This document shows, piece by piece, positions 1 through 63,373 of a stretch of 63,373 bases of DNA (its first letter is position 1; the number at the start of each line of letters is the position of its first letter). Both the position numbers and the translations under genes were made by a program. The notes beneath the pieces were generated by a model that was not told the origin of the DNA, did not search any database, and saw only the letters and a program-made list of their open reading frames with translations. Source of the DNA: a virus (lineage: Duplodnaviria; Heunggongvirae; Uroviricota; Caudoviricetes); IMG/VR virus record IMGVR_UViG_3300028854_000008, positions 1 to 63,373 of that record. One strand, 5' to 3'.

Positions 1-1260
1 TTGCGCACCAGTTACACTAGCACCTTGATTTCCTTGATTGCCCTGCGCACCAGTTACACTAGCACCTTGATTTCCTTGATTGCCCTGAGAACCAGTTGTT
101 CCAGTGCTTCCTTGTGTTCCTTGATTGCCCTGCGCACCAGTTACACTAGCACCTTGATTTCCTTGATTGCCCTGCGCACCAGTTACACTAGCACCTTGAT
201 TGCCTTGATTGCCCTGCGCACCAGTTACACTAGCTCCCTGATTTCCTTGGTGACCTTGATTGCCTTGATTTCCAGTCGGACCAGTAATTCCAAATACTGA
301 AAAATTTGCTCTAATTATGTTAAGTCCAGTGTCAGATGTATTGGTTGATCTAGCTCGTAAATCAAAAACATCCCCAGTTGTCATAGTATCAATCCCTGAT
401 ATAGTTACAGCAATTTGATAACTGGTAGAAGTTAAAAATTCAGCCATATGCTCAGTAATTAAGTTTCCATTTTTAAATACAGCAACTTGATAAATAGCTC
501 CTGGATCAGTGGTAGATAAAGAAATAGACGCTAGTGTTTCTATTGCTTGTGCAGAGCCAGTAGCATTATTTGTTAATGCTCCAGTGGAAGTATTACCAGA
601 CATTTGATTAATGTCATCTCCCAAATTCCATCCAATTCCAGACATTTGATACCATGTATTAGCAACTAATAAAGAAAAATCAGATGCGCTGCTGATAGTC
701 ATTTCTCCGTAAATATTTACTCCAGTTGGTCCAGTATTTCCTTGATTGCCCTGATTTCCCTGAGAGCCAGTTACACTAGCTCCTTGATTTCCTTGTGGTC
801 CTTGAATTGAAGATTGATTGCCCTGATTTCCTTGATTTCCTTGCGCACCAGTTACACTAGCACCTTGATTCCCTTGATTTCCCTGATTTCCTTGCGCACC
901 AGTTACACTAGCACCTTGATTCCCTTGATTTCCCTGATTTCCTTGCGCACCAGTTACACTAGCACCTTGATTCCCTTGATTTCCCTGAGAACCAGTTGTT
1001 CCAGTGCTTCCTTGTGTTCCTTGATTTCCCTGAGAGCCAGTTACACTAGCTCCTTGATTTCCTTGTGGTCCTTGAATTGAAGATTGATTGCCCTGATTTC
1101 CTTGATTTCCTTGTGGCCCAGTTATAGATGCGCCTTGATTTCCCTGCAAGCCTGCTATTCCTTGCGGTCCTTGGCTTCCAGTATTGCTTCCTTGATTTCC
1201 TTGTGGCCCCTGACTTCCAGTTATTCCTTGCGGTCCTTGAGTGCCAGCACCACCTCCACC
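1..1260. repeat. Tandem 9-nt and ~42-51-nt repeats encoding the collagen segments
   Basis: Repeated ccttgatttccttgattgccctgcgcaccagttacactagca units at about 1-290 and 725-1260. Confidence 0.95.
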
Positions 1261-1407
1261 AACGATTATTCCGCCAGGAGTATGTCCATCAGAAAGACGT
1301 AGAATGCCATCAGCTTGATCATAGAACATCCTGCCAATTTCACCCACAAAAACATTAGCATTTGTTATTATTCTACTGGCCTTTATTTTTTGGGTATACT
1401 CAGACAT
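1..1407 (-). CDS. Collagen-like (Gly-X-Y) fibre protein, 3' end truncated by the window edge; missed by the ORF track
   Basis: Manual minus-strand translation from ATG at 1407: MSEYTQKIKASRIITNANVFVGEIGRMFYDQADGILRLSDGHTPGG, then GPQGNQG repeats, a ~140-aa non-repeat beta-rich domain (about 300-720), then GASVTGAQGNQGNQ repeats. The checked segments are in one frame, which continues to position 1. Confidence 0.85.
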   Translation of the reverse strand, partial: MSEYTQKIKASRIITNANVFVGEIGRMFYDQADGILRLSDGHTPGGIIVGGGGAGTQGPQGITGSQGPQGNQGSNTGSQGPQGIAGLQGNQGASITGPQGNQGNQGNQSSIQGPQGNQGASVTGSQGNQGTQGSTGTTGSQGNQGNQGASVTGAQGNQGNQGNQGASVTGAQGNQGNQGNQGASVTGAQGNQGNQGNQSSIQGPQGNQGASVTGSQGNQGNQGNTGPTGVNIYGEMTISSASDFSLLVANTWYQMSGIGWNLGDDINQMSGNTSTGALTNNATGSAQAIETLASISLSTTDPGAIYQVAVFKNGNLITEHMAEFLTSTSYQIAVTISGIDTMTTGDVFDLRARSTNTSDTGLNIIRANFSVFGITGPTGNQGNQGHQGNQGASVTGAQGNQGNQGASVTGAQGNQGNQGASVTGAQGNQGTQGSTGTTGSQGNQGNQGASVTGAQGNQGNQGASVTGAQ

Positions 1408-1682
1408 TCAGTTACCTCATCATCTATCATGGTGGGAAGTATTCCAGCATTAGCTTGCATTCTTTTTAATTCATCACTTGGTTTATCTTCTTCAGGATTA
1501 TCATAAAAAGAATCTATGTTTGCTACTTTTTTAAGAATTTCAATTTTTTGCTGTAACGGAGGAATCATTGTAGATTGTTCAGGAGTAGTTTCATCAGTAG
1601 ATTTTTCAGGAGGATCAATAGTCATTTTTTCTATACAATCTACCAAATCAGTCAATTTTATTAAAAATTCAGATGCTCGCAT
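1383..1682 (-). CDS. Hypothetical phage protein
   Basis: 99-aa ORF; late-type ATAAATA on the minus strand at 1701-1707. Confidence 0.7.
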   Translation of the reverse strand: MRASEFLIKLTDLVDCIEKMTIDPPEKSTDETTPEQSTMIPPLQQKIEILKKVANIDSFYDNPEEDKPSDELKRMQANAGILPTMIDDEVTECLSIPKK

Positions 1683-1722
1683 ATTACTCCTCTTTATAAT
1701 TATTTATCTTAAATAATATTTA

Positions 1723-1752
1723 TTGACAATGAGTATTAGTGCATGTTACACT
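1723..1752 (+). promoter_or_regulatory. sigma70-like promoter
   Basis: TTGACA (1723) and TACACT (1747). Confidence 0.55.
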
Positions 1753-1808
1753 AAATAAAAGAATTTGTATTAAAGTTACAAATTATCTGTTTTTTGATAA
1801 ATACTATT

Positions 1809-2732
1809 ATGAAAACATGGACTACTCAAAAATTTATTGAAAAAGCTTTAAAAATTCACAATAATGTATATAGTTATGATCGAGTAAATTATACACATGG
1901 TAAAATTGGTGTTTTTATAACATGTAAAATTCATGGTGATTTTATTCAAAGACCAAACAATCATCTTCAAGGGCAAGGTTGTCCTAAATGTAAAAGTTTT
2001 AATATGAAGATTACTAAAAAAGAATTTTTATGCAAAGCAAATAAAATATATAATTATAAATATAAATATTCTGATTTTGAATTTAATTCTACAAAAGATA
2101 AAATAATTATATGTTGTCCAGTTCATGGAGAATTTAAACAATCTATTAGTAGTCATTTATCTGGGAGAGGATGTAAAATGTGTGGGAGAATTTTAGTTAC
2201 ATCTACTACTCAAAAATTTATTGCCAAGGCTAATATAATTCATAATTTTAAATACATCTATGACCAAGTAATTTATGAAAGGGCAATATTAAAAATTAAA
2301 ATTATTTGCCCTATTCATGGGATTTTTGAGCAAAGACCATCTGAGCATTTAAGAGGGAGTGGGTGTTTCAAATGTTCAGAATCTCTGGGAGAGAAAGATA
2401 TTAGTTTTTATTTAAAAAATCAGAATATTGATTTCAAAGCACAACATAGAATAGCGAATTGCAGAGATATTCGACCATTACCATTTGATTTTGCAATTGT
2501 TAAAAATACTCAATTAATGGGTTTAATTGAGTATCAAGGAAAACAACATTATCGAGCACATTCTTTTGGAAGTAAAACTATATCTGGAGAAAAATTATTT
2601 TCTTTGGTTAAAAAACATGATAAAATTAAATATGAATATTGTTTTAAGAATAAAATTCCTTTATTAATTATCCCTTATTGGGAAAGAAAAAATATTACTT
2701 TATTAATTAACGATTTTTTGGATATTATATAA
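1809..2732 (+). CDS. Free-standing homing-endonuclease-like protein: repeated Zn-knuckle (DUF723-like) units plus C-terminal PD-(D/E)xK/Vsr-like nuclease
   Basis: Three CxxHGxFxQ...HLxGxGCxxC units; C-terminal LPFDF...LIEYQGKQHY. Confidence 0.75.
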   Translation: MKTWTTQKFIEKALKIHNNVYSYDRVNYTHGKIGVFITCKIHGDFIQRPNNHLQGQGCPKCKSFNMKITKKEFLCKANKIYNYKYKYSDFEFNSTKDKIIICCPVHGEFKQSISSHLSGRGCKMCGRILVTSTTQKFIAKANIIHNFKYIYDQVIYERAILKIKIICPIHGIFEQRPSEHLRGSGCFKCSESLGEKDISFYLKNQNIDFKAQHRIANCRDIRPLPFDFAIVKNTQLMGLIEYQGKQHYRAHSFGSKTISGEKLFSLVKKHDKIKYEYCFKNKIPLLIIPYWERKNITLLINDFLDII

Positions 2733-4195
2733 TGCAAAAAACAATTTTACAAATACATGATGAAGTTAATTGTACGTTTAAAAATTTACCAGCAAATATT
2801 CGTAATGCCCTTCATATTAAAAGTAAAGTATTTAACCCAGCAAATAGATTTATACCTTCTGTAAGACTTGGAAGATGGGATGGATGCGAATATTATTTTT
2901 CATTGAGTGGAAAAACATATATTAATTTGTTGGAACCAATAATTGATTATTTAACAGAACAAAAATTTGAAATCGAATTAGAGGATTTGCGTACTTACAA
3001 TCGAGCATTTGAATTTGATAATATTGATAATAATTATATTTCTAACATTCTATGGCCAGAGAATCATTCATTATCAGGAAAACCAATTATTATCAGAGAT
3101 CATCAAACTTTTGCAGCAAACATATTATTGAATAATATTCAAGGGATTGCATCACTTCCAACAGGAAGTGGAAAAAGTTTATTGGCAGCTATTTTATCTA
3201 AAAAAGTGGAAAAATATGGAAGAAGTATTGTAATAGTTCCTAATAAAGATTTAATTACTCAAACTGAACAATATTATAATATTTTAGGTTTGGATGTTGG
3301 TGTTTACTATGGTGATAGAAAGGATTTTTTTGGAAAGAAACATATTATTTGTACATGGCAAAGCCTTGAAAAATTACATCAAACTCCAATTGATATTGGA
3401 TTATCAAAACCTATTACATTTGATGATTTTATTCAAAATGTTGTTGCAGTTATATGCGACGAGGTTCATGGTTTAAGAGGAACTATATTAAAAGATTTAA
3501 TGTGTGGGCCATTATCTAAAATACCCATTAGATGGGGATTTACAGGCACAATTCCTAAAGAATCTCATGAAATTGTTAATTTAACTATTGGAATTGGGGA
3601 ATTAGTTCATAAATTAACAACAGAATCATTGCAAACTTTGGGAATTCTTAGTAATTGTGAAGTAAAAATAATTCAAATGATAGATACAAAATCTTTTACT
3701 TCATATCATAGTGAATTGGATTTTTTGGTTACTGATCCAAAAAGATTAGATTTCATGGCAGATTTAATTAAAGAAACTGCAAAAACTGGGAATGTATTAG
3801 TGTTAGTAGGAAGAAAAGAAACTGGCAAAAAGTTGGAAATTCTTATACAAAATTCTATATTTTTATCAGGAGCCACGAAATCAAAAACAAGAAAAGAACA
3901 TTATGACGAAGTTGCTATTAGTAATAGCAAAGTAATTATTGCGACTTCAGGTATAGCAGCAGTTGGTTTAGACTTACCAAGAATTAATCATTTGTTTTTA
4001 GTTGAAACTGGAAAAAGTTGGATTAAAGTAATTCAAAGTATAGGAAGAAGTTTAAGAACTGCTTCAGATAAAAATAGTGCTATAATTTGGGATATTTGTT
4101 CAACGTGTAAATGGAGCAAGGGCCACTTAACTCGCAGGAAAAAGTATTATAGTGAACAAAAATTTCCATTTTCTATTGAAAAAATAATTTATTGA
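2732..4195 (+). CDS. uvsW: UvsW-like SF2 DNA helicase
   Basis: Walker A LPTGSGKS, motif II CDEVH, motif III GFTGT, motif VI QSIGRSLR; T4 UvsW-like N-terminus. Confidence 0.9.
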   Translation: MQKTILQIHDEVNCTFKNLPANIRNALHIKSKVFNPANRFIPSVRLGRWDGCEYYFSLSGKTYINLLEPIIDYLTEQKFEIELEDLRTYNRAFEFDNIDNNYISNILWPENHSLSGKPIIIRDHQTFAANILLNNIQGIASLPTGSGKSLLAAILSKKVEKYGRSIVIVPNKDLITQTEQYYNILGLDVGVYYGDRKDFFGKKHIICTWQSLEKLHQTPIDIGLSKPITFDDFIQNVVAVICDEVHGLRGTILKDLMCGPLSKIPIRWGFTGTIPKESHEIVNLTIGIGELVHKLTTESLQTLGILSNCEVKIIQMIDTKSFTSYHSELDFLVTDPKRLDFMADLIKETAKTGNVLVLVGRKETGKKLEILIQNSIFLSGATKSKTRKEHYDEVAISNSKVIIATSGIAAVGLDLPRINHLFLVETGKSWIKVIQSIGRSLRTASDKNSAIIWDICSTCKWSKGHLTRRKKYYSEQKFPFSIEKIIY

Positions 4196-4221
4196 CAAAA
4201 ATACATTCAAGGATATATAAT
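4192..4221 (+). promoter_or_regulatory. sigma70-like promoter
   Basis: TTGACA at 4192, TATAAT at 4216. Confidence 0.6.
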
Positions 4222-4227
4222 TAAACT

Positions 4228-4749
4228 ATGTTAATACTTAATGAAGAAAATAAAACAGTGGATTTAAATTTGATTCCAGATCAAATAGATATGTATTATT
4301 GGAGCTTAAATAATTCCATACCTTCCGCAGTAGACTATCAATGCAACCCTTTAATTATGTTGGAAAGTTTTTATGCTCCAGTAATTAAATTAAAGTTAAC
4401 TTTAGGATATGGAAAACACACCAAAACTCATTTTTTAAATGTGCCAGCAGATCATCAAATATTAATTGGCGAACCAACTCATGGAAATTTAGAAGTAAAT
4501 CCAGTATCTAGTTTAAGTTCAAGAAATTTTAAAGCATTTTCATTGAATCCATTGTCAAGTTTTATGGCTAGTTATCTAGAAATCGATGTAGAAGATGCAT
4601 TGCCAAATATTAAATGGTATCTTCCTAAGCTATCAACTGGACATTTATTATGTTTGCCATTGTATGAAGGATATAAGCCACCGTGTATATATATGGTTCG
4701 TGATATTCCTAAAAGTATGGAAACTGTAAATAGTTATAATTCGTGGTAA
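4228..4749 (+). CDS. Hypothetical protein in replication module
   Basis: 173-aa ORF between helicase and clamp-loader subunit. Confidence 0.7.
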   Translation: MLILNEENKTVDLNLIPDQIDMYYWSLNNSIPSAVDYQCNPLIMLESFYAPVIKLKLTLGYGKHTKTHFLNVPADHQILIGEPTHGNLEVNPVSSLSSRNFKAFSLNPLSSFMASYLEIDVEDALPNIKWYLPKLSTGHLLCLPLYEGYKPPCIYMVRDIPKSMETVNSYNSW

Positions 4750-4751
4750 AT

Positions 4752-5234
4752 ATGAAAAAGAAAACAACAGATTATTCTTCTTCCATAAATATTTTTAATC
4801 TTTTATCAGCAATTGACAAAAAAGATTATAATTATTTTGATAATTTAAGCGAAGAAGAACAAAAACAGATTTCTCCTTATCTACTAATGAGGTGGGGATC
4901 AACTGTTCATGGCAATAATGATATTTCAAAATATTATGCATTGTCTACTAACAGTTTTGTAAATGAAAATTTTTGGGACTATAGCAATAATAAAAAATTT
5001 TCATGGCTGTTATTATGCTCAGCATCTCCTGGAATTGGAAAACAAAAACATTATTGGTTGGGCGCTGCGAAAGGAAAAAATGAAAGTAAATTGAAAAAAG
5101 CTTTATTGGAATTAATGCCAAATAAAAAATCAAGCGAAATTGATCTAATATTAAAAGTCAACACCAAAGAAGAAATATTTGAATGGCTTAGGAGTTTGGG
5201 ATGGGAAGAACAAAAGCTGAAGGAACTAAAATAA
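4752..5234 (+). CDS. Clamp loader small subunit (T4 gp62-like)
   Basis: LLSAIDKKDYNYFDNLSEEEQKQISPYLLMRW resembles the gp62-family N-terminus; replication context. Confidence 0.6.
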   Translation: MKKKTTDYSSSINIFNLLSAIDKKDYNYFDNLSEEEQKQISPYLLMRWGSTVHGNNDISKYYALSTNSFVNENFWDYSNNKKFSWLLLCSASPGIGKQKHYWLGAAKGKNESKLKKALLELMPNKKSSEIDLILKVNTKEEIFEWLRSLGWEEQKLKELK

Positions 5235-5965
5235 AACCCAGATATGTTAAAAAAGAAAAACCTATTAAACCGCCAGTTATTTTAAATAAACGAGAAAAAT
5301 ATGAATGCCCTTGGTGCAATAGGATTTTTTCATCTGAAAAAACTCAGTTAGTTCATTTGTGCGAACAACGAAGAAGATTTCAACAAAAAGATACATTATA
5401 TGCAAGATATGGATTGCAAGCGTTTTTATCAATTCAAAAAAATTGTTTTGGTAATACTAAAAAAACTGAAGAAGAATTTCGACGTAGCGATTTTTATTTG
5501 GCGTGTCTTCGTTTCGGAAGATTTGTTTTGGATATTAATTGTTTAAATCCAACTGAATACTTAGAATGGCTGCAAAAATTAAAAGTCCCAATTGATAATT
5601 GGAATAATGATATTGTTTATTCTGCTTGGCTTCAAGATTTAGTTTTTACAGAAAATATTTGGGATGCTGTAGATAGAAGTATAAGCACAATGATGGAATG
5701 GGCTGAAGAGAATAAATTAGAATTTAATAATTATTTCAAAGAAGCAGGTGGAGCACGAATTTTATTTGACACTCAACGAGCAAAAATATCAGGTATAATT
5801 TTATATTGTAGTGATAGTGGCAAAGAATGGTTAAATAATTTATCTGCTTCTGATTTGGAAATTGTATGGCCAGTAGTTAATTCAAATAGGTGGTCAGTAA
5901 AATTTCAAAAAGACACAAATATCTTTGAAGAAGTTTGCAAAGTTTGTAATGAGGCTGGGTTATGA
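5201..5965 (+). CDS. Hypothetical protein with N-terminal C2H2-like zinc finger
   Basis: CPWCNRIFSSEKTQLVHLCE. Confidence 0.65.
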   Translation: MGRTKAEGTKIKPRYVKKEKPIKPPVILNKREKYECPWCNRIFSSEKTQLVHLCEQRRRFQQKDTLYARYGLQAFLSIQKNCFGNTKKTEEEFRRSDFYLACLRFGRFVLDINCLNPTEYLEWLQKLKVPIDNWNNDIVYSAWLQDLVFTENIWDAVDRSISTMMEWAEENKLEFNNYFKEAGGARILFDTQRAKISGIILYCSDSGKEWLNNLSASDLEIVWPVVNSNRWSVKFQKDTNIFEEVCKVCNEAGL

Positions 5966-6195
5966 AAATTATGATTCCATCAGTTAAAATGAACAGCGAA
6001 AAAGAAGTGTATATTAGTAGAATGGAATTACTTTTACATAATGAATTGTATGGATGGATGATATCATATTTTAATAATCCTACTGAAGAAATGCAATTAG
6101 CAGCAATTAAAAGTAATCCTATTAATATTAAGTTAATTGAAAATCCCACTGAAAAAGTTAAATTATTAGCGTTAGAAATGATATTGTCAAAGTAG
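5962..6195 (+). CDS. Small protein with one to two copies of the 22-aa (DUF4116-like) repeat
   Basis: NPTEEMQLAAIKSNPINIKLIENPTEKVKLLA matches repeats at 41.7, 44.9 and 50.3 kb. Confidence 0.65.
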   Translation: MKIMIPSVKMNSEKEVYISRMELLLHNELYGWMISYFNNPTEEMQLAAIKSNPINIKLIENPTEKVKLLALEMILSK

Positions 6196-6199
6196 ATAT

Positions 6200-6766
6200 A
6201 TGAAATCTGACATCGATATTGATTTTGGAAATAGAAATGAAATTCTATCATTGATAGAATATACATCTGCTGTTCTTGAAACTGGCGAAAAACATTCATC
6301 AGGAATTTACATAACTGAAGCACCAAAAAATATATTAACTGGAAATTCCAGTTTAGATTATAAAAAAGCAGAAGAACTTGGATATTTCAAGTTAGACATA
6401 TTAAATAACAATTTATATAAACAAGTAAAATCTCCAGAACATCTTGAAGAACTATTAGCAAGACCCATCAATTGGAATAAGTTAAAAGAACCAGAATTTG
6501 TGAAAAAATTAGTTCATATTGGAAATTACTCTGAAATGATTTTGAGATTAAAAGATCCTATTGATTCGATTGAAAAACTTGCGATGTTTCTTGCAATTAT
6601 TCGCCCAGGAAAAAAACATTTACAAGGACTTCCATGGAATATTATTGAACAATCAGTTTGGGAAAGAGATAATGCAGATGGTTATAGTTATAAACGATCC
6701 CATGCTCTTGCTTATTCCTTGACAATAATTATTAATATTCAACTTTTAGAAGAAAAAGCGCGCTAG
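6200..6766 (+). CDS. Minimal DnaE-like (C-family DNA polymerase) catalytic core, 188 aa
   Basis: SDIDIDF, KHSSGIYI, GYFKLDIL, AIIRPG and YSYKRSHALAY match DnaE motifs PDIDID, HAAG, KxDxL, RPG and FNKSHAAAY in order. Confidence 0.75.
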   Translation: MKSDIDIDFGNRNEILSLIEYTSAVLETGEKHSSGIYITEAPKNILTGNSSLDYKKAEELGYFKLDILNNNLYKQVKSPEHLEELLARPINWNKLKEPEFVKKLVHIGNYSEMILRLKDPIDSIEKLAMFLAIIRPGKKHLQGLPWNIIEQSVWERDNADGYSYKRSHALAYSLTIIINIQLLEEKAR

Positions 6767-6773
6767 TGAAGTT

Positions 6774-7160
6774 ATGAAAAATGGAGAAATAAAAAATAAT
6801 TTTATGAAAGAAATAATTACTGGATATAAAGCATTTCGTTTAAATAAAGATAATAAACTTTGTTATTTATTTAAAACTCATAATGGAAGCAGCACAGTTG
6901 AGTTAGATACGTGGCTAAAAACAAAATGGGTATCAGAATCTAATGGTAAAAAATATAGATCAGGATTTCATTTTTTAAGAGATAATAACTCTATTGAAGC
7001 TTTTAATAAGCTAACAAAAGGAAAGTATGTATTTATACCAGTTCAATGTAGGTCAGTGGAAGCAAAGCCTAGAAGTAGATCAAACTCGTGGTTGGCTGTA
7101 GAAATATTCATATCATCCTATACTGCGAATAATGCAATTACATCTTTTTTATTACAGTAA
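6774..7160 (+). CDS. Hypothetical protein
   Basis: 128-aa ORF. Confidence 0.6.
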   Translation: MKNGEIKNNFMKEIITGYKAFRLNKDNKLCYLFKTHNGSSTVELDTWLKTKWVSESNGKKYRSGFHFLRDNNSIEAFNKLTKGKYVFIPVQCRSVEAKPRSRSNSWLAVEIFISSYTANNAITSFLLQ

Positions 7161-7515
7161 TACTTTTTCTTTTTTTCTTTTGAGATAATGCAGCAAGTGA
7201 AGTCACTGGACCATATATAATTGTTAACTCTTTAGTAATAAATGTTTTAAATGTTGGCTGAAATTGATTCCATTCATTTTTCAAATAAATGTTAATTGGT
7301 AGCAATCTATTAGATTCAAAATACCATTTTTCTCCAAGAGATAAAAATAAACGTTTCTCTTCATCAGTTTTAAGAAGATTTATATCATAAAAACTAGTGG
7401 TAATGATATCAGCGTTCTGGATTATTCCTACCAATTCAGATTTTTCATTTCCATAAATTATGACGGACAAAAAAGGAAATTTAATAGTTAATGTTTCATA
7501 TAAAGATGATGGCAT
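7138..7515 (-). CDS. Hypothetical phage protein
   Basis: 125-aa ORF with plausible composition. Confidence 0.6.
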   Translation of the reverse strand: MPSSLYETLTIKFPFLSVIIYGNEKSELVGIIQNADIITTSFYDINLLKTDEEKRLFLSLGEKWYFESNRLLPINIYLKNEWNQFQPTFKTFITKELTIIYGPVTSLAALSQKKKRKSITVIKKM

Positions 7516-7558
7516 TTTGATCCTGTTTATTATAAAATTAACATCAGGAGTATTTAGT

Positions 7559-7756
7559 ATGAAATGTTGGAACTGTAAAATAGGAGCAAGTTGGTTATCT
7601 GATTTGCCTGAAGGCTCGTCTAAACCATTACGGAATGCAGTAGAAAAAGCATTTAGAGAATTAACAGGTCATGATGCTGAATTTACTTTTTGTGGCTGGG
7701 GAGGGGAATTAGACGAACTAGAATTAGAAGTTATAGAACTTATGGATATATCATAA
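7559..7756 (+). CDS. Small hypothetical protein (probable start 7559)
   Basis: SD-like AGGAG upstream; MKCWNCKIGASW. Confidence 0.55.
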   Translation: MKCWNCKIGASWLSDLPEGSSKPLRNAVEKAFRELTGHDAEFTFCGWGGELDELELEVIELMDIS

Positions 7757-7764
7757 ATACTTGT

Positions 7765-8559
7765 ATGTTAACAATAAAAGGTTATCTAGAGAACGAAGAA
7801 ATTAGAATTAAGGCGCAAGTGGTTGACAGTAGTTATATACACCATAACGCGGAGGTATTTGTGTATAGTACACCAATTACAATTTACTCTGGATGTAACA
7901 ATCCAATTAAGATTCAATGTTTAAATAGTGATCAAAAGAGAATTAATATTTCTAATATTTCTATTCAACTTGGTGTTTTTGAAACAAATACTGAAAATGA
8001 ATTAATAACTATTACAGCTTCACAATTTGATGCAGCAAATGGAGTAGTTGAAGCTACTTTAACTGCTTCGGATCTTTCTCCTTTGGATTTTGGATTTTAT
8101 GATATTGCTTTAATCAGCACTGATAACAATGGTAATGTTTATCCAATTTACATCGATGATAATTACGGATCTCGTTTAACTGCTACTTTAAAGAAGGGAC
8201 CAGTTCTTGCTTATGGCGATCCTCTATCACTAACTTTTCTTGACACAGTAGATGGTCTTATATCCAATGCAATTAATTTAACTAATAGACCACAAAATAG
8301 TACTCTTGCTACTATATCAGCAAACCTAATTTCATATACTGGAAATATAATTTCGCAAGGATCACTTGTTTCATTACCAACCAATTCTGACTGGGGAAAT
8401 ATATCTCAAACATACTATTCTAATGTTTCTGGACCATTTTTTCAATCAGTTAATGGAAGTTTTGCATGGTTGCGATTTTTGTTGGATAGTGCTGATCCTC
8501 ACGGTTGGGGAAATCTCTCGGCAAATTCATTTATAACAAATGGCAATATTAGGATTTAA
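7765..8559 (+). CDS. Putative virion protein (Ig/BppU-like beta-rich)
   Basis: Late motif ATAAATA at 7753-7759; Ser/Thr/Asn-rich, beta-strand-like sequence. Confidence 0.5.
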   Translation: MLTIKGYLENEEIRIKAQVVDSSYIHHNAEVFVYSTPITIYSGCNNPIKIQCLNSDQKRINISNISIQLGVFETNTENELITITASQFDAANGVVEATLTASDLSPLDFGFYDIALISTDNNGNVYPIYIDDNYGSRLTATLKKGPVLAYGDPLSLTFLDTVDGLISNAINLTNRPQNSTLATISANLISYTGNIISQGSLVSLPTNSDWGNISQTYYSNVSGPFFQSVNGSFAWLRFLLDSADPHGWGNLSANSFITNGNIRI

Positions 8560-8601
8560 TTTTTTCTTGTAATAGTTAAGTAGATTGTGTTATACTTAAT
8601 T

Positions 8602-9606
8602 ATGAATTTGATTACTCAAACTGCGCTAGATTATTGGAATCGAGCAAAAACTAAAAAAGCATCTTCTGGGTGGATTAGTCGTAATGCCCCGTGCTGCGTA
8701 AATCGTGGGCATAATCCTGATAAAAGAGGTCGCGGTGGCTTAATTCTTAATGGAGAAGAAGTTTCTATTAATTGCTTTAATTGTTCATGGAAAACTTCTT
8801 ACACGCCAGGAAAACCATTATATCCCAAATTCATTAAAACATTGGAATGGATCGGGGTTGATGATCGAACAATTTCTTCATTAAAATTAGAAAGTCTGAG
8901 AATAACAGAACCAGAAAATATAACAGCGCCAAAAATAAAAAGAGAACTAAAATCTGTTGATCTACCAGAATCATCAATGCTATGTGACAATCAAGATAAA
9001 TATCCAAAACATGTTGAATTTTTAAAGAAAAGAGGATTTATTCCAGATGATTTTCCTTTTTTAATATCTAATTCTGTAGTATATAGAAACAGAGTTATAA
9101 TTCCATTTATTAGTCAAGATACTATAATTGGTTATTCTGCTCGTTCAATTATAGATAATGAACCAATGAGATATATAATGAAAATGACTGTCCCTTTTGT
9201 ATTTGGATTAGATTTTGTAAAACCAGAATATGAATGGGTTATTCTTACTGAAGGTCTGTTTGATGCTTTGAGTGTAAAAGGATTGGCAGTAATGCATAAT
9301 GAAATCAATGAAGAGCAAGTAAATTTAATAAATGATTTACGAAAACGAATAATTGTTGTCCCGCATTTAGATAAAGCAGGATTGGTAAATTCAGATAATA
9401 GTTTAATTAATGTTGCATTGGATAATGATTGGGACGTTTCTTATCCTGAATGGAATTGCAAAGATATCAATGAAGCATATATAAAATATGGACCGTTGTT
9501 TGTTGTTAAACATATTTTAAATATGGCAACAACAAATTATACAACAATAAAATTAAAACAAAAAATGTTAAATAATGAATTAAAAAGCAAGGATGAAAAT
9601 GAGTAA
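8602..9606 (+). CDS. DNA primase (T4 gp61-like, Zn-binding plus Toprim)
   Basis: CCVNRGH...CFNC zinc site; Toprim TEGLFDALS; next to the helicase. Confidence 0.85.
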   Translation: MNLITQTALDYWNRAKTKKASSGWISRNAPCCVNRGHNPDKRGRGGLILNGEEVSINCFNCSWKTSYTPGKPLYPKFIKTLEWIGVDDRTISSLKLESLRITEPENITAPKIKRELKSVDLPESSMLCDNQDKYPKHVEFLKKRGFIPDDFPFLISNSVVYRNRVIIPFISQDTIIGYSARSIIDNEPMRYIMKMTVPFVFGLDFVKPEYEWVILTEGLFDALSVKGLAVMHNEINEEQVNLINDLRKRIIVVPHLDKAGLVNSDNSLINVALDNDWDVSYPEWNCKDINEAYIKYGPLFVVKHILNMATTNYTTIKLKQKMLNNELKSKDENE

Positions 9607-10078
9607 AATAAATTTACCCACTGAGAAGTGGGACAGAAAATATTTAGGATTGGCAAAATATATTGCAAATGAATGGAGTAAAGATCCTTCAACAAAAGTA
9701 GGAGCAGTTTTAGTTAATTATGAATATAATCAAGAGTTTATTGGTTATAATGGATTTCCCAGAGGAGTTGTAGACAGCGAAGATAGATACGATGATAGAG
9801 AGTTAAAATATAAAATGATAGTTCATGCTGAGGTAAATGCAATTCTGAAAGCTGGTTTTATTGCTAGAGGATCAACTTTATATGTATATCCTAGTTTTTC
9901 AGCTCCGCCAATTTGCAATGAATGTGCCAAATTAGCAATCCAGAGTGGAATTAAATCAATAGTTGGATTTGAACCCAATTGGTTAGATCCCATAGTTCAA
10001 CGATGGGCAGATTCTATGTCTGTTTCTAAGATGATGTTTGAGGAAGCTGGTGTAACTTGGAGAACAATAAAAGGATAA
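9593..10078 (+). CDS. dCMP deaminase
   Basis: SKDPSTKVGA, GYNGFPRG, VHAEVNA, PICNECAK. Confidence 0.9.
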   Translation: MKMSKINLPTEKWDRKYLGLAKYIANEWSKDPSTKVGAVLVNYEYNQEFIGYNGFPRGVVDSEDRYDDRELKYKMIVHAEVNAILKAGFIARGSTLYVYPSFSAPPICNECAKLAIQSGIKSIVGFEPNWLDPIVQRWADSMSVSKMMFEEAGVTWRTIKG

Positions 10079-10081
10079 ATT

Positions 10082-11449
10082 ATGGCAATGACAAAAAGTA
10101 GTGTAGAAGTTCAAAAAATATTTTTGAATTTTATGTTGAGTAATCCTACTTTATACACAAGGGTTCAAAATATTTATAATGTAGAAAATTTTGATAGAAG
10201 TTTAAAATCTGCTGCGAAATTTTTGCAAGAGCATGTCACAGAACATTCTTCCATCCCAACAACTCAACAAATAAATGCAGTTGCAAGCACTGATTTGGAA
10301 TTGATTGATGGAATAAATGATGGTCACGAACATTGGTTTCTTGAGGAATTTGAGCAATTTACAAGAATTGCTGAATTAGAACGGGCAATTCTTAAATCTG
10401 CTGATTTATTGGATAAAGGAGATTTTGGTCCAATTGAAAAGCTTATTAAAGATGCAGTCCAAATTAGTTTAACAAGAGATTTGGGGATCAATTATTTTGA
10501 TGATCCGAGGAGAAGACTACTGAGATTAAAAGATTCAAATGGTCAAGTAAGCACTGGTTGGAAAGATATCGATAAAGCTCTTTTCGGAGGATTCAATCGC
10601 GGAGAATTAAATGTATTTTGTGGCGGCCCTGGGGCAGGGAAAAGCGTTTTCCTTCAAAATCTAGCATGTAATTGGATTCTATCAGGAATGAATGGAATAT
10701 ATGTTACGTTGGAATTGAGTGCTGAATTAGTCGCAATGCGTTTGGATAGTATGATTACTGGAATCAGCAGTAAAGAAATTTTCAAGAGATTGGACGATGT
10801 AGAATTACAAGTTTCTATGGCTGGCAAAAAATCTGGAAGATTAAGAATTAAATTTTTGCCATCTGGGAGCACAGTAAATGATATCAGAGCATATGTCAAA
10901 GAATTGTCAATTCAAGAAAATTTTAAAGCTGATTTTATCTGCGTCGATTATTTGGATTTGGTAAATCCTGGTTCTTTTAAAGTTGATCAATCTGACATCT
11001 TTACAAAAGATAAGTTGGTTAGCGAAGAGTTACGAAATTTTTCAATTGAATTACGATCTTTGTTTGCCACTGCGTCACAATTAAATAGGAGTTCATTTGA
11101 AGAAATAGAATTTAATTTGGGTAATATTGCTGGCGGTATTTCAAAAGCTAATTCTGCTGATAATTTATTTGGCATTTTTACAAGCAGAATTATGAAAGAA
11201 CGAGGAGCCATTCAACTCCAGTTTTTGAAAACCAGAAATAGTTCAGGAGTCGGACAAAAAGTTGATCTTGATTTTAATGTAGATTCACTAAGAATTACTG
11301 ATTCTACAAGTTCAGGAGAAGATTCTTCGATGGCTGGAAATAATATTTTATCTCAAATTAAAAATGCACCAAAAACAGCAAATGTAAGTTCAACTGAAAA
11401 TAAACAAGATATGTTAAAAAATTTGTTATCAAGTATTAATAAAAAATAA
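10082..11449 (+). CDS. Replicative DNA helicase (T4 gp41/DnaB-like)
   Basis: Walker A GGPGAGKS, YVTLEL, CVDYLD, ASQLNR, QFLKTRNS. Confidence 0.9.
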   Translation: MAMTKSSVEVQKIFLNFMLSNPTLYTRVQNIYNVENFDRSLKSAAKFLQEHVTEHSSIPTTQQINAVASTDLELIDGINDGHEHWFLEEFEQFTRIAELERAILKSADLLDKGDFGPIEKLIKDAVQISLTRDLGINYFDDPRRRLLRLKDSNGQVSTGWKDIDKALFGGFNRGELNVFCGGPGAGKSVFLQNLACNWILSGMNGIYVTLELSAELVAMRLDSMITGISSKEIFKRLDDVELQVSMAGKKSGRLRIKFLPSGSTVNDIRAYVKELSIQENFKADFICVDYLDLVNPGSFKVDQSDIFTKDKLVSEELRNFSIELRSLFATASQLNRSSFEEIEFNLGNIAGGISKANSADNLFGIFTSRIMKERGAIQLQFLKTRNSSGVGQKVDLDFNVDSLRITDSTSSGEDSSMAGNNILSQIKNAPKTANVSSTENKQDMLKNLLSSINKK

Positions 11450-11450
11450 A

Positions 11451-12905
11451 ATGCCAAAATTAAAAATACCAATTGAATTACAAAAATATGAAAATCCAAT
11501 GAAATGGGTTAAGGAGAATTGTAATCCAATTTTATTGGAAAATAAAAAATCAAAACATATTTTAATGTATTCTGCTTTGCATCCAGAAGATTCTCCAATT
11601 TGTAAATATTCTGGATTAATTAGAAAATATTCAAGAGAATTACAAAAATTTACTGAATGTATATTGGGCAAAAAATGTCAATGTCATAAAGATAAATATC
11701 AAGAAATTGTCATGAATCGAGGAAAAACTTGCATGGAAAGATATGGAGTGGCAAACCCAATGCAAGTTGAAGAAGTTAAAAATAAATTGTCAAACACTAA
11801 TTTAGAAAAATATGGTTTCAAAAATCCATTTAGTAACAAAGAAATTCAAAATAAAATCAAAAACACTAATTTGGAAAAATATGGTTGTGCTAATCCAGCA
11901 AGCAACGACACAATAAAAGAAAAAATCCAACATACTTGGAAAATGAATTATGGATGTCACCCTCAACAAACAAAAAATGTTAGAAATAAAACAGAGAAAA
12001 CTTGTATAGAAAAATATGGAGCAAAAACTCCATTTTTGAATACTAAAATCCAAAATAAAATTAAAGATTCAATGGTGAGCAATTATGGAGTGGAATATGC
12101 TCTCCAAAGCGAAGAATTTCAGAAAAAACAACAACATACAATATCCGAGCGATTTTGTTACGATGAAGATATGGAATATTATCCTGAATTAATAAAACGT
12201 ATGGAAGATTCTATGGTAAAATTGTATGGAGTTCACCGTGCTTTAGAACTGCCAAAATTTATGGATAAATTGAGAATAACAAATCAAAGAAATTACGGAT
12301 ATGAATTCGCAAGTCAGTCTCCAGAAATAAAACTTCAAGTTAAAAATTATTTTTTAAGAAAATATGATTGCGAAAATTATTCTCAATTGCATATAAGTAA
12401 AGAATCATTGAATATATTAAATGATCTTTCTAAATTAGAAGAAGTTGTTATATCTAATGGAATTCAAAATTCTTGTGTTAAATTAGGTATTTCCGAAAGC
12501 ACTTTATATAAGAGATTACGCAAATTGGATTCTTTTGTTTGCAGAGGAATGAGAAGTATAACAGAATTAGAAATAGACAATTGGCTTACAGAAAATAATA
12601 TTTTATTTGAATCAAATAATAGAACCCAAATTAAACCATATGAACTTGATTTTTATTTCTTTAAATATAATAAAGCCATAGAATTTCAAGGTGACTATTG
12701 GCATATGAATCCAACTATTTTTGAAGCTGATGATTTTAATGAAATAAAAAATAAAACAGCATTTGAAATTTGGAAATATGATTTAAATAAATTTGAATTG
12801 AGCAAAGCTAAACATATTGATATATTTTATATTTGGGAGTCTGATTGGAACTTAAATAAAGAAAAAATTAAATTGAAAGTTCTTGACTTTCTGAAGCAGT
12901 TGTAG
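11451..12905 (+). CDS. Homing-endonuclease-like protein with EKYG repeats and a C-terminal PD-(D/E)xK nuclease
   Basis: Repeated (T/N)xxEKYGxxNP units; C-terminal YELDFY...AIEFQGDYWH. Confidence 0.7.
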   Translation: MPKLKIPIELQKYENPMKWVKENCNPILLENKKSKHILMYSALHPEDSPICKYSGLIRKYSRELQKFTECILGKKCQCHKDKYQEIVMNRGKTCMERYGVANPMQVEEVKNKLSNTNLEKYGFKNPFSNKEIQNKIKNTNLEKYGCANPASNDTIKEKIQHTWKMNYGCHPQQTKNVRNKTEKTCIEKYGAKTPFLNTKIQNKIKDSMVSNYGVEYALQSEEFQKKQQHTISERFCYDEDMEYYPELIKRMEDSMVKLYGVHRALELPKFMDKLRITNQRNYGYEFASQSPEIKLQVKNYFLRKYDCENYSQLHISKESLNILNDLSKLEEVVISNGIQNSCVKLGISESTLYKRLRKLDSFVCRGMRSITELEIDNWLTENNILFESNNRTQIKPYELDFYFFKYNKAIEFQGDYWHMNPTIFEADDFNEIKNKTAFEIWKYDLNKFELSKAKHIDIFYIWESDWNLNKEKIKLKVLDFLKQL

Positions 12906-12917
12906 TAACATCTAAAT

Positions 12918-13397
12918 ATGGAAACAAATAATATTAATTTAATTTTTGAAGATACTGAAAATGTAATTGATAATTTTCGCGGAGAATATAGATTTTTAAG
13001 CAATTTTGATATTGGCCCCAAAGATTATGAAATTAACTTGGATGGCGAAATTTATAAAACTGTAGAAGCTGCATATCAAGCTGCGAAAACATTTGATAAA
13101 TTAAAAAGAAAATTAATTCAGGACGCGCCGACTCCAGGAAAAGCAAAAAAATTAGGGCAAGAAGTATCTATTAGAAAAGATTGGGAAAGTATCAAACTAC
13201 AAGTTATGTATGATTGTTTAATACAAAAATTTTCTTATCCTTATTTTAAAGAATTATTGCTATCAACATATCCCAAAGTTCTGATTGAAGGAAATACTTG
13301 GAATGACACTTTTTATGGTGTATGTAATGGAATAGGACAAAACAATCTTGGAAAATTATTAATGGCAATCAGAGAGAAATTTATAAATGAAATGTAA
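12918..13397 (+). CDS. ybiA: NADAR (YbiA-like) family protein
   Basis: FLSNF, TVEAAYQAAK, AKKLG, QKF...LLLST...LIEGNTWNDTFYG...GQNNLGKLLM. Confidence 0.85.
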   Translation: METNNINLIFEDTENVIDNFRGEYRFLSNFDIGPKDYEINLDGEIYKTVEAAYQAAKTFDKLKRKLIQDAPTPGKAKKLGQEVSIRKDWESIKLQVMYDCLIQKFSYPYFKELLLSTYPKVLIEGNTWNDTFYGVCNGIGQNNLGKLLMAIREKFINEM

Positions 13398-13563
13398 AAA
13401 TTGTAGTTCTAATGAACAACTCGAATGCTTGTTCAATCAATTTAGTGATAGTGTCAGTATCAAATGCCCATATTGTGGGTTTAGTAAAACATTTTTATTA
13501 AGCGCATATTTATATCAATGCCCGTGTTGCAATTACCCAAATTGTGGACATAATCATAATTAA
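13387..13563 (+). CDS. Cys-rich small protein, 58 aa (not in ORF track)
   Basis: MKCKNC...CPYCG...CPCCNYPNCG. Confidence 0.5.
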   Translation: MKCKNCSSNEQLECLFNQFSDSVSIKCPYCGFSKTFLLSAYLYQCPCCNYPNCGHNHN

Positions 13564-13574
13564 GGAGAATTAAA

Positions 13575-14138
13575 ATGGAATTAACATTAAGAAAAGCATC
13601 TGCTATTCAAGAAGTTATTTTAAGCAAAATTAATAATATTGAATTGAAACCAATAATATCATTAAATGAATTTCAAGATCCCACTTCTGTTATTTTAGTA
13701 GCTCAAAATGATTTATTGACATCTCTGGCTAATAAAGTTAAGTTGTGGGATGCTTTCTATGAAATCAGAACATCTTTGGGAAAAGCAAATGCTGATGCTG
13801 GAGTTAATTCTTTATTGGCTGATCTTGCGAAATCAGAAAAATTAATTCAACTTTATACAAGCATTACAGCAAAGTCTTCATTACAAGAAAGTTTAGATGT
13901 TATCACTGGAAAACTAAAAAAGATTTCAGCCGCATCATCAAATGAATCACGATATGGATATTCAGAAACTGTTAATTCAGGAGTATTAGCTTCTCTAGAT
14001 GATTTAACGGCCAAGGTAAATTTATTATCTAAAAAGAAGCAAGATTTAAATGATAAATTATTGGAATTAAATATTAAAACTAAAATAGTATTGACTGATA
14101 AAACCAATGAAGTATTGGTTAATCTTGGAATTTTATAA
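13575..14138 (+). CDS. Coiled-coil hypothetical protein
   Basis: 187-aa ORF with AAGGAG SD. Confidence 0.75.
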   Translation: MELTLRKASAIQEVILSKINNIELKPIISLNEFQDPTSVILVAQNDLLTSLANKVKLWDAFYEIRTSLGKANADAGVNSLLADLAKSEKLIQLYTSITAKSSLQESLDVITGKLKKISAASSNESRYGYSETVNSGVLASLDDLTAKVNLLSKKKQDLNDKLLELNIKTKIVLTDKTNEVLVNLGIL

Positions 14139-14366
14139 AAGATTATAGTCATGTCACTTTGAATGACTATATATCACTCCAAAGGAGATGAGGGTTAGCT
14201 TCACTTCCTTGTTTCAGAAATGGAACATATGGATGATCGATTAATCAGCGTGATCTTACCAAAACTAATTTTTTGATTGTTGCTGGTAGGGAATATGCAG
14301 ATAATTGCTAATTGCTTATAAATTGTTGACAATTGATTATTGTCCTGCTAATTACTTACCTTTGGC

Positions 14367-14756
14367 GTGATTTATGATAGGAAAATAATGGAAAATAAAT
14401 TTATTGTAATGTGGGACGAAATTGGGTTGGAATGTATTATTCCTGTTGATATAGAACAAGTGAATAAGTATAGAAATGATTTATTGATAGCTAAATTGGC
14501 TGATGACACTGCTCCAAAAAATTCATATCTTGAAAATTTTAGCCTTACTATGGAAATGCTAACAATGCGGGCTAACGTCAATAGTCAAAGAAATTATGAA
14601 ATTTATATTTTAGATACATCTGAAGATATTAATCAAAAAACATTAGAATTTTATTTTGAAAACAACCCACAAATGATCGTTGATATTATAAGAACAACCG
14701 GAACAAAAATATTCGGTTCTGGTAGGGGCAAAAATTCAAAACCAAAAATATTATAA
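14367..14756 (+). CDS. Hypothetical protein
   Basis: 129-aa ORF. Confidence 0.6.
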   Translation: MIYDRKIMENKFIVMWDEIGLECIIPVDIEQVNKYRNDLLIAKLADDTAPKNSYLENFSLTMEMLTMRANVNSQRNYEIYILDTSEDINQKTLEFYFENNPQMIVDIIRTTGTKIFGSGRGKNSKPKIL

Positions 14757-14784
14757 GAACAGAAATAAAAAATTTAAGGATAAA

Positions 14785-15744
14785 ATGACTGACGATCAAA
14801 TTTTAAATGATATTTTGGCAGATGCCTTAGGCGATGATTCTCAAACACAATCAGAAACACAACCAAAAGATTACTATGACTCTTGTAGACAAACAGCAAT
14901 CTCCAATGAATCTATTGAATATAGACAATGGCAAATTGGATCAAATGATACTTATCGTCCAGCAGGATTAACACGGGAAGCTTTACCTCCTGGTGTTTAT
15001 TCATTTGAAAGAGATGATATGGGATTAGTCGTAAAAATTATAAAAGTTATAACAGATTCATTGATTATTTTGCCAGACAACGCCAGTGAAAAAGTATTAA
15101 TGGGAATGAAAAAGTTTTGGGAAATGGAAAGCAAATATAGAAAACATGGTTTGCTCTATAAAAGAGGAATTTTATTATTTGGACCTCCAGGATCTGGCAA
15201 AACTGCAACTATTACATTATTGAGTAAAGATTTATTGGATGCTGGTGGCATTGTGGTTATGTGTGAAGACCCATTTATAACAGCCAAAGGATTGGCAGCA
15301 ATCAGAAGAATTGAACCAAATAGAAGAATTATTTGTATCATAGAAGATATCGATGAGAATATTCAAAAATATGGAGAGCATGATTTATTGGCATTGCTGG
15401 ACGGAGAAAATCAAGTGGAAAATATAGTAATGTTGGCAACTACTAATTATCCTGATAGATTGGGAGCAAGAATAGTTAATCGACCTTCTAGATTTGATGA
15501 AAGAATTTTTGTTGGAATGCCTTCTGCTGCTGCAAGAAAAATTTATCTTCGCAAGGTGGTCGGAGAAATTCCAGAACTTGATCAATGGGTAAATGATACT
15601 GATCAATTAAGTATTGCTCATCTCCGTGAACTTTCTGCTGCTGTCAAATGTCTTGATCAAGATTATGATGTTGTTCTCAGTAGATTAAAATTGATGAAGC
15701 ACAAACTAAAAGATGTAGATGTTCCTGAAAAGGTTGGATTCTAA
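14785..15744 (+). CDS. AAA+ ATPase
   Basis: GILLFGPPGSGKT, Walker B IIEDID, ATTNYPDRL, RPSRFD. Confidence 0.9.
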   Translation: MTDDQILNDILADALGDDSQTQSETQPKDYYDSCRQTAISNESIEYRQWQIGSNDTYRPAGLTREALPPGVYSFERDDMGLVVKIIKVITDSLIILPDNASEKVLMGMKKFWEMESKYRKHGLLYKRGILLFGPPGSGKTATITLLSKDLLDAGGIVVMCEDPFITAKGLAAIRRIEPNRRIICIIEDIDENIQKYGEHDLLALLDGENQVENIVMLATTNYPDRLGARIVNRPSRFDERIFVGMPSAAARKIYLRKVVGEIPELDQWVNDTDQLSIAHLRELSAAVKCLDQDYDVVLSRLKLMKHKLKDVDVPEKVGF

Positions 15745-15745
15745 T

Positions 15746-16072
15746 ATGACAAGAGATGAAAAATATGTAAAAGATCATTGGAAAGAAATCAATGAACATT
15801 GGAAAGATAATGATAGTTATGCTCCTGATTTATTCATAGTTAATATAGGAGATGGTCATTTTTATGATAAAGATCCTAACAAAGTTTGGAAGAAAGCTGC
15901 TGAGTTTACAAAGGATACTGAAGAAGAGTTAGAAACATTAAATTATGCAACTAATTTAGTCGAAGGAATGAATAATAAATTTAGTTCTCATACTGATATA
16001 GCAACTAGTTTATATATTATTAGTTTACTTGCTAAAAGAAAGAAAAAATTAGAAGTTGGATCGTTAAAATAA
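15746..16072 (+). CDS. Hypothetical protein
   Basis: ORF directly after the AAA ATPase; probable ATG at 15746. Confidence 0.55.
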   Translation: MTRDEKYVKDHWKEINEHWKDNDSYAPDLFIVNIGDGHFYDKDPNKVWKKAAEFTKDTEEELETLNYATNLVEGMNNKFSSHTDIATSLYIISLLAKRKKKLEVGSLK

Positions 16073-16080
16073 ATCTACAA

Positions 16081-16118
16081 AGCAAAAAGGCAACCAATTA
16101 ATTGGTTGCCTTTTTGCT
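16081..16118. terminator. Bidirectional intrinsic terminator / perfect 38-bp palindrome
   Basis: AGCAAAAAGGCAACCAATT-AATTGGTTGCCTTTTTGCT. Confidence 0.8.
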
Positions 16119-16124
16119 TTGTAG

Positions 16125-16131
16125 ATAAATA
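16125..16131 (+). promoter_or_regulatory. Late-type promoter motif ATAAATA (T4 TATAAATA-like)
   Basis: Same motif just upstream of genes at 7753, 19738, 21710, 36205, 59859 and 61760 (+) and at 1701, 17977 and 19708 (-). Confidence 0.65.
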
Positions 16132-16136
16132 CTAAT

Positions 16137-16391
16137 ATGAAAACTGATACCAAATCTTTACTTGAATCTCTTATAGATATTTCTCCTTCCAAAGACAATT
16201 CATTAATTATTGAAAGTCGCGGATCACATATTATAGCAAGTGCAATTTCATTATTGGAAACAATAAATGAGTGTTATGGTGAAGAAAAAGCACTGGAGAT
16301 GGAGAAGAGATTATTGAGTTCTATTCGTTATAAAAATACTGGAAAATTTTCACGAGGAATTCGCCAAATATCAGAAGGAAAAACAATATGA
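16137..16391 (+). CDS. Hypothetical late protein
   Basis: 84-aa ORF after the late motif. Confidence 0.7.
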   Translation: MKTDTKSLLESLIDISPSKDNSLIIESRGSHIIASAISLLETINECYGEEKALEMEKRLLSSIRYKNTGKFSRGIRQISEGKTI

Positions 16392-16633
16392 TAAATGAAA
16401 TTCAATTACAATATGGAAAATCCAATAAATCAGTTCAAGTACCAAATCCTATAGTTACAGAATTAAAAAATGTTGTTGATAGATGGGAAACTGACCAATT
16501 GGAAGATGTGATGATTAGTGAAAGAAAATTAAAAGAAATTTTGGCCAATATTAAAAATACAAAACATAAAGTATCAGAAGCTAAGAATAAAGAAAGAGTA
16601 CTACTATCCACGATAGCCAAATTAAAACAATAA
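16388..16633 (+). CDS. Hypothetical coiled-coil protein
   Basis: 81-aa ORF, ATGA overlap. Confidence 0.6.
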   Translation: MINEIQLQYGKSNKSVQVPNPIVTELKNVVDRWETDQLEDVMISERKLKEILANIKNTKHKVSEAKNKERVLLSTIAKLKQ

Positions 16634-16643
16634 GAGAGCAACT

Positions 16644-17354
16644 ATGTTATTTGAATTTTTAATTAATGAGTCAAAAGCCTTCAGAAACGAAGAAACATTG
16701 CAAAAATATACTTCACAAGAATTGAGTGATATATTGTTTACGATGTTATTGACTCTGCAACTGTTGCATATTGCTCACTTCAATAAGGATATAGATAGAT
16801 ATGCGACAGAAACTTTGAAATATCCAATGTTTGATAGAGTGTATCTTTCAGGTTCAGACATGGCCAATATTATTGCAACTTTAAGAAACGCGAAAGAAAT
16901 TCTTGGAGATAAAAACGTTGATATTCCTGTAATGGAATTAAAACGTTGGTTGCGAGATATGCATTATAAAACAATGGATGATACTTTGAAAAGAATGTTA
17001 TTTGTCAAACTTCAAAATAAATTAAAGATAAAAGATAGCGCATTAACTTCTTTGAGAAGAGATATTCTTGATTCATATGATTTATCATGGAGTCAGAAAA
17101 AACGTTTTGGAGAAAAACTTTATCAAATACTGAGAAAATATCAATATAAGTGCGATATTTTGGTTTTATTACAGAAATTGATGGATAGCAGAGATGAACT
17201 GAAAGAGCATATAATAAAATTACCTTCTGGAAAATATCAACTCAGGTCAGTTAAGAAAAACAAGAAAGGCAAGACAAGAAATCTTGGAACTTTTGATAGT
17301 AGAGGCGCTGCTGAAAAACATGAATCAGAAGTAGAATATTTCAAGAACAAATAA
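16644..17354 (+). CDS. Hypothetical late protein
   Basis: 236-aa ORF. Confidence 0.7.
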   Translation: MLFEFLINESKAFRNEETLQKYTSQELSDILFTMLLTLQLLHIAHFNKDIDRYATETLKYPMFDRVYLSGSDMANIIATLRNAKEILGDKNVDIPVMELKRWLRDMHYKTMDDTLKRMLFVKLQNKLKIKDSALTSLRRDILDSYDLSWSQKKRFGEKLYQILRKYQYKCDILVLLQKLMDSRDELKEHIIKLPSGKYQLRSVKKNKKGKTRNLGTFDSRGAAEKHESEVEYFKNK

Positions 17355-17471
17355 TATATTAGTTGCAGTGTTATCAGCACTCACCAATTCAGAGTACGCC
17401 AGCTATAGATTTGTACATATGAATTTGCTATAGAGAAGATAATAAAGAAAAATTACTTAAATTACTGAAAT

Positions 17472-17504
17472 AAAAATGGAGCCAATTTAATTGGCTCCAT
17501 TTTT
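17472..17504. terminator. Bidirectional terminator between convergent genes
   Basis: AAAAATGGAGCCAATT-T-AATTGGCTCCATTTTT. Confidence 0.85.
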
Positions 17505-17519
17505 GGTTATTTGGTTGAA

Positions 17520-17921
17520 TTAGAAAGTGAAATTGGCTGCGGTTACTGCTGAAAGATTAACATTAGCAAATCCAACTGTTGCATTACCAACTACATAAAC
17601 TCCGAGTCCCTGAATTGCAGTTGTTAGATTTGTTACGTTTGCAGCATTGACACCAGAAGTAAACATTCTGACACCAACGTTAGAGTTTGCGCCATTTGCA
17701 CTAATAAGTGCAAGATTGGCTGTTAAATTTCCGAGAACTTCGATGGTGGCAGTCTGTTCAATTGTTTGAATAACTGCTGGCCATGCGCCAAGAGGACCAG
17801 TGCTAGTTAGAATACCACCGCCGTTGGCTCCGAAGTTTAGTTCAATACCATCAACTGCTTTTCCAAAAAACGCACCAGCATTACCATCTGGGGTTGGATT
17901 TACTTTAGGGAATTGTGCCAT
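17520..17921 (-). CDS. Putative small virion protein
   Basis: Gly/Ala/Asn-rich 133 aa; GGAG SD and late motif upstream (17977). Confidence 0.6.
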   Translation of the reverse strand: MAQFPKVNPTPDGNAGAFFGKAVDGIELNFGANGGGILTSTGPLGAWPAVIQTIEQTATIEVLGNLTANLALISANGANSNVGVRMFTSGVNAANVTNLTTAIQGLGVYVVGNATVGFANVNLSAVTAANFTF

Positions 17922-18019
17922 AATATTATATCTCCATACTACATTATAAGTTTTGAATCTCTCGATTCATTAATAGTATTTATACAAAGCATTAAAAATT
18001 TGCTATTTAACTCAAAAAC

Positions 18020-18928
18020 TTAGTGTGATAATATATCATCTACTTTTTCAACAAATTTTTCGGTTTTGTTTGATAATTGCTCTTTCCATTCTGAAACTAA
18101 CTTTCTCATTTTATTTGGATTGCGATCTGACCAATAATATCTTCCAGAAAGAGAATCATTATTGCTTTCTTGTTTTTGATTATACCACAAACGATGCTTT
18201 CCTTTAGTATCATTTTTTCCTTCAGCAACTACAGTTGGGTGCCATATATGCAAAATTTGGCCAGCCAAAGTTTTATGAGGACTATATAAAGTATCCATAG
18301 CCGTCATTGCTGCATGATCTTCTCCTCCCCAACCACGGAATCTAATATCCCAGCCGCCAACTATTTCAAATGCTTCTTTTGACATAAGTTGAATCATTGC
18401 TCCATACCAATGACCTATTTGTGAAGAAGGAGTACCTTTAAATGCTGTTTTATTTAAATATTCATAATCTTGCAAAGTGGAATTCAAATAAAATTGACTC
18501 TTTGGGTTAGAATTTAATAATTTTTCTGATGCTTCTTCAGTTAAACGAAATAGTTTTCTATAAGGAACAAACCATAACTTAAATCCTTTCTTTTTTGCTA
18601 ATCTAATTTCTTTAGCACACGTAATTATTGAATCGGCTGATATATATGCATCAGCATCTATAATTACAAAAATATCTCCATGTGCTTTACTAGCAGCATT
18701 ATTTACTGCCACTGATTTTGAAAATGGCAAAGAATTTAACTCTGCTTCTTTATCTTCCCCAATAATAATTTCTGCACCTGGCAAACACTTCTTCCAATAT
18801 TGATTTAACCAATTCCAGTTTTTTGATCTTTGGTCATTTTTGTCAGCAGAATGAAAAGGAACTAAAATACTAATACCATTCCCTTTTCTTCGTAATAATT
18901 TTGAAATAAAAAATTTAATATTTTTCAT
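18020..18928 (-). CDS. GT2-family glycosyltransferase (GT-A fold, Glyco_transf_7C-like C-terminus)
   Basis: ISILVPF, FSKSVAVN, IIDAD (DxD), GGWDIRFRGWGGED. Confidence 0.85.
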   Translation of the reverse strand: MKNIKFFISKLLRRKGNGISILVPFHSADKNDQRSKNWNWLNQYWKKCLPGAEIIIGEDKEAELNSLPFSKSVAVNNAASKAHGDIFVIIDADAYISADSIITCAKEIRLAKKKGFKLWFVPYRKLFRLTEEASEKLLNSNPKSQFYLNSTLQDYEYLNKTAFKGTPSSQIGHWYGAMIQLMSKEAFEIVGGWDIRFRGWGGEDHAAMTAMDTLYSPHKTLAGQILHIWHPTVVAEGKNDTKGKHRLWYNQKQESNNDSLSGRYYWSDRNPNKMRKLVSEWKEQLSNKTEKFVEKVDDILSH

Positions 18929-19688
18929 AAATATTCCTCAATTCTATAAATGCATCATATATTTCAAATTTAACATCATCTACTCGATTGCGATCAGCTT
19001 CAATCATTTTTCCGATTTCAAAAGGACAATGTATAGCAGCATTATAATCAAGAAATTTAAAAATACCTCCGTCATTTTTTAAAGCATTACATTCTTCGAC
19101 GCGACGAGGAATTCCTATAGAATCAGCAACAATCATTCCATGCAACGATGAAGTTACAATTCTTCTGCATGATGCAATTTCTTCAATTACAGTTAAAGGA
19201 TCATTCATTGGGTGTATCACTTTACAAGTAAATTTCTTTGGAATAATATTAAGAAATTTTTCAGCCAATTCAGTATCTTGCCAATGAGGTACTATACCCA
19301 AATCCCATTTTTTTTCTTGGTACTGAATAAGTTCATTTGATAAAATTGCTGGATCACCCAAAGCAAAATTTCCTGGTATATTTTTAGATGACAATGGCCC
19401 GCGCAGGGCCAGAATTTTTATGTCATTAGAACAAGGATTAAATTTTAGTTTTGAAGATTCTCTCAATAATCCAGATCCCAATATGATACCTTTCCAATTT
19501 TCTGGAACATGTTCAAGTATAGACCCAACAGAAATAATATCAGCATTCATAATGGGAACCCATTGAATGTTTTCTAAATAAGCAAATCTAGTCAACAGCA
19601 AAGGAGTTAGCCCATCTCCAAAATTTTCTACTTTCTTCCACCAATATACTTTTGTTTTTTTGTGATTTCTCATCAAATCTCCCAACAA
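18915..19688 (-). CDS. Polysaccharide pyruvyltransferase (ExoV-like)
   Basis: NFGDGLTP, VGSIL, ALRGPLS, GDPAIL, TSSLHGMIVADSIGIP. Confidence 0.8.
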   Translation of the reverse strand: MLGDLMRNHKKTKVYWWKKVENFGDGLTPLLLTRFAYLENIQWVPIMNADIISVGSILEHVPENWKGIILGSGLLRESSKLKFNPCSNDIKILALRGPLSSKNIPGNFALGDPAILSNELIQYQEKKWDLGIVPHWQDTELAEKFLNIIPKKFTCKVIHPMNDPLTVIEEIASCRRIVTSSLHGMIVADSIGIPRRVEECNALKNDGGIFKFLDYNAAIHCPFEIGKMIEADRNRVDDVKFEIYDAFIELRNIYEKY

Positions 19689-19749
19689 TATTTAATCATT
19701 ATATGATTATTTATGTGAATAATCAGATTTTAACTTCATAAATATATGC

Positions 19750-20169
19750 ATGATTGTGAAATTTTATACGTTAATTGATATAACTAAAACAAATGTAACA
19801 AGAAATTTTAAATCGCAGGGATCATTATTGTCTCAGCGAGAATGGGATTTTTTGCGCAATAAGCAACGAAATTGGGAAGTAGTTATACAATTGTTAGGAT
19901 TAAGATTTCAGCCAATGAAAATTTCTGATCCAATAAAATTAATAAATCAAAATTATAATGATTATTCTTTTGGTAATGCTTTTTCTGAAGTAAAAAATTT
20001 ATCTATATGGAAATTTTATTGTAACTATGACATAGAAACATCTATAGATTTTTTAATATCTGATTTCAATGATATTCCAATTATAAGTGGATTGGATGAG
20101 ACGATTACTTTAAATAATTCATGTTTCACTACAATCAATGAAAAAACAAATTTGTTAGTAAAAGTATAA
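19750..20169 (+). CDS. Hypothetical late protein
   Basis: 139-aa ORF after the late motif at 19738. Confidence 0.7.
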   Translation: MIVKFYTLIDITKTNVTRNFKSQGSLLSQREWDFLRNKQRNWEVVIQLLGLRFQPMKISDPIKLINQNYNDYSFGNAFSEVKNLSIWKFYCNYDIETSIDFLISDFNDIPIISGLDETITLNNSCFTTINEKTNLLVKV

Positions 20170-20200
20170 ATATATATATAGATGTAGGACGAGGGCTATA

Positions 20201-20473
20201 ATGTCACCAGAATTAGAAAAAACAAACTTAGAAGTCCACATAGAACTAACAAAAATTCGGGATCAAGCAACATCAAAAGCTATTGAAGATATCAATGATA
20301 AAATAACAAATATTCTTGGAGAAATTATAAATTTAAAAAAAGATATAAATATACTAAATGAAAAGAGAAATTCACAAATTATTCATGTTGGAGCAGCAAT
20401 TATTACACTATTGTTGGGTATGTTAGGAGCATTACTAATAAAAGTATTAATTCCTTTGTTTTTGGGGAAATAG
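20201..20473 (+). CDS. Coiled-coil protein with C-terminal transmembrane helix
   Basis: C-terminal hydrophobic IIHVGAAIITLLLGMLGALLIKVLIPLFL. Confidence 0.6.
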   Translation: MSPELEKTNLEVHIELTKIRDQATSKAIEDINDKITNILGEIINLKKDINILNEKRNSQIIHVGAAIITLLLGMLGALLIKVLIPLFLGK

Positions 20474-20481
20474 GACAAAAT

Positions 20482-21645
20482 ATGTTATTAACTGATTTTA
20501 AAAATAACGTTACGATAAATGATTTGAATTCATTATTGCAGGAATATTTTAACTATGATATTCCGTTAGAAAAACTGAATATATCAATAGCTATAAATTT
20601 ATTAGAATCTTCTCGAAAAAAAATTAATGAAGTTAAAAATAGTGAATTATTTCATACGAGTGAAAATAGTCCCTCTTATCTTGGATTACTAACTACCGAA
20701 AAATTGTTGGAAGCTTGGATTGATGCATCTCAAATACACACAGAAGATATTATTAAATTACGAGGAAAGAGCTATTATTTTAGTGGCGGCGATGGCGGCG
20801 ATTGGTATAGAGTTAATAAAACAAGTGATGGAAAAATAGTTTCTAAAATAGTTACTAGCGGTGATATAATTTCTGATTTAAATAATGCTAAAGAAGATAA
20901 AGATGAACTAAAACCAGAATCAAAACCTGAAGTTGGAGATCAATCAGAACAAGAACCAGAGCAAACACAAGTAAATAATGTTGTGCCAAAACAAGTAGAT
21001 TCAGTTCCAACAGAAAATAATCAAGATTGGAAAGATCATGCAACAAATAATATTACTCCTGCTGCTTCTCACGTTGCAAATTTTCTAGGTGCAACAGTTG
21101 GAGCATTTAAAGCTGGTTTGAAGGGAGAAGGAATTCATAAAGATTGGGGGAAAATGCTACCGTCCGTTAATCCAAAAAATATGAAGGAATTGAAAGGTAT
21201 TATTGATAAGGATTTTTTAAATCAAAACACATTTTCAAAATTAAAAGCACCACAAAAAAGTACACTTGAAAAATTTTTCGCATCAATGTATACTCCTGGA
21301 AAAATAATATCACATGATGATGTGATAAATACAATCAAGAAAAATAAGTTATTCTCCAATATTCCACCTGATGTAAAAGCACAAATTGCTGCTATTTCTT
21401 CAGTGTTAAACAAATTTGCACAAAAAACTAATGAAAGCATCATAAAAGACAAAGCAATAAATATGTTGTATGAGAATTTTAATTCTAATATTTCTTATAA
21501 TTCTTTTTCAAAACAGCAGGCCAAATTAATTTTAGAAGATGTATTTGATATTATTGAAGAACTTCATGAAAATAAGCAATATAATAATTCATTAGAAAAA
21601 ATGATTAAAACTGCTAGATCAGTTATTGATTATATTAGAGAATAA
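20482..21645 (+). CDS. Hypothetical protein (possible head-assembly region)
   Basis: 387-aa ORF with recurring xxE motifs. Confidence 0.6.
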   Translation: MLLTDFKNNVTINDLNSLLQEYFNYDIPLEKLNISIAINLLESSRKKINEVKNSELFHTSENSPSYLGLLTTEKLLEAWIDASQIHTEDIIKLRGKSYYFSGGDGGDWYRVNKTSDGKIVSKIVTSGDIISDLNNAKEDKDELKPESKPEVGDQSEQEPEQTQVNNVVPKQVDSVPTENNQDWKDHATNNITPAASHVANFLGATVGAFKAGLKGEGIHKDWGKMLPSVNPKNMKELKGIIDKDFLNQNTFSKLKAPQKSTLEKFFASMYTPGKIISHDDVINTIKKNKLFSNIPPDVKAQIAAISSVLNKFAQKTNESIIKDKAINMLYENFNSNISYNSFSKQQAKLILEDVFDIIEELHENKQYNNSLEKMIKTARSVIDYIRE

Positions 21646-21756
21646 TATATGATAATTTGTAACACAAAAATTTTATAAAGCGATCAATTATTGTTCATAA
21701 CAATTTTAGATAAATACATTATGGAATTAAATATTTAACAGATTCAGGAAAAATAT

Positions 21757-22593
21757 ATGAAAAAATTGGTTGAAAATGTAATTAAAAGTAGAGCAAGACA
21801 GATGTTACGAGAAGGCGAAGTAGAGAATGCTGAGTCTGTATTGGCTGCTAAAGATTTGGTTGATCGCCTTCAAGATACTATTGAAGAACTTGGAAAAATG
21901 TCTAATGATGAATTGCCCCATCTTGTTGACGCCATCAGAAGCAGTTTAGGAACTGACAAAGCTACAGCTTATCAGCAATCCGCTAGTTCTGTAATAAATT
22001 CTTTGCTTGATTCTGTTAAAGAAAAGAAGACTGAATTAGAAAATGCAACGCTTGTTCTATCAGGTGATGCAACTGCTGATACTTCTTCTGATTTAACATT
22101 ACCTGATGATGAATCTGGGGAAGATGTTCCAGAAATGGATTCAGATGCATTAGATAATGATTTCGCTGAACCATCTAAGACAAAAAATCCACTTGGTCGT
22201 GAACAAAGAATGCCAGCAAAAGAAAGTCTTCGTAGAAAATTTAATAAAAAATTAAATGAAGGGTTGGCGGAATCAAAGAAAATGCTGAATGCAAAGATTA
22301 TTGCAATTTCTGAAGCTTTGAAGAAGACAGATAAAAAGAAAAAGCCAATTGTTGCAAAAAGACTGGCTGAAGCATTGAGAAGTCTTGTAACTGAAGCGAT
22401 TAAGAAAGAAGCTAAAGATATAAAAAAAGTAAAAAAATTAGATAAGAAGAAAAAAGTAACAGAAACACGAGTTGCAGCCACAGTTGCAGCAAAAAAGAAA
22501 GAACAACCAGAAAAATATTGCAAAAATAAGACCTGTTTATATAGAACTGATGCAGATTATTGTCCAAAACATAAACAAACAGAAAAGAAATAA
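21757..22593 (+). CDS. Putative scaffold/prohead-core-like protein
   Basis: Helical N-terminus, acidic linker, Lys-rich tail; late motif at 21710. Confidence 0.45.
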   Translation: MKKLVENVIKSRARQMLREGEVENAESVLAAKDLVDRLQDTIEELGKMSNDELPHLVDAIRSSLGTDKATAYQQSASSVINSLLDSVKEKKTELENATLVLSGDATADTSSDLTLPDDESGEDVPEMDSDALDNDFAEPSKTKNPLGREQRMPAKESLRRKFNKKLNEGLAESKKMLNAKIIAISEALKKTDKKKKPIVAKRLAEALRSLVTEAIKKEAKDIKKVKKLDKKKKVTETRVAATVAAKKKEQPEKYCKNKTCLYRTDADYCPKHKQTEKK

Positions 22594-22605
22594 TATAGAG
22601 GAAAA

Positions 22606-23601
22606 ATGAAATTTATTTATTTGAGTATTGTTGGCTTATTATTTTCGATTTCTATGTTATCTGCTCAAAATATTTCACCAAAGCAAATTAAATGGCCTCT
22701 TATTACCGGTAGTGGTTCTCCCAGTGTTGTTGGGGCCATATGTAACTCTTCTAATTATGCTCAATCATATCAAGATATATCTGAGACTCCAAATGTTCGT
22801 TATCATTGCTCAACTGATGGATGGGAATTGGAATTTAATATCACCCAATCAGGAATAGAGTATTTGCGCCCAACAGTCGATACTAATAACCCAACATTAG
22901 TTGGAAATATAACCGGTACTTGTAGTGGTATTGGATTTAATGAAGTAGCAATAGGTCCATTAGATGCTGTATATACTGGAAAATCTGGCAACGGGCCAGT
23001 TGGACCATCAGCAACTCAAACCATAACAGGATTAAGTACATTGCCTACATATGGAGGATCTTACACTTCTATAATATTTTCAAATTGGCAACCAACAACC
23101 AATACTTACAACGGATTAGTACTGAATGTTGTTGCAGAAACATCAGGTGGGTTTGGAACAGGATCATGGTTAGCATATAGTACTGATGGTGGGGTTACTT
23201 GGAATTATGATCATATAAATGGAGGCGCTTTATTTCCAACATTAACAACTAGATCGTTTATCATTACTGGGGCTACACTTTCTAATCTTCAAGTATCTAT
23301 TTGCGCTGAAGCTAATGGTACTTTGTCGTCTCATAATACAACCAATACAATTGAAGATGTGTGGACTACTGGAACCTATGGTGGAAGTGTTGTTAAAGCA
23401 TCGTTATTTCAATCTTCTATAATTTATAGTGCTGCATTAACTCCATTGCCAGCATGTTCTTCTTCTTTGGTTGGATCACGAGCAGTGGTCAGTGATGCAA
23501 CGATTCCTACATATATGGGAACTTATGCAAGCGGTGGAGCAATTACAGCAGAAGTGATATGTAGTTATGATGGAAGTTCATATGCGTGGAAAACAAATTA
23601 A
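22606..23601 (+). CDS. Beta-rich fibre/adhesin-like protein with signal-peptide-like N-terminus
   Basis: MKFIYLSIVGLLFSISMLSAQ; Thr/Gly/Ser-rich body. Confidence 0.55.
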   Translation: MKFIYLSIVGLLFSISMLSAQNISPKQIKWPLITGSGSPSVVGAICNSSNYAQSYQDISETPNVRYHCSTDGWELEFNITQSGIEYLRPTVDTNNPTLVGNITGTCSGIGFNEVAIGPLDAVYTGKSGNGPVGPSATQTITGLSTLPTYGGSYTSIIFSNWQPTTNTYNGLVLNVVAETSGGFGTGSWLAYSTDGGVTWNYDHINGGALFPTLTTRSFIITGATLSNLQVSICAEANGTLSSHNTTNTIEDVWTTGTYGGSVVKASLFQSSIIYSAALTPLPACSSSLVGSRAVVSDATIPTYMGTYASGGAITAEVICSYDGSSYAWKTN

Positions 23602-23615
23602 ATCGGAGTTATTCA

Positions 23616-24086
23616 ATGCCTCAAAATAATAAAAAAATTGATCCAATTTTGAAAAATACTTTAATTTCAGTTCTTGCTTTTTTAAAACACAAAGCAGAGG
23701 ATAAAGGATTATCTCCAGTTATTAGTGTAACCAAACTAGTTGATTTGCTTAAATCTTCTGGAATGACAATTACTTATCAACAATTATTGGATATGACTCA
23801 TGATCAATCTATTTCTAAATCTATTAAATCCATCAATAAAAATCAAGTAACAATTTCTTTGGGAGGAGAGGAAAATGAGGAGCAACCATTGCAAGATTTT
23901 GGTGGAGAGCCAGAAAGCAGCGAAGATGAATTTAATCCAGATGATTTTCAAGCTCCTGAAGAAGATGAAGAGGGAGAAAATCCAGAAGCTGCTCCTGTTG
24001 AAAATGAAGCTGAACCGAATCAATATGGAAGACAAAAGAGCATAGTTGGCTCAATGGCTCATAGAGCTATGTCTCGACCAGATTAA
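23616..24086 (+). CDS. Hypothetical protein with acidic tail
   Basis: Probable ATG 23616 after GGAG. Confidence 0.6.
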   Translation: MPQNNKKIDPILKNTLISVLAFLKHKAEDKGLSPVISVTKLVDLLKSSGMTITYQQLLDMTHDQSISKSIKSINKNQVTISLGGEENEEQPLQDFGGEPESSEDEFNPDDFQAPEEDEEGENPEAAPVENEAEPNQYGRQKSIVGSMAHRAMSRPD

Positions 24087-24131
24087 TTAAATAACTCTTG
24101 ACTTTTATGTATAACTTGTTATAATTAATTT

Positions 24132-24827
24132 ATGTTAGTAGAAAAATTCCCATATAAACAATTATCTCGTGATACTATCAATGGTAAGAGATTTTATTCT
24201 TGTCCTGATGGTAGAAAATTGCCCAGCGTAACAACTATTTTATCTGCAACAAAAACCTCAGAAACACAAGAAGCATTAAATAATTGGAAAAATAGGATTG
24301 GTAAAGTCAAAGCTGCTGAAGTATTGGTAGAATCATCTGGAAGAGGAACACGCCTTCACTCTTTTTTGGAAAAATATATTTTAACTGGAAATACTGGAAT
24401 CCCTGGAACGAATCCTTATTCGATTCAAAGTCATAGTATGGCAAATCATATAATTAAAAATAGTTTATGTAATGCAACAGAATTTTATGGCTGCGAAATT
24501 GGATTATTTTATCCAACTATATATGCAGGATCAACTGATTGTATTGCATTATATGAGGGAGAAATAGTAATCTTGGATTTTAAGCAAAGTAATAAATTAA
24601 AAAAAGAAAGTTATTTAGATGAGTATCGCGCACAACTTTGTGCATATATGTTGGCGCATGATGAACTATATGGAACAAAAATAACTCGTGGAATTAATAT
24701 GATTTGCACCCCAGATTTACAATATCAACAATTTGAAATTAATAAACATAATTATAATAAGTATGCCGACTTGTGGTGGGAAAAATTAGAACAATATTAT
24801 GAACAGGAGATTCTCAATGGCGAATGA
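24132..24827 (+). CDS. PD-(D/E)xK exonuclease (lambda-exo/Cas4/MGME1-like)
   Basis: LPSVTTIL, RGTRLH, YAGSTDCI, ILDFKQS, AQLCAY. Confidence 0.85.
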   Translation: MLVEKFPYKQLSRDTINGKRFYSCPDGRKLPSVTTILSATKTSETQEALNNWKNRIGKVKAAEVLVESSGRGTRLHSFLEKYILTGNTGIPGTNPYSIQSHSMANHIIKNSLCNATEFYGCEIGLFYPTIYAGSTDCIALYEGEIVILDFKQSNKLKKESYLDEYRAQLCAYMLAHDELYGTKITRGINMICTPDLQYQQFEINKHNYNKYADLWWEKLEQYYEQEILNGE

Positions 24828-25245
24828 TAAAATTAAATGGCTGGGAAAACCTGAAGAAAGAATTTTAAGCATTAGGAAATTTAGAAAATATATCGATACA
24901 ATACCATTCCATCAAGCAGTTAAATTTACGCAAGAAAATTGGATCAATTGCCCAAGAATAAATAATTTACAGTTTGATATTACTGAAGTGGACCAATGGC
25001 CAACTCCTTGGGAATTATTTGGCAACTCAGTATTTTGCCAAAATTCTCAAGTGCTAGGAGCATTTTATACATTAATTTTAAGTAAACACATTGACGTTCA
25101 TACAATTGAATTGATCATTGTTGATGATATTATTAATGGTGTCAAAGGAGCAATTGTTTTAGATAAAAGCCCATTGAAATTGATTCAAGGAACACCATTA
25201 AAAACAATATCAATATCTGACTTAACAAACAAATTAGGAGAATAA
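24799..25245 (+). CDS. Hypothetical protein
   Basis: 148-aa ORF. Confidence 0.6.
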   Translation: MNRRFSMANDKIKWLGKPEERILSIRKFRKYIDTIPFHQAVKFTQENWINCPRINNLQFDITEVDQWPTPWELFGNSVFCQNSQVLGAFYTLILSKHIDVHTIELIIVDDIINGVKGAIVLDKSPLKLIQGTPLKTISISDLTNKLGE

Positions 25246-25247
25246 AT

Positions 25248-25550
25248 ATGGAAGATGAAATTTATAGTTTTAAACTTACAACTGGAGAAGAAATTATTTC
25301 AAAATTAATAGGAGAACATTGGAACAATGATTATCTCATTTTGGATGAACCCAGAACATTAATGATGGGACAAAATGGAAATTTGAGTTTAGCTCCAGTA
25401 TTATTTTCGGCTGACCCCACGCATCATATATTTTTATCTAAATCTGCTATTGCTTGCTGGTCTAAATACATTAGAGAAGAATTAAAAACTGGATACTTGA
25501 GTTCAGTATCAAAATTGGTAATTCCAAATAAAAATATTATAATGGGGTAA
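25248..25550 (+). CDS. Small Sm/SH3-like phage protein
   Basis: SFKLTTGEEIISK pattern typical of small T4-like beta-barrel proteins. Confidence 0.45.
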   Translation: MEDEIYSFKLTTGEEIISKLIGEHWNNDYLILDEPRTLMMGQNGNLSLAPVLFSADPTHHIFLSKSAIACWSKYIREELKTGYLSSVSKLVIPNKNIIMG

Positions 25551-25551
25551 T

Positions 25552-25800
25552 ATGCCTTCTTTGGCTAGAATAACTGATAAAGATAGTAATGGGGATGCTA
25601 TTACTAACGCATCGCTGTCTGTTATATGCGATAATCTTTATGCAGCCAGAAAAGGAAGCATATTGTCTGGTGGAGATTCTATATTAAGTGGGAGTTCATC
25701 AGTTAATATAGAAAATCAACCAGCAGCTATTGTTGGATCGAAAACTAAAAAAGGTTATACTATAATTAAAGGAAGTCAAACAGTATTTGTGGGGAATTAA
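25552..25800 (+). CDS. PAAR-domain baseplate spike tip (gp5.4-like)
   Basis: MPSLARITD...GSSSVNIENQPAAIVGS...GSQTVFVG. Confidence 0.8.
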   Translation: MPSLARITDKDSNGDAITNASLSVICDNLYAARKGSILSGGDSILSGSSSVNIENQPAAIVGSKTKKGYTIIKGSQTVFVGN

Positions 25801-27588
25801 ATGAGTAATTCATTGTCAGGTTTTCAAATTATGGCCGCGCAAGGTTTATTAAATGGTAATGGATTGGCTCCTCCAAATATTTCAGCAAACCTTGCGTTAT
25901 ATAATTCGTTTGCTCCTGTAAATAATTTTATTACAATTTATAATAATGCAAATGCAGCCAATGTAACTTTGCCAAATACATTATTATTGCAAAGTATTGG
26001 AGCTAATACATTTCCTCATATTTTTGGGCAAGTACCGTTTGATTTTAGTTCTGCTTTGACTCCAGGACTTTTATTTAATAAAATACCACCTAGAATTTCT
26101 TATTGGTTCGGTAATGTTGCATCCAATAGTATTTTAATACAAGTTTTAAATCAAGCACAAGTTTATTCACAGCAATCTTCTGATTTAATTAATAGTGCAG
26201 CATCTACTCAATGGCCAAATGGTCCTTCTTCAACTGCTTCTGGAGGATTTTCATCAATTGCAGGAAATAATATAACTGCTGTATCATTAGCTTTTCAACA
26301 ATTGGGTACATTGATGGATATGTCTGTTCCATTAAATGGATTTAGTAATGCTGGATGTTTTAAACAAATTTTGGATTCAGGTAATGATAGTATAGGAAAC
26401 TTGCATTTAAATTTTTTTGGAAAAACTTTCATTGATCCAATAACAGGAAATTCATATATTATTAATGCTGATTTACTAAATTTAATAATTGATAATCCAA
26501 TGGGAAGAAACGATGATGATTCATTTCAAGTTGTTGCTCTTAATCCATTGGATTTATTGCTGGGAACTATGGCAAATTCTGCTTTAACTGCAACTGGTGA
26601 CTTGGATGCTGTTGTAACATTTTTTAAAATTAATGGTTCTGCTGCATCATTAATAAATCAGTGGACTGATTGCTTAAATATTCCGTTCATGCTTGGAACA
26701 CAAGCAGCTACAGAAATTAGAACATCTTTAAATTTAAATTCCACTGATATTTTTGATGCATATGATTTTATAAAATTACTAATTTCTAATATTAAAGGTC
26801 TAAGTAATTTAATATCATTGGCTGATCTGGGAACAATAATGAGTCATATTTCTTTATTGCCAAACTCAAATTTATCAGCAATGATTTCTCCATTATCAAA
26901 TACAGATTATAGTAATTTGCAAGCGACTATGGGAAAAGGTTCAGGGGCCAATGGCAATCCAACTGTTGCTGATATATTGGGATCTACGAATCTAAATGAT
27001 GCATTAGTTAATACAATGATTGGCTTTTCTCCATTACTTATTACTTCTTTATGGGCTAATATAAGTTCAGACACTGGAAATATAGCAAATGCATTATTGC
27101 ATGGAATATCTTCTCCAGTGTTTTTAAGTAATGGAAATTCTTATACTGATATAAACTCACTGAGTTCAAATGCTGTAATATTAATAAATCAAGAATCTTT
27201 AACATTAACTAACGAAGTGTCGAATCCAAATTTATTTTCAGACTATAATGGAATAGCAGAAACTCATAATAATAGTATTTTACTATCCCCAATTGATGGC
27301 GTTGATACTTGGGATTTAACACCAGATAATATTTCATTATCTGGATTTCCTCAGCAATTAGCTTCCATGGCAATAGAAAATGTAGAAATATCTGGATTAG
27401 ATGTCATTATTCCTTTATTTGACTCAACTGTTGTTGGGCAAGCATTAAATGCAATTGTTATTGAAGCTATTAATAATAGAGCATTATCTAATGCTGGATT
27501 AATGGGAAGTAGTTTCGATGCAAATCCAACAACTTTGGCAACTTCTCCAACCGGCACAAATACTATAGGTGGCGGCAGAATAAAATAA
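25801..27588 (+). CDS. Putative baseplate/tail structural protein
   Basis: 595 aa, Asn/Ser/Ala-rich, follows PAAR. Confidence 0.5.
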   Translation: MSNSLSGFQIMAAQGLLNGNGLAPPNISANLALYNSFAPVNNFITIYNNANAANVTLPNTLLLQSIGANTFPHIFGQVPFDFSSALTPGLLFNKIPPRISYWFGNVASNSILIQVLNQAQVYSQQSSDLINSAASTQWPNGPSSTASGGFSSIAGNNITAVSLAFQQLGTLMDMSVPLNGFSNAGCFKQILDSGNDSIGNLHLNFFGKTFIDPITGNSYIINADLLNLIIDNPMGRNDDDSFQVVALNPLDLLLGTMANSALTATGDLDAVVTFFKINGSAASLINQWTDCLNIPFMLGTQAATEIRTSLNLNSTDIFDAYDFIKLLISNIKGLSNLISLADLGTIMSHISLLPNSNLSAMISPLSNTDYSNLQATMGKGSGANGNPTVADILGSTNLNDALVNTMIGFSPLLITSLWANISSDTGNIANALLHGISSPVFLSNGNSYTDINSLSSNAVILINQESLTLTNEVSNPNLFSDYNGIAETHNNSILLSPIDGVDTWDLTPDNISLSGFPQQLASMAIENVEISGLDVIIPLFDSTVVGQALNAIVIEAINNRALSNAGLMGSSFDANPTTLATSPTGTNTIGGGRIK

Positions 27589-27626
27589 TTCTTGACTTGC
27601 TTAACTATTTGTGTTAAAATCATTAA

Positions 27627-28076
27627 ATGACTAGAAAATACATAAATCTCGCAATATTGGGAAGTTTTTTGCTTTTTGGGATGACTGTTAAAGCAGAAAC
27701 TTATACCTCTAAAGACGTAACGTGTCTAGCCTCTGCCATTTATTATGAAAGCAATGGAGAACCATTAAAAGGGCAATATGCAATTGGTGAAGTTATTATG
27801 AATCGACTTCACGCAAGAATCTCAAACTCAATTTGTGGAATTGTTAATCAGCATGTTGGCAAGCATTGGCAATTTGGATTCAACTCTCAAAAAAATAAAA
27901 GAATTCCAAATAATCATCTTGATTATTTTTTAATGATTGCTCAGCATGTAATAGATGGGTCAGACAATTTGATTTTGCCCAAATATGTTCTATATTTCAA
28001 TAATCTTCCATTTCACTCTAAAAAATATCATTTATACTGCAAAATAGGACACCAATTATTTTTCGTAAAGCATTGA
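27627..28076 (+). CDS. Cell wall hydrolase (SleB/Hydrolase_2)
   Basis: Signal peptide; CLASAIYYESNGEPLKGQYAIGEVIMNR; KIGHQLF. Confidence 0.85.
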   Translation: MTRKYINLAILGSFLLFGMTVKAETYTSKDVTCLASAIYYESNGEPLKGQYAIGEVIMNRLHARISNSICGIVNQHVGKHWQFGFNSQKNKRIPNNHLDYFLMIAQHVIDGSDNLILPKYVLYFNNLPFHSKKYHLYCKIGHQLFFVKH

Positions 28077-28098
28077 AAACAATAACTTTAAAAAATAG

Positions 28099-28127
28099 TT
28101 GACATTTTTAATTTTTTGTTGTAATAT
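28099..28127 (+). promoter_or_regulatory. sigma70-like promoter with upstream conserved element
   Basis: TTGACA at 28099; CATTGAAAACAATAACTT just upstream. Confidence 0.55.
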
Positions 28128-28133
28128 TTAGAT

Positions 28134-28343
28134 ATGAATGATACTGACTCAAATAAGAAAATCGTGAATGTCAATCAGATTGTCGAAGCAATCGAAAAAG
28201 CCAATATTGTACTCGAACGAGCGAAAGCCTCTGGAAATGTTGAAGCAATTTCCACTTGGACTCGAATCTTGGCTAGTCTTCAATGGCGCTGGCGTGATGC
28301 TAAAATTGAAATGGATACTCATGGTAGATATTCATTTCAGTAA
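28134..28343 (+). CDS. Hypothetical protein
   Basis: 69-aa ORF after the promoter. Confidence 0.6.
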   Translation: MNDTDSNKKIVNVNQIVEAIEKANIVLERAKASGNVEAISTWTRILASLQWRWRDAKIEMDTHGRYSFQ

Positions 28344-28351
28344 AAGATAAT

Positions 28352-28477
28352 ATGACCAAAACGCTAACCTATATTGTGTTGGCATCAAAATGGCGTCAAT
28401 TTAAGAATGAAGATAAACTTTGGGAACTGTCTTTGGAAAATATTGAAAAGTTTCTTGAAGAAAGATTGGCAAAATAA
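28352..28477 (+). CDS. W-motif family member 1, 41 aa (not in ORF track)
   Basis: ...EDKLWELSLENIEKFLEERLAK; TAATG coupling to the next gene. Confidence 0.55.
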   Translation: MTKTLTYIVLASKWRQFKNEDKLWELSLENIEKFLEERLAK

Positions 28478-28710
28478 TGGAATATAAAGAATTAGTATTA
28501 TCTGTATATTCTGATGCTAAAATAGTAAACATTACAGGACAGCATCGCCATGATTTACGAGATGTAACTCAAGAAAATAGCAATTTTGTTGGAATAAAGA
28601 CCGCAAGAAAATATCTTGCTTATGGATACGCCTGCGGAAGCGAAAATGAACTTTGGCATCGAGTATGGATTAGAATACAGCAAGAATTGGAAAGAAAGCT
28701 TTCAAAATGA
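28477..28710 (+). CDS. W-motif family member 2
   Basis: YKELVLSVYSDA...LWHRVWIRIQQELERKLSK. Confidence 0.7.
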   Translation: MEYKELVLSVYSDAKIVNITGQHRHDLRDVTQENSNFVGIKTARKYLAYGYACGSENELWHRVWIRIQQELERKLSK

Positions 28711-28940
28711 AATCTTATAAAGCAAGAATTTTACAAATTTATCCAGGTGCTTTATTAATGGCTTCTATGGACGGCGAAGGACTTGTTTATATTGTTGATA
28801 CTTATAAAGGCGCTTTTTCTATTTTAATATTTCGGAATGCTTTTTATGATCAGAAGCTATTTGAAGAATATAAAACATCAATATGGAAGAGTTTATGGTT
28901 AAGACTTCAAGAAGAGTTGGAAAACAAACTAGCAGAATGA
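28707..28940 (+). CDS. W-motif family member 3
   Basis: YKARILQIYPGA...IWKSLWLRLQEELENKLAE. Confidence 0.7.
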   Translation: MKSYKARILQIYPGALLMASMDGEGLVYIVDTYKGAFSILIFRNAFYDQKLFEEYKTSIWKSLWLRLQEELENKLAE

Positions 28941-29116
28941 AAGTTTTGTCAGTTTATCCAACTGCTATTCGTGCAGAATTATCTGGCTGGATAACCATTT
29001 GGGATGGAAATGGTACTGGAATGTTGGCAAAATGTTATCCATATGAAAAGACTAAAGCTTGGGATTTTGCTTGGGAAGAAGTTAAAAAAAGATTGGTGAA
29101 AAAATTGGAAAAATGA
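28937..29116 (+). CDS. W-motif family member 4
   Basis: MKVLSVYPTA...AWDFAWEEVKKRLVKKLEK. Confidence 0.7.
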   Translation: MKVLSVYPTAIRAELSGWITIWDGNGTGMLAKCYPYEKTKAWDFAWEEVKKRLVKKLEK

Positions 29117-29337
29117 AAACTGCTGAAGATCGCGTTATAAAAATGTTTCGTACTGCTTATATTTCCATTCACGAATGGGAAGTGTCCATATGGAGTGGAT
29201 GTGGAAAGGGACGTTTTGCAACAGTAAAACGACAGCCAATTCTCGGAGAATTATCATTGGCAGATGACACCAAAAAAGCTTGGGAAATGGCTTGGGATAA
29301 GATTCAAGAGGATTTAATACAGAAATTGTCTGAATAA
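29113..29337 (+). CDS. W-motif family member 5
   Basis: AEDRVIKMFRTA...AWEMAWDKIQEDLIQKLSE. Confidence 0.7.
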   Translation: MKTAEDRVIKMFRTAYISIHEWEVSIWSGCGKGRFATVKRQPILGELSLADDTKKAWEMAWDKIQEDLIQKLSE

Positions 29338-29376
29338 TGGCAGGCAAGATGCTGAAAACAAACGATTTGTTTACTA

Positions 29377-29405
29377 TTGACATTTAGTGCAAGATTTGAT
29401 ATACT
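29377..29405 (+). promoter_or_regulatory. sigma70-like promoter
   Basis: TTGACA-N17-TATACT. Confidence 0.75.
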
Positions 29406-29431
29406 TTATATAGTGAAAGAGGATATAAACG

Positions 29432-31441
29432 ATGAATATTCAAGGACTTGTGAGCCAATTGAATGAGCAACTTCAGACTGCGCAGAAAGATTATTATGTT
29501 GGCACTCCATCAATTTCTGATGCTGAATATGATGCATTGGAAGTGCAGTTGATTGCTCTCGTTGAAACGAATCCTCAGTTTGCTTCGATTGCAACCGTGT
29601 TAAATTCTGTTGGCGATTCAAAAAACTCAGAAACTCGAATCCTTCACGACCGACCAATGCTTTCAATCGAAAATTATTATACTTCAGAAAGTTTTTGTGA
29701 AGCTGCCAAAAACTATGGTTATTTTCTTTTGGAAGAGCCAAAGCGAGATGGAATTTCTTGTGAATTGAAGTATGAAAATGGCAAGCTTTATCAAGCTGTC
29801 ACTCGCGGCGATGGCGAAGCGGGCGAAGATATGACTGCTCAAGTTAAGCATTGCAAAGCAATTCCTCAAACAATTTCAGTAAAATATAATGTTCGTGTTC
29901 GCGGAGAATTGGTTATGCGTAATTCAGAATTAGCGCGAATTAATTCTCTTGGTGGAAAAATTCATTCCAACACAAGGAATTTGACAGCCGGTACGATGAA
30001 ACAAAAAGATTTGAGTGTTGTTGATTCTCGTGAAATTATTTTGGTTCCATGGGATTTGTATTCTCCCACTGAAGATGCAAAACTTCCTGATAGTGCATAT
30101 GATCGCATGAAGTTGACTGAATCTTTTGGATTCCCAAAGTATGAAGGTGTTCGCATTCCCAGCGCAGAGATTCATTCAACACTAGTATCTTTGCTGGCTA
30201 CACTAAAGAATTCAGATATTACTGCTGATGGAGTTGTGATTAAAGTTGATAGTCACAAGCTTCGCAATAAGCTTGGTGTTGGAAACAAGTATACAAAGTA
30301 TCAGCATTGCTTTAAGCCGCAGAATCTTGCTGCTGAAACAACATTGCTTTCAATCGAATATGGTCTTGGTCGCACTGGAAAGATTACGCCAGTTGCAATT
30401 CTCGCTCCTGTAAATCTTGGCGGAGCAATGATTTCCCGCGCTACTCTTTGCAACGAAACATATATGGAAAATTTGGGAATTATGATTGGAGCGACTGTAA
30501 AAGTATTGCGCTCTGGAGATGTGATTCCATTTATTTGTGGTGTTGTGAATTCAAAGAATGCAAAGCCATATGTTTTCCCAACCACTTGCTTGTCTTGTGG
30601 AACAAAGTTGAAGACTGATTTGACTGCGAAGATTGTTCAGCGTTTTTGTGAAAATAGTGCTTGTCCTGGAAAAGCTGCGGAGCAGTTTGCATACATTTCT
30701 CATCGTGATACTTTAGAAATCGATTGTCTTGGCGACAGTATGGCAATTGAACTTGTTGAGCATAAAATTGTTGATATTGCAAATTTATTTGAATTTGGTA
30801 ATGATATTATTTCTAGTCAAAATAGAAACCACGGCTATCCTACAACAAATGATTTGGCAAATACATATGGTTTTCGCTCTGGTGTAAACATTCTCAAGAT
30901 GGTAAAGAGTTTGGAAACAGCCAAAAAAGCAACTTGGGATCGCTGGTTTGCTTCTCTTGGAATCGAAAATATTGGTCATTCTCTTGGAAAAGATATTGCA
31001 ATTGCATTAAATCTTACTTCAGAAGATATGAAGTCATTGCCAAAATTGCTTCTCAACTTGCCTGCATTAAATTTAAATAAGTTGGGGCCAGTTAAGACTG
31101 GCGCTATTATTGATTGGGCCAAGAATGCAAGCAATATCACTCTTTGCAATCGTCTGTATAATGCTGGAGTTCGCCCAAGTGTAAAAAATGTTCCTGTAGT
31201 TGCTTCTGGCGCTAAGTTGTCTGGTATCAAATTTGTAGTAACAGGCACTCTTTCAATTGGAACTAGAAAAGAAATTTCTGCTCAGTTGGTTGCATTGGGT
31301 GCTGAAGAATTGAGCGCAGTATCTTCGTCTTGTAATTTGCTTGTAGTAGGAGAAGATGCAGGAAGTAAATTAGAAAAAGCACAAAAGAAAGGAATTAAAA
31401 TTGTTGATGAAAAATGGGTCAAGGAAGTTTTGGGACTTTAA
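29432..31441 (+). CDS. ligA: NAD-dependent DNA ligase
   Basis: YYVGTPSISDAEYD, HDRPMLS, EPKRDG (KxDG), RGDGEAGED, DGVVIK, GRTGKITP, Zn finger, C-terminal BRCT. Confidence 0.95.
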   Translation: MNIQGLVSQLNEQLQTAQKDYYVGTPSISDAEYDALEVQLIALVETNPQFASIATVLNSVGDSKNSETRILHDRPMLSIENYYTSESFCEAAKNYGYFLLEEPKRDGISCELKYENGKLYQAVTRGDGEAGEDMTAQVKHCKAIPQTISVKYNVRVRGELVMRNSELARINSLGGKIHSNTRNLTAGTMKQKDLSVVDSREIILVPWDLYSPTEDAKLPDSAYDRMKLTESFGFPKYEGVRIPSAEIHSTLVSLLATLKNSDITADGVVIKVDSHKLRNKLGVGNKYTKYQHCFKPQNLAAETTLLSIEYGLGRTGKITPVAILAPVNLGGAMISRATLCNETYMENLGIMIGATVKVLRSGDVIPFICGVVNSKNAKPYVFPTTCLSCGTKLKTDLTAKIVQRFCENSACPGKAAEQFAYISHRDTLEIDCLGDSMAIELVEHKIVDIANLFEFGNDIISSQNRNHGYPTTNDLANTYGFRSGVNILKMVKSLETAKKATWDRWFASLGIENIGHSLGKDIAIALNLTSEDMKSLPKLLLNLPALNLNKLGPVKTGAIIDWAKNASNITLCNRLYNAGVRPSVKNVPVVASGAKLSGIKFVVTGTLSIGTRKEISAQLVALGAEELSAVSSSCNLLVVGEDAGSKLEKAQKKGIKIVDEKWVKEVLGL

Positions 31442-31457
31442 TTTGAAAGGAAATATA

Positions 31458-31716
31458 ATGGCGTATTAAAAAGCTTCAAAAACTGGTCCTATTGCTGGCA
31501 CAGTAGTTTGTGCAACTGGAACTTTTGAAAACTGATTGTGTGCTGAAGATATTAAATGTTGAATAGAAGATGAGGGAGCAATTTTATGTAAGTGTCGTTA
31601 CAGATAAATGTACTTTATTGATCGCTAGAAAGCTGGCCAAACAACTGCAAAAAGCGATTGATAAGGGAATGAAAAATGGTATTGTGATTATATGGATAAG
31701 AAATATTCAGAGGTAA
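31458..31716 (+). pseudogene. Decayed stand-alone BRCT-domain gene
   Basis: SD plus ATG, then frameshifted GPIAGTVVCATGTFEN*..EDIKC*IEDEGA...LIA...QKAIDKG. Confidence 0.6.
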
Positions 31717-31722
31717 TATAAT

Positions 31723-31986
31723 ATGAAGAAATATATTTTTTTAGGATTACTTTTATTTACAGGTTGCGGCCATAACAAATTAATGAAGATGTATGGATAT
31801 TTTTATATTCAACCGAATTATGGGACTTATGTTGTAATGTTATCAACTAGTGATGGATATGATAGTGATGGAGATGTTACTGTAACCAAAAATCTTTCTT
31901 TTGAAGAAGCAACAAATGTATGCAATAATTTAAATAAAGACTTGTCTCAGAATATAAATGTTGGCCTTAAATATAAAGATAAATAA
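31723..31986 (+). CDS. Putative lipoprotein
   Basis: MKKYIFLGLLLFTG-C lipobox. Confidence 0.65.
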   Translation: MKKYIFLGLLLFTGCGHNKLMKMYGYFYIQPNYGTYVVMLSTSDGYDSDGDVTVTKNLSFEEATNVCNNLNKDLSQNINVGLKYKDK

Positions 31987-32022
31987 CATCGTTACAAGAG
32001 TTAATATGAATGGAGAAAATTT

Positions 32023-32715
32023 ATGAAGAGATATTTTTATATTATTTTTATTCTAATTTTTTCTACTCACTATGCTTACGGAAGACCTGTGCATCATTCG
32101 CGTGGTCATTCTATAAATCATTTATTATTGCGTTCATTCATTCATTCATTCTGGAACCCAATGTTTCCTCCAAGTCATGCATCATTGATTCGACAGAACA
32201 AAGAAATAGACAGGATTGGCCTTCATCGTATCAAGAATGATAAAGAACTTACAGAACTTGTCAATTCTGGCGCGTTGGTTCCTCTTCCTCTTAATTCACA
32301 TTTGACTGTAGATCCTCGTCTTCCAGTAAATAGACGATATTGCAGACCATGGACAGCAGAATTTCTTACTAATTTAAGTGATGATTTTTATGCCAAATTT
32401 GGTTCTCCAATTAGAGTAAATTCTGCTGTCAGAACAGTAGAAGTACAAAAGAAGCTTTTAAAATATAACCCAAATGCTGCCCCAATTTCTGGAGATTCAG
32501 CATCTTCTCATTTGGCAGGACTCACTGTAGATTTGGAGCGTAAGAATTTAACTATAGAGCAAGTTAGATTTATTGAAGTTAAATTATTGCCATTGCAAAA
32601 TCAAGGACTTATTGAAATTGAAGAAGAACATCGTGAATTATGTTTTCATATTATGGTATCAGGCCGGTATGGAGATTTTTCAGAATCAAATGAAAATTTT
32701 TATAATTTAAACTAA
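32023..32715 (+). CDS. Peptidase M15-like (DUF5715-type) exported protein
   Basis: Signal peptide; VNSAVRT, SSHLAGLTVDL (HxxxxxxD), CFHIMV. Confidence 0.65.
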   Translation: MKRYFYIIFILIFSTHYAYGRPVHHSRGHSINHLLLRSFIHSFWNPMFPPSHASLIRQNKEIDRIGLHRIKNDKELTELVNSGALVPLPLNSHLTVDPRLPVNRRYCRPWTAEFLTNLSDDFYAKFGSPIRVNSAVRTVEVQKKLLKYNPNAAPISGDSASSHLAGLTVDLERKNLTIEQVRFIEVKLLPLQNQGLIEIEEEHRELCFHIMVSGRYGDFSESNENFYNLN

Positions 32716-32731
32716 ATATTTAGAGGATTCA

Positions 32732-33247
32732 ATGAAAAAATTATTTATTGCCATTGCCTTGCTCAATCCAATAATTGGATTGAGCCAAAATTTATCTTTT
32801 CCAACTGATGAAGAAATATTAAATGTAATTTCAAATGAAGAAACAAGTATTAATAATTATGAAACTTTTTTAAATACACATTCTTTATTAATTGATGCCA
32901 ATGTAATAGATGAAAATAAAAAAGAAATAAAAGCTATTCGTTATGAAATTTCATATTATAAAACCCATGGTGATAGTGCAATTTTATTAGTTTCATTACT
33001 ATCTTCTATAGATGATTTAACATTATCATCTTCAATAACTCGATCAGACATTATTACCAATGGAATAGGATATTTGGGGAAAGATAAAAATAAAGTATCA
33101 GAATGTATTGAAGCTGCCAATTTAATTTTAAAAGATCAAAAACTATTACTTGACTCCTCAGTTGATTTATTACAACTGACTTTAAAATATGTTGCAGTTG
33201 AAGAACTTATAATAAGTAGCAAATCATCCATTAAAAATAATAGTTAA
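32732..33247 (+). CDS. Exported hypothetical protein
   Basis: Signal-peptide-like N-terminus. Confidence 0.55.
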   Translation: MKKLFIAIALLNPIIGLSQNLSFPTDEEILNVISNEETSINNYETFLNTHSLLIDANVIDENKKEIKAIRYEISYYKTHGDSAILLVSLLSSIDDLTLSSSITRSDIITNGIGYLGKDKNKVSECIEAANLILKDQKLLLDSSVDLLQLTLKYVAVEELIISSKSSIKNNS

Positions 33248-33256
33248 AAGGATTAT

Positions 33257-33619
33257 ATGAATTTTTTACAAACAAATGGTGATGAGTGCAGTGTTACTGC
33301 ATTGGATATTTTATCTGCTGCATTCTTTTTTAAAGGAATGGTTTTCGGGCAAATTGAACGAGATATTCCAGAAACATTCATTATTATGGCTGACGATCAA
33401 AATAATACATTTGAATTAATTACTACTGATAATTATATTGCTTGCGTTCTATCTGAATTGGAAGAATCAATAAATGAAAAAGGTTGGAGGCCAATTGCAA
33501 TCGAATTTTGTGAAGATGACGAAGATTTCACTATGATTGATTTGCATTATTTTGGTGATCCTTCAGAAAAAGATATTGCATTGATTAATTCAATGTTTAC
33601 AGAAGATAAGGAAAAATAA
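33257..33619 (+). CDS. Acidic hypothetical protein
   Basis: 120-aa ORF with SD. Confidence 0.6.
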   Translation: MNFLQTNGDECSVTALDILSAAFFFKGMVFGQIERDIPETFIIMADDQNNTFELITTDNYIACVLSELEESINEKGWRPIAIEFCEDDEDFTMIDLHYFGDPSEKDIALINSMFTEDKEK

Positions 33620-34182
33620 TGAAAATATTTTCTATTGGTACTCGCAGTATGCTTTTTGGGGCACACTGCTTCTTTTTACACCCGTGGTTTGTAGCATTTT
33701 CTTGGTATAAACTTTATGGTTTTCCATTTGATCCCAGATTGTGGGTTGCATTTTTCTTTCATGATTTCGGATATTTTGGAAAAACCAATATGGATGGTCC
33801 AGAAGGCGAGACTCATCCTGAATTTGGTGCAAATATAATGACATTTTTATTTGGAGAAGAATGGGGAGATTTTACGAGATATCATTCTCGTTATTATGCC
33901 AAAAAGAATGGTAAGCCAGTTTCAAAATTATGTTTTGCAGATAAACTTTCATTTGTTTACACTCCAAGATGGCTTTATTTACTTATGGTTACTTTAACAG
34001 GAGAAATTTATGAATATTTGGAAAATGGAAAATCTGCTGATAATGATCATTGGAAGCCAACAGGAGATGATGCGAAAGTGTGGCATTCTCAATTAAAATC
34101 TTATTTTATAAAATGGGTTAATGAACACCGAGATGGGGTAGAGGATACTTGGACTGCTAAAAGACATTTAGGAAAAGAATAA
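33619..34182 (+). CDS. Hypothetical protein (HD-like His/Asp residues)
   Basis: FFHDFG, HSRYY, FADKLS. Confidence 0.6.
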   Translation: MKIFSIGTRSMLFGAHCFFLHPWFVAFSWYKLYGFPFDPRLWVAFFFHDFGYFGKTNMDGPEGETHPEFGANIMTFLFGEEWGDFTRYHSRYYAKKNGKPVSKLCFADKLSFVYTPRWLYLLMVTLTGEIYEYLENGKSADNDHWKPTGDDAKVWHSQLKSYFIKWVNEHRDGVEDTWTAKRHLGKE

Positions 34183-34433
34183 CAATGGTGAAAAACAACA
34201 AGTACTATTATTTTAAATGATGTATTGGCTGATGACGCTTTTAAATTTGAGTGGACATATAGCAAATAATAAATATAGGATAAAATATGAGAACAGATCG
34301 AACCGATTTTAATGAATCCTGGTTAATGGAAATGCCAGAAAGTATTGGAACTTTTGAATTATATGATATGATTGAATATAATTATTATAAGGTTGAAAAA
34401 ATCAGAATTTGCAGAATTTAGATATGTTTTATT

Positions 34434-34706
34434 ATGATACAAAAAATGGATGCCACACAATTCGATTGGATTATTTGGAGAAATGGTAACGTTTGGGATG
34501 ATTTTCATATTCCTTGTAGAACGCTTGCGTTAATTGCAAATCGTGATATACTAAGAACATATGCAATTGGATGGTGCTACGGAGAAAATTTAATTTGCCG
34601 CCCAAAAGAAAATCATGTCGCAATAATGTTTTGCAAAAATGAAAAGCAATTTTGGTTTCATTTGAGACTAAATGAATTTGAAAAAATATTTCAGGAAGAG
34701 AAATAA
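34434..34706 (+). CDS. Hypothetical protein
   Basis: 90-aa ORF. Confidence 0.55.
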   Translation: MIQKMDATQFDWIIWRNGNVWDDFHIPCRTLALIANRDILRTYAIGWCYGENLICRPKENHVAIMFCKNEKQFWFHLRLNEFEKIFQEEK

Positions 34707-34707
34707 A

Positions 34708-35667
34708 ATGATTGATGATTTAATAAATATAGGATTCTATACACTTTCAGATAATCGCTGCTTAAACTCATCTTCAACTTCAGATTTGCAGAGATGTGAA
34801 TTATTAGTCTCTTCAAGATGCAATTTCAAATGTAGTTATTGCAGAAATATCGGTGGGCCAGATATGCCTTATTCGCAGGCAGAAAATGTTGTACGTTTAT
34901 GGGCCTCGCAAAGATTAAAAAATATAAGATTTAGTGGCGGAGAACCCACGCTGTATCCTGGCATTGTAAAGCTTGTATTGCTGGCAAAAGAACTTGGATG
35001 TGAGCACGTTGCAATTTCAACCAATGGTTCTGCATCGAAAGATATGTACGATTCTTTGTTGCAAGCAGGATGCAATGATTTCAGCGTAAGTCTTGATGCT
35101 TGCTGTGCTGCTGACGGCGATGTTATGTCAGGCACAAAAGGGCAATGGGATAAAATTGTTAGCAATATTAAGTATCTTTCGTCCAAGACATATGTGACTG
35201 TTGGATGTGTATTAACAGATGCTAATGCAGATAAAGTTAACGATATTATTACTTTTGCTGATTCTCTTGGAGTGTCAGATATTCGTATAATTCCCGCTGC
35301 CCAAGATGGAGACAGGTTGAAGAATGTTTTTGTGGCAACAGAATTACTTGATAAGTATCCAATTCTAAAATACAGAATTGAAAATCTTCAAGAAGGGAAA
35401 CCAGTTCGTGGGTTGGGAAATGATGACACAGACAAGTGCGGGTTAGTATTGGATGATATGGCTGTTTGTGAAAACAAACATTATCCTTGCATAATTTATT
35501 TGCGAGAAGGCGGGCAAGCTGTTGGCTTTGTGAGTCCAAACATTCGTAAAGAAAGATTGGAATGGTATAAGAATCATAACACCAAGACTGATCCAATTTG
35601 TTCTAAGAATTGTTTGGATGTTTGTGTTAGCTTCAATAATAAATTTCAGAAATATCATTCTAAGTAA
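34708..35667 (+). CDS. Radical SAM protein
   Basis: CNFKCSYC, FSGGEPT, STNGS, SVSLD; Cys-rich C-terminus. Confidence 0.9.
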   Translation: MIDDLINIGFYTLSDNRCLNSSSTSDLQRCELLVSSRCNFKCSYCRNIGGPDMPYSQAENVVRLWASQRLKNIRFSGGEPTLYPGIVKLVLLAKELGCEHVAISTNGSASKDMYDSLLQAGCNDFSVSLDACCAADGDVMSGTKGQWDKIVSNIKYLSSKTYVTVGCVLTDANADKVNDIITFADSLGVSDIRIIPAAQDGDRLKNVFVATELLDKYPILKYRIENLQEGKPVRGLGNDDTDKCGLVLDDMAVCENKHYPCIIYLREGGQAVGFVSPNIRKERLEWYKNHNTKTDPICSKNCLDVCVSFNNKFQKYHSK

Positions 35668-35729
35668 TAAATGGGAATTACTCCCGTAATGTCGATGCAG
35701 TGACTACAGTGCTTGAAAGGAAGCAGCAA

Positions 35730-35990
35730 ATGAACGATGAGAAGTTCCCACTGAGAATCAGTAAATCGGTGGCTCCATTCGGCTATTCGATGCACGCAGA
35801 TAGAACAGTTAACACCGACAGCAATGTGACTTATAGATGCACTGGAATGATTGTTACTATTGCTGAAGATAGACAAAGAGCAAAACGGGAATACTGCCCA
35901 TTTCAAGTGTCTATCGACCCGCGAGACATGGCTGTAGACACTGCTTGCACCTTGTTCTCTCAGCATTGGGATCAGCAGGAACACGAATGA
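35730..35990 (+). CDS. Hypothetical protein
   Basis: SD AAAGGAAG; visibly higher GC than flanks. Confidence 0.5.
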   Translation: MNDEKFPLRISKSVAPFGYSMHADRTVNTDSNVTYRCTGMIVTIAEDRQRAKREYCPFQVSIDPRDMAVDTACTLFSQHWDQQEHE

Positions 35991-36216
35991 CGATCAGGCG
36001 AAAATTATTAAAATGACAAATGAAAAATTTGTAAATCAATTTATCTAGACTGTTGTGAAATATATGGAGGATTGGTGTTATATCTCTCTCTCATAGAGAC
36101 AGTATTTTTATGAACGAATATTACTGTCAAATCTTTGTGATAGAATAATCTTGGAAACAAGCATAAACTTATCTAAAAGAAGTAATGATATTTGAATTAT
36201 CATCATAAATAGTAAT

Positions 36217-36786
36217 ATGAAACTAAATGAAATAATTTTAAACGAGCATGTAGTAAATTTATATTCAAGCGAAGATAAAAATAAATATGTGTCTAAAGTT
36301 TGGGATATGCTACAATCAAGTTACGAAAAATCAGGAGGATTCAAATCAGCTTCATCCCCAGAAGAACTTATTAAAAAATCAGGCTTATGGAAATTAGTTA
36401 CTCGTAATGGAAATATAACTGCTCTTAGAATATATAAAAATCAATTTGGAAAAAAAGCAATTGCGGCTGGAACAAATGGAACTACTCAAGGCAAAATAGA
36501 TTACATGTTTATCAATAAAGAAGATATATCATTAGGAAGAGCATGGGCAGAAGTTAGTGGAGCACCAGAACATATAATGAAACGATCTGGAGCAATTCCA
36601 ATTCCAGCCAAATTTGCAGAATTTTTAACAAAGAAGCTAATATTAAAAATTAGTGATGATGGCTTTCATTATATTAGATTAATAAAAGGTGAGCCATTTG
36701 AAAAAATTATTTACGGAACTGCTTCATTGACTGATTCTGAAAAGAAAGAAGCTGAAAAATTGGATATAGATTTCAAATTAATTTGA
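36217..36786 (+). CDS. Hypothetical late protein
   Basis: ATAAATA at 36205; MKLNEIILNE start typical of this phage's late genes. Confidence 0.65.
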   Translation: MKLNEIILNEHVVNLYSSEDKNKYVSKVWDMLQSSYEKSGGFKSASSPEELIKKSGLWKLVTRNGNITALRIYKNQFGKKAIAAGTNGTTQGKIDYMFINKEDISLGRAWAEVSGAPEHIMKRSGAIPIPAKFAEFLTKKLILKISDDGFHYIRLIKGEPFEKIIYGTASLTDSEKKEAEKLDIDFKLI

Positions 36787-36829
36787 CTTTTCTATATTGG
36801 TGTTATAAAATAAGAGTAGAGGAAAAATA

Positions 36830-37396
36830 ATGTTTGTGATATATTTGCATGGTTTCGCTGGAATTGGAATGGGAGATAAAAGTCAAGCATTTGTAAATGC
36901 TTTTGGAAAAGAGCATGTTTCTTCTCCAGATTTGCCAGTTAATCCCATTGAAGTTGAAAAAATTATTAATAATATAGTTAGAAAAAATGAAGATTATCCA
37001 TTAATTTTTGTCGGAACAAGTCTGGGTGGATTTTGGGCAAATTACTTTTCTCAAAAATGGGACACTCTATGTGTAATTGTGAATCCAGCAACCAGACCAA
37101 GCAAATCTTTAAAAAAATATTTAGGAAAAACTATTAGCAAATATACCAAAAAAGAAATTATTGTAACTGAAGAAGATTTATTGGAATATGCAAAAATAGA
37201 AAAATATTTGTCAGAAAATACAAACGAAAATAATATTAGTATGTTCATTGCCAATGATGATAGTATAATTTCGCCAGAAGAAACATTAAAAAATTTGCCA
37301 AACACATCATATGTCGAATTAAAGAATGACGGCGGCCATAGATTTGAAAAATATTGGAATGAAGTAACTGCAAGAATTCAAGAATTACTTAAATAA
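36830..37396 (+). CDS. YqiA/YcfP-like alpha/beta hydrolase (esterase)
   Basis: YLHGF, nucleophile GTSLGG, NPA, GGHRF. Confidence 0.85.
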   Translation: MFVIYLHGFAGIGMGDKSQAFVNAFGKEHVSSPDLPVNPIEVEKIINNIVRKNEDYPLIFVGTSLGGFWANYFSQKWDTLCVIVNPATRPSKSLKKYLGKTISKYTKKEIIVTEEDLLEYAKIEKYLSENTNENNISMFIANDDSIISPEETLKNLPNTSYVELKNDGGHRFEKYWNEVTARIQELLK

Positions 37397-37412
37397 GTTT
37401 TAGGAGAAGCAA

Positions 37413-37954
37413 ATGAGTGTTTTTAAAAATATAAGTGCTAAATTAGAATCTAATGAACAATTTTTTCGTTGTATGTTAAGGAAAATTTGGATTTAAATAG
37501 GATAGAGATTCGATTATTAAAATATCCATTTACTGATACAACTAATAATATTTGGGATTATTTAAATTTAATTAACATTGAAACTATTATACCAAATTCA
37601 GATGAATTAGAAAAATCTGGAAATTTTATAACTGTTTACCAAATAGAACGAATTTTGTTCAAAGCCATAAATCAAATTTTTACTAATACGCATCGTGGTT
37701 TTGGTAATATTATTTTATGTGGGAAAGAATTTAAAGAAGCAATCAATAATGTAAATATTAATAATTTTAGAAAAAATTTAGATATTAAAATCATTGAATC
37801 TTCAGAAATTCCATCTAAAGAAGCAATTATAACTCGTGTTGGTTGCAGCAATAGTGATTTTCCATTTTTCTATTATGAAAATGGTGATGGTAATATTGAA
37901 TATAAAAACCATCCATATTTTCAGAAATATGTTGTTCGTTTGAAACTGTTGTAA
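37413..37954 (+). CDS. Short paralog of the C-terminal part of a gp23-like major capsid protein; apparent frameshift at T6 37461-37466
   Basis: AINQIFTNTHRGFGNIILCG resembles gp23 ANxIAxxTRRGxGNxIICS; SD AGGAG plus ATG at 37413 joins the ORF if one T is added. Confidence 0.5.
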
Positions 37955-38010
37955 TATACTAAATACATACCTGCACCATAATAAAAATTAAAATATAGAG
38001 GAAATATAAA

Positions 38011-41000
38011 TTGAACGATTTTTTAGTTAACCCACACCCATCCCAAGTTACAGTATTTGAAGACAGCTTTTCTGAAGAAGTATGGTCAAATACATATAAA
38101 AATTATAAAGACAAAGATATTAATGATACTTTTAATCGTGTTGCACAAGCAATTGCAAGCGTAGAAAAAACAGAAGATTTAAGAAAAGAATGGGCAGAAA
38201 AATTTTATGATATGATGTGTAATTTTTCTGTCGTTCCTGGTGGAAGAATTTTAGCAAATGCAGGTACAGAATTTCGTGGAACAAGTTTAATTAATTGTTT
38301 TGTTGGTCCAACTCCAAAATATGATTGCGATAGTTTATCTGGAATTTTAGAAGTTTTAAGAAGCCAATCAATTACTTTAAAGAGCGAAGGTGGGTGGGGA
38401 AAGAATTTTTCTTTTATCCGACCAAGAGGAACTTTTATTAAAGGAATTGGTGTTGAAACTCCTGGAGCAGTAAAGTTTATGGAACTATTTGACAAGAGTT
38501 CTGAAATTATTACAGCAGGTTCTGGAAAGAAAGCTTCAAATAAAAAAGCAAAAGGAAAAATAAGAAAAGGGGCGATGATGGGAATTTTGGATATTTCCCA
38601 TCCTGACATTATTGAATTTATTACTATAAAGCAAACTTCCAATAGATTATCTAAATTTAATCTTAGTATAAACTGCTCTGATAAATTTATGGATAAAGTA
38701 TTGTTAGTTAGTAAATTAAAAAAAGAAAGTGGTAGCCAGGAACAAATCGATGAAATAACATGGGATCTAATTTTTCCAGATACAACTTATGAAAAATATA
38801 AAGAAGAATGGTGCGGCGATATTCAAGATTGGCAAGAAAAAAATTATCCAGTAATTGTTTATCAAACAGTAAAAGTAGATTGGTTATGGAACCTTATTAC
38901 TCAATCAACTTATTCAAGAAATGAACCTGGAATTTTATTTTTAGATCGTGCAAATAAATTTAATGAATTAAATTATGCTGAAAAAATATTTGCAAGTAAC
39001 CCATGTGTTACTTTGGATTCATGGGTAACAACAAGTCGCGGAGCAAAACAAGTTAAAGAATTATTGGGAATTCCATTTACTGCTATTGTTGATGGTATTT
39101 GTTGGAATAGTTCTGAAAAGGGATTTTTTGTATCAGGAAATAAGCCTATTTTAAAAATAAGTACAATAAATGGCTATACCTTAAAAGTTACAGAAAATCA
39201 TAAAATAAAAATTTTAAGAAATAATAAAATTGATTGGATTGCTGCTGGAAAATTATCTATTGGTGATCAAATTTTTATTAATAATCATTCGTCAGTAGAT
39301 GTTAAAATATCTGAAAAAAATGATGCTATTGGATATGCGTTAGGATTGCTGGTTGGGGACGGAAATATTAGTGGAAAAAATGCTCATTTATGTTCTTGGG
39401 GAAATACAGAAGGAGTTAAAAATGTTCGTAATAAAGTTATGCAAGAATTGCTTCAATATGCTTCTCCAGCAAAAACTTTTAAAGGATGGCATGAAGTAAA
39501 AGGAAGAAATGAATATCGAATTCAATTTAAGGATTTGCATTCTTATGCAATATCATATGGACTTACTTCATCAAATAAACATGTAAATAAAACAATTGAA
39601 GAAGATATTTATATCAGCAAAGGATTTATTCGTGGGATGTTTGATGCTTATGGGTCTGTTCAAGGAAATAGAGATACAGGTTTGAGTATTCGTCTAAGTC
39701 AAAGCAATTTAGAAGATTTGCAAGCAATTCAACGAATGTTAGTTAGATGGGGAATTGTTTCTACCATATATGAAAACAAGAGAGATGAATGTTTGAAGGA
39801 TATGCCTGATGGAAAAGGTGGAAAAAAAGAATATCTATGTAAAGCAAATCATGAATTGGTATTATCTAAAAGTAATATAGAAAAATATTTAAATATTATT
39901 GGATTTTATGATTCAGATAAAAAAGAAAAATGTGAAAGACTTTTAACTGAATATGTTTATGGATTACATAAAGAAACATATTTAGCAGAAATATCCTCAA
40001 TTGAAAATTTTCCAAATGAAATTGTAGCGGATTGCGAAATCCCTGGAATTAATGCATTTGATTGTAATGGATTGGTAATTTCAAATTGCGGAGAGCAATT
40101 ACTTTCAAATGAAAATATTTGTTGTTTGGGATCTTTAAATCTAACTCAATTTATTAATAAAAATAGAACTGGATTTGATTTACATAAATTAGCGAAATAT
40201 ACAAAATATTTAATAAGATTTTTGGATAATGTAAATGATTATTCAGATGCTCCTCTTCCAGAATACATTAATTCAATGAGAAATAAACGAAGAATTGGCG
40301 CAGGATTAATGGGATGGGGAAGCGCATTATTTATTCTCAAAGTCAAATATGGTTCCAAAGAATCAACAAAGCTAAGAACTGAAATTTTAAAAACTTATAC
40401 ATTGGCTGGTGTTGAAGCGTCATTGGATTTAGCTGATGAAAAAGGAATGTTTAATTTATGTGAGCCAGAAAAACATGCCTTTAGTCCATATTGGGATAAT
40501 ATTGATTTGCCAGAAAATCTTCGTAAAAGAATTCTCAAGAATGGTATTAGAAATTCTTCACTATTTAGTTGCCAACCAACAGGAAATGCTGGTGTAACAG
40601 CTCAGATTGTATCGGGTGGAATTGAGCCCGTATTTATGTCTGAATATATTAGAACAGTTATCGTATCTTCAACGCCGGATCATATTAAAGATGTAACTCC
40701 AAATTGGAATCAAGGAGAATGGGCTGAGACTAATATGTTTAAATTCTCCCAAGAAGGAGATGAGCAAATTTTACGCGGTGTGGATAGTAATGGAGTTGTA
40801 TATAAAATCGATAAAAATAGAGGATTAACAAAAGAAGTTCTATGTCAGGATTATGGAGTTAGATATTTAACTAAATTTGGAGAGTGGAATCCTTCTGCTG
40901 ATTGGGCAGCAACAACTACTTCTTTATCAGTCAAAGATCATTTGGTTGAATTAGAGGGATTTGCAAAATATTTAGATAGCAGTGTATCAAAAACGATTAA

Positions 41001-41682
41001 TATTCCCAATGATTATCTATTTGAAGATTTTCAAAATATATATTTAGATGCATACAATACTGGGTATATCAAAGGATGTACCACATATCGTTCTGGATCA
41101 ATGACTTCTGTTCTTTCAGCAGTTGATCAAAAAAATGATGATATAGATGAAGAAGTTATTTTAGAAGATGTAAAATTGCCTGATAATATGTCTGCTGAAA
41201 TGAAAGTTCTGCATGATCATGAAGGTGATAGTAGTCGTAAATGGTATGTAACGATTAGTTTGAATGAAAATAAAGCACCAGTGGCAATATTTGTTCAAAC
41301 CAATGCAATGGAAAAATCAGTAACAACGAATGATGCTATTGAAAAATTATTTGCGTTGGCTAAAGTAAAAGGTATTCCAGAACAATATATAGAATCAACA
41401 TTTAAAAAATGCAATAATGATTCTAATAGTGTTAAAATTGCTAGAGCAATCGGATTATTATTACGTCATGGAGTAAGAATCAAATATATTGTTGCTGAAA
41501 TAGATAAAGTTGATGGCGTTACTTTTTCAAGTTTTCTATTTCATATTAAAAAGATGCTGGGAAGTTTTGTGAAAGATGGCGAAAAAATTGATGGGGCCAA
41601 ATGCACAGAATGTAATGGTCAACTTGTTTATGAATCAGGGTGCCAGAAATGCCTGCAATGTGGAAATTCAAAATGCGGATGA
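38011..41682 (+). CDS. nrdJ: Class II (B12-dependent) ribonucleotide reductase with intein, C-terminal TSCPD-like domain and Zn ribbon
   Basis: PGGRILANAG, LINCFV, NP-[intein]-CGEQ, CCLGSLNL, RRIGAGLMG, QPTGN, SVSKTIN, KGCTTYR; terminal CxxC...CxxCGxSKCG. Confidence 0.9.
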   Translation: MNDFLVNPHPSQVTVFEDSFSEEVWSNTYKNYKDKDINDTFNRVAQAIASVEKTEDLRKEWAEKFYDMMCNFSVVPGGRILANAGTEFRGTSLINCFVGPTPKYDCDSLSGILEVLRSQSITLKSEGGWGKNFSFIRPRGTFIKGIGVETPGAVKFMELFDKSSEIITAGSGKKASNKKAKGKIRKGAMMGILDISHPDIIEFITIKQTSNRLSKFNLSINCSDKFMDKVLLVSKLKKESGSQEQIDEITWDLIFPDTTYEKYKEEWCGDIQDWQEKNYPVIVYQTVKVDWLWNLITQSTYSRNEPGILFLDRANKFNELNYAEKIFASNPCVTLDSWVTTSRGAKQVKELLGIPFTAIVDGICWNSSEKGFFVSGNKPILKISTINGYTLKVTENHKIKILRNNKIDWIAAGKLSIGDQIFINNHSSVDVKISEKNDAIGYALGLLVGDGNISGKNAHLCSWGNTEGVKNVRNKVMQELLQYASPAKTFKGWHEVKGRNEYRIQFKDLHSYAISYGLTSSNKHVNKTIEEDIYISKGFIRGMFDAYGSVQGNRDTGLSIRLSQSNLEDLQAIQRMLVRWGIVSTIYENKRDECLKDMPDGKGGKKEYLCKANHELVLSKSNIEKYLNIIGFYDSDKKEKCERLLTEYVYGLHKETYLAEISSIENFPNEIVADCEIPGINAFDCNGLVISNCGEQLLSNENICCLGSLNLTQFINKNRTGFDLHKLAKYTKYLIRFLDNVNDYSDAPLPEYINSMRNKRRIGAGLMGWGSALFILKVKYGSKESTKLRTEILKTYTLAGVEASLDLADEKGMFNLCEPEKHAFSPYWDNIDLPENLRKRILKNGIRNSSLFSCQPTGNAGVTAQIVSGGIEPVFMSEYIRTVIVSSTPDHIKDVTPNWNQGEWAETNMFKFSQEGDEQILRGVDSNGVVYKIDKNRGLTKEVLCQDYGVRYLTKFGEWNPSADWAATTTSLSVKDHLVELEGFAKYLDSSVSKTINIPNDYLFEDFQNIYLDAYNTGYIKGCTTYRSGSMTSVLSAVDQKNDDIDEEVILEDVKLPDNMSAEMKVLHDHEGDSSRKWYVTISLNENKAPVAIFVQTNAMEKSVTTNDAIEKLFALAKVKGIPEQYIESTFKKCNNDSNSVKIARAIGLLLRHGVRIKYIVAEIDKVDGVTFSSFLFHIKKMLGSFVKDGEKIDGAKCTECNGQLVYESGCQKCLQCGNSKCG
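39004..40086 (+). mobile_element. Intein (361 aa) with LAGLIDADG homing-endonuclease domain inserted at the RNR active-site NPCxE motif
   Basis: Starts CVTLDSW, block B VTENH, LGLLVGDG and GMFDAYG motifs, ends VISN before extein Cys. Confidence 0.92.
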
Positions 41683-41692
41683 AGGGGGAATT

Positions 41693-42565
41693 ATGGGTTG
41701 GACTCAAACTATGGATGGGGACTTTGTGTGGAATACTATGAGAAAACCAAGAAAGAAATCTACAAAAAATCTGTGGGAGTTCATTTTTAATGAAAATCCC
41801 ACAGAACAGGAAAAGTTAGAGGCTGTTAAACAAAATGGTTTGCTGCTCGAATTTATTGAAAATCCTTCATATGAAATAATGACAGAAGCTGTACGACAAA
41901 ATGGAATGGCGATTAGATTAATTGACAATCCAGATGATGATTTAAAAATTGTAGCAGTTAAACAAAATGGTTATGTTTTAAAATTTATTGATATTCCAAA
42001 TGATAAAATTATAAAAGAAGCAATAAAAAAGGATTATATTCTAATTAAAACACAAAAAAATCCAAGTGAAGAAATTCAATTAATTGCTGTTAAAAAGAGC
42101 AAATCGGCATTTAAGTTGATTGGGAACCCAACAGAATTGGTTCAAATTTATTGTGTTGAGAAAGAATCAAAGCTAGTTGAATATATAAGCAATCCGTCTA
42201 TGGCAGTTCAACTAGCTTTGGTTAATAAAAATCCATATGGTATTAGATATATTAAAAATCCACCAGAAGAAATTCAATTAGCTGCGCTGGCAAAAAACAA
42301 AAATGTATTAAAATTAATAAATAATCCCAGCGAAAATATACAAATTATTATGGTTAAAAAATGTGGAAGTTCGCTTTCATTATTTCCAAATGCAAGTAAA
42401 GAAGTTCAAATGGCAGCGATCAACAAAGCTGCAACAGCCATTAAATATGTTAAATTTCCAGATGAAGAATTACAAATGACTGCTGTGCAAAAAAAGAAAA
42501 GTGCATTGAATTTCATTAAACATCCAACTGCTGCTGTGAGAATGATGGCAAAAATAGGCTACTAA
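41693..42565 (+). CDS. Solenoid protein of ~11 degenerate 22-aa (DUF4116-like) repeats
   Basis: Repeats such as NPTEQEKLEAVKQNGLLLEFIE. Confidence 0.8.
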   Translation: MGWTQTMDGDFVWNTMRKPRKKSTKNLWEFIFNENPTEQEKLEAVKQNGLLLEFIENPSYEIMTEAVRQNGMAIRLIDNPDDDLKIVAVKQNGYVLKFIDIPNDKIIKEAIKKDYILIKTQKNPSEEIQLIAVKKSKSAFKLIGNPTELVQIYCVEKESKLVEYISNPSMAVQLALVNKNPYGIRYIKNPPEEIQLAALAKNKNVLKLINNPSENIQIIMVKKCGSSLSLFPNASKEVQMAAINKAATAIKYVKFPDEELQMTAVQKKKSALNFIKHPTAAVRMMAKIGY

Positions 42566-42573
42566 TATTTGGG

Positions 42574-42602
42574 TTGACAATTGCAAATTTATTTGATATA
42601 CT
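42574..42602 (+). promoter_or_regulatory. sigma70-like promoter
   Basis: TTGACA-N17-TATACT. Confidence 0.75.
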
Positions 42603-42737
42603 CTTAATATGTTCAAGAAAAAGAGTCTACCACTGACGGATTTCTTCAGCGATACAGAGAACGCTCCAAAATTTAAAGTCAAGCGCGAATATTGCTCTGG
42701 CCCATCGCGCGGGATGATAACCACTGAGATTACTACT

Positions 42738-42836
42738 AAATCCTTTAAAATCAACAAGTTGGTTAAGAACAAAAAGAGCGGAAATTATCGTGTTCTTTCT
42801 GTTGAAAAACTCTAAGTTGTTGATTTTAAAGGATTT
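42738..42836. repeat. Perfect 20-bp inverted repeat (59-nt spacer) directly upstream of a promoter
   Basis: AAATCCTTTAAAATCAACAA (42738-42757) / TTGTTGATTTTAAAGGATTT (42817-42836). Confidence 0.9.
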
Positions 42837-42844
42837 CTTTTTTG

Positions 42845-42873
42845 TTGACTTCCATCCCAAACTTTGATATACT
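42845..42873 (+). promoter_or_regulatory. sigma70-like promoter
   Basis: TTGACT-N17-TATACT. Confidence 0.75.
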
Positions 42874-42903
42874 ATATTTGTTAGTGAGAAAGAAGAGAAC
42901 AAA

Positions 42904-43248
42904 ATGGCAAAAGTTCATCGTGGTTACATTTTTAAGACTGACGGGACAATTGTAAAAGTCCGTCCTGCAAATGGCAAGAAATTTGACTACAAAGAATTGA
43001 ATCTGGCAGTCGGCGGATACATTGAATCATTGGTCAGCGGCATCAAGAATTGTAGACAGATGTACGCAAACGAAGAGGGTATGCTGAAAAATTTGCCTCC
43101 CAATCCACATACGCAAAATATTTGCAATATGAAAGTTTACGCTATGAATGGATACACGCCGTATTGGCGCGTTTCTGGAAATATAATTTCCATTCTTTCT
43201 GAAGAGTCAACTACTGATATTCTTCCAACTGTTTCTGAAGTTCTGTAA
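42904..43248 (+). CDS. DUF3846-like protein
   Basis: ELNLAVGGYIE, YANEEG, LPPN, GN. Confidence 0.7.
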   Translation: MAKVHRGYIFKTDGTIVKVRPANGKKFDYKELNLAVGGYIESLVSGIKNCRQMYANEEGMLKNLPPNPHTQNICNMKVYAMNGYTPYWRVSGNIISILSEESTTDILPTVSEVL

Positions 43249-43263
43249 ACCAGAAAGGAATCA

Positions 43264-43455
43264 ATGAAAGATACACAGAAGTATAAAGTCGAAGGAAATG
43301 TGAATACCATCGCTGTTTTGTCGAGTGCTACAAAAGCTGAAAAGCTTGCGAGAGATCATTCTGATGAACACCAATATGCTGCGGTGTATTCGCGTGAATA
43401 TCCAGGAGCTGAATATATGCTTTATAGTTCCTTTAGAAGTGGAAGGAGAAATTAA
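43264..43455 (+). CDS. Hypothetical protein
   Basis: SD AAAGGA; coupled to the next gene. Confidence 0.6.
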   Translation: MKDTQKYKVEGNVNTIAVLSSATKAEKLARDHSDEHQYAAVYSREYPGAEYMLYSSFRSGRRN

Positions 43456-43895
43456 TGACAAGCGTATTTCCAACAACAGGAATGGTGATAATTAACTCGA
43501 ATTGGCGTAAGAGAAATGTTTCTGTTCATCCTCTTGAGCAAGCTGCTGTTGACGTTATACAAGCTATCAATGATCTTCCTGTTACAGATTATGGAAAGAG
43601 GCAAAATGAAGGAAATGGGATGGCTCGGTCTGAATATTGCTTGCAGAGAGCATTAATATTGATCAATAATCAAATTAACAAAGACAAGTTGCCAGTTCAT
43701 CCTCTTAGCATGGCTTGTAATGATATTCTCACTGTTTTGACAGAATATGCAACAGTCGATTATGCAAAGATTCAGTATGATGAAACTGTATTGAAGTCTA
43801 CTGATACTATTCTTCACAGTACACTTGATTTGGTTATTGATCAAATCGCAAAAGACAATGGAAACCAACTACCGCAGCATATCATTGTTACTTGA
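43455..43895 (+). CDS. Hypothetical protein with internal duplication
   Basis: VHPLEQAAVDVIQAINDLPVTDY / VHPLSMACNDILTVLTEYATVDY. Confidence 0.65.
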   Translation: MTSVFPTTGMVIINSNWRKRNVSVHPLEQAAVDVIQAINDLPVTDYGKRQNEGNGMARSEYCLQRALILINNQINKDKLPVHPLSMACNDILTVLTEYATVDYAKIQYDETVLKSTDTILHSTLDLVIDQIAKDNGNQLPQHIIVT

Positions 43896-43905
43896 GGAGT
43901 TAATT

Positions 43906-44214
43906 ATGAACAAATCAAAAATTACAAAAGAAATTCTCCCAATCAATGATGCAATTGATCATCCTCTTGTAGTTGGAGATTTTGTGACTGCTGTTTGGGA
44001 TAGTGGCAATCTTTGCTTATTCAAAGTAATGGGATTCGCAAAAAGAAAACGCTGGCTGTTATCTGGGGAAACTTATATTAAGCTAGATCGTGTAAAAAAT
44101 ACTGCTGCTTGGACCAGATATGAAAATGTAAAAAGGAAGCCTGTGCTCAAAAGAGGAGAGCAAGTGACTTGGGTTGATCCAAACTATGTTTTAATTCACT
44201 TTTTGAGCCAGTAA
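43906..44214 (+). CDS. KOW/SH3-like family member
   Basis: DAIDHPLVVGDFV...YVLIHFLSQ. Confidence 0.65.
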   Translation: MNKSKITKEILPINDAIDHPLVVGDFVTAVWDSGNLCLFKVMGFAKRKRWLLSGETYIKLDRVKNTAAWTRYENVKRKPVLKRGEQVTWVDPNYVLIHFLSQ

Positions 44215-44217
44215 AAC

Positions 44218-44363
44218 ATGGAAATATAATATTGAGATATATTACTAGAAGAAAAAGACAATATACTGCTTTTTATAAAAAATGACAGTGATGAATTTCT
44301 TTAGATGAAAGCATGAGAATCAATTCAAAAAGATATTGAAGAAAAATTGATGAGGCAATTATG
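44218..44363 (+). pseudogene. Possible decayed W-motif family gene
   Basis: Conceptual KA*ESIQK/DIEEKLMRQL matches the AWxxIQxxLxxKL terminus. Confidence 0.35.
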
Positions 44364-44672
44364 ACAGAAAAAGATTTTTCAAAATTCACAGGATATGATG
44401 CTTTCGGTCAATCAGTTGTCGCTGGAGATTATGTTTCTGCTCCTTTTGGAGACAATAGCGATGCTACTTTATTTGTAGTTGATCGCATACTTCCTAATTG
44501 GAAAGGAAAATATGGCTCTGGTGGAGGAATATTACTATCTATTCATAACAGAGAATCAAAATATTTGTCTGAATGGCAGCGAAGAAACACCAAATTTACC
44601 ACTGTTCGTGTCTATAAGCAAGTTGTAAAATTGCTTCCGAGCCAAGTGATGCCGTATTTGCTTAGTAAGTAA
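44361..44672 (+). CDS. KOW/SH3-like family member
   Basis: DAFGQSVVAGDYV...QVMPYLLSK. Confidence 0.65.
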   Translation: MTEKDFSKFTGYDAFGQSVVAGDYVSAPFGDNSDATLFVVDRILPNWKGKYGSGGGILLSIHNRESKYLSEWQRRNTKFTTVRVYKQVVKLLPSQVMPYLLSK

Positions 44673-44852
44673 AGGAGAAAATTTGGAACTAAATGATAAA
44701 ACATTAGCTGAATTAGCAGAATATTTGCAAATGAGATATGCTCGTTGCAATAAAAATATAGAGTTATTAGGGGACGTGCAAACTACATTGAGTTGGTTTA
44801 CCCTTATATGGGAAAGAGATTTTTTCCGTGATAAATTTTTGGAAAAATAATT

Positions 44853-45356
44853 ATGAATGAAAAAGAACAAATGGCTGCTGTTCGACAAGATGGTCGTGCA
44901 ATTGAATACATCGACAATCCAAGCGAAGCTGTGCAACTGGCTGCTGTTCAACAAAATTATCGTGCAATTCAATACATCGACAAGCCAAGCGAAGCTGTGC
45001 AAATGGCTGCTGTTCAAGAAACTAGTCGGGCAATTTGCTACATCGACAAGCCAAGCGAAGCTGTGCAACTGGCTGCTATTCAACAAAATGGTTGTGCAAT
45101 TTACCACATCAGCAAGCCAAGCGAAGCTGTGCAACTGGCTGCTGTTCAACAATATGGTCGTGCAATTCAATACATCAGGAATCCAAGCGAAGCTGTGCAA
45201 ATGGCTGCTGTTCGACAAGATGGTCGTGCAATTGTATTCATCGACAATCCAACTGAAGCCATGCAAATGGCTGCTATTCAACAAAATGGTAAGGCAATTG
45301 AATATATCAAGAAGCCAACAATTAATGTCAAATTAGTGGCTAAATTGGTGTCTTAA
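44853..45356 (+). CDS. 22-aa tandem-repeat (DUF4116-like) protein, 7 units
   Basis: 66-nt near-identical units encoding PSEAVQ(L/M)AAVQQxGRAIxYI. Confidence 0.85.
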   Translation: MNEKEQMAAVRQDGRAIEYIDNPSEAVQLAAVQQNYRAIQYIDKPSEAVQMAAVQETSRAICYIDKPSEAVQLAAIQQNGCAIYHISKPSEAVQLAAVQQYGRAIQYIRNPSEAVQMAAVRQDGRAIVFIDNPTEAMQMAAIQQNGKAIEYIKKPTINVKLVAKLVS

Positions 45357-45415
45357 AATATTCAAAACAAAGCACTTATTTTATTGTTGACAAACAACCC
45401 AAACTTTGGTACTAT
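45354..45415 (+). promoter_or_regulatory. Conserved upstream element plus sigma70-like promoter
   Basis: AAAATATTCAAAACAAAGCACTTA, then TTGACA(45387)-N17-TACTAT. Confidence 0.7.
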
Positions 45416-45421
45416 TTAATA

Positions 45422-45763
45422 GTGAGGGGAAATATGACCATTGAATTGACTCGTGAAGGGATCAATGAACAGCTCAGAACGAATGATAGAGCAGTTGCTC
45501 GTGCTCTCATTGTAATCAACAACAATCAGACTTTTGATGAGCAAGCGTGTGAGCAAACCACGCATCACAATGGAACTGGATTTACCAGTTTTGACGCGAA
45601 AATGGGAACTTCAATGGCTAATTTCTATGTAAAGTATTGCTATCTTTCGCCTAGGCAGTTGGCGTATTGGCGCAAACTTGACAAGAATGGAAACATTCGC
45701 ATTGGCAAATATTGGCGGCAACTAGTTGACGCTGCAAATGCCAAGAAAAAGGTGGCTGTTTAA
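45422..45763 (+). CDS. Hypothetical early protein
   Basis: First gene after the promoter, with SD GAGG. Confidence 0.7.
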   Translation: MRGNMTIELTREGINEQLRTNDRAVARALIVINNNQTFDEQACEQTTHHNGTGFTSFDAKMGTSMANFYVKYCYLSPRQLAYWRKLDKNGNIRIGKYWRQLVDAANAKKKVAV

Positions 45764-46473
45764 TGAAAATTAGTTTTCCGTCAATCGCCAATGAAAACTC
45801 GTATGTTTATACGTTTGACAGTTATAGCTATAACAATTCTTCAGCAATTTGTTCTGATTTTTTATATAAGAAAATAAATGACGAAAAATGGTCCCTCGAC
45901 CATTCAGTAACAGTTGATTTGTTGGGAGATTATTTGGCATCATTATCTCTCGCCATGCTATCAAATGATGATTTGAGTCGAGAAATTTCTTGGAAACTTC
46001 CTTCCGAAGTTAACAAAAATGAAATTGAATTTGCATCGTCTATAACTTATAAAAGTGGAAGCAAGACGCGCTATTATTCAATGGAATTGAGAAAAATTTC
46101 TTCAGTTCAATCAAAGAAATATGATCGCAGATTTGAACAAATAAACAGTGATATGGATGGCTCCCCAAGATCAATTTTTGAATTAATAACTGGCAATAAT
46201 GGCTGGTCTAATTTATATAAATACGGTCTTGCCGCTGAAATTCGTGACTGGTTATTTAACAATGGAAACAAACGCACAAAGCGCAAGAGTTCTTATATGC
46301 AGCCACCGGCTGAATTTTTGAATTGGACTTCTGATGATACCAAAGTTCATGAAATTAGAAATGGTTGGGAAGCTTGTAAATTTGCTATCGCTTCTTATCA
46401 AGCAAAACAAAATGTAGCGTCATCCATTTCTTGTTTTAAGAATTATGCACTTCAATCAAAGTTGGAGAAATAA
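45763..46473 (+). CDS. Hypothetical protein
   Basis: 236 aa, TAATG coupling. Confidence 0.7.
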   Translation: MKISFPSIANENSYVYTFDSYSYNNSSAICSDFLYKKINDEKWSLDHSVTVDLLGDYLASLSLAMLSNDDLSREISWKLPSEVNKNEIEFASSITYKSGSKTRYYSMELRKISSVQSKKYDRRFEQINSDMDGSPRSIFELITGNNGWSNLYKYGLAAEIRDWLFNNGNKRTKRKSSYMQPPAEFLNWTSDDTKVHEIRNGWEACKFAIASYQAKQNVASSISCFKNYALQSKLEK

Positions 46474-46793
46474 TGAAAAGATCAGAACGCCGTAAATTTA
46501 TTTCCAAACTGTTTGCAGATTTGAATTGGTTAAAATCAAAAGAAAATGCTGATCGAATGGAGTATAAAGGAATCATAGCAACTGGAATTGCGCAAGACGC
46601 AGCCGCTATGATTTTTGATTTTGCTGAAAAAGAAAATATATCTTTAATTCAATTATTGGATTGGTTAGTACTTGGTATTGCCATGCAGCGTGATCCAGAT
46701 AGCCAACTTAGAAAAGATTTTATGAAAATATGGCAAGCGATTGAACCACTGGCAGTAGAAGATTTCAGAAAAAGAATTAAAAGAGGAGAATAA
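46473..46793 (+). CDS. Hypothetical protein
   Basis: 106 aa, coupled. Confidence 0.65.
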   Translation: MKRSERRKFISKLFADLNWLKSKENADRMEYKGIIATGIAQDAAAMIFDFAEKENISLIQLLDWLVLGIAMQRDPDSQLRKDFMKIWQAIEPLAVEDFRKRIKRGE

Positions 46794-46796
46794 TGA

Positions 46797-47018
46797 ATGA
46801 TATTACTAATTTATGTCTTGTGTGGTTGCATTTACTATGGATTTAGTTATGCTTCTGGCTCTACTTTTCACTTAATGTCAACTAATTCTCAAAGTGAAAA
46901 GTTACGCGAATATTCTGAATCAGATAATAAGATAAAGCAATCATTTGCAAAATTTATGGTGATTCTAACAGTTGTTCTCAAATGGCCAGAAATTTTATTT
47001 AAAGAATTAACACGATAA
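46797..47018 (+). CDS. Small membrane protein
   Basis: Two hydrophobic segments. Confidence 0.55.
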   Translation: MILLIYVLCGCIYYGFSYASGSTFHLMSTNSQSEKLREYSESDNKIKQSFAKFMVILTVVLKWPEILFKELTR

Positions 47019-47033
47019 GAAAGGAAAATCATT

Positions 47034-47231
47034 ATGATGGGATTACTCTATAAGTCCAAAAAGTTATTGAAAGAATCAGTTGGTAAGCCTCTGCGTTATG
47101 AAGAGACTTCGATGTTTGGCGAAGAATATAAATCAAACGGAAAGTTTTGTGGCGTTGGCCCAAGTCCATATGAGCGCAAGTGGTATGCAGAAGTGACTAT
47201 GGAAAATGGTTTAATAAAGAAAGTCTCTTGA
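47034..47231 (+). CDS. Hypothetical protein
   Basis: 65 aa, SD AAAGG. Confidence 0.6.
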   Translation: MMGLLYKSKKLLKESVGKPLRYEETSMFGEEYKSNGKFCGVGPSPYERKWYAEVTMENGLIKKVS

Positions 47232-47513
47232 AAGGAGAATTTATGTTACCGCCAAAAGGTTTTAGAGTTATAAAGATTAGACAATCTCCCACTCTTACCA
47301 CTCTTCTTAAAACAGTTTTCTGTATTTGTGGAATGGCGACACTTGGAATTATTGCTTATCTTTTCATCATTTTGAGTTAAAACCATGACAAATAAAATTT
47401 GGTCATGAAAGGTAATCGACATATCTATTTAATTTTTTATTCAGATAGAATTGAACAGATTACTCCAGAATAAGCATTTATTTACAAATTATCAGAATAG
47501 AGGGAAATTTTAA

Positions 47514-48599
47514 ATGATTAATTTTTTGATTTTGTTTTTTGTTCCATTGACTGTGGCAATTATTATTCATTTGCTGTTGCACAAAAATGTGTCGTGGATT
47601 GATGTTGCTATTCAATCTGGAATTGTTGCTGCATTCATAGGAATTTCTTTGACTGTTTGCTATTATTCTACTATTACAGACACAGAAATTTGGAATGGAC
47701 AGATCACTGCTAGATCAACATATCATGTGAGTTGTTCTCACAGTTATAGGTGTAATTGCTATATAACAAGTGATAGTAAAGGAAATACTACTGAGCATTG
47801 CTCGACTTGTTATGAACATAATTATGACGTGGATTGGGAATTGGATTCTAATACTGGAGAAAAAGTTTTAATTGATCGAATTGATCGTCAAGGACTTAAT
47901 ATGCCTGATCGATGGGCCAAAGCATATATTGGCGAACCATTTTCAAGTTCTCATAGTTTTCAAAATTATATTAAGGCTAATCCTGATTCTGTTTTGTTTG
48001 GATCAACTGGTGATGTAGAAAAGTACAAGCAATGGATTCCAAAATATCCTGACACTATTTATGATTATTACCGTCATGATTCAGTAATTAATATGGGAGT
48101 TCCAAATCTTGATTTAAATGTTTGGAATTGGTTGATTCAAAATGACAATAAAATTGTGGGACCATTAAAACAAGCAAATATCATTTTGATTTTTGTCCCA
48201 TTGTCAAATCGTGACTATGTTGCTGCATTAAAAGATGCATGGTTTGGTGGAAAAAAGAATGACATTGATATTATCATTGGCTCTAAAAATGGGCATACTA
48301 TTGATTTTGTGGATGTAATGAGTTGGACAACTAATCCAGCATTTAAAGTTCAATTGAAGAATGAAATATCAACGATTGGCACACTGGATCAACGAGATCA
48401 AATTAACTCAGCAATTTTTAATACGACTAAAGATAAATTCGTTCGTTTGCATATGAAAGATATGAAATATTTAATGCGTTCATATCAACCGTCACGAAAG
48501 TCAATGATTATTATTTTTGTGATTAGTTTGATTTTTAGTATTGCGTATCCAGTAGTGAAATGGTTCGCGCTCAACAACAGTGATCCAAATGACTATTAA
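47514..48599 (+). CDS. Membrane protein with a large periplasmic domain
   Basis: Two N-terminal TM helices, Cys-rich insert, one C-terminal TM. Confidence 0.7.
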   Translation: MINFLILFFVPLTVAIIIHLLLHKNVSWIDVAIQSGIVAAFIGISLTVCYYSTITDTEIWNGQITARSTYHVSCSHSYRCNCYITSDSKGNTTEHCSTCYEHNYDVDWELDSNTGEKVLIDRIDRQGLNMPDRWAKAYIGEPFSSSHSFQNYIKANPDSVLFGSTGDVEKYKQWIPKYPDTIYDYYRHDSVINMGVPNLDLNVWNWLIQNDNKIVGPLKQANIILIFVPLSNRDYVAALKDAWFGGKKNDIDIIIGSKNGHTIDFVDVMSWTTNPAFKVQLKNEISTIGTLDQRDQINSAIFNTTKDKFVRLHMKDMKYLMRSYQPSRKSMIIIFVISLIFSIAYPVVKWFALNNSDPNDY

Positions 48600-48744
48600 T
48601 TGGATAAATCATGAATGATTTTGACATTTTATGAAGCTGTAGAAATTCATGTTATTGTAATATTTTTGATTCTTATTGGCGGAATTAGAATTGGACAAGG
48701 TTCTGTAAAGTAATTTAACTTTTAACTTTGAAAAGGAGAAGAAT

Positions 48745-49335
48745 ATGAAGTATGCTTTGATTGCAGTTGGTTTAGTAGTAGTTTTGGCTGTTCTAGTTTT
48801 TGGATCATTGGGAATTGGTTATGTTGGATTCAGTAATGATGCGAATCGTTTTGAAGCTGACATTCCTGCGCAGTATGTTCAAATGCAGAATGTATATGAT
48901 AATGGATGGAAGGAAGTGATGGAAACATCGCAAGTTCCTGAAAATTATACTGAGGATATGAAGAATGTTTGGCAAGCTTCTTTAACTGGTCGATATGGGG
49001 CGAACGGAAGTCAAGCAGTACTTCAATTTATCAAAGAAAGCAATCCCAACATGGATGCAAGTTTATATAAGCAAGTCCAGGAGAAGATCGAAGAGTTCCA
49101 TAGTACATTTTCAACTTCGCAGACTCGTATTATTAGTTTGAAGCAATCATACAATCAATATTTGACAGCCACAACTTCTGGTCGATTTTATAATATGGTT
49201 GGGCATTATCCTCATCTTCGTGTTGGTATCCCATATGGTTCTGTTGATGATTTTGCAATTTTGACCTCTGGAAAGACTACACAAGACTTCAAAAATCACT
49301 CTGCTGAGGTATTGCAGCTTAGACCAAAGAAGTAA
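48745..49335 (+). CDS. LemA-like membrane-anchored protein
   Basis: N-terminal TM then helical bundle, ending YNQY...FYN. Confidence 0.5.
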   Translation: MKYALIAVGLVVVLAVLVFGSLGIGYVGFSNDANRFEADIPAQYVQMQNVYDNGWKEVMETSQVPENYTEDMKNVWQASLTGRYGANGSQAVLQFIKESNPNMDASLYKQVQEKIEEFHSTFSTSQTRIISLKQSYNQYLTATTSGRFYNMVGHYPHLRVGIPYGSVDDFAILTSGKTTQDFKNHSAEVLQLRPKK

Positions 49336-49402
49336 CTTGTTGAAACTAAATAACTTAAAAGCCAATATTTTTATTGACATTGGCTTTTTAATTTGATATA
49401 CT
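49333..49402 (+). promoter_or_regulatory. Conserved upstream element plus sigma70-like promoter; IR AAAAGCCAAT/ATTGGCTTTT straddles the -35
   Basis: TAACTTGTTGAAACTAAATAACTTA; TTGACA(49374)-N17-TATACT. Confidence 0.7.
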
Positions 49403-49419
49403 TGTATTTAGGTGAGCAT

Positions 49420-49635
49420 ATGAGAGATTGCACTGGTGAACAGCTAAAAGCAGGAGATTATATTTTATATAATGCTATTTTCAATGATAATAATTATTTT
49501 TTCTGCGTTACTTCAACAAATAATTTTGTGACTAAAGTGAAAAATATGGAAGGAGGACGATATACAGTATCGATTCCAGAAAGAATCAAATTGCTTTCTA
49601 AAGAGGAAGCATTGATTTATAAGCTGGGACAATGA
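49420..49635 (+). CDS. KOW/SH3-like family member
   Basis: MRDCTGEQLKAGDYI...KEEALIYKLGQ. Confidence 0.7.
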   Translation: MRDCTGEQLKAGDYILYNAIFNDNNYFFCVTSTNNFVTKVKNMEGGRYTVSIPERIKLLSKEEALIYKLGQ

Positions 49636-49673
49636 CAGATAAAAATGGAACAGAGTTAAAAGTTTTTATTTGA
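49632..49673 (+). pseudogene. 13-codon stub of a KOW-family gene
   Basis: MTDKNGTELKVFI*; nucleotide junction nearly identical to 52951-52995. Confidence 0.6.
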
Positions 49674-49779
49674 AAATCAACAAAAATAAGAAGGAGGAGA
49701 ATAAAATGATATTTGTGTTTCTTGTTATATTTTTTATTTGCATCGCAATTTTTGGTGAAGTTGAAAAAGGGGATAAATA

Positions 49780-50223
49780 ATGGAAAATGAGAAGAGATTT
49801 TATATTTTGGTTCCTAAAACAGTTCAAGTGAAGACTGTAGTAAATACGCAGCATATGGTATCAAGTACAATCGAGACATATCCAGTTGAAACAATAACGT
49901 CTTTTAGAATGGTTCCTGGTCGTTTGCTGGCGCAGACTTTTCATATTGGTAGAAAGATCGAGTCGTGGCGGCGATCCTTGGGAATTCAATATGAAGATAT
50001 TACAGCAATTTCTCTCAGCGTCCGTAATACTCGTGAATTGCAAAAAGTTAGCAAGGAATTGATGAGTTTCAAGCTTCGTGAACCTGCTTTTTACGATGAA
50101 TTTTACGACACAAATCTTGATTTTTATGGTACGACTGATAGCGTTCAAACTGCGACAGTTATTGGGCCAGTTTTTAAGGAAGAGTTGGACAGTATTATTG
50201 GCCATTTAGAACTGTATGAATAA
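49780..50223 (+). CDS. Pth2-like (peptidyl-tRNA hydrolase 2 fold) protein
   Basis: GRLLAQTFH, ISLSVRNTRELQ, final TATVIGP. Confidence 0.55.
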   Translation: MENEKRFYILVPKTVQVKTVVNTQHMVSSTIETYPVETITSFRMVPGRLLAQTFHIGRKIESWRRSLGIQYEDITAISLSVRNTRELQKVSKELMSFKLREPAFYDEFYDTNLDFYGTTDSVQTATVIGPVFKEELDSIIGHLELYE

Positions 50224-50246
50224 GAAACAAAGAACTTATTTTCTTA

Positions 50247-50275
50247 TTGACAAATAAATTTATTTAGGATATTCT
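50247..50275 (+). promoter_or_regulatory. sigma70-like promoter
   Basis: TTGACA-N17-TATTCT; upstream AAACAAAGAACTTA. Confidence 0.7.
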
Positions 50276-50279
50276 TTAT

Positions 50280-50717
50280 ATGAATGAAAAAGCACAACTG
50301 GCTGCTGTTCAACAATATGGTCGTGCAATTGAATACATCAGCAAGCCAAGCGAAGCTATGCAAATGGCTGCTGTTCAACAAAATGGTCGTGCAATTTACC
50401 ACATCAGCAAGCCAAGCGAAGCTGTGCAACTGGCTGCTGTTCAACAATATGGTCGTGCAATTGAATACATCAGCAAGCCAAGCGAAGCTGTGCAAATGGC
50501 TGCTGTTCAACAATATGGTCGTGCAATTGAATACATCAGCAAGCCAAGCGAAGCTATGCAAATGGCTGCTGTTCAACAAAATGGTTGGGCAATTTACCAC
50601 ATCAGCAAGCCAAGCGAAGCTGTGCAACTGGCTGCTGTTCAACAATATGGTCGTGCAATTAAATTCATAAAAAATCCAACAATTAATGTCAAATTAGTGG
50701 CTAAATTGCTGTCTTAA
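50280..50717 (+). CDS. 22-aa tandem-repeat protein, 6 units; paralog of 44853-45356
   Basis: 66-nt units; near-identical 3' end and identical downstream flank. Confidence 0.85.
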   Translation: MNEKAQLAAVQQYGRAIEYISKPSEAMQMAAVQQNGRAIYHISKPSEAVQLAAVQQYGRAIEYISKPSEAVQMAAVQQYGRAIEYISKPSEAMQMAAVQQNGWAIYHISKPSEAVQLAAVQQYGRAIKFIKNPTINVKLVAKLLS

Positions 50718-50776
50718 AATATTCAAAACAAAGCACTTATTTTATTATTGACATTTAAACTTTAGGATGATATACT
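50714..50776 (+). promoter_or_regulatory. Conserved upstream element plus sigma70-like promoter
   Basis: AAAATATTCAAAACAAAGCACTTA; TTGACA(50748)-N17-TATACT. Confidence 0.7.
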
Positions 50777-50976
50777 GTATTTGCAGTCAAATTTTAGGAG
50801 GCGTTATGGAATATGAATTAGTGGAAGATATGGATTTTGAAAATGATGTTGTTCTGTTATTTGATGAAAACAGAACTGTTGATTTCGATGAATATGACGT
50901 AAATCTTGAATATGGAGATGAACTGGCAAAGCGCGGCGTTATTTTTTTCTTAAACTACTAAACGAAAGGAAATGAA

Positions 50977-51384
50977 ATGCTGAGCGGAAGTTGGAAGCGT
51001 GGTATGGATGCTGCATCTGCTGCGGCCCTGAGTAGCAACGGGCCGCAGAAGGGATTTCGCCTTGGCGCAGCACTTTATGCTGGTTCAAATTTGCTGGCTG
51101 CTGGGCATAATTTTTGGGGAAAGACTACTCCGATTTCCTCTTTTGATTCTTACAACGGCAATGTTCACGCGGAAATCAGTACGCTTGTGAAACGTAGATA
51201 TTACGATAAGTCGAACAATCTTATTCTCTATGTTTCGCGTACTACTACAAATTCGCGCCAAACAGTTGAGCAATATGGATGTTCCCGTCCGTGTAATCGT
51301 TGCATGTCTGCTATAAAAGTTGCTGGCGTTCGACGTGTTCGATTCTTTGACGAGAATGGCGAACCTGCTGAAATCAAACTTTAA
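50977..51384 (+). CDS. Zn-dependent nucleoside/nucleotide deaminase (second deaminase)
   Basis: LGAAL...AAGHN, VHAEIS, SRPCNRC. Confidence 0.8.
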   Translation: MLSGSWKRGMDAASAAALSSNGPQKGFRLGAALYAGSNLLAAGHNFWGKTTPISSFDSYNGNVHAEISTLVKRRYYDKSNNLILYVSRTTTNSRQTVEQYGCSRPCNRCMSAIKVAGVRRVRFFDENGEPAEIKL

Positions 51385-51490
51385 CTTGTTCATTCTAAAG
51401 GTCCAAAAATGGCTAAATTGCCCCATAAACCGCTCTAAGCCTTTGGTAATGTCTAAGTACCAGAAAGCAAAAAGAATCGCTACAAAGTCC

Positions 51491-51548
51491 AAAATAAGTA
51501 TAGTGTTTTCAACGAGATACAAATCATTGAAAACACTATACTTATTTT
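51491..51548. repeat. Perfect 22-bp inverted repeat (14-nt spacer) directly upstream of a promoter
   Basis: AAAATAAGTATAGTGTTTTCAA / TTGAAAACACTATACTTATTTT. Confidence 0.9.
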
Positions 51549-51552
51549 GTGC

Positions 51553-51581
51553 TTGACAAATAACCTAAAGTTTGGTATTCT
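51553..51581 (+). promoter_or_regulatory. sigma70-like promoter
   Basis: TTGACA-N17-TATTCT. Confidence 0.7.
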
Positions 51582-51819
51582 ATATTTGTTGGTGGAGAGA
51601 ATATGCCAGAAGCAATAGATTGGTCGAGTCGAAGGGCGATTGCGTGACGTAAGAATGACTGATAATCTGTCACTGCAAGATGGCAACACAGATTACGCTT
51701 GGGGAAAAACTTGAATCTTTTGGCTGGTCAATTCAGATTGTAATTGCATGTAAGAATATCGTGATTGCTGAAGAACGGTTGGAAGCCCTGAAGATTGACA
51801 AGTATGGACGGAGAAAATA

Positions 51820-52098
51820 ATGGACGAATTTTACAATTCGCTGAAACAGTTTGTTGATGGCTGGTGTCAGAACGAAAACAATAAACGGCGAATCAGTGAC
51901 AATATTAGTCGTTCCAATTATGAAATTTTTTGGCTGAAAAATGAAATTAGCAAATTGGAATTGAATCTTTCTAAAAAACCATCTACCATTCGCCAGATCA
52001 ATCAATACGAGCATCAAATTTTGGAGTTGAAAGTTAAGCTGGCGTTTGATCCTTGGTATGGTGCAAAGATTCAAGAGATGGAGAATGAAAATGACTGA
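51820..52098 (+). CDS. Coiled-coil hypothetical protein
   Basis: 92 aa with GGAG SD. Confidence 0.6.
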   Translation: MDEFYNSLKQFVDGWCQNENNKRRISDNISRSNYEIFWLKNEISKLELNLSKKPSTIRQINQYEHQILELKVKLAFDPWYGAKIQEMENEND

Positions 52099-52327
52099 CA
52101 AAATGTTGAAAATTCTTTTGAAAAAACTCACGCCATTTTCTGACACTAAATAATGGTATTGTTTTGCCAATAGAAATGGATTGGCTTATTAAGAATGGAG
52201 CAAAGAATCCTTATCCAAATCAAGATAACAATTTTGGTTATTGGATTAAAGGTGTAAAGACTGGTGAAGGCAGAAGTAGCTGTTTTTATTTTATTCCGTC
52301 TGGAGAAATTTTGAAACTTCTAATCAA

Positions 52328-52756
52328 GTGGCATCCGAACGAACCATCATTGCTTTAAGAAAGAGAGAAAATATGTCAAATAAGATTTTTACCGCAGAGA
52401 TGTTCACAGCGACGAAATGGGACACAGCACAGGATAAAGCTGATTTTGCTAACAAGTTTGTTAGTTTTGTTGAGTCAGGGTTCAAGGAAACACTCTTCAC
52501 GAAGAAATTTTATACTCGTCTTTCAAATTGTTTTGGACACATCGCGTCCTATAACAAGCTTGGATTTTATGATAAATGGTTTTCAGATTTTGATTCGCAA
52601 GTGCGATTTTTAAATAACGCATTGACTCATCCAAGCTTTGGTGATGCGTCATACACTTATTCAGATGTTGAAAGAGCATTGAAGATGATAATTACCAATC
52701 GCCAGATGATTTCAGGAATTACCACCAGAATGATTATGGAAAAATTGATGCGATAA
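52328..52756 (+). CDS. Hypothetical protein
   Basis: Likely starts at MSNKIF. Confidence 0.6.
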   Translation: MASERTIIALRKRENMSNKIFTAEMFTATKWDTAQDKADFANKFVSFVESGFKETLFTKKFYTRLSNCFGHIASYNKLGFYDKWFSDFDSQVRFLNNALTHPSFGDASYTYSDVERALKMIITNRQMISGITTRMIMEKLMR

Positions 52757-52971
52757 TGCGCGATAAAAATTGCAAAATATTAAAAGCAAATGACTATATT
52801 TTAATACATTTTTCATCCCAAGATGTATTGGCTCAAGTTATTGAGCCACAATCTAACAAGTTTAATCAAGCATGGTGCAGAATTCATAATGGCAATCAAA
52901 CAATTATTGCTTTGAGTGCGTGTAGTTTAATTACAGAAAACGATGCACTAATTTGGAAGCTGGCGCAATGA
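52756..52971 (+). CDS. KOW/SH3-like family member
   Basis: MRDKNCKILKANDYI...ENDALIWKLAQ. Confidence 0.7.
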   Translation: MRDKNCKILKANDYILIHFSSQDVLAQVIEPQSNKFNQAWCRIHNGNQTIIALSACSLITENDALIWKLAQ

Positions 52972-53192
52972 CAGATAAAAATGGAACAAAGTTAAAAAAT
53001 GGAGATTGGGTTAAAACATCACGTTGGCAAGAAGGTTGCTATGTTACAATAATGGGAAAAATTATAAAAATTATATACTTTGACAATCTTGCTATTATAC
53101 AAGACGATAAAGGTTTTATGATTCGTAGAGTCAGTAATGAAATTGAATTGGCCACAATGGACGAAATGTTAATCTATAAGTTGGAGAGATAA
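52968..53192 (+). CDS. KOW/SH3-like family member
   Basis: MTDKNGTKLKNGDWV...DEMLIYKLER. Confidence 0.75.
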   Translation: MTDKNGTKLKNGDWVKTSRWQEGCYVTIMGKIIKIIYFDNLAIIQDDKGFMIRRVSNEIELATMDEMLIYKLER

Positions 53193-53423
53193 ATGTTAGA
53201 TCGCTGCGGAAAAGAATTAAAAGTTGGAGATTGTATACGATTTTCTCCTAATCCTGCACACGATACTTTTGATGAAATTTCTTTTATATATAAAATATAT
53301 ACGCAGCGTTCAATGAAAGACGCGGCTATATTTAAATATAAAGATGTATTATATGCCAGAAATTCATGCGAAATAGAAAAAATTACCAATGAGGAGGCAT
53401 TAATTTGGAAATTAGAAAGATAG
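53193..53423 (+). CDS. KOW/SH3-like family member
   Basis: MLDRCGKELKVGDCI...NEEALIWKLER. Confidence 0.75.
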   Translation: MLDRCGKELKVGDCIRFSPNPAHDTFDEISFIYKIYTQRSMKDAAIFKYKDVLYARNSCEIEKITNEEALIWKLER

Positions 53424-53638
53424 ATTGCTATAAAAAGCCAATAAGAATTGGAGATTATGTTTTATATTTTGGATTTAACGCAGTGGGAATAGTTATAGAT
53501 TCAATTTCTTGCTACAACGATGAATCGTGTGTTTCATTCTTTGGAGAAAATTACAACAACAAACTTTATTGGTTGGCATCATCGCAATTAAAAATAATTA
53601 CCAAAAATGAAGCTTTAATTTGTATATTGGAAAATTAA
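53405..53638 (+). CDS. KOW/SH3-like family member (start codon uncertain)
   Basis: IDCYKKPIRIGDYV...KNEALICILEN. Confidence 0.65.
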   Translation: MEIRKIDCYKKPIRIGDYVLYFGFNAVGIVIDSISCYNDESCVSFFGENYNNKLYWLASSQLKIITKNEALICILEN

Positions 53639-53647
53639 GAAAATTAT

Positions 53648-53878
53648 ATGACAGACAAAAACGGAAAAGAATTAAAAGTTGGAGATTATGCTTGGTTTTC
53701 AATAGAAAAAATTGAAACCAAATATGATAAAATTTTAATTAAACTTACCAAAGACAACTCAACTAATTATGACTGTTTATATAGTCTTGGCGAAACTCTA
53801 AGAAAAGGTGTAGCACGACCAGAATATTGCACGTTGGCAACATTAGACGAAGTGCTGATTTATAAGTTGGAAAGATAA
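53648..53878 (+). CDS. KOW/SH3-like family member
   Basis: MTDKNGKELKVGDYA...DEVLIYKLER. Confidence 0.75.
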   Translation: MTDKNGKELKVGDYAWFSIEKIETKYDKILIKLTKDNSTNYDCLYSLGETLRKGVARPEYCTLATLDEVLIYKLER

Positions 53879-54080
53879 TGAAAGACAAAAACGGAAAAGA
53901 ATTAAAAGTAGGTGATTGGATTATTTTTCTGGAGGAATAGAACAGATCAGAGGTTTCTCTAGTATTGATTACAACTTAATAGCAATAATTAATATTGGGA
54001 TATATACTACATGGAGATTTGGAGAGGAAATTTGGCTTGCTGAGAATGATGAAATATTAATACACAAATTGGAGGCATGA
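53878..54080 (+). pseudogene. KOW/SH3-like family member split by a one-base-short T run (53924-53928); may be a sequencing error
   Basis: MKDKNGKELKVGDWIIF / GGIEQ...ENDEILIHKLEA*. Confidence 0.65.
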
Positions 54081-54142
54081 TGAAATATAGAACTGATGAG
54101 CGTATTAAATAATGATGATTATGGTTGGCACTTATTTTTCAC

Positions 54143-54171
54143 TTGACTTTACTCTTAAAGTTTGATATCAT
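54143..54171 (+). promoter_or_regulatory. sigma70-like promoter
   Basis: TTGACT-N17-TATCAT; upstream GCACTTA half-element. Confidence 0.65.
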
Positions 54172-54177
54172 TTTTAT

Positions 54178-55187
54178 ATGAAGAAATTATTTCAAACATT
54201 ATATGGGTCATCTTTGTATGGAACAGCCACAGCTAATTCTGACATAGACATCAAGGTTATTATTCTTCCTTCTTTAGATGATTTATTGCTAGGAATTTCT
54301 CCCAAGAATAAAGTCAAAAACAATAATAAAAAGTTTGGAGAAAAAAACACTGCTGAAAACATTGATATTGAGGAAATTCCATTACATATGTTTGCTAAAG
54401 ATTTTATGGAAGGACAATCTTATGCAATTGAGTTAGCTTTCGCAGTTGAATGTGTTGATGCTGAACAAGCAATTTACGATGGAAGATTTCCAAAATTTGT
54501 TTCAGAATTAAGAAGTAAATTTTTGACTTCAAATATTTTTGCTATTTGTGGTTATAGTTTGCATCAGGCGAATCTATATTCTGATAAAGGCGATAGATTG
54601 TGCGCTGCTTTTGAAGCTGAAAAATTGTATTCTGAATTTCCACTATTGGATAAAATTTCAGATCATTCTGAAAACTTCAATAAAGAGGCAAATATTGTTC
54701 AGAATAAATTTCCTAAATATTTTCAAGTGACTGAATATGCAGTTGACGCAACCAAAACTGTAATGCGCCCATGCGTTAAACTTCTTGAAAAGACTCTTCC
54801 ATATTCAAATACTTTTGAAACAAACCTTGCAACTATCAAAAAGCAGATTGGAAAGTTTGGTACAAGAGCCAAAGCCGCTTCTCTATCTGGCGCAGACTGG
54901 AAGGCAATTTCTCATAGTTTGAGAATTGTAAATGAAGGAATTGAGTTGCTTTCTGGAAAAAATTGATATATCCATATCCTAAAGAATATTGTGAATATCT
55001 GCTTAGTATTAAGCGCGGAGAACATTCAATTGAAGAAATTTCTGCCTTAATTAGTGATGGAGTTGATAAATTGAAAACTTTGTCTTTGAGTTCTAAATTG
55101 CCTGAATGCAATGCAGAACTTACAGAAAAATTCAATATTTGGTTTTTGGAATGGTTGAAGAAATTTTACAGTTTGAAGGATTGTTGA
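54178..55187 (+). CDS. Pol-beta superfamily nucleotidyltransferase, split at A6 (54957-54962)
   Basis: YGSSLYGTATANSDID (GS...DxD); C-terminal DWKAISHSLR...LLSGK / LIYPYP...IKRG continues in the shifted frame. Confidence 0.75.
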
Positions 55188-55212
55188 CATTTCTTCTAGA
55201 TTGTGGTATACT
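55184..55212 (+). promoter_or_regulatory. sigma70-like promoter
   Basis: TTGACA-N17-TATACT. Confidence 0.75.
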
Positions 55213-55381
55213 AATTATGAAAGGATTATATGACTAGTGCAACAGATTTCTATTTCAAGATTGACAAAGGCACTTTTTATTTTCCAATTATAAGCGAAGA
55301 AATTTCTTTTGATTTGGAAGATATAATGGCTTTCGCAGAAGCATATGCAAAATATGTAATTGAAGAGAAAGAAGGAAAATA

Positions 55382-56368
55382 ATGACTCCTGATTATGGAA
55401 TAATTTGCGGCAGATTTCAGATACCAGAGTTGCATGATGGCCACAGAGCATTGCTCAATGCTGTTGGGCAGTTGCATCCTAGAGTAATTGTATTCATTGG
55501 ATGTGTTCCTGCTGGTGTGGCACCGACAAAAAATGATCCTCTTGATTTTGATACCCGCCGACGGATGGTTCAACAGTTGTATCCAAGTTATGAAGTGTAT
55601 CCAATTCATAATCGCAAGAGTGATGAACTATGGAGCGCAGATTTGGATCGACTAATTACTGAAAGAGTTCCATATGGAAAAGCAACATTGTATGGAAGTC
55701 GAGACAGTTTTGCTAAGAGTTACACTGGAAAGCGTAAAGTTGTTGAATTGACACTGGCTGTTTCCAGAAATATTTCTGGAACTGATTTGAGAAATGAAAT
55801 TGCGAATGTGGTGCAGGACAGTCCAGCATTCCGAGCAGGAATTATTTATGGACAGTTGAACACGTTTGATCGCGTTATACCCACAGTTGATATTGCGATT
55901 ATTCATCGAGGACTTCCAAAAATTGATGGAGTATCCAAAAATGATAACGGCGATACATACGTTGTAAATCCAACATGCGGGATTGAACTTCTGTTGGCAA
56001 AACGAGCAGATGAAGCTGGCTGGAGATTTCCTGGTGGTCACGCTATGGGGAAAAATCGCCCGCAGAATCAGAGCTATGAACACGATGCAAATATGGAAAG
56101 TTACGAGGAAACAGCAAGCTATCCTGAAAATTTGAAGTATATTGGAAGCACCCAGATTGATGATTGGCGTTATAAGGACACCCCTGAATCTATTAAAACT
56201 GTTTTCTTTCTTGGCGAAGTTATGACATTGGCAAGTGTTGGAGGAGATGATATTGCTACAACACGATTCTTCCCAATTGAAAAAGTAAGTGAAGAAATGT
56301 TTGAGCCAGAACATAAAATATTATTCAATATGTTAATGAATTATTTAAAGAAGGAAAAGTATTTATAG
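55382..56368 (+). CDS. Bifunctional NMN adenylyltransferase / Nudix hydrolase (NadM-Nudix type)
   Basis: GRFQIPELHDGH (HxGH), DPLDF, ISGTDLR; Nudix FPGG...ESYEET...GGDD. Confidence 0.9.
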   Translation: MTPDYGIICGRFQIPELHDGHRALLNAVGQLHPRVIVFIGCVPAGVAPTKNDPLDFDTRRRMVQQLYPSYEVYPIHNRKSDELWSADLDRLITERVPYGKATLYGSRDSFAKSYTGKRKVVELTLAVSRNISGTDLRNEIANVVQDSPAFRAGIIYGQLNTFDRVIPTVDIAIIHRGLPKIDGVSKNDNGDTYVVNPTCGIELLLAKRADEAGWRFPGGHAMGKNRPQNQSYEHDANMESYEETASYPENLKYIGSTQIDDWRYKDTPESIKTVFFLGEVMTLASVGGDDIATTRFFPIEKVSEEMFEPEHKILFNMLMNYLKKEKYL

Positions 56369-56403
56369 TGCAGCAGTAAGTGAAATTATTGAAAGTCTAG
56401 AAG

Positions 56404-56589
56404 ATGAAAGAAATCTCTGATAAAGAAAAGAAAATTTATTTAAAATTCTGTGATTGGGATATTGGACCAAAAAATTATTATTCTGGCCCTGCATATTATA
56501 TTCATCCTGATACAACCAAATTTATGTTTATTGATAATGCTTTCAATTATCAAATGCAATTGGATGGGCACGATGAAATATCCAAGTAA
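56404..56589 (+). CDS. Small hypothetical protein (paralog of the next gene)
   Basis: KEKKIYLKFCDW. Confidence 0.6.
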   Translation: MKEISDKEKKIYLKFCDWDIGPKNYYSGPAYYIHPDTTKFMFIDNAFNYQMQLDGHDEISK

Positions 56590-56776
56590 AGAAGAAATGA
56601 AAATTTACTTAAAATTTTGTGGATGGTGGGAATTAAATAATGATGAGTGGTTTCCTATTCCTTTATTGTTTCCGCCAAATCCAGAGCCAAGCGAAGCTAC
56701 TGGATTTTACACAATTTTAGAAGCATTTAAATGGCAAATGAAAAAAGATGGGCAACTTGACAATTTAGACCAATAA
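56573..56776 (+). CDS. Small hypothetical protein
   Basis: KEEMKIYLKFCGW. Confidence 0.6.
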   Translation: MKYPSKEEMKIYLKFCGWWELNNDEWFPIPLLFPPNPEPSEATGFYTILEAFKWQMKKDGQLDNLDQ

Positions 56777-56785
56777 TGATATACT
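56757..56785 (+). promoter_or_regulatory. sigma70-like promoter
   Basis: TTGACA-N17-TATACT. Confidence 0.7.
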
Positions 56786-56811
56786 AAGAACATAGAAAAA
56801 GGAGATTCAAA

Positions 56812-58230
56812 ATGCCGAGGCCGCTCGTAATTAACCCACTTTTAGACGATGATAGTTATAAAAAAACTCACCCAAAAATGCTTCCAGATAATTTAACTGA
56901 GGCAATGAATTATTATTGTAATCGCGGAGGAATTTATAGCGAAGCTGTGTTTTTTGGTCTTCAGTATCAGTTAATCTCTGAATTTGAAGGGAAGTTTTTC
57001 ACTCAGGAAAATCTTGATGAAGCATATGCAGATAGCCAGATTCATTTTTATGATGGATTTCCTTATCCTAAAGAACAGTGGCAGTATATATTAGACAAAT
57101 ATGATGGAAGATTGCCTATTGAAATTAAAGCCATCAAAGAAGGACAGCCATTTAATATCTCCAATGATGGAGTAAATACTGTTGTATTTACAGTAGAAAG
57201 TACTGATGAAAAATGTGCATGGCTCCCAGGATGGTGCGAAACTCGTTTAATGCGTAATTGGTATGGTAGTATTGTTGCTACTCAGAGTCGAGAAGTTAAA
57301 AAATTGGCCAAGGAATATTTGACATTAACGGCTGATTCTTATAATTCTCTTCCATTTATGTTGCATGATTTTGGAGGTAGAGCAGTATCTTGTACTCATC
57401 AGGCTGCACTCGGAGGCGCGGCTCATCTTATTAATTTTAAAGGAACTGATACTGGAATTGCTATGAGTCTTTTGCATCAGTATTATGATGCACCACGAGT
57501 TTCTGCTTATAGCGTTCCTGCTTCTGAACATTTTGTTATGACTATGGAAGGACCAGAAGGAGAAAGAAGTGTAACTGGAAGAATTCTTGGAGTATATAAA
57601 GATGCTCCAATCGTAAGTATTGTTATTGATAGTTATGATGATGAATATTTTGTTCGTGAAATTCTTGGTGGGACATTTCGTGACCAGATTTTACATGGAA
57701 AGAGCAAAATTGTTGCAAGACCTGATTCTGGCGATCCAGAAATTAAAGTTCCAATTCTTTTGAATATCCTTGGTGATAGATTTGGTTATACCATCAATAA
57801 CAAAGGATTCAAAGTTTTGAGCCCTTGTGTTGGCATTCTTTGGGGAGATGGAATGGATATTTTTAGTATTCGCAAATTATATGAAGCTTTGCGTCTTGCT
57901 GGGTGGAGTGTTGAAAATACTGTAGTTGGAATGGGTGGCGGTTTATTACAGAAAATTAATCGAGATACGAGTCGAGCCGCGATGAAATTTTGTAATATTG
58001 TTTTAAATGGAGTAGATACACCAGTGTATAAAAAACCAAAAGATGATCCATTCAAAGCCAGCTTTGCTGGAAGGCCAGCATTGGTTTATAGTGAAGCAAC
58101 TGGTTTATATAGAACGGTTAAAGATAATGGAAATGGAGTATATGGAAATTGTCTTGAATTGGTTTTTAGAAACGGAAAAGTTCTTCGTCATCAGACATTG
58201 GAAGAAATTCGTCAGTTGGCTGATGTATAA
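56812..58230 (+). CDS. nadV: Nicotinamide phosphoribosyltransferase (NAMPT)
   Basis: DDSYKKTH, ETRL, LHDFGGR, SVPASEH, SIVIDSYD, RPDSGDP, WGDG, GMGGGLLQ. Confidence 0.95.
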   Translation: MPRPLVINPLLDDDSYKKTHPKMLPDNLTEAMNYYCNRGGIYSEAVFFGLQYQLISEFEGKFFTQENLDEAYADSQIHFYDGFPYPKEQWQYILDKYDGRLPIEIKAIKEGQPFNISNDGVNTVVFTVESTDEKCAWLPGWCETRLMRNWYGSIVATQSREVKKLAKEYLTLTADSYNSLPFMLHDFGGRAVSCTHQAALGGAAHLINFKGTDTGIAMSLLHQYYDAPRVSAYSVPASEHFVMTMEGPEGERSVTGRILGVYKDAPIVSIVIDSYDDEYFVREILGGTFRDQILHGKSKIVARPDSGDPEIKVPILLNILGDRFGYTINNKGFKVLSPCVGILWGDGMDIFSIRKLYEALRLAGWSVENTVVGMGGGLLQKINRDTSRAAMKFCNIVLNGVDTPVYKKPKDDPFKASFAGRPALVYSEATGLYRTVKDNGNGVYGNCLELVFRNGKVLRHQTLEEIRQLADV

Positions 58231-58305
58231 TTGCCAGAATAAAGTGGTAACGCTATTGGTGTTAAGATTGACAGCGGATTCTTAGGAAACTTGGAGGAAA
58301 AATAA

Positions 58306-58485
58306 ATGCACCCTTATGACCAGCTAGTAAAGGATATGCTTGCTTGGGTGCATGAGCAAAGCACACCTAAATGTTCGTGGTGCGAAAGACAATTCGCTGT
58401 TAGTCAAGGTTTTTGCTCTCAGAACTGCTGCAACGAACAAAGAGAATACGAACGTAAGCACGGTATTGCAGCCGATACTCTGTAA
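58306..58485 (+). CDS. Small zinc-finger protein, 59 aa (not in ORF track)
   Basis: GGAGG SD; CSWC...FCSQNC. Confidence 0.6.
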   Translation: MHPYDQLVKDMLAWVHEQSTPKCSWCERQFAVSQGFCSQNCCNEQREYERKHGIAADTL

Positions 58486-58514
58486 GGTATCACTGAATGT
58501 ATTAAAATAATTTT

Positions 58515-58664
58515 GGCTAGGCCAGTCTTCAGAGATTGGCTCTCTGATCGCAGTTGCTGACGGCAGAGTGACATAATATAGAGGGGTTCATACATAAAAT
58601 CCTTGCAACAGGAAAAGATATGGATGAGTATATAAAGATGGTTAAACTCCATCCCTAGCCACCA
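58515..58664 (+). ncRNA. Expanded tRNA-like RNA (150 nt)
   Basis: Perfect acceptor GGCTAGG/CCTAGCC, A-CCA end, T-arm GATGG-TTAAACT-CCATC, ~75 extra internal nt. Confidence 0.7.
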
Positions 58665-58682
58665 AATTTATAAAGGAAAAAT

Positions 58683-58880
58683 ATGAAATTTATACCAAAC
58701 TATTCAAAGGCCCCAGACATTGGCGAAGAAAAGATTAAGAGAAAATTTATAATTTTTCCTCGCCAATGCCCAATGACTGGGACATATTATTTTCTGCAAA
58801 CTTGCACATTTCACTATAAATATGGCTCATTTTGTAGCGATACCAATGATTATTGGTATCTAGTAAAAATTACTGATTAA
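58683..58880 (+). CDS. Small hypothetical protein (paralog of 59326)
   Basis: FIIFPRQCPMTGTYYFL. Confidence 0.6.
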   Translation: MKFIPNYSKAPDIGEEKIKRKFIIFPRQCPMTGTYYFLQTCTFHYKYGSFCSDTNDYWYLVKITD

Positions 58881-58893
58881 GAAAGGCAAAATT

Positions 58894-59112
58894 ATGATGT
58901 GTAATTCATGTGGAAGCATAAGAATATTGGAAGTATCTGGAAAAGTTTCAGATGCGTGTTTTATTACTTTTGCAAATGAGGAGCATGATGGATATGTTCC
59001 TTATAATTTAAGAATTGGAGGCGGGGATTATTTAGAATTTAATCTCTGTATGGAGTGTGGGAAAGTGCAAGGAAAATTTCCAGTTGCTGAAGTGAATCTT
59101 GAAGGAAGATAA
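58894..59112 (+). CDS. Small Zn-ribbon-like protein
   Basis: CNSCGS...CMECG. Confidence 0.65.
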   Translation: MMCNSCGSIRILEVSGKVSDACFITFANEEHDGYVPYNLRIGGGDYLEFNLCMECGKVQGKFPVAEVNLEGR

Positions 59113-59329
59113 GAAATTAACTATGATTTCGCTGAGCCCTCAATTGTGGCTGCCGTTTTATAGAAGAAATAAAGATGGAACTATTGTATTTAATGGTTCT
59201 ATTGGTTGTTTAACAGATGATTGTAAATACTGGAATGATAAAAGTTGTAATCCAGGAGTTAAAGACAATAATCCAGATTTATGTAAATTGCCACAAGATC
59301 CTTGGTGGCCAGATTGGAGTAAATTATGA
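59099..59329 (+). CDS. Small hypothetical protein
   Basis: 76 aa. Confidence 0.5.
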   Translation: MKEDKKLTMISLSPQLWLPFYRRNKDGTIVFNGSIGCLTDDCKYWNDKSCNPGVKDNNPDLCKLPQDPWWPDWSKL

Positions 59330-59541
59330 GATGGAAAGCACAAAAGAATATAAAAATTGGAACAGTTAGAATATTTCATCATTTTGCACTTTTTCCTATA
59401 ACTTGCCCAATGAGTGGCACTACTTATTGGTTGGAATGGGTTAATGTTTCTCAACAAATGGATTGCCCTCTTAAATGGGATTCTATAGGATTTAAGAATG
59501 ATAATAGCAAAAAATATTGGAAAGTAGTTAAAATAAATTAG
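59326..59541 (+). CDS. Small hypothetical protein
   Basis: FALFPITCPMSGTTYWL. Confidence 0.6.
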   Translation: MRWKAQKNIKIGTVRIFHHFALFPITCPMSGTTYWLEWVNVSQQMDCPLKWDSIGFKNDNSKKYWKVVKIN

Positions 59542-59548
59542 GAGAATT

Positions 59549-59791
59549 ATGAATTATTGGATAATTATTATTCCAACAGTTGAAACATTTGTTTTCTATG
59601 GATGGGAAAGAGAAGCATTTTTTGAAACTGAGAATAAATCAAAATGGTATAATGTTAAAGGAAAATATAAACTTGCAGATAAAAAAGATCCCAAAGATTT
59701 TGAAATGGTTCAATTGGAAATCATAGGATCGCAGCAAGATAGAAAAGCGCAATCTGATATTCCTTATATGCCAAGAGAGGGATGGTTTTAA
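59549..59791 (+). CDS. Small hypothetical protein
   Basis: 80 aa with AGGAG SD. Confidence 0.6.
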   Translation: MNYWIIIIPTVETFVFYGWEREAFFETENKSKWYNVKGKYKLADKKDPKDFEMVQLEIIGSQQDRKAQSDIPYMPREGWF

Positions 59792-59870
59792 ATGATTAAG
59801 TGGGAGATAAATATTTTAAAATAATTTTGCATTTATTAAAAATTTACAAATTCTCAGGATAAATAAATAT

Positions 59871-60044
59871 ATGAAGAGCATGATTACAACTGATACAATT
59901 TCTAAAAATATTTTACGAGAAGTGAAATATGATGCTACAGGAAATGTTATTACTAATGGAGAATTTATTACAGTGAAAGACGGCGGGCAAATATTAAATC
60001 AAAATAAATTTGCAGCCGCTGATAAATTCGGAGTATATTTGTAA
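59871..60044 (+). CDS. Small late protein, 57 aa (not in ORF track)
   Basis: ATAAATA at 59859; followed by a terminator. Confidence 0.5.
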   Translation: MKSMITTDTISKNILREVKYDATGNVITNGEFITVKDGGQILNQNKFAAADKFGVYL

Positions 60045-60067
60045 ACGCCAGGATTCAAAAAGATTTA

Positions 60068-60095
60068 AAAGATCCTGGCGAAAGTCAGGATCTTT
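60068..60095 (+). terminator. Intrinsic terminator hairpin
   Basis: AAAGATCCTGGC-GAAA-GTCAGGATCTTT. Confidence 0.75.
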
Positions 60096-60204
60096 CATTT
60101 GCAGTAAAGAATAGTTATCCGTTCCGCTTCACGTTAACCGAGCACTCTTTATAAAGAGAATGGAAAATATCAAAGATAACTATAATGTAGTAAAAATGTT
60201 TTAT

Positions 60205-60279
60205 GGGGCAGTAGCTCAGAGGGAGAGCGCTGCGTTAGCATCGCAGAGGTCGAGATTTCAAAATTCTCCTGCTCCACCA
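60205..60279 (+). tRNA. tRNA-Ala, anticodon AGC
   Basis: G3:U70; stem CTGCG/CGCAG, loop TT-AGC-AT; encoded CCA. Confidence 0.9.
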
Positions 60280-60353
60280 TAAAGTTTTTGCTTGGGGTGG
60301 TTACTTATTTGACAGATTTATATAAACGAATTAAAGATTGGAATGAAAAATAT

Positions 60354-60425
60354 GGGGAATAAGTGTTGATAGGAGCACGATAGATTCGCAATTTATAAGG
60401 GTGAGGGCAGTTCTCACATTCTCCA
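60354..60425 (+). tRNA. tRNA-Ala, anticodon CGC, non-canonical T-loop (GGCAGTT)
   Basis: GGGGAAT/ATTCTCC with G3:U70; loop TT-CGC-AA; no encoded CCA. Confidence 0.7.
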
Positions 60426-60426
60426 C

Positions 60427-60487
60427 AAGTTATTGAAAATAAAGCACTTATTTTTTACTTGACAAATGATCTAGAATTTAGTATTAT
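60427..60487 (+). promoter_or_regulatory. Conserved upstream element plus sigma70-like promoter for tRNA-Ala(TGC)
   Basis: AAGTTATTGAAAATAAAGCACTTA; TTGACA(60459)-N17-TATTAT. Confidence 0.75.
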
Positions 60488-60506
60488 TAAAGAGTAGCAA
60501 GAATAT

Positions 60507-60599
60507 GGGCTATGGGGCTGCTAGGGTGGCCACTGGTTTTGCACTCCAGAATCATCGAGAAATCGATACAGCGGGATTCAAATTCCCGATAGTCCACCA
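60507..60599 (+). tRNA. tRNA-Ala, anticodon TGC, with long class II variable arm
   Basis: GGGCTAT/ATAGTCC with G3:U70; loop TT-TGC-AC; V-arm ATCGA-GAAA-TCGAT; CCA. Confidence 0.85.
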
Positions 60600-60610
60600 A
60601 AAAATTTAGG

Positions 60611-60639
60611 TTGACAAACAAAGTAAAGTTTGATAGTAT
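60611..60639 (+). promoter_or_regulatory. sigma70-like promoter driving the large ncRNA and downstream tRNAs
   Basis: TTGACA-N17-TAGTAT, followed by AAAGAGTAGCAAGAA as at 60489. Confidence 0.75.
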
Positions 60640-60645
60640 AAAAGA

Positions 60646-61056
60646 GTAGCAAGAAATTGGTGCAACACAGCACGAAGTAGCACTCCAAATGCAGCGAATG
60701 AGAATTCGTTCAACAGATGGACAGACACATAATGTTTACTTGTAAAAGTGTTCTGACCTTAACGTGCCTGCGATAGTGAGTTGAATGGTGAAATGCCAGA
60801 AGAAAGTTCACCAGCCAATGAAGTTTAAAAATCGCTTTAGTAGCGATCTGATAGTAAATCAGTTCAGGAAGTATTTGACAATTGAAGAGAATATTGCAGA
60901 GCAACAGTGCTCTGTTTGAATATGAAAGTTACACCCGCCTACGTGGCAGTCCTAACTGAGACAGCATCACGACTTCAGGTGGCACGATGGTTGTAACGGG
61001 GCAAGCTTTCAGACTAATTAACAATTAGCGGCTGCGTACTGCCCGTAAAGTACGCA
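60646..61056 (+). ncRNA. Putative large (~400 nt) structured non-coding RNA
   Basis: Own promoter, no credible ORF, GC-richer than flanks, at least 10 helices including nested long-range stems; ends before an AAAGTTT spacer. Confidence 0.75.
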
Positions 61057-61076
61057 TAAAGTTTTGAAGTAAATAT

Positions 61077-61162
61077 GCCGTAATGGTGGAACGGAATACA
61101 CTTTGGACTTAAAATCCAACGCTCTTATGAGATTGAGGGTTCAAATCCCTCTTACGGCACCA
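61077..61162 (+). tRNA. tRNA-Leu(TAA)
   Basis: TTGGA-CTTAAAA-TCCAA, long V-arm, CCA. Confidence 0.92.
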
Positions 61163-61173
61163 AAAAGTTTAGT

Positions 61174-61291
61174 AGATCAATAGCTCAATTGGTTAGAGCA
61201 ACGAGATTAACAGATCAAGTCGTAAAGCCACAAGCCTAAGATACTTGAAGTCACTCGTCGGTTGAAGGTTCGAGTCCTTCTTGATTTACTA
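61174..61291 (+). tRNA. tRNA body with a 41-nt insertion in the anticodon loop (anticodon ambiguous, possibly TAA)
   Basis: AGATCAA/TTGATTT acceptor, canonical D- and T-arms, stem ACGAG/CTCGT enclosing 48 nt. Confidence 0.75.
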
Positions 61292-61300
61292 GAAAAGTTT

Positions 61301-61419
61301 AACTCTGAGTCGCAAGACTATCGAAGTGACTAGGAAACTAGCTGGCATAACGAAATATTATGTTGGACCTTGAGAGTGACCACAGATGAATCTCAGTGAA
61401 AGCTAGAGATTTCAGAGTT
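61301..61419 (+). ncRNA. Putative ~120-nt multi-hairpin RNA
   Basis: Closing stem AACTCTGA/TCAGAGTT; hairpins AGTC-GCAA-GACT, CTAG-GAAA-CTAG, GCATAA/TTATGT, AATCTC/GAGATT; flanked by AAAGTTT spacers. Confidence 0.65.
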
Positions 61420-61429
61420 ATAAAGTTTT

Positions 61430-61506
61430 GCCGCGTTCGTATAACGGATTATTATGCTCCGCCTTTAACGGAATCGATATGGGTTCAAATCCCATGCGCG
61501 GCACCA
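61430..61506 (+). tRNA. tRNA-Lys(TTT), atypical C33
   Basis: TCCG/CGGA stem, loop CC-TTT-AA, A73, CCA. Confidence 0.75.
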
Positions 61507-61520
61507 AAGTTTAGATGTAT

Positions 61521-61597
61521 GCGTTCGTCGTATAGCGGCTTATTATACTTGTCTCTTAAACAAGCTGACGTGAGTTCAAATCTCACCGAACGCACCA
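61521..61597 (+). tRNA. tRNA-Lys(CTT)
   Basis: CTTGT-CTCTTAA-ACAAG, CCA. Confidence 0.92.
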
Positions 61598-61613
61598 AAA
61601 GTTTTATAGTTAT

Positions 61614-61730
61614 GAGATTGTAGCTCAATTGGTAGAGCAACGCCCTTTTTTCGGGATGCTTCTTTGAGAGAGCATTCGATGGATGCTTTCAAAAAGGCGC
61701 AGGTTGTGGGTTCGATTCCCACCAGTCTCA
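61614..61730 (+). tRNA. tRNA-Lys(TTT)-like body with a 44-nt insertion in the anticodon loop
   Basis: GAGATTG/CAGTCTC acceptor; CGCC-CTTTT...AA-GGCG enclosing 51 nt. Confidence 0.78.
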
Positions 61731-61785
61731 CAAAGATTTGAAATTAAAACCATCTTCGCATAAATAAAGATGGAGGATCAATTAA

Positions 61786-62400
61786 ATGCCATTAGTAAAT
61801 TGTCCAAAATGTAATACTGAATTTGAGAATAAAGGAAAATGGGGAACCAAAAAATTTTGTAGTAGAAAATGTGCCAATTCAAAAGATCGGCCACAAGAGT
61901 TAAGAGATAGAGTTTCTAAAAAATTAAAAGGAAGAATTGGAAAAAGTATTTTTCTTTCTCCAGAGAAACTCATAAGTCGTAATCTTAAACTTAGAAAAAC
62001 TTGGGATTTAAAATATGAGAATATTCCATTTGAAGAACTTTCTTGGGATTTACAAAGATTGCGAGTAATAAAAGAACAAAATAATTCTTGCGGAAAATGT
62101 GAAATTACTGAATGGTTTGAAAATCCAATAACTTTAGAAGTTGATCATATAGATGGAAACCGAAAGAATAATTGTAGAGAAAATTTAATTGCTATTTGTC
62201 CAAATTGTCATAGTATTACTACAACATGGCGCGGAAGAAATAGAAAAACTGTGGATTATAAAACTGATGAAGAAATTTTAAATGTTATTTTACAAACTGA
62301 AAATATTCATCAAGCATTAAAATTTCTAAATATGGCATGTCGAGGAGCCAATTATAAAAGATTACAACAGTTAATGGAAAAAAATAATATCTCTTACTAA
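61786..62400 (+). CDS. HNH endonuclease embedded in the tRNA cluster
   Basis: N-terminal CPKC...FCSRKC; CGKC...LEVDHIDGNRKNNCRENLIAICPNCH. Confidence 0.9.
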   Translation: MPLVNCPKCNTEFENKGKWGTKKFCSRKCANSKDRPQELRDRVSKKLKGRIGKSIFLSPEKLISRNLKLRKTWDLKYENIPFEELSWDLQRLRVIKEQNNSCGKCEITEWFENPITLEVDHIDGNRKNNCRENLIAICPNCHSITTTWRGRNRKTVDYKTDEEILNVILQTENIHQALKFLNMACRGANYKRLQQLMEKNNISY

Positions 62401-62406
62401 ATTTAT

Positions 62407-62511
62407 AGCCGTATAGCTCAATTGGTTCAGAGCATTCCCCTTATTTAGGGCCTGTGCATCAGACCTTAAATAAGGGAAAGGTTGATGGTTCGATCCCATC
62501 TACGGCTACCA
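62407..62511 (+). tRNA. tRNA-Ile-like body (anticodon TAT or AAT) with a 27-nt insertion in the anticodon loop
   Basis: AGCCGTA/TACGGCT acceptor, TTCCC/GGGAA stem enclosing 34 nt, CCA. Confidence 0.8.
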
Positions 62512-62526
62512 CAAAGTTTAAATGTT

Positions 62527-62586
62527 GGCTTGTAGCATAATTGGCAATGTGTGACCCTGTTAAGGTCAAAGATGATGGTCCAGCCA
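62527..62586 (+). pseudogene. Degenerate tRNA-Asn(GTT) lacking most of the T-arm
   Basis: TGACC-CTGTTAA-GGTCA intact; T-loop and 3' T-stem missing. Confidence 0.65.
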
Positions 62587-62597
62587 AAATTTAAAGT

Positions 62598-62716
62598 TTC
62601 GCTGTAGGGAAAATATACCCCGCTGCATGAGGCAGAAAGATATTGAGGGGCTGGTCAACGGCTATAGACGCCCAGTGAGTAAATATTTGATGGTGCAAAT
62701 CCATCCGGCGATACCA
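62598..62716 (+). ncRNA. tRNA-like RNA with a ~55-nt variable-region insertion; identity unclear
   Basis: TCGCTG/CGGCGA acceptor, GGG/CCC D-stem, CTGC/GCAG arm, T-arm GATGG-TGCAAAT-CCATC, A-CCA. Confidence 0.6.
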
Positions 62717-62723
62717 ATTTTAT

Positions 62724-62858
62724 GGGATGGTAGCTCAGTAGAAGAGCAATGGCTATGAGGGGTAGTCTAGCGACGGTTAGATGAGACTCAAGTGCAAAAG
62801 TCATACGTCGAGAAGTCTGAAGGCCAAGGACATTGTGCAAATCCCTCTCATCCCATCA
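62724..62858 (+). ncRNA. tRNA-like RNA with a ~60-nt insertion in the anticodon arm and a degenerate T-stem
   Basis: GGGATGG/TCATCCC acceptor, canonical D-arm, TGGCT/GGCCA stem enclosing a long insert. Confidence 0.55.
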
Positions 62859-62930
62859 ATTTTAAAGAAAAGATGTTGGGTTCAATGGTCCGACTTCAAA
62901 CTAACGTTAAGTCAAGTTTGAATAGTTTAA

Positions 62931-63004
62931 GCGGGGATAGTTTAAATAGTAGAATATCTGAGTTTCCGCTCAGAAGATGGGTTGCAAGTACCCTAACCGC
63001 TCCA
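62931..63004 (+). tRNA. Degenerate tRNA-Gly(TCC)
   Basis: GCG...CGC-T-CCA Gly identity; two acceptor mismatches; 6-nt anticodon loop. Confidence 0.6.
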
Positions 63005-63015
63005 ATTTTATATAT

Positions 63016-63100
63016 GCGGGAGAAGCCTACTTGGTATGGCACTGGTCTTCCAAACCAGAGATGAAAATCGCTGCGAGTTCAAATCTCGTCTCCCGCTCCA
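63016..63100 (+). tRNA. tRNA-Gly(TCC) with extended variable arm
   Basis: CTGGT-CTTCCAA-ACCAG, U73, V-region GAT-GAAA-ATC hairpin, CCA. Confidence 0.88.
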
Positions 63101-63135
63101 TATTTATACATATGGAATAAAGGAAGAAAATTAAA

Positions 63136-63309
63136 ATGAAATATTGGTGTAAAAATTGTGAACATCTTCTGCCATTGAAGAACAATGAAAGAACAGAAAA
63201 TTTCAAAGAATGGTGGATAGAAAATCGAGAACAATTCAGAGAACTGCATCTCAATGGAGAGTGTGAAATAAAAACAACTCAGATACAGAAGGTGAATTTA
63301 TATGCATAA
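63136..63309 (+). CDS. Small hypothetical protein, 57 aa (not in ORF track)
   Basis: SD AAGGA; MKYWCKNC. Confidence 0.5.
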   Translation: MKYWCKNCEHLLPLKNNERTENFKEWWIENREQFRELHLNGECEIKTTQIQKVNLYA

Positions 63310-63373
63310 ACTTTTGTTTTTCTTAGCATTTGTTATAATTGTATTTGTGGTGCATATGTTGAAGTGTAAATAA

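Follow-up and report, generated by a model that had tools for sequence, protein, structure and literature searches.

Within the 63,373-nt stretch of DNA analyzed here (the window), three tRNA genes of a large, uncultured tailed phage have inserts of 27–44 nt in the anticodon loop, and a fourth, a tRNA-Asn gene detected with ARAGORN at genome position 67295–67420, carries such an insert just beyond the window. The four are best explained as real tRNA genes, each with a short non-self-splicing intron in the anticodon loop. The inserts may correspond to the short 'enigmatic' introns of Lak megaphages, with nucleases removing the insert and ligases of the phage rejoining the tRNA, a reading to which a probability of roughly 0.45 is assigned. 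The inserts in the window are far too small for self-splicing and would represent phage tRNA introns of a kind with hardly any published description and no known removal mechanism.

The window covers half of a 127-kb contig with ~33 tRNA genes; the contig is ~49% of the phage genome, so absences from it mean little. A sequence-only reading of the same DNA had proposed a family of six expanded tRNAs. Three members stand (tRNAs A, B and C; Table 1), whereas the loci at 58515, 62598 and 62724 are not matched by the tRNA model.

Table 1. Features of the window
Feature	Position	Strand	Description	Basis
tRNA A	61174..61289	+	Ile-like body (A1-U72, A73); 41-nt insert, ~61210-61250	Rfam, ARAGORN -i
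tRNA B	61614..61731	+	tRNA-Lys(UUU); 44-nt insert, 61650-61693, between U36 and A37	Rfam, orthologue
tRNA C	62407..62511	+	tRNA-Ile(UAU); 27-nt insert, 62445-62471	Rfam, ARAGORN
HNH gene	61786..62400	+	Free-standing HNH endonuclease	Pfam HNH_3/HNH
Promoter	60611..60639	+	Sigma-70-like, TTGACA-17 nt-TAGTAT with TG	Consensus scan
Lysine tRNAs	61430..61597	+	tRNA-Lys(UUU) and tRNA-Lys(CUU), uninterrupted, directly 5' of tRNA B	ARAGORN, Rfam
58515	58515..58664	+	Free-standing 150-nt tRNA-like RNA	Custom scan against shuffles, fold z = -3.1
62526	62526..62587	+	T-arm-deleted copy of intact tRNA-Asn(GUU) (genome position 66810)	Alignment, Rfam 31.5 bits
62598	62598..62717	+	Ambiguous tRNA-like gene, good T arm, ACCA	Fold z = -0.5
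62724	62724..62858	+	Degenerate tRNA-like gene, ~70 nt of extra sequence	Fold z = -1.35

tRNA Genes Interrupted in the Anticodon Loop

The placement of the inserts of A, B and C within the anticodon loop, as first proposed, is borne out by full-length Rfam matches. Positions 1–71 of the tRNA model are matched at 61174–61288 in A (52.2 bits), 61614–61730 in B (58.1 bits) and 62407–62508 in C (58.3 bits); the long anticodon-loop insertion is the sole anomaly relative to the model, and all four stems are intact. ARAGORN detects the three genes in intron mode only, and with -i it calls both A and C Ile(tat), with introns of 41 and 27 nt, respectively. The loops span 61206–61253, 61645–61695 and 62440–62473, which is 41, 44 and 27 nt more than a 7-nt loop; the insert boundary in C is ambiguous by at most 2 nt, towards the 5' side. 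Removal of the insert leaves canonical loops in B (CUUUUAA, Lys) and C (CUUAUAA, Ile). No excision gives A a canonical loop, as it has A32 and always a C at position 37. The encoded CCA, described earlier as frequent among the six loci, is present in C and at 58515 and 62598 but not in A (A-CTA), B (A-CAA) or 62724 (A-TCA).

The claim that each insert forms a hairpin holds for two of the three genes. Folded alone, the anticodon arm of C is more stable than all 300 shuffles (z = -5.55), and with the insert this arm becomes a 13+3-bp rod in which the anticodon is buried, the anticodon bases having P(unpaired) = 0. The arm of B is matched in stability by 2 of 300 shuffles (z = -2.5), with the anticodon partly paired, whereas that of A is not significant (z = -0.9; 48 of 300). 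As noted earlier, the inserts are unrelated to each other in sequence, and none of them is a repeated element. No homologue of A, B or C was found in any collection searched, and covariation of their hairpins therefore cannot be counted.

An insert-less allele, one of the checks proposed in the sequence-only reading, was found for B in a related phage whose NAMPT is 85% identical (L001:20415-20492; loop CCTTTAA, CCA encoded). Relative to this orthologue, B is interrupted by exactly the 44-nt insert, with all seven loop positions retained, and acceptor pairs 2-71 and 7-66 show compensatory changes between the two.

Two insert shapes occur in the genome: those of the window loci are plain, anticodon-burying hairpins, and that of the tRNA-Asn gene is the top half of a miniature tRNA. 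The latter shows strong covariation and is conserved in eight distinct contigs with 96% of cells paired. Compensatory changes affect 13 of its 16 pairs, a score reached by none of 500 shuffles, and pairing falls to 22–45% when the partners are slid. The Asn insert is plainly under selection. With ARAGORN, no tRNA-Asn other than the interrupted gene is detected in the whole tRNA array of the relative. A pattern search for this insert in representative genomes of 185,579 prokaryotic species returned only four matches, none in a tRNA.

RNA-Repair Genes and a Proposed Route of Excision

The contig encodes Pnkp, an Rnl1-type ligase, an Rnl2-type ligase, a further ligase fragment and a cRec domain; roles of Pnkp, Rnl-type ligases and cRec have been proposed (PMC7824862). 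The search for repair and splicing genes suggested earlier thus succeeded for Pnkp and Rnl-type ligases, but neither EndA (tRNA_int_endo) nor RtcB was found, and no candidate splicing endonuclease was identified, in the ~49% of the genome that the contig represents. The HNH gene starts 55 nt past B and ends 7 nt before C. In T4-like, Yersinia and Erwinia phages, its homologues adjoin tRNA genes, and in Erwinia phage pEa_SNUABM_50 the gene before the homologue is likewise oversized and is annotated as tRNA-Lys(ttt). The promoter is the last strong one 5' of the A-B stretch and supports co-transcription of this stretch with ordinary tRNAs; promoters overall are no more numerous than in shuffles.

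At the DNA level, the inserts may have originated in a tRNA cluster churned by the HNH homing endonuclease, and, as happens in collaborative homing, they may shield the interrupted genes from this enzyme. At the RNA level, we infer that the insert is cut out by endonucleases while the tRNA body keeps both halves together, and that the halves are resealed by the phage Pnkp, the Rnl1-type and Rnl2-type ligases and cRec. The boundaries of the mini-tRNA insert in tRNA-Asn would fit tRNA end-processing, with the 5' boundary at the RNase P site and the 3' boundary four bases past the stem. The exon ends of the Lys and Ile hairpins would fit an RNase III-like cut of the U33-U36 helix, staggered so as to leave a 2-nt 3' overhang. 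The insertion points differ (35/36 in Asn and 36/37 in Lys), which argues against a single ruler-type enzyme. Among the roles floated in the sequence-only reading, short introns that do not self-splice are the best supported, for A, B, C and 67295 only. In favor of this reading, AAA and AAT are the codons used most by the phage (62 and 59 per thousand), and ATA stands at 19 per thousand with no uninterrupted tRNA-Ile(UAU) detected.

Neighboring tRNA-Like Loci

The locus at 58515 had been counted as an expanded tRNA. Its 7-bp acceptor stem is perfect, and a 5-bp T arm and an ACCA end are present, but the D and anticodon arms are lacking and three hairpins replace them; the locus is read as a free-standing tRNA-like RNA outside the split-tRNA group. 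In a custom scan, shuffled genomes each contained 0–3 weaker cases of such a top half; no Rfam match at E<=10 and no homologue in relatives was found. A second RNA of this kind lies at genome position 120903-121056.

Neither 62598 nor 62724 has an Rfam match, and both are probably relics. The variable-region insert ascribed to 62598 is compatible with a cloverleaf fold (51-nt variable-region hairpin, 1-72 mismatch, 5-nt anticodon loop), but its fold is unremarkable against shuffles and there is a rival reading, a 40-nt anticodon-loop insert with A33, which ARAGORN detects only at a lowered 70% threshold. At 62724, acceptor and D arms are intact but the T stem is unpaired; the locus is probably a rearranged relic rather than an expanded tRNA. 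The copy at 62526, 15 nt 3' of C, is identical to tRNA-Asn(GUU) at all 59 aligned nt before the gap and then has a 16-nt deletion, evidence that this sub-region has recently been rearranged and is decaying. A degenerate Gly-like tRNA copy is present at 62931.

Alternative Explanations

Insertional decay is the strongest competitor, albeit an unlikely one. The hairpins of A, B and C would be recent by-products of break repair or recombination near the HNH gene that are never removed, leaving dead genes, with 62598 and 62724 as later stages. The inserts are private to this phage genome, and the syntenic Lys(UUU) and Ile(UAU) genes of the relative are intact. The tRNA-Asn and Gly-like copies and the two unclassifiable tRNA-likes lie nearby, A and B lack the CCA (which the orthologue of B has), A lacks a canonical loop, and there is an intact Lys(UUU) gene at 61430. 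B and the interrupted tRNA-Asn each have an uninterrupted paralogue in the same genome, so both genes could be dispensable. The argument made earlier against simple decay is weaker than stated, as only B and C are significantly structured and a fresh tRNA-Asn pseudogene is close by. Conversely, A, B and C retain all four stems, and their 52–58 bits exceed the scores of several working neighbors (e.g., 42.6 bits for tRNA-Lys(UUU) at 61430). The inserts of C and B are far above chance in self-complementarity and pair with the anticodon, and the Asn insert of the same array is selected. Moreover, no uninterrupted tRNA-Ile(UAU) was detected on the contig with ARAGORN, and dead genes would leave the genome without one despite ATA at 19 per thousand codons.

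It is rather improbable that the inserts are retained and the RNAs serve as non-decoding decoys or anticodon-shielded reserves against host anticodon nucleases preferring U-rich loops (Lys-UUU, Asn-GUU). Lys-UUU is a target of PrrC-type nucleases, the heavy investment of the phage in tRNA repair implies nuclease pressure, and the affected tRNAs have U-rich loops and read ANN codons. The anticodon is fully paired in C and partly in B; this would suit a shield, but a nuclease that reads the loop should miss a buried anticodon. A decoy has no need of the seven retained loop positions, and the sole Asn tRNA detected in the relative is an interrupted gene.

Very unlikely are tRNA-scaffolded small RNAs, whose tRNA frame would serve only to bring the hairpin (or, at 58515, the 150-nt RNA) to RNase P and 3' processing, with the released piece as the functional product. 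Precedents are the stable RNAs of the T4 tRNA cluster and herpesvirus tRNA-miRNA chimeras, and 58515, with a similar RNA elsewhere on the contig, combines a tRNA top half and ACCA with the absence of decoding parts. However, A, B and C have short hairpins that are neither related to one another nor conserved and show no significant complementarity to neighboring non-coding RNAs; the preserved loop bases would be left unexplained.

Introns of archaeal/eukaryal type, in which an EndA-family endonuclease cuts at a bulge-helix-bulge and RtcB joins the ends, are highly improbable. They are similar in size range and in their anticodon-loop site, and many were found in giant viruses of eukaryotes in an IMG/VR screen, but the junction anatomy contradicts this identity: no junction has two 3-nt bulges around a 4-bp helix, the helix of C is continuous, and insertion is at points other than 37/38. 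This tailed phage has a LigA-type ligase, DnaB, sigma-70-like promoters and encoded CCA ends, and tRNA_int_endo and RtcB were not found in the contig. Group I or group II introns have next to no chance: the bacterial and phage tRNA introns known so far are group I and lie in anticodon loops (PMC3984707), and the Asn insert is preceded by U and ends in G, but the inserts measure 27–50 nt against at least ~200 nt for a group I core, a size mismatch in line with the earlier reading, and no Rfam intron family matches at E<=10.

Comparison With Known Systems

In T4, Pnkp and Rnl1 reseal the anticodon-loop break made by PrrC. The same heal-and-seal enzymes are present here, and their natural substrate, a tRNA nicked in the anticodon loop, is the intermediate expected in splicing; unlike a programmed excision, the T4 break is damage inflicted by the host, and T4 tRNA genes are not known to carry inserts. 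Free-standing homing endonucleases are known from tRNA clusters (SegB in T4, the F-Tfl HNH enzymes in T5), and F-CphI, with the cyanophage psbA intron, is an example of collaborative homing. Here, too, an HNH gene is part of a tRNA cluster, with 7 nt between it and tRNA C (compare phage ACG-C40), and the genes on either side of it are split within their most conserved segment; the inserts may confer immunity. Archaeal and eukaryal introns (EndA/TSEN with RtcB or Trl1) share size, anticodon-intron pairing and the need for an endonuclease and a ligase, but differ in the bulge-helix-bulge, position 37/38, EndA/RtcB (not found on this contig) and the bacterial type of the virus. Group I tRNA introns (PMC3984707) share the anticodon loop, varying position, presence/absence polymorphism and association with homing endonucleases, but the inserts here are five to ten times too short for a ribozyme core.

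The closest counterparts are the 'enigmatic' tRNA introns of Lak megaphages (Devoto et al., 2019, Nat Microbiol, PMC6784885), whose publication agrees with the background given in the sequence-only reading. Both are short anticodon-loop inserts in tRNAs of huge phages, detected only in intron mode and absent from some sister genomes, with a removal mechanism established for neither; one Lak intron is tRNA-shaped, similar to the Asn insert. Two Lak introns listed in Table S6 measure 76 and 93 nt, longer than the inserts of the window, which form plain hairpins and are neither tRNA-shaped nor conserved; host and phage lineage differ as well.

Three interrupted tRNA genes in the phage array

The virus is a tailed bacteriophage of bacterial type, with genes for tail-fibre proteins, a DnaB-like helicase, a primase and an NAD-dependent DNA ligase, with sigma-70-like promoters, and with CCA encoded by most of its tRNA genes. 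The IMG/VR record holds 127,373 nt at 33% G+C, the first 63,373 nt of them in the window, and is estimated to be 49% complete. Its tRNA array gave 29 Rfam matches and 33 genes in the intron mode of ARAGORN. The sequence-only reading had placed six expanded tRNAs of this region in one family. Three of these, at window positions 61174, 61614 and 62407 (A, B and C), are indeed tRNA genes: each matches the Rfam covariance model RF00005 over its full length (model positions 1-71) at a score above the gathering value of 29 bits. For the other three, at 58515, 62598 and 62724, a cutoff as loose as E<=10 brought no hit to RF00005; there is no real family of six members. According to the Rfam alignments, the sole anomaly of A, B and C is a stretch of 45, 47 and 30 nt, respectively, against 3-4 expected loop positions. 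All three genes are missed by ARAGORN in its default mode and detected in intron mode. Their anticodon loops measure 48, 51 and 34 nt, which makes the inserts 41, 44 and 27 nt. Each insert has a sequence that is unique in this genome and among all the loci compared, which rules out an origin from a dispersed repeat or MITE. When the anticodon arm was folded alone and compared with 300 shuffles, the earlier claim that every insert folds into a hairpin held up well for C and moderately for B, and it stayed unproven for A.

The identity of B is provided by a relative phage contig (L001) whose NAMPT protein is 85% identical and which carries Lys(CUU), Lys(UUU) and Ile(UAU) at the syntenic place. 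B aligns with the Lys(UUU) gene of this relative on both flanks of a clean 44-nt gap; the loop reads CCTTTAA in the relative and CTTTT, insert, AA in B, and compensatory changes are found at acceptor pairs 2-71 and 7-66. Thus, B is a tRNA-Lys(UUU) gene whose insert separates position 36 from 37, and the insert-less allele that was to be sought in related phages exists. CCA is encoded by the orthologue in the relative but not by A or B. C can be cut at three equivalent points, each of which leaves CUUAUAA, the loop of Ile(UAU), and both C and A have the A1-U72 pair and A73 typical of tRNA-Ile. BLAST against ~270 loci found no homologues of A or C, and an exact-pattern scan of IMG/VR found no match to the 3' exon of C; metagenome contigs with close NAMPT homologues are short and end before reaching the tRNA array.

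Coordinates of the features discussed (z and shuffle values for A, B and C refer to the anticodon arm folded alone)
Feature	Location	Position	Description
A	window, + strand	61174-61288	RF00005 52.2 bits; z -0.9; 48/300 shuffles as stable; anticodon mostly unpaired
B	window, + strand	61614-61730	RF00005 58.1 bits; z -2.5; 2/300 shuffles as stable; anticodon partly paired
C	window, + strand	62407-62508	RF00005 58.3 bits; z -5.55; 0/300 shuffles as stable; anticodon fully paired
Asn gene	genome, outside window	67295-67420	tRNA with 50-nt insert (ARAGORN)
tRNA array	genome, + strand	60.2-85.2 kb
HNH gene	window	61786-62400	starts 55 nt after B, ends 7 nt before C
cRec domain protein	genome, outside window	70110-70478	inside tRNA array
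R2K ATP-grasp protein	genome, outside window	78612-79382	interleaved with tRNA genes
Second HNH gene	genome, outside window	80168-80785	interleaved with tRNA genes
RNA-ligase fragment	genome, outside window	81708-82172	in-frame TAG; interleaved with tRNA genes
Pnkp gene	genome, outside window	103585-104550
Phage RNA ligase genes	genome, outside window	105128-106228, 107201-108298
Insert-less Lys(UUU)/Ile(UAU) of the relative	L001	20415-20587
tRNA-like locus 58515	window	58515-58664	perfect 7-bp acceptor stem, 5-bp T arm, ACCA; three hairpins replace D and anticodon arms; fold z = -3.1
tRNA-like locus 62598	window	62598-62717	good T arm and ACCA; two conflicting cloverleaf readings, abnormal anticodon loop in both
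tRNA-like locus 62724	window	62724-62858	acceptor and D arms only
RNA resembling that at 58515	genome, outside window	120903-121056	second 154-nt RNA with tRNA top half: 7-bp acceptor, T arm ACCGG/TTCAACT/CCGGT, ACCA, large non-tRNA interior
tRNA-Asn pseudogene	window	62526-62587	15 nt downstream of C
tRNA-Gly(UCC)-like copy	window	62931-63001	degenerate; Rfam 29.4 bits; directly upstream of intact tRNA-Gly
Region behind strong promoter	window	60640-61060	~400 nt in tRNA cluster; promoter 60611-60639
Spacer, A to tRNA-Lys	window	61295-61425	130 nt; 9-bp closing stem AACTCTGAG / TTCAGAGTT; no ORF
Homing endonuclease gene	window	11451-12905	484 aa; directly after DnaB-like helicase gene
Ribonucleotide reductase large subunit	window	38011-41682	family match in two blocks, residues 41-336 and 693-1222
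Oversized tRNA-like genes, fHe-Yen9-04	L275	170-283, 993-1118, 2003-2123	114-126 nt
Oversized tRNA-like genes, pEa_SNUABM_50	L280	661-776, 2310-2431	114-126 nt

A conserved mini-tRNA in tRNA-Asn

A fourth anticodon-loop insert lies in a gene whose U1-A72 pair and G73 we take, from E. coli tRNA-Asn, to mark it as tRNA-Asn. Its loop, CUGUUAA, is restored only by a cut between U35 and U36. The relative L001 has the same interrupted arrangement with different stem sequences, and pattern scans gave six further cases, two in IMG/VR (L030 and L031) and four in distinct metagenome contigs (L040, L049, L073 and L124). The design is common to all eight: CUGU, G, a 6-bp stem, a GG-containing segment and a 5-bp stem with a UUCRAWU loop are followed by the return strand of the 6-bp stem, AAAAG and UAA. 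In the alignment of the eight contigs, 96% of the cells are paired and 13 of the 16 pairs show compensatory changes; the pairing score is reached by none of 500 shuffles, and pairing is 22-45% when the partners are slid. What the search pattern prescribed was CTGTG, the loop motif and AAAAGTAA; the stems were free, and the covariation is therefore independent of how the sequences were found.

The Asn insert is the top half of a tRNA: seven acceptor-like layers (a G.A followed by 6 bp), a T stem of five pairs, a T-like loop (UUCRAWU) and a four-base 3' tail (AAAG). A, B and C are plain hairpins and lack this mini-tRNA shape of an acceptor-like stem on a T-arm-like hairpin with a 4-nt 3' tail. 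ARAGORN found no second tRNA-Asn across the whole array of the relative, and among representative genomes of 185,579 prokaryotic species the insert pattern gave four chance matches, none of them in a tRNA. The Asn insert is clearly under selection, and thus the anticodon-loop inserts of this lineage are not all decay.

Known intron classes

All four anticodon-loop inserts are 27-50 nt long, against ~200 nt or more for a group I ribozyme core (P3-P9), and an Rfam search at E<=10 over window positions 58400-63373 returned tRNAs and chance-level matches to unrelated families, with no intron family among them. Self-splicing group I and group II introns are rejected on these two grounds. Bulge-helix-bulge introns are also rejected, since there are no two 3-nt bulges with a 4-bp helix and the positions are not 37/38; the junctions fold as a continuous helix in C and as asymmetric internal loops in A, B and the Asn gene. 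The search for splicing enzymes that the sequence-only reading had proposed was productive in part: genes for a T4-type Pnkp, an Rnl2-family ligase and an Rnl1-family ligase lie within 5 kb of one another on the contig, but neither an EndA-family endonuclease nor RtcB was found on these 127 kb, ~49% of the genome. The cRec domain, present in a protein encoded inside the array, has been proposed to open 2',3'-cyclic phosphates (PMC7824862).

A guide-RNA or trans-ribozyme arrangement was rejected, since complementarity to neighbouring RNAs is at chance level: the longest matches of the insert regions to the region behind the strong promoter, the spacer after A or the RNA at 58515 are 5-8 nt, a length reached by 13% or more of shuffles (27-200 of 200). 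The region behind the promoter has no credible ORF, does not match Rfam and is not significantly complementary to the inserts. One D-arm/T-arm spacing pattern, run against IMG/VR to find oversized tRNAs that share the D arm, gave more than 100 interrupted genes (L153-L270); many of these lie on giant-virus contigs and have eukaryote-type introns in Tyr(GUA) or Ile(UAU). Thus, an intron-bearing viral tRNA is unusual only for a bacterial host, as here.

Endonucleases and relics around the split genes

The gap between B and C is filled by an HNH endonuclease gene (Pfam HNH_3/HNH) with tRNA-adjacent homologues in several phages. Its C-terminal half is 41% identical to an HNH gene of the T4-like phage ACG-C40 that lies 7 nt upstream of the tRNA array there and is annotated as similar to T5 TflIV. 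Full-length homologues, 38% identical, occur in Yersinia phage fHe-Yen9-04 and Erwinia phage pEa_SNUABM_50, ~60 nt after the oversized genes tRNA-Undet (121 nt) and tRNA-Lys(ttt) (122 nt), respectively; peptide patterns in IMG/VR gave three weak matches only. The oversized tRNA-like genes of these two cultured jumbo phages are annotated Pseudo, Undet, Lys(ttt) or Phe(aaa) and have in common a GATTC/GAATC-type hairpin, then CAGCA or CGGCA, which separate the D arm from an anticodon loop of normal appearance. A similar hairpin, with ACAGCA after it, is seen in several of the oversized hits from IMG/VR, and genes of this type appear to form a separate, widespread family. Elsewhere in the window, the two-block match of the ribonucleotide reductase large subunit suggests an intein or some other insertion.

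ARAGORN called 58515 and 62598 only at a 70% threshold and with anomalous loops, and over 62724 it made only an offset, non-credible call. A custom tRNA-like scanner found 0-3 far weaker cases like 58515 in each shuffled genome and no counterpart of A, C or these three loci in relatives. No homologues of the three were found by BLAST against ~270 loci, and pairwise comparison with 88 phage tRNAs gave no informative match. An origin of 62598 and 62724 by partial duplication was rejected, with no internal matches; these two look like further wreckage, and both have the unusual T loop TGCAA(A/G)T of the Gly-like copy. The tRNA-Asn pseudogene duplicates the intact gene for tRNA-Asn(GUU) that lies at 66810 in the genome, with 59 identical nt including 6 nt of leader, after which exactly 16 nt of the T arm are missing; it is a very recent duplication plus deletion.

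A candidate excision pathway and its rivals

The best available reading of A, B, C and the Asn gene, with a probability of about 0.45, is that they carry short non-self-splicing introns of the kind reported in Lak megaphages (Devoto et al., 2019). The option of phage tRNA introns raised by the sequence-only reading is kept for A, B and C and dropped for 58515, 62598 and 62724. The inserts would have been acquired as DNA, in a stretch of the array where recombination is active and endonuclease genes reside, and would be tolerated because the RNA is cut at both insert ends while the tRNA body holds the halves together, the loop then being resealed by a phage RNA ligase. The textbook substrate of RNA ligase is a tRNA nicked in the anticodon loop. 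In the Asn gene, RNase P would be expected to cut a top half of this kind at the 5' boundary, and at the 3' boundary the four bases that follow the stem would resemble a mature tRNA end. In B and C, pairing of U33-U36 with A38 and the three bases before it would give exon ends that leave a 2-nt 3' overhang, with five bases required from the 5' side and two from the 3' side. An overhang of this kind is characteristic of RNase III-type cleavage, which would yield ends directly joinable by a ligase. The geometry of the insert boundaries fits the proposed cuts. It is doubtful that the hairpin inserts are genuine introns removed by this whole protein-only pathway of housekeeping and repair enzymes, which would comprise a staggered double-strand-type cut of the extended anticodon helix (Lys and Ile), RNase P and 3' end-processing (mini-tRNA insert) and direct joining by the phage RNA ligase.

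The intron reading is held at its level for several reasons. A, B and C are confined to this genome and thus could be very recent lethal insertions, a fresh Asn pseudogene follows C, the degenerate Gly-like copy and the wreckage-like 62598 and 62724 lie nearby, and uninterrupted paralogues exist for B and the Asn gene. That the interrupted genes are pseudogenes is unlikely, and the selected Asn insert speaks against it. In B and C, excision regenerates a loop of seven nucleotides in which U33 is present and position 37 is a purine (CUUUUAA for B), and in A no excision option yields a normal loop, A32 and C37 always remaining. AAA and AAT are the two commonest codons of the phage (62 and 59 per thousand) and ATA stands at 19 per thousand, so that the split tRNA genes serve heavy demand. 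That they make non-decoding decoys or shields is improbable. A small RNA scaffolded by the tRNA is very improbable.

Comparison with known systems

To our knowledge, tRNA introns in bacteria and phages are thought to be removed only by self-splicing ribozymes. The inserts, at 27-50 bases, are unable to self-splice, yet they occur in tRNAs for the commonest codons of the phage. If they are spliced, there would be an undescribed protein-based tRNA splicing route in bacteria or their phages, and phage RNA ligase and Pnkp would have a programmed task in addition to repairing damage. Should the protein-only pathway be true, it would be a third tRNA splicing route, operating in bacteria, and a homing endonuclease could colonise essential tRNA genes without a ribozyme. 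If the inserts are not spliced, the array would show homing endonucleases eroding phage tRNA arrays, or phages building tRNA decoys. The genome is useful because it combines the two insert shapes with an insert-less allele in a sister phage and the complete set of repair enzymes, and bench tests are possible since there are jumbo phages of Yersinia and Erwinia in culture with oversized tRNA-like genes next to homologous endonuclease genes.

The 'enigmatic' tRNA introns of Lak megaphages were the first report of the kind and came without a mechanism (PMC6784885). A full-text literature search found no short hairpin introns described in bacteriophage tRNAs beyond that paper, and a 2020 survey of huge phages does not mention introns. 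As in Lak, the inserts are short, interrupt the anticodon loops of phage tRNA genes and are absent from some sister genomes. Conservation across related phages is seen in the Asn insert, with covariation over eight contigs, and not in A, B and C, for whose inserts homologues were not found. To the Lak case the window adds a plain-hairpin variant, an insert-less sister allele, an adjoining tRNA-cluster homing endonuclease and a complete heal-and-seal kit.

What the first reader, a model, noticed from the sequence alone, without database searches (positions are those of the whole stretch)
58515..58664. Orphan 150-nt tRNA-like RNA 1.5 kb upstream of the tRNA cluster
Seen: perfect 7-bp acceptor with A-CCA and a 5-bp T-arm. 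The D-region forms an unusually long GCCAGTC/GATTGGC hairpin, followed by CTCTG/CAGAG and TCCT-TGCAAC-AGGA hairpins instead of a normal anticodon arm. It has C3:G70, so it is not an Ala acceptor and not tmRNA. Inference: a tRNA mimic conceptually like the bacterial Y RNA YrlA, a CCA-protected scaffold, or a decoy for tRNA-binding defence proteins.
Basis: partly seen in the sequence, partly recalled or inferred. Interest (0 to 1): 0.78.

Follow-up and report, generated by a model that had tools for sequence, protein, structure and literature searches.

The report
Orphan tRNA-framed small RNA in phage
A large peat-bog phage carries a 150-base gene candidate with the upper half of a transfer RNA (acceptor stem, T arm, CCA end) around a body that cannot read codons; it resembles in design, but not in sequence, phage T4's still-unexplained RNA C, and with no relatives or RNA data its job cannot be tested here.

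Summary
At 58515-58664 (+) a perfect 7-bp acceptor stem, an adjacent 5-bp T arm with a 7-nt loop and an encoded A-CCA enclose 115 nt that form three hairpins, none of them a D arm or an anticodon arm. Genome-wide this frame occurs only in the phage's tRNA genes and here, only on the tRNA strand (shuffles: 0.01 per genome). The element fills a stop-rich, GC-enriched intergenic gap 1.5 kb before a cluster of 33 or more tRNA genes. It is not a tRNA, tmRNA or YrlA by Rfam or ARAGORN. No single deletion gives a clean tRNA. No Ro60 gene lies in the 127 kb held, and the phage has a separate permuted tmRNA. The closest known thing is T4 RNA C (species 1 RNA): a tRNA frame with body hairpins whose loops are complementary. 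This element has its own 5-nt loop-loop complement, but a covariance model of rnaC does not match it, so it is an analogue, not a homologue. No homologue was found. The two nearest relatives lack it at the syntenic site, and six assemblies carry identical copies, so covariation and expression are untested. Best reading: a non-decoding RNA excised and end-protected by tRNA-maturation enzymes, body function unknown. The scan has noted this kind on other DNA before.

The parts
58515..58521 (+). 5' strand of the acceptor stem (GGCUAGG)
   Evidence: Pairs perfectly with 58654-58660; pair probabilities 0.84-1.0; frame scan.
58522..58539 (+). P2: 7-bp hairpin with loop UCAG in the D-arm position, no linker to the acceptor, no G18G19
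   Evidence: Pair probabilities 0.85-1.0.
58540..58585 (+). P3: 7-bp helix (58540-58546 with 58579-58585) closing a 32-nt loop, in the anticodon-arm position. An alternative 5-bp helix is 58542-58546 with 58564-58568. There is no 7-nt anticodon loop.
   Evidence: The structure here is uncertain: the CUCUCUG strand has three possible (C/U)AGAG partners.
58553..58557 (+). GUUGC in the P3 loop, complementary to the P4 loop
   Evidence: Five Watson-Crick pairs with 58605-58609; seen in 3.9% of shuffled loops. Post hoc.
58587..58628 (+). P4: interrupted long hairpin in the variable-arm position; tip UCCU-UGCAAC-AGGA at 58600-58613
   Evidence: Pair probabilities 0.7-0.96.
58629..58636 (+). A/U-only single-stranded linker (UAUAUAAA)
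   Evidence: Unpaired in the minimum-energy and centroid folds.
58637..58653 (+). T arm: 5-bp stem GAUGG/CCAUC with 7-nt loop UUAAACU. U54, U55, A58 and G53-C61 are kept; position 56 is A, not C.
   Evidence: Pair probability 0.99. The same A56 occurs in this phage's tRNA-Ser(AGA).
58654..58664 (+). 3' strand of the acceptor stem, discriminator A, encoded CCA
   Evidence: Thirty of 33 ARAGORN tRNA genes of this phage also encode CCA followed by an A-rich trailer.
58306..58485 (+). Upstream 59-aa ORF with CxxC...FCSxxCC motif. Like the RNA, it is absent from the nearest relatives.
   Evidence: Its only match in the protein collection is itself. The link to the RNA is adjacency only.
58683..58880 (+). 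Downstream 65-aa ORF; its ribosome-binding site starts 8 nt after the CCA
   Evidence: A homologue is present in relative L003/L033 without the RNA.

Best explanation
The element is a gene for a non-decoding, tRNA-framed small RNA, built like phage T4 RNA C. It has no promoter-like site of its own, so it is probably read through from the upstream NAD-salvage genes. The 12-bp acceptor/T-arm stack with its T loop and ACCA is the part of a pre-tRNA that bacterial RNase P needs. RNase P would cut at G1 (58515). The A/U-rich trailer would be cut and trimmed back to the encoded CCA, which the CCA-adding enzyme can maintain. This would release a stable RNA of about 150 nt with both ends locked in a tRNA-like helix. 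The three body hairpins stand where the D, anticodon and variable arms of a class-II tRNA stand. They carry no anticodon loop and no elbow-forming GG, so the RNA cannot decode. A 5-nt pairing between the P3 loop and the P4 loop may close the body into a compact module, which is the likely working part (a protein- or RNA-binding surface, or a decoy). Shown: the frame, its non-randomness, its strand, its intergenic fit and the lack of tRNA core features. Inferred: transcription, processing, stability, the loop-loop contact and any binding function.
For: - The frame is significant and strand-specific: 18 places, 17 of them tRNA genes, 0 on the minus strand, shuffles 0.01.
- It has the same 3' design as the phage's tRNA genes: NCCA then an A-rich trailer.
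- It fills a 197-nt gap between two + strand ORFs, with stops in all three + frames, and gene callers left the gap empty.
- GC is 0.44 against 0.325 for the window.
- Fold z = -3.1.
- All 12 frame pairs are Watson-Crick although the interior shows no trace of tRNA. This argues for selection on the frame.
- The phage holds a graded series of enlarged tRNA-type genes: anticodon-loop inserts of 27-50 nt, and oversized tRNA-shaped genes at 62600-62716 and 62724-62858.
- Precedent: T4 rnaC has a tRNA frame plus body hairpins with invariant complementary loops, and 19 covarying pairs in five diverged copies. [quoted passage not shown]
- Acceptor/T-stem/T-loop model hairpins are cut efficiently by E. 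coli RNase P RNA, and the RCCA end pairs with it (PMC11143913).
- The element has its own loop-loop complement, GUUGC/GCAAC.
Against: - There is no evidence of transcription.
- No promoter-like site lies within about 700 nt upstream on the + strand.
- No homologue was found, so no covariation can be tested. The two nearest relatives (NAMPT 82-85% identical) lack the element at the syntenic site, and G001 and G002 lack it anywhere in the DNA held. It is therefore dispensable for the lineage and could be young or decaying.
- The T loop has A56 and the body lacks G18G19, so a tRNA-like elbow is doubtful. The elbow helps RNase P binding.
- The body fold is ambiguous: one CUCUCUG strand has three possible partners.
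- The loop-loop complement was found post hoc and arises in about 4% of shuffles.
Confidence: 0.55

Rival explanations
1. It is a derelict or chance structure: a tRNA gene copy whose core was overwritten by insertions and drift, or a recent insertion with no function, kept only because it is young.
For: It is absent from the closest relatives at the syntenic site and elsewhere in their held DNA. No homologue turned up in IMG/VR, phage records or 100 NAMPT-linked loci. There is no promoter of its own. The T loop has A56 and there is no D-loop GG. All assemblies are identical, so purifying selection cannot be measured.
Against: All 12 frame pairs plus ACCA are intact, while the 115-nt interior keeps nothing of a tRNA. 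Neutral decay should hit the stems as well. The frame is expected only 0.01 times per genome by chance. The interior is itself well folded and GC-enriched.
Confidence: 0.18
2. It is a cis-acting processing signal. The tRNA-like fold serves only to have RNase P and 3' nucleases cut the polycistronic transcript between the 59-aa and 65-aa ORFs, setting mRNA ends and stability. The excised RNA is then a by-product.
For: It sits 29 nt after one stop codon and 18 nt before the next start codon, with no promoter or terminator of its own. RNase P is known to cut mRNAs and other non-tRNA substrates with tRNA-like folds (PMC11143913).
Against: An acceptor/T-arm hairpin alone would do this job. The 115-nt structured, GC-rich body and the encoded CCA are unnecessary for it. 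Relatives express the homologous downstream ORF without the element.
Confidence: 0.12
3. It is a true tRNA precursor carrying two or more inserts. A phage or host splicing activity removes them and yields a decoding or at least chargeable tRNA.
For: Four tRNA genes of this phage carry 27-50-nt inserts in the anticodon loop. The five helices lie in the order of a class-II tRNA. No tRNA-Met gene was called in the 127 kb.
Against: No single deletion of 30-94 nt gives a tRNA without mismatches or a shifted acceptor. The intron-bearing tRNAs keep canonical D arms, and this element does not. No RtcB-type ligase lies in the held DNA. There is no tRNA model hit at E<=10.
Confidence: 0.07
4. The region is protein-coding on the minus strand (77-aa ORF 58419-58652), and the RNA fold is incidental.
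For: An ATG-started 77-aa frame is open there.
Against: It has no Pfam or PHROG match. It overlaps the 3' end of a + strand gene in a block where the genes called around it are on the + strand. Gene callers in six assemblies did not call it. The tRNA frame is far beyond chance.
Confidence: 0.03

Closest known systems
Phage T4 RNA C (rnaC, species 1 RNA, 139 nt; NC_000866 70908-71046, minus strand) and its Tevenvirinae homologues
   Same: Both are small RNA genes on the tRNA strand in or next to the phage tRNA cluster. Both are about 140-150 nt. In both, a 7-position closing stem is stacked on a 5-bp T arm with a 7-nt T loop. Structured hairpins replace the D and anticodon arms, with no linker after the 5' acceptor strand. 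Both have an A/U-rich single-stranded linker. Loops of two body hairpins are complementary: UUGACG/CGUCAA in rnaC and GUUGC/GCAAC here. Neither is recognised by the Rfam tRNA model. The function of rnaC is unknown (PMC3014915, PMC9697503).
   Different: There is no sequence or profile homology: the rnaC covariance model scores 2.7 bits, E 8.4, on the element, and the element's model scores 7 bits on rnaC. The rnaC stem has two conserved U.U mismatches and no encoded CCA; here the stem is perfect and ACCA is encoded. rnaC has a canonical UUCGAAU T loop; here it is UUAAACU. rnaC has two body arms; here there are three. rnaC is conserved in 748 phage records; this element is an orphan.
Bacterial Y RNA-like YrlA (Rfam RF02553)
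   Same: Both are non-decoding RNAs with a tRNA-like module, and YrlA also occurs in some phages (PMC4201824).
   Different: The Rfam YrlA model gives no hit on the element. No Ro60/TROVE or RtcB gene lies in the 127 kb held. In YrlA the 5' and 3' ends form the Ro-binding stem and there is no acceptor-CCA end (own knowledge of PMC4201824, not re-read here).
tmRNA (tRNA-like domain)
   Same: Both have an acceptor stem, T arm and ACCA, with a large non-tRNA insert between the 5' acceptor strand and the T arm.
   Different: C3:G70 stands in place of the G3:U70 alanine identity pair. There is no tmRNA model hit. At 150 nt it is too short for pseudoknots plus a tag frame. The phage encodes a genuine permuted tmRNA elsewhere (RF04321, 73 bits).
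Class-II tRNAs and selenocysteine/allo-tRNAs (long D stem with 4-nt loop, long variable arm; PMC5389517)
   Same: Five helices lie in the order acceptor, D position, anticodon position, variable position, T arm. The stem in the D position is long and has a 4-nt loop.
   Different: It has the 7/5 acceptor/T layout, not 8/5, 9/4, 8/4 or 9/3. It has no 7-nt anticodon loop, no UCA or other identifiable anticodon, and no tRNA model score.

Membership tests
tRNA (Rfam RF00005 / ARAGORN) | 7-bp acceptor stem, discriminator, (CCA), 5-bp T stem with 7-nt T loop | tested here: met
   The T loop has A rather than C at position 56.
tRNA (Rfam RF00005 / ARAGORN) | D arm with G18G19, and a 5-bp anticodon stem with a 7-nt loop | tested here: not met
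   the hairpins do not fit; no clean cloverleaf after any single deletion.
tRNA (Rfam RF00005 / ARAGORN) | Covariance-model score at or above 29 bits, or an ARAGORN call | tested here: not met
   No RF00005 hit at E<=10 in 58300-58900. ARAGORN gives none, with or without introns.
tmRNA | G3:U70 alanine identity pair in the acceptor stem | tested here: not met
   C3:G70.
tmRNA | Match to the tmRNA covariance models or an ARAGORN tmRNA call | tested here: not met
   No hit. The phage's real permuted tmRNA is at L029:888-1093.
YrlA (RF02553) | Match to the YrlA covariance model | tested here: not met
   No hit at E<=10 on the element.
YrlA (RF02553) | A Ro60 (TROVE) partner gene in the genome, usually nearby | tested here: not met
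   PF05731 gives no match in the 127 kb held, while the control genomes ring. The record is about 49% complete, so absence from the whole phage is not shown.
T4 rnaC (species 1 RNA) family | Profile homology to rnaC (model R2, built from five diverged copies) | tested here: not met
   2.7 bits, E 8.4, below ordinary tRNAs.
T4 rnaC (species 1 RNA) family | Invariant loop motifs UUGACG and CGUCAAC | tested here: not met
   Absent. The element has the unrelated pair GUUGC/GCAAC.
T4 rnaC (species 1 RNA) family | Design: tRNA frame, body hairpins with complementary loops, gene on the tRNA strand at the tRNA cluster | tested here: met
   This shows likeness of design, not common descent.
T4 rnaC (species 1 RNA) family | Accumulates as a small stable RNA in infected cells | not testable with these tools
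   No RNA data could be obtained for this phage.
tRNA-Sec / allo-tRNA | 12-13-bp acceptor/T branch in 8/5, 9/4, 8/4 or 9/3 layout, with a recognisable anticodon loop | tested here: not met
   7/5 layout and no 7-nt anticodon loop.

The most novel reading that the evidence does not exclude
The RNA is an abundant, non-decoding bait that copies only the acceptor end of a tRNA. It would soak up a host anti-phage effector that attacks tRNA 3' ends or acceptor stems (nucleotidyltransferase or pyrophosphokinase toxins), or a tRNA-binding enzyme. The kissing-loop body would keep it off the ribosome. It would be a strain-specific counter-defence cassette, perhaps acting with the equally orphan 59-aa zinc-finger protein encoded just upstream.
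Probability: 0.08. Interest if true: 0.8.

Novelty: new member of a known kind. Interest (0 to 1): 0.36.

Why it matters
Phage T4's RNA C has had no known function for about fifty years. Each independent, non-homologous case of the same design (a tRNA frame around a closed, non-decoding body) strengthens the view that phages use the tRNA frame as a general chassis. The chassis would borrow the cell's tRNA-maturation enzymes to make stable small RNAs. This example adds a variant with a perfect acceptor stem and an encoded CCA. It sits in a phage that shows a graded series from normal tRNAs through insert-bearing tRNAs to tRNA-framed RNAs. On its own it gives little leverage, because it is an orphan with an unknown host, no relatives and no RNA data.

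Tried and rejected
**Family and tRNA tests**
- Rfam at E<=10 on 58300-58900 gave only weak chance hits (microRNA precursors, rli48, MALAT1 and others), all far below their gathering scores.
- ARAGORN, with and without introns, called nothing.
- A scan of all single deletions of 30-94 nt gave 489 ARAGORN calls. All have mismatched stems or an acceptor shifted by 5 nt, for example 'Ser-GCU'. This was rejected as forced fits. Double deletions were not tried, because that much freedom would produce false positives.

**Homologue searches**
- blastn against 50,697 phage records found none.
- Exact IMG/VR scans found nothing related. The 28-nt 3' end and the 19-nt P4 tip gave no match. The 18-nt P2 hairpin gave two unrelated GC-rich coding hits. 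A loop-motif pattern gave one unrelated coding hit.
- The single-sequence covariance model R1 was run on the whole records of the two nearest relatives and two complete NAMPT phages and on 100 NAMPT-linked loci, 725 kb. The only matches were 16-19-bit hits in L064 and L070 with many broken pairs, judged chance, and one ordinary tRNA.
- NAMPT-anchored loci from IMG/VR and JGI metagenomes yielded only two relative lineages. Both lack the element between NAMPT and the conserved downstream ORFs.
- The upstream 59-aa protein has no relative either.

**Variation and expression**
- Six other assemblies and contigs of two of the four peat runs laid carry the element, whole or in part, without a single difference. 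There is no natural variation to test pairing.
- No RNA holder was listed among the public runs, so expression could not be examined.

**Other checks**
- The longest antisense match to the phage's own + strand is 11 nt, about the chance level.
- Two further 'frame' candidates under relaxed rules were dismissed: 80709-80850 is AT-rich coding sequence, and 120903-121060 is part of the tmRNA.
- The nearby nucleotidyltransferase (54178-54966) matched no solved structure or NCBIfam model.
- Full-text literature searches found no description of tRNA-framed phage RNAs beyond T4 RNAC/RNAD.

Full report
**Setting.** The window is the first half of a 127-kb IMG/VR phage record from peat, estimated about 49% complete. 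It encodes:
- ribonucleotide reductase with an intein, an NAD-dependent ligase, and an NAD-salvage pair (NAMPT at 56812-58230 and an NMNAT-Nudix protein at 55382-56368);
- from 60205 onward, at least 33 tRNA genes, all on the + strand.

Thirty of the 33 ARAGORN-called tRNA genes encode their CCA and are followed by an A-rich trailer.

**Observation.** The element at 58515-58664 lies in a 197-nt gap between two small + strand ORFs, 58306-58485 and 58683-58880.
- The gap has stop codons in all three + frames, and gene callers in six other assemblies left it empty.
- Its G+C is 0.44 against 0.325 for the window.
- Two qualifications apply. G7 belongs to the acceptor rather than to the next hairpin. 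The CUCUG/CAGAG helix competes with a 7-bp helix 26-32/65-71 that the energy model prefers.

The predicted fold is a five-way junction in the order of a class-II tRNA:
- acceptor (1-7/140-146);
- P2 in the D position (8-14/19-25, loop UCAG);
- P3 in the anticodon position (7 bp closing a 32-nt loop);
- P4 in the variable position (an interrupted hairpin with tip loop UGCAAC);
- an 8-nt A/U linker;
- the T arm (123-139), then ACCA.

Energy is -46.6 kcal/mol, z = -3.1.

**Is it more than chance?** I scanned both strands of the 127-kb record for four features together: a perfect 7-bp stem enclosing 60-220 nt, an immediately adjacent 5-bp stem, a TTnnAnn loop, and NCCA.
- There are 18 places, all on the + strand. 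Seventeen are tRNA genes and the eighteenth is this element.
- One hundred block shuffles gave a mean of 0.01.
- The upper half of a tRNA is therefore really there and is on the tRNA strand.

**What it is not.**
- *Not a tRNA.* The Rfam tRNA model gives no hit at E<=10, although it scores the phage's insert-bearing tRNAs at 52-58 bits. ARAGORN gives none. No single deletion of 30-94 nt gives a cloverleaf without mismatches or a shifted acceptor. The four tRNA genes with 27-50-nt anticodon-loop inserts keep textbook D arms, and this element does not.
- *Not a tmRNA.* It has C3:G70 and no model hit. The phage has a genuine permuted tmRNA with G3:U70 at L029:888-1093 (RF04321, 73 bits).
- *Not YrlA.* There is no RF02553 hit on it, and no Ro60/TROVE or RtcB gene in the DNA held.
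- *Probably not minus-strand coding.* The 77-aa minus-strand frame has no family match and is not called in any assembly.

**Relatives.** No homologue was found by any route. The routes were phage-record blastn, exact and patterned IMG/VR scans, and a single-sequence covariance model run over relatives' whole records and 100 NAMPT-linked loci.
- NAMPT-anchored loci from IMG/VR and JGI metagenomes gave two related lineages, 82-85% identical in NAMPT.
- Both lineages have different small ORFs and no tRNA-like element between NAMPT and the conserved downstream genes.
- The 59-aa ORF just upstream is equally unique. The ORF and the RNA therefore form a stretch of about 360 nt that only this phage has.
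- Six further assemblies, and contigs of two of the four peat runs laid, carry the element, whole or in part, without a single change.

**Closest known thing.** T4 rnaC (species 1 RNA, 139 nt) lies in the T4 tRNA cluster.
- Folding it shows a canonical T arm stacked on a 7-position acceptor-like stem, with body hairpins in place of the D and anticodon arms.
- Five diverged Tevenvirinae copies give 19 pairs with compensatory changes. They also show two invariant, mutually complementary hairpin loops, UUGACG and CGUCAA.
[quoted passage not shown] RNA-seq and a Northern blot class them as late RNAs of unknown function (PMC9697503).
- Rfam has no family for rnaC, and its tRNA model misses it, as it misses the present element.

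The present element shares this design. It also has its own loop-loop complement: GUUGC in the P3 loop against GCAAC in the P4 hexaloop. That complement was found after the fact and occurs in 3.9% of shuffles. It is not a homologue. The rnaC model scores it 2.7 bits, E 8.4, and the reverse test gives 7 bits. The rnaC loop motifs and U.U mismatches are absent, and rnaC lacks the encoded CCA.

**Mechanism.**
- *Shown:* a tRNA frame without a tRNA core, placed and oriented like the phage's tRNA genes.
- *From established knowledge:* hairpins made of the acceptor stem, T stem and T loop are efficient RNase P substrates, and the RCCA end pairs with the RNase P RNA (PMC11143913).
- *Inferred:* the element is read through from upstream, since no promoter-like site lies within about 700 nt. 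RNase P cuts at G1, the trailer is trimmed to the encoded CCA, and the RNA persists as a stable 150-nt molecule. Its body, perhaps closed by the loop-loop contact, would be the working part.
- What the body binds is unknown. A decoy for factors that recognise tRNA acceptor ends is possible but untested.

I put 0.55 on a real, processed, non-decoding tRNA-framed RNA. The rivals are a derelict or chance structure (0.18), a processing signal only (0.12), a multi-insert tRNA precursor (0.07) and minus-strand coding (0.03).

**Context from the scan.** Earlier notes describe many phage 'tRNA-chassis' RNAs, with T4 rnaC named as the nearest known thing. One note records the same 150 nt in another record. 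I used these as leads only. The rnaC kissing loops and the non-homology were tested here.

**Verdict.** The element is a new, orphan member of a known but unexplained kind. Interest is moderate to low, because nothing about its function can be tested from the data that exist.

Noticed in passing
L029:888-1093 (= G000 contig 120996-121201, outside the window): The phage encodes a permuted (two-piece) tmRNA: Rfam RF04321 at 73.1 bits (gathering score 47), with G3:U70 in the acceptor. ARAGORN also calls a permuted tmRNA there.
   Followed up: partly
window 62600-62716 and 62724-62858: Two further oversized tRNA-shaped genes (117 and 135 nt) lie inside the tRNA cluster. Both have an acceptor stem and a T arm with loop UGCAAAU. 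The first has a very long arm in the variable position. The second keeps a canonical D arm but has about 60 extra nt in place of the anticodon arm.
   Followed up: partly
window 61174-61289, 61614-61731, 62407-62511; G000 67295-67420: Four otherwise canonical tRNA genes carry 27-50-nt inserts in the anticodon loop. These are too short for group I introns, and no RtcB ligase lies in the DNA held. The relative G001 has the same 50-nt insert in its tRNA-Asn.
   Followed up: partly
window 62526-62587: A truncated copy of the 5' two-thirds of tRNA-Asn(GUU); the first 30 nt printed are identical to the gene at G000 66810. It lacks a T arm. Rfam tRNA score 31.5 bits.
   Followed up: no
window 38011-41682: The ribonucleotide reductase large subunit is interrupted by an intein with a LAGLIDADG endonuclease domain.
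   Followed up: no
window 61786-62400: An HNH endonuclease gene sits in the middle of the tRNA cluster, like segB in the T4 tRNA region.
   Followed up: no
window 60300-60640: Strong sigma-70-type promoters (TTGACA, 17 nt, TAnTAT) stand before individual tRNA genes, each followed by a shared AAAGAGTAGCAAGAA leader. No such promoter precedes the element at 58515.
   Followed up: no
G001 contig 99470-99937 (minus strand), in L118: ARAGORN calls a tRNA with a 372-nt insert in the anticodon loop in the nearest relative. It may be a group I intron.
   Followed up: no
window 49780-50223 and 54178-54966: A weak PTH2-like peptidyl-tRNA hydrolase match (21 bits, below the cut-off) and a phrog_388 nucleotidyltransferase lie a few kb upstream. 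Both hint at further tRNA- or translation-related accessory genes.
   Followed up: partly

Follow-up and report, generated by a model that had tools for sequence, protein, structure and literature searches.

A possible modular, untranslated leader of a tRNA operon in the tRNA cluster of a large peat phage

What does a phage carry in a 411-nt stretch that stands between two of its tRNA genes, has a promoter of its own and contains no recognizable gene? The question is raised by positions 60646-61056 of a 63,373-nt window (the whole stretch of DNA analysed here), which covers the first half of a phage record of 127 kb in IMG/VR. Since this record is approximately 49% complete according to CheckV, the phage genome should reach about 250 kb. 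The stretch lies between tRNA-Ala(UGC) (60507-60599) and tRNA-Leu(UAA) (61077-61162), on the same strand as both, and is present in many peat metagenome runs. A sequence-only reading had interpreted it as an ornate RNA of about 400 nt, either a short divergent member of a class such as GOLLD or ROOL or the first of a new large RNA class. The analysis presented here suggests that it is probably transcribed and non-coding, and that it is probably a leader cut into two or three pieces and not a giant RNA of the GOLLD/ROOL type. The explanation that we prefer, with about even confidence, is that of a lineage-specific, modular leader, untranslated and placed 5' in a tRNA operon, which would have arisen by tandem duplication and would be processed in the manner of the tRNAs themselves.

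The tRNA array spans 60.2 to 85.2 kb of a genome whose G+C content is 33%. ARAGORN identifies 29 tRNAs in it, further insert-bearing tRNAs being detected only by Rfam or by ARAGORN in its intron mode, and between the tRNA genes lie small ORFs and a gene for an HNH endonuclease (61786-62400). The tRNA-Ala(UGC) gene is 93 nt long, with a G3:U70 pair, a long GAAA-capped variable arm and its own consensus promoter at 60459-60487; it is called by ARAGORN and missed by the Rfam tRNA model even at E <= 10. The tRNAs at 61174-61290, 61614-61731 and 62407-62511 (RF00005, 52-58 bits) have an anticodon loop lengthened by an insert of 27-42 nt, well below the size of a group I intron. In the two tRNA-Ile(UAU) genes, the intron mode of ARAGORN places the insert at position 37, which is the canonical 37/38 intron site. 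The product of the HNH gene, located between tRNA genes, shows weak similarities with the Pfam HNH_3 and HNH profiles, both below the curated cut-offs, and its nearest relatives are found in unrelated phage contigs (35-48% identity), as is typical of a mobile homing endonuclease. The features of the stretch itself are collected in Table 1.

Table 1. Features located in and around the 411-nt stretch (positions in the window)
Feature	Position	Strand	Remarks
Promoter P2	60611-60639	+	TTGACA 60611-60616, 17-nt spacer, TAGTAT 60634-60639, extended -10 TG; 10/12 consensus positions
Shared initial transcribed sequence AAAGAGTAGCAAGAA	60641-60655	+	identical 15-mer behind the tRNA-Ala(UGC) promoter, 60489-60503
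Block A	60658-60817	+	about 160 nt, 41% G+C; GNRA-capped hairpin 60693-60710; 7-bp hairpin 60786-60813; decayed copy of the P1 -35 region
Internal tRNA-type trailer ATGAAGTTTAAAAA	60818-60831	+	putative endonuclease site, from the distribution of AAGTTTAAA in the cluster
Block B	60831-60931	+	36% G+C; hairpins 60831-60847, 60848-60862 and 60896-60915; 15-mer TATTTGACAATTGAA 60872-60886; AAAGTTA 60925-60931
Block C	60932-61056	+	125 nt, 50% G+C; hairpin CTAATT/AATTAG 61014-61028; 8-bp terminal hairpin 61033-61056
Trailer TAAAGTTTTG...	61057-61076	+	same type as the tRNA 3' trailers; followed by tRNA-Leu(UAA) 61077-61162
Open frame, 44 aa	60785-60919	+	longest plus-strand ORF
Open frame, 64 aa	60710-60904	-	longest minus-strand ORF

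The near-consensus promoter announced by the sequence-only reading is real. P2 is among the two best promoter sites within 59800-63373 and belongs to a set of approximately 45 near-consensus promoters of the genome (TTGACA-17-TAnnnT). Most of these are located directly before genes, which makes it very likely that P2 is in use. P2 is a paralogue of P1 (60459-60508), with 76% identity over 50 nt (E = 3.4e-4), and the leader said to be common to the stretch and the tRNA-Ala promoter is indeed present as an identical 15-mer. Variants of this 15-mer (AAGAGTAG...) occur behind the protein-gene promoters at 36783 and 69057. It is therefore a feature of the promoter family and not a mark of RNA genes, and its interpretation as an RNA-gene signature was rejected. 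Two further and diverged copies of the P1 -35 region are found inside the stretch, at 60726-60761 (p = 0.022) and 60872-60892 (p = 0.046), these similarities being only marginally significant. Together with P1 and P2 they compose four promoter-like repeats spaced 127-152 nt apart. No plus-strand terminator was found between 60646 and 61077.

Elsewhere in the genome, five near-identical promoter-plus-gene-start cassettes (50247, 100980, 111441, 116422 and 126196) include TTGACAAATAAATTTATTTAGGATATTCT followed by an ATG 5-7 nt past the -10 element, and a similar but more diverged copy is located at 86349. The set of five represents a multi-copy gene family whose mRNAs are apparently leaderless. 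An ATG no more than about 10 nt from the -10 element is also found at many other promoters of the phage.

The stretch had been described as devoid of any credible ORF, and this description holds. Its longest frames (44 and 64 aa, Table 1) have no Pfam match and are absent from a collection of 15 billion proteins. Gene calls on three independent contigs place nothing between a 57-aa ORF and the HNH gene. Moreover, no translated similarity was observed between the 411 nt and either the relatives of the phage or the rest of its genome.

Similarity to known RNAs was searched with all 4,227 Rfam models, at the gathering threshold on the whole window, at E <= 10 on 3.6 kb, and at E <= 10 with the laxest filters on 477 nt. 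At none of these three stringencies does a family match the stretch, the sole signal being a chance match to a Trp leader on the minus strand (E = 9.2). Recognizable members of GOLLD (RF01998, at the gathering threshold or at E <= 10) and ROOL (RF03087) are thus excluded, as are those of tmRNA, RNase P RNA, group I/II introns, 6S RNA, known ribozymes and riboswitches. The same applies to tRNAs, including expanded ones: there is no RF00005 match at E <= 10, and ARAGORN reports no tRNA on the plus strand of the stretch with introns allowed and a threshold of 80%. Only an acceptor-like 7-bp hairpin followed by GCCA is present. A tmRNA reading was also rejected, a separate permuted tmRNA of the two-piece type being encoded outside the window at genome positions 120996-121201 (L127:17996-18201; RF04321, 73 bits, E = 4e-12). 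ARAGORN also calls a permuted tmRNA there, at 120964-121345, and AAAGTTT occurs immediately before it (120960). A further region of the tRNA cluster outside the window, 64499-65466 (968 nt, 41% G+C), has no plus-strand ATG-initiated ORF of at least 60 aa and no Rfam match at the gathering threshold; it is a larger structured-RNA candidate than 60646-61056.

GOLLD and ROOL are structured RNAs without ORFs that are often found beside tRNA genes in phages and prophages (PMC5737381). The stretch resembles them in being phage-borne, adjacent to tRNAs and free of ORFs. However, it has neither a model match nor homologues nor a conserved multistem architecture, only local hairpins being predicted with confidence, and it is internally punctuated. 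It is also shorter, 411 nt against an average of 581 nt for ROOL (PMC5737381) and a still greater length for GOLLD. The proposed membership in these classes is thus not supported, even at E <= 10 on the 477-nt segment. Nor is a new large RNA class established, in view of the ordinary folding energy, the internal punctuation, the decayed promoters and the lack of a second, different sequence in the collections searched. Nothing places the stretch in an RNA family or makes it the founder of one. As a single orphan sequence, it has no bearing on what GOLLD and ROOL do.

Whether the stretch is structured beyond chance depends on the measure used. Its composition is moderately beyond expectation: with 43% G+C it ranks in the top 3% of the genome windows outside the cluster, and the segment 60921-61056 in the top 0.65%, its 50% matching the tRNAs of the phage. 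The number of hairpins is partly so. Five perfect hairpins of at least 6 bp are present, compared with 1.08 in dinucleotide shuffles (P = 0.003), and five or more are reached by 8.7% of ordinary 411-nt windows of the genome. Folding energy is not: the minimum free energy of the whole region corresponds to z = -1.26, with 7 of 100 shuffles folding as well, and the minus strand behaves like the plus strand (z = -1.30). The high G+C content and the density of hairpins agree as well with a fold under selection as with a modular leader.

The local hairpins listed in the sequence-only reading do appear at the positions given for them. In the ensemble they pair with probabilities of 0.8-0.98, apart from CTGAT/ATCAG (60848-60862) with 0.4. 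The nested domain opened by TGAAAG/CTTTCA fares less well. The segments proposed to pair are indeed complementary, but the pairing probability is about 0.46 for the outer helix and at most 0.01 for the three inner ones; folded by itself, the domain gives z = -0.53. With such inner helices and an ordinary overall folding energy, the term "ornate" does not apply.

The stretch is better described as a succession of three blocks (Table 1). In block A, the two hairpins are predicted with probabilities of 0.84 (60693-60710) and 0.91 (60786-60813, TGGTGAA/TTCACCA), and the latter is followed by a single-stranded GCCA and then by ATGAAGTTTAAAAA. The 7-bp helix (U1:A72, G2:C71, G3:C70, then G-CCA) may resemble the acceptor end of a tRNA-Gln. 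Just after the shared leader, block A also shows a weak colinear similarity with tRNA-Ala(UGC) (p = 0.02), its GNRA-capped hairpin falling at the position of the long variable arm of this tRNA. In block B, the segment 60829-60870 folds with z = -2.5, and AAAGTTA at 60925 marks a weak internal boundary, this heptamer being common in the genome (29 copies). The terminal hairpin of block C has a probability of 0.93-1.0, while the energy of block C folded separately does not differ from that of shuffles (z = +0.41). None of the blocks has significant similarity to the 35 tRNAs of the phage (p = 0.28-0.59). A decayed tRNA or ORF remnant was considered and rejected for lack of significant tRNA similarity and of translated similarity.

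The tRNA-type 3' end at 60786-60831 (7-bp hairpin, GCCA and AAGTTTAAA trailer) is part of a punctuation that extends over the whole cluster. The sequence AAGTTTAAA has eight copies in 127 kb, seven of them in the tRNA cluster and four of these seven directly behind a tRNA 3' end. In a looser form, CCA-N0-4-AAGTTT, the motif occurs 22 times in the genome; the cluster holds 17 of these copies, including that of block A, and most of the 17 are at tRNA 3' ends. The spacer (A/T)AAAGTTT(A/T) is located directly behind 21 of 32 tRNAs, often as ...CCA followed by AAAGTTTAAATG, and non-tRNA units end in the same way. AAAGTTT as such is enriched in the cluster (28 of the 62 plus-strand copies in 20% of the genome), and the spacer said to follow the stretch is found at 61058. 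The sequence TAAAGTTTT stands behind the terminal 8-bp hairpin of the stretch, behind tRNA-Ala(AGC) and behind a 119-nt non-tRNA unit (61301-61419). This distribution suggests that the AAAGTTT punctuation is probably a processing signal. In the predicted ensemble, the trailers are little more accessible than the average position (unpaired 0.52-0.65 vs 0.43), and the cleavage model therefore rests on the distribution of the motif and not on folding. Internal tRNA-type punctuation, decayed promoter copies and steps in composition argue for a composite of short modules and not one ornate fold. The 119-nt unit is itself closed by an 8-bp stem and flanked by AAAGTTT on both sides; it folds with z = -1.99 (p = 0.037) and has neither an Rfam match nor a counterpart in the sister lineages.

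The distribution of the stretch among phages is narrow. No deposited phage matches it (blastn against the 50,697 records of INPHARED, T4 included). Sister lineages were located in IMG/VR and JGI metagenomes through the NAMPT gene, 2.4 kb upstream. Two of them are near: G001 (85% NAMPT protein identity, 125 kb, tRNA cluster included) and a lineage composed of G002, L004, L038 and L039 (82%, with a 292-kb contig). A fourth lineage, L123, is 81% identical at the nucleotide level, its contig ending before the tRNA cluster, and all other NAMPT relatives are at 46% identity or below. The tRNAs of the cluster are recognizable across lineages at 78-88% identity. No counterpart of the 411 nt was detected by blastn, nhmmer or tblastx in G001, G002 or L038/L039, and exact 18-21 nt anchors from three parts of the stretch gave no or only chance matches in IMG/VR. 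The neighbouring proteins of 80 and 57 aa, used as queries, returned only the phage itself and one 77% relative on a 660-nt contig. Further copies retrieved through exact proteins are all 100% identical, and the clusters of the flanking proteins are nearly clonal. As the copies are identical and no homologue was detected, they offer no compensatory base changes that could support a new class.

At the same position in the sister lineages, behind tRNA-Ala(UGC) and a promoter that can be aligned with P2 (L038 10743-10767 with window 60593-60617), the content is different: stacked TTGACA promoters, small ORFs and hairpin-plus-AAAGTTT modules. Stacked promoters and short hairpin-plus-AAAGTTT modules of other sequence count for a modular leader in the source phage. 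The only piece of the stretch common to the sister lineages is the 15-mer TATTTGACAATTGAA, which contains the palindrome CAATTG and is the only non-tRNA sequence of the region kept in three lineages. G001 has two copies of it and L038 one, all within the tRNA cluster, under the general form T(A/G)TTTGACAATTGAA (window 60872-60886; L003:16322-16336 and 17457-17471; L038:10924-10938, with G for A at the second position). Its 73 matches in IMG/VR approximate the number estimated for chance, only those of G001 being relevant. The 15-mer resembles the P1 -35 region, with no usable -10 element at 16-18 nt in three of the four copies. A conserved hairpin presenting it was rejected, the four copies folding differently.

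The sister phages also carry a conserved non-coding RNA that is absent from the source phage (L003:17695-17960, L038:11040-11345). In it, a GGTATGC/GCATAC stem encloses a tRNA-like element, behind which about 150 nt are conserved up to a 3' hairpin that exhibits three compensatory changes (GGACGG/CCGTCC vs GTGAGG/CCTCAC) around an invariant 7-nt loop, TGAAACC. This RNA matches no Rfam family apart from tRNA.

A promoter, the absence of ORFs, an elevated G+C content and a tRNA-type spacer at its boundary make a non-coding RNA product of the stretch likely. According to the preferred reading, a tRNA-operon leader, the sigma-70 RNA polymerase of the host would start from P2 at about 60646, meet no terminator through 61056 and run into tRNA-Leu(UAA) and the tRNAs that follow. 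Judging from the distribution of the motif, cleavage of the precursor would then take place in the A/U-rich trailers of AAAGUUU type that recur throughout the cluster. In bacteria, RNase E and RNase P process polycistronic tRNA and rRNA precursors, whose units are separated by short, single-stranded A/U-rich spacers directly behind CCA; endonucleases remove the leader. The RNase E of enterobacteria prefers RN↓WUU. An RNase E-type endonuclease of the host is the likely cutter because AAAG↓UUU fits this preference, although an enterobacterial preference may not be that of the host. The 5' end of tRNA-Leu would be freed by RNase P. Candidate sites are located at 60818-60831, 60925-60931 (weaker) and 61057-61065, and trailers at these sites should divide the leader into three pieces, about 160-175, 95-105 and 125 nt long. 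The outer two would each end in a 7-8-bp hairpin expected to slow 3' exonucleases. The leader may have originated when the neighbouring promoter(-tRNA-Ala) cassette was duplicated in tandem and the copies then decayed. This reading is based on the promoter match, the lack of ORFs, the G+C content, the hairpins, the trailers and the promoter paralogy, from which we infer transcription, cleavage sites and the stability of the pieces.

Other explanations account for part of these observations. One or more blocks could be functional small RNAs in their own right, for example a mimic of a tRNA acceptor end in block A or a stable structured RNA in block C. The hairpin, GCCA and trailer at 60786-60831 agree with such a role, as does the 3' end of the phage's own tRNA-Gln(CUG) (...CAGCCA), and block C has a tRNA-like G+C content of 50%. 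The cluster contains other non-tRNA units as well as expanded tRNAs, and T4 RNAC and RNAD provide a precedent for stable non-tRNA RNAs from phage tRNA regions (PMC3014915, PMC9697503). However, not even the nearest lineages conserve the stretch, it has no T-arm and no tRNA model match, and no block resembles the 35 tRNAs; we regard this possibility as unlikely. The block A mimic could be a decoy or a substrate for tRNA-directed enzymes or host defence nucleases. In an extended form, the whole leader would consist of fast-evolving tRNA-end mimics and structured RNAs, set free by the punctuation that also releases the tRNAs, with block A and the G+C-rich block C acting as decoys or sponges for tRNA-directed defence nucleases or for tRNA-processing or -modifying enzymes. 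The turnover of an arms race would then explain why unrelated modules occupy the same site in the sister phages; this extended form appears quite improbable.

The role of the stretch might instead reside in the DNA, as a stack of live and decayed promoters and operators, TATTTGACAATTGAA included, that sets the transcription of the tRNA array, the RNA having no role. This is unlikely. The four promoter-like repeats, the tandem TTGACA promoters at the same place in L038 and G001, and the -35-like nature of the sole clade-conserved element with its CAATTG palindrome do speak for it. However, the missing -10 element behind most copies of the 15-mer does not, and promoter DNA of this genome is A+T-rich (30% G+C at 60280-60506) whereas blocks A and C reach 41-50%; the tRNA-type trailers are also left unexplained. 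A single ornate RNA of about 410 nt, a new class functionally akin to GOLLD or ROOL, would agree with the promoter, the lack of ORFs, the many hairpins beside phage tRNAs, the raised G+C content and a hairpin count above that of shuffles. It is nevertheless improbable given the absence of any Rfam match, a folding energy reproduced on the opposite strand, the very low pairing probability of the nested inner helices, the folding of block C at the level of shuffles, and the tRNA-type punctuation and promoter remnants inside the stretch. Furthermore, it is absent from lineages in which the tRNAs persist. Finally, either open frame could encode a small protein. Both frames exist, but neither has a Shine-Dalgarno sequence of the GGAGG type used elsewhere by the phage, no gene caller predicts them on any contig, and they lack Pfam matches as well as translated similarity in the relatives or in the genome itself, so that this explanation is very improbable.

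If the leader reading is retained, the closest parallels are found in other phage tRNA clusters. T4 RNAC and RNAD are non-tRNA RNAs that are co-transcribed with the tRNAs and whose function is still unknown (PMC3014915, PMC9697503). Like them, the stretch is located within a phage tRNA cluster, on the same strand and with no terminator before tRNA-Leu, from which co-transcription may be expected, and on the modular reading its blocks have a similar size (about 95-175 nt). Unlike them, it has its own sigma-70 promoter and heads an operon, and it shares no sequence similarity with them (blastn against the 50,697 phage records). Expression and stability were shown for the T4 RNAs, whereas the stretch is known here from its sequence. 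RNAX of T5-like phages is conserved across a phage family, whereas the stretch is confined to one near-clonal phage population and has no blastn match in deposited T5-like phages. As in bacterial tRNA and rRNA precursors, short A/U-rich spacers 3' of CCA would set the units apart, and endonucleases would remove the leader. However, the leaders of bacterial tRNA operons are usually short, while this one comprises about 410 nt with several stable hairpins and the remnants of duplicated promoters. Its pieces are most likely either by-products of processing or small stable RNAs of the RNAC/RNAD sort, without a catalytic or cage-forming role.

If these pieces are stable, they would be additions to the small and unexplained group of non-tRNA RNAs that derive from phage tRNA clusters, among which RNAC and RNAD of T4 have been without an assigned role for decades. 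They would also imply a rapid replacement of such RNAs among jumbo phages that are close relatives. The most clear-cut result concerns the cluster as a whole: a punctuation rule, in which CCA or a hairpin is followed by AAAGTTT(A/T), predicts processing sites for the entire 25-kb tRNA array.

Follow-up and report, generated by a model that had tools for sequence, protein, structure and literature searches.

The window that we analyzed (63,373 nucleotides) makes up the first half of a linear phage contig of 127 kb (G000), which is about 49% complete, with 33% G+C and the standard genetic code; near-identical DNA is present in peat metagenomes, with no RNA run among the sequencing runs listed. 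The tRNA array of the contig spans about 60 to 85 kb. As presented in Table 1, we found in this array a tRNA-Lys(UUU) gene interrupted by 44 nt, followed by a gene for an HNH endonuclease and by a tRNA-Ile(UAU) gene with an insert of its own. A preliminary description of this DNA had placed the interrupted gene third, behind two uninterrupted tRNA-Lys genes, and these do lie upstream (UUU at 61430, CUU at 61521); a relative, G001, has no counterpart of the one at 61430. Three tRNA-Ala genes (60205-60279, 60354-60428 and 60507-60599, with AGC, CGC and UGC anticodons, the UGC one with a long variable arm) are also present in the window. Three ORF-free, G+C-richer segments (60660-60820, 60840-61060 and 61303-61420) with the AAAGTTT spacer motif of the array at their borders gave no Rfam match, some of them having complementary ends, and are candidate non-coding RNAs.

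Rfam recognized 61614-61730 as a tRNA (RF00005, 58.1 bits) with an anticodon loop of 51 nt. In pattern scans for the same tRNA type, we obtained 156 uninterrupted matches, 32 of them viral and 124 bacterial, and all read UUU-AA. Excision of exactly 61650-61693, between U36 and A37 (anticodon U34-U36 at 61647-61649), gives the anticodon arm of these matches, and no other junction does. The joined exons form a canonical cloverleaf with a 7-nt loop, a UUU anticodon and A73, which ARAGORN calls tRNA-Lys(ttt). The gene is a tRNA-Lys(UUU) split at 36/37, and the Lys(UUU) identity proposed earlier was right, the joined exons and the uninterrupted orthologues being in agreement. Other anticodons reached by shifting the junction (UUA, ochre; UAA or CAA, Leu, the ARAGORN call; AAA, Phe) were rejected, since the 156 uninterrupted matches all have UUU-AA and the variable arm of this gene is short. 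In a related phage (L004, NAMPT 85% identical), Lys(CUU), Lys(UUU) and Ile(UAU) stand in the same order, the Lys(UUU) orthologue is uninterrupted and the HNH gene is absent. The joined sequence is closest to the tRNA-Lys of peat Terracidiphilus genomes (64/73), which hints at an Acidobacteriota host, short of proof because the same anticodon arm occurs in other phyla. An assembly error was ruled out: contigs of runs X4 and X6, which are not marked as source, span the insert with 0 differences, and nine other assemblies carry the same 120 bases unchanged. A joint that skips exactly these 44 nt in three DNA runs was discarded, with only 21 letters on one side and relaxed likeness; it most likely comes from the tRNA-Lys of other organisms.

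We found in the phage genome an Rnl1-type ligase (T4-like), a PHA02142/Rnl2-type ligase, a polynucleotide kinase-phosphatase (PNKP) and a CCA-adding enzyme, with further ligase-like frames, including a PF09414 ligase frame, and a cyclic-phosphate receiver protein. In the examined 49% of the genome, we found no gene for EndA, RtcB or RNase III and no match to RF00028 (group I intron). T4 Rnl1 and Pnkp are able to splice cut tRNA halves (PMC1920235). The PF09414 RNA ligase frame (G000 ~81585-82244) is broken by a single in-frame TAG near 81765, the genome being otherwise standard-code, and a ribonucleotide reductase large subunit in the window (38011-41682) bears an intein with LAGLIDADG.

Table 1. 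Features of the tRNA-Lys(UUU) locus, in window coordinates.
Feature	Position	Strand	Remarks
tRNA-like gene with 41-nt anticodon-loop insert	61174..61291	+	insert 61211-61251 if at 36/37; joined loop non-canonical (A32, C37)
tRNA-Lys(UUU), uninterrupted, diverged, C33	61430..61506	+	redundant with the interrupted gene; scores 36 in global alignment with the joined sequence of 73 nt
tRNA-Lys(CUU), uninterrupted	61521..61597	+	syntenic anchor common to L004 and L061
tRNA-Lys(UUU), exon 1	61614..61649	+	acceptor 5' strand, D arm, anticodon stem 5' strand, C32, U33, U34-U36; from Rfam and uninterrupted orthologues
Insert, 44 nt, at tRNA position 36/37, putative intron	61650..61693	+	sole junction restoring the loop of 156 uninterrupted matches; 43-nt homologue in L061
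GGATGCTT, copy 1	61654..61661	+	predicted partner is the start of exon 2, not AGCAUUC
Dominant predicted hairpin, 18 bp, interrupted	61657..61701	+	insert into exon 2; replaces the anticodon stem
GAGCATTC (contains AGCATTC, 61671-61677)	61670..61677	+	partner of copy 2, and of copy 1 transiently in transcription
GGATGCTT, copy 2	61681..61688	+	3' arm of the dominant 10-bp inner hairpin
tRNA-Lys(UUU), exon 2	61694..61733	+	A37, A38, anticodon stem 3' strand, short variable region, T arm, acceptor 3' strand; A73 at 61730
Hairpin with ATAAATA late-promoter-like motif in loop	61750..61773	+	overlaps the GGAGG ribosome site of the HNH gene
Free-standing HNH endonuclease, 204 aa	61786..62400	+	Pfam HNH_3 below cut-off; PHROG HNH, E=1e-23
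tRNA-Ile(UAU) with 27-nt insert	62407..62511	+	insert 62445-62471 if at 36/37; anticodon arm extended as a continuous helix; L004 orthologue uninterrupted

Conservation of the insert and the adjacent HNH gene

A relative located through its HNH protein (L061, 91% identical) carries the same tRNA-Lys gene with a 43-nt insert. The last 40 bases of the insert are identical in the two phages (40/40), the differences being confined to its first few bases. The HNH genes of the same pair differ at 70 of 615 bases and at 42 of 205 third codon positions (20%), and the comparison of the insert with these third positions was significant (Fisher, p=0.0004 for the 40-nt core and p=0.009 for the whole insert). 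The insert therefore looks selected, its 40-base core being unchanged against 20% third-position divergence in the adjacent gene. The exons show eight differences, including U6-A67 to C6-G67, U5.G68 to U5-A68, U33 to C33 and, at the 3' end, CAA to CCA; the acceptor-stem changes in L061 are compensatory, and CCA is encoded there. Overall, in this one allele pair both the insert and the tRNA frame look to be under selection, a conservation that recent recombination could mimic. Viral and metagenome pattern scans for more homologues of the insert gave only chance matches or the same phage, cultured phages had no region similar to the locus, and the contigs of the NAMPT relatives stop before reaching the tRNA array. 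An origin of the insert from the variable arm of the tRNA-Tyr at G000 83512 was rejected, the score being equalled in 22 of 200 shuffles.

The layout upstream of the HNH gene, with a late-promoter motif and a hairpin at the ribosome site, has been described for T4 segB and I-TevI (PMC2988022). When the HNH homologues were examined, a tRNA-Lys(UUU) gene adjoined or overlapped them in six of seven distant loci (L062, L063, L065, L066, L069 and L071, the Lys gene of the last being read by eye); the seventh, L068, lies on a contig too short to tell. The Lys(UUU) genes at these six loci are diverse and all uninterrupted. From this context we infer that the HNH protein is probably a homing endonuclease of the free-standing kind, with Lys(UUU) genes as its target; an insert at 36/37 would give such genes one route to immunity, and the insert may also block homing cleavage. 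It is not needed for immunity, because most HNH-adjacent Lys alleles are without it. Elsewhere in the contig (G000 66899-67304), an HNH gene lies between the relic 5' half of an L004-type tRNA-Asn and an insert-bearing Asn gene, overlapping the start of the latter.

Further inserts and tRNA-like genes

Position 36/37 also fits two more inserts of this array, those of the Ile gene at 62407 and of the tRNA-like gene at 61174. The Ile(UAU) insert has ten continuous pairs, and at 36/37 it shows a 2-nt 3' overhang, the geometry of an RNase III cut; its removal there fits a staggered cut of this type. An RNase III-type staggered cut of the Lys insert was rejected, with only five pairs and then mismatches in a disfavoured fold. 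In an unrelated, 99%-complete phage (L101, IMGVR_UViG_3300045988_105113, reverse strand 1316-1466), a complete 75-nt tRNA-Asn(GUU) with CCA is nested at 36/37 of a tRNA-Lys(UUU); Rnl1, Rnl2 and RtcB were not detected in this phage.

In the tRNA-Asn(GUU) gene at G000 67295, 50 nt are inserted at 35/36 (G000 67330-67379; L001:4331-4380), with a counterpart in L004 (L004:19719-19768). The two inserts are of equal length, both form an end-to-end stem and a T-arm-like hairpin, and they agree in their last five bases but otherwise differ in sequence. Counted from the T loop, the Asn insert reads to us as a cut-down tRNA spanning +1 to 76, on which an RNase P cut would fall at the 5' junction. For tRNA-shaped introns, it is more suitable as a test case than the Lys insert.

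Orphan tRNA-like genes with short variable arms and with loops of odd size containing UUAA, UUGA or UUAG were observed at G000 64428-64498, at L004:17711-17783 and in L062 at ~9852 and 10787, and the 61174-61291 gene would join them once its 41-nt insert was removed. Two tRNA-framed RNAs of the window (62724-62858 and 62598-62716) carry inserts in the anticodon loop and T arm, or in the variable region, and no canonical tRNA can be rebuilt from them. The tRNA-Asn at G000 66810 recurs at window positions 62526-62587 as an exact but truncated copy of 64 bases, without its T arm; in this position L061 has the complete gene. In another unrelated phage (L038:9900-10770), a repeated CAGCAAT module replaces the anticodon arm in several tRNA-framed RNAs, which adjoin a gene whose end looks TROVE/vWA-type by eye.

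Predicted folding of the precursor

The U run (61646-61651), the A run (61691-61695), the two copies of GGATGCTT and AGCATTC all lie where the preliminary description had placed them. From these elements it had proposed a switch with two alternative folds, in which the two runs would pair and hide the anticodon while both copies would compete for AGCATTC. Using a nearest-neighbour model, which ignores tertiary contacts and modifications, we obtained the 61657-61701 hairpin as both minimum free energy (MFE) and centroid structure in G000; the MFE fold was the same in L061 and unchanged at 10 and 20 °C. In this fold, both alleles keep the acceptor, D and T arms and copy 2 pairs with GAGCAUUC. 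Beyond copy 2, the helix is extended by pairing between the 5' portion of the insert and bases 37-44 of exon 2, which ousts the anticodon stem; the native stem has a probability of 0.003-0.006, with U34-U36 unpaired at 0.96 or more in both alleles.

The proposed competition is predicted only during transcription: when the nascent chain is 68-72 nt long, copy 1 pairs with AGCAUUC, and it gives way as soon as copy 2 has been transcribed. At equilibrium the pairing belongs to copy 2 (P=1.0, against 0.0 for copy 1), the best fold with copy 1 on AGCAUUC being 7.8 kcal/mol worse than the minimum. Likewise, the U run and the A run become likely to pair only when the native anticodon stem is forced (P=0.77-0.88 at U33-U36), which costs 5.3 kcal/mol in G000, whereas their equilibrium probability is about 0.01 and UUU stays unpaired. 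Because copy 1 pairs first on the nascent chain and copy 2 then wins, the two folds are predicted to succeed one another, the first transient and the second final, instead of forming a balanced switch. A two-state switch calls for exclusive folds of similar stability, and the alternatives here lie 5.3-7.8 kcal/mol above the minimum. The idea of a switch hiding the anticodon is thus not supported, the predicted equilibrium fold losing the anticodon stem and leaving UUU free.

Compared with shuffled inserts, the 8-mer direct repeat was modestly above chance (157/20,000 shuffles), the whole RNA folded better than 396 of 400 versions, and the pairing of the insert with exon 2 was marginally above chance (matched in 27/400 and 48/400). 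A new 7-nt "anticodon" hairpin from CCC/GGG was rejected, with only 3 bp, and 2 bp with a 6-nt loop in L061.

The junctions were also compared with the known intron classes. A bulge-helix-bulge (BHB) is absent from them (0/4 central-helix pairs), as are a group I core (P3-P9) and a terminal G from the 44-nt insert, which ends in A. A tRNA shape was not found in the Lys insert either: its ends give no acceptor stem, and its UUCGA motif is out of T-arm register with the junctions. Hammerhead-like self-cleavage was rejected, the core motifs being absent by eye and Rfam giving no match. In the predicted fold the 5' junction is single-stranded and the 3' junction lies within a helix, which matches no known cutter.

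Fate of the insert and comparison with known systems

We favor, with a probability of about 0.45, a short non-self-splicing intron of the Lak type, which would be cut by some nuclease and resealed by the phage Rnl1 and PNKP, a reading in line with the spliced product for which the preliminary description had suggested a search. The host-like tRNA-Lys(UUU) would then be transcribed as a precursor, interrupted at 36/37, that is predicted to retain its acceptor, D and T arms and to be unable to decode, because the hairpin of the insert takes the 3' strand of the anticodon stem. A host or phage endonuclease would cut both ends of the insert, and the halves would be joined by T4-like Rnl1 and PNKP, or by another phage RNA ligase. 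In the DNA, the insert splits the conserved anticodon arm, the probable target of the adjacent HNH endonuclease, and the gene context suggests that insert and HNH gene may spread together, as in collaborative homing. Our literature search found no mechanism for the removal of phage tRNA "introns", a question that dates from the 2019 description in Lak phages.

This intron reading draws on the exact excision that restores a known arm, on the uninterrupted L004 gene without an HNH neighbor, on the identical core and compensatory exon changes of L061, and on the unrelated insert, a whole tRNA-Asn with CCA, at the same 36/37 of the same tRNA type in L101. The Lak introns after position 36, the ligase, PNKP and CCA-enzyme set of the genome and the HNH genes beside Lys(UUU) in six of seven loci are consistent with it. 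Against it stand the absence of a splice signal, a junction geometry that fits no known cutter, an L101 phage without detectable Rnl1, Rnl2 or RtcB, the insert-bearing genes at 61174 and 62724 that cannot rebuild a canonical loop, the single allele pair behind the conservation, and the insert-less state of most HNH-adjacent Lys alleles. In its fullest form, the proposal would be a minimal tRNA intron of a bacterial virus, with no ribozyme, BHB or tRNA shape. The hairpin of this intron would prevent a host-type tRNA-Lys from folding until the intron is excised by a nuclease, perhaps one of host defence, and the tRNA resealed by PNKP/Rnl1, and the intron would travel with a free-standing HNH endonuclease aimed at tRNA-Lys(UUU); taken as a whole, we hold this to be improbable.

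The main competitor, which we regard as rather doubtful, is a dead or dying allele: the insert would kill the tRNA and make the DNA immune to the adjacent HNH endonuclease, leaving decoding to the diverged gene at 61430. A second intact Lys(UUU) gene, the one missing in G001, is what would be expected if the interrupted gene were dead, and the tie of the HNH family to Lys(UUU) genes, the predicted loss of the anticodon stem, the CAA end in place of CCA in G000 and the missing splice signal point the same way. However, a sequence serving only as a DNA spacer would not have to stay identical over 40 bases while synonymous sites diverge by 20%, and the compensatory exon changes and CCA of L061, the position of the insert exactly at the site of other phage tRNA introns and the phage-encoded CCA-adding enzyme also speak against a dead allele. 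An unspliced, functional tRNA-like RNA seems unlikely to us; here the intact elbow and acceptor, with a long rod in place of the anticodon arm, would mimic a tRNA, or act as a decoy, towards proteins that recognize the elbow or the acceptor end. Conservation of both the insert and the tRNA body would be accounted for, as would the rod-like fold of both alleles and of the Ile gene and the several tRNA-framed RNAs of the array that are unable to rebuild a normal loop, yet the exons retain a perfect host-like Lys anticodon arm that is poorly paired in the unspliced fold, and the pairing between insert and exon 2 hardly exceeds that of shuffled sequences. The two-state switch first proposed, which would hide the anticodon and free a reserve tRNA-Lys on demand, for instance under a host anticodon nuclease, is very unlikely. 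In its favor, L061 retains the two repeats and the two runs of G000, the copy-1 fold is predicted to come first in transcription, the A run pairs with U33-U36 once the anticodon stem is forced, and the two interrupted tRNA types, Lys(UUU) and Asn(GUU), are AriB targets (PMC12409363), but the states are 5-8 kcal/mol apart with the same fold favored at 10 and 20 °C, the 7-nt anticodon loop is unreachable by refolding and requires cutting, and the AriB site is absent from the exons.

Regarding anticodon nucleases, AriB cuts U36AAUCA41 just before A41, a U39A change abolishes this cleavage, its targets include Lys(UUU) and Asn(GUU), and PrrC requires a modified A37 beside the anticodon (PMC12409363). 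The Lys(UUU) and Asn(GUU) genes are both interrupted in this phage. Since the exons read U36AAGGC41, the characterised AriB site is absent with or without the insert, and this enzyme would need no blocking. The precursor may plausibly resist PrrC, since the insert moves A37 away from the anticodon, and any insertion at 36/37 would do likewise. The earlier suggestion of a decoy Lys tRNA fits poorly, as a decoy would be expected to display the anticodon stem-loop, which is predicted to be absent here; the diverged C33 gene at 61430 would be a better candidate for an ordinary nuclease-evading tRNA (PMC10264068). The nuclease-resistant tRNA-Lys(UUU) of phages, such as that of T5 against PARIS (PMC12409363, PMC10264068), likewise have an altered anticodon arm, but they are point changes in mature working tRNAs, to which the 61430 gene corresponds better than the interrupted gene.

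The 120-nt RNA is a small test case: one orthologue lacks the insert, a natural variant exists, the mature product would be host-like, and candidate ligases are encoded in the same genome. Its insert can be set beside the rod-type (Ile) and tRNA-shaped (Asn) inserts of this array. Splicing of this RNA would mean a protein-dependent tRNA splicing route without EndA in bacteria and their viruses; without splicing, the locus would be an example of homing endonucleases reshaping phage tRNA arrays.

Among the known systems, T4 SegB and collaborative homing (PMC2988022) share with this locus a free-standing endonuclease in a phage tRNA cluster, the late-promoter motif, the ribosome-site hairpin and an ORF-less insert in the probable target gene next door. 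Unlike SegB, a GIY-YIG enzyme, the endonuclease here is of the HNH type, its partner is a tiny non-self-splicing insert and not a group I intron, and the target is putative. The protein-spliced introns of archaea and eukaryotes (EndA/TSEN, with RtcB or Trl1) are similarly short and non-catalytic, lie in the anticodon loop and require a nuclease and a ligase; they differ in their position at 37/38 instead of 36/37 and in their BHB, and the present case comes from a bacterial virus with no EndA or RtcB found in the examined 49% of its genome. Bacterial group I introns occur at tRNA position 36/37 in Azoarcus tRNA-Ile and Agrobacterium tRNA-Arg. The insert has the same position as these and a 5' exon ending in U, whereas it measures 44 nt against about 200 nt or more and has neither a catalytic core nor a terminal G.

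The tRNA introns of Lak megaphages were described as "enigmatic" and highly conserved (Devoto et al. 2019, PMC6784885). In our reading of Table S6 of that work, they follow position 36, measure ~80-115 nt and end in a nested tRNA-like element, a shape reported for one of them and visible in the others (PMC6784885). Such tRNA inserts are also reported for many alternatively coded jumbo phages (PMC13037316). The Lys gene shares with them a large-phage tRNA split in the anticodon loop after position 36, insert-less alleles in relatives, an insert better conserved than the adjacent DNA (in one allele pair here), no Rfam match and a phage RNA ligase. It differs from them in its 44 nt, its lack of tRNA shape, the predicted invasion of exon 2, the standard genetic code and the peat habitat. 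Overall, the insert is neither of the BHB nor of the group I type, and descriptively it resembles the Lak-type phage tRNA introns in a shorter form that is not tRNA-shaped.
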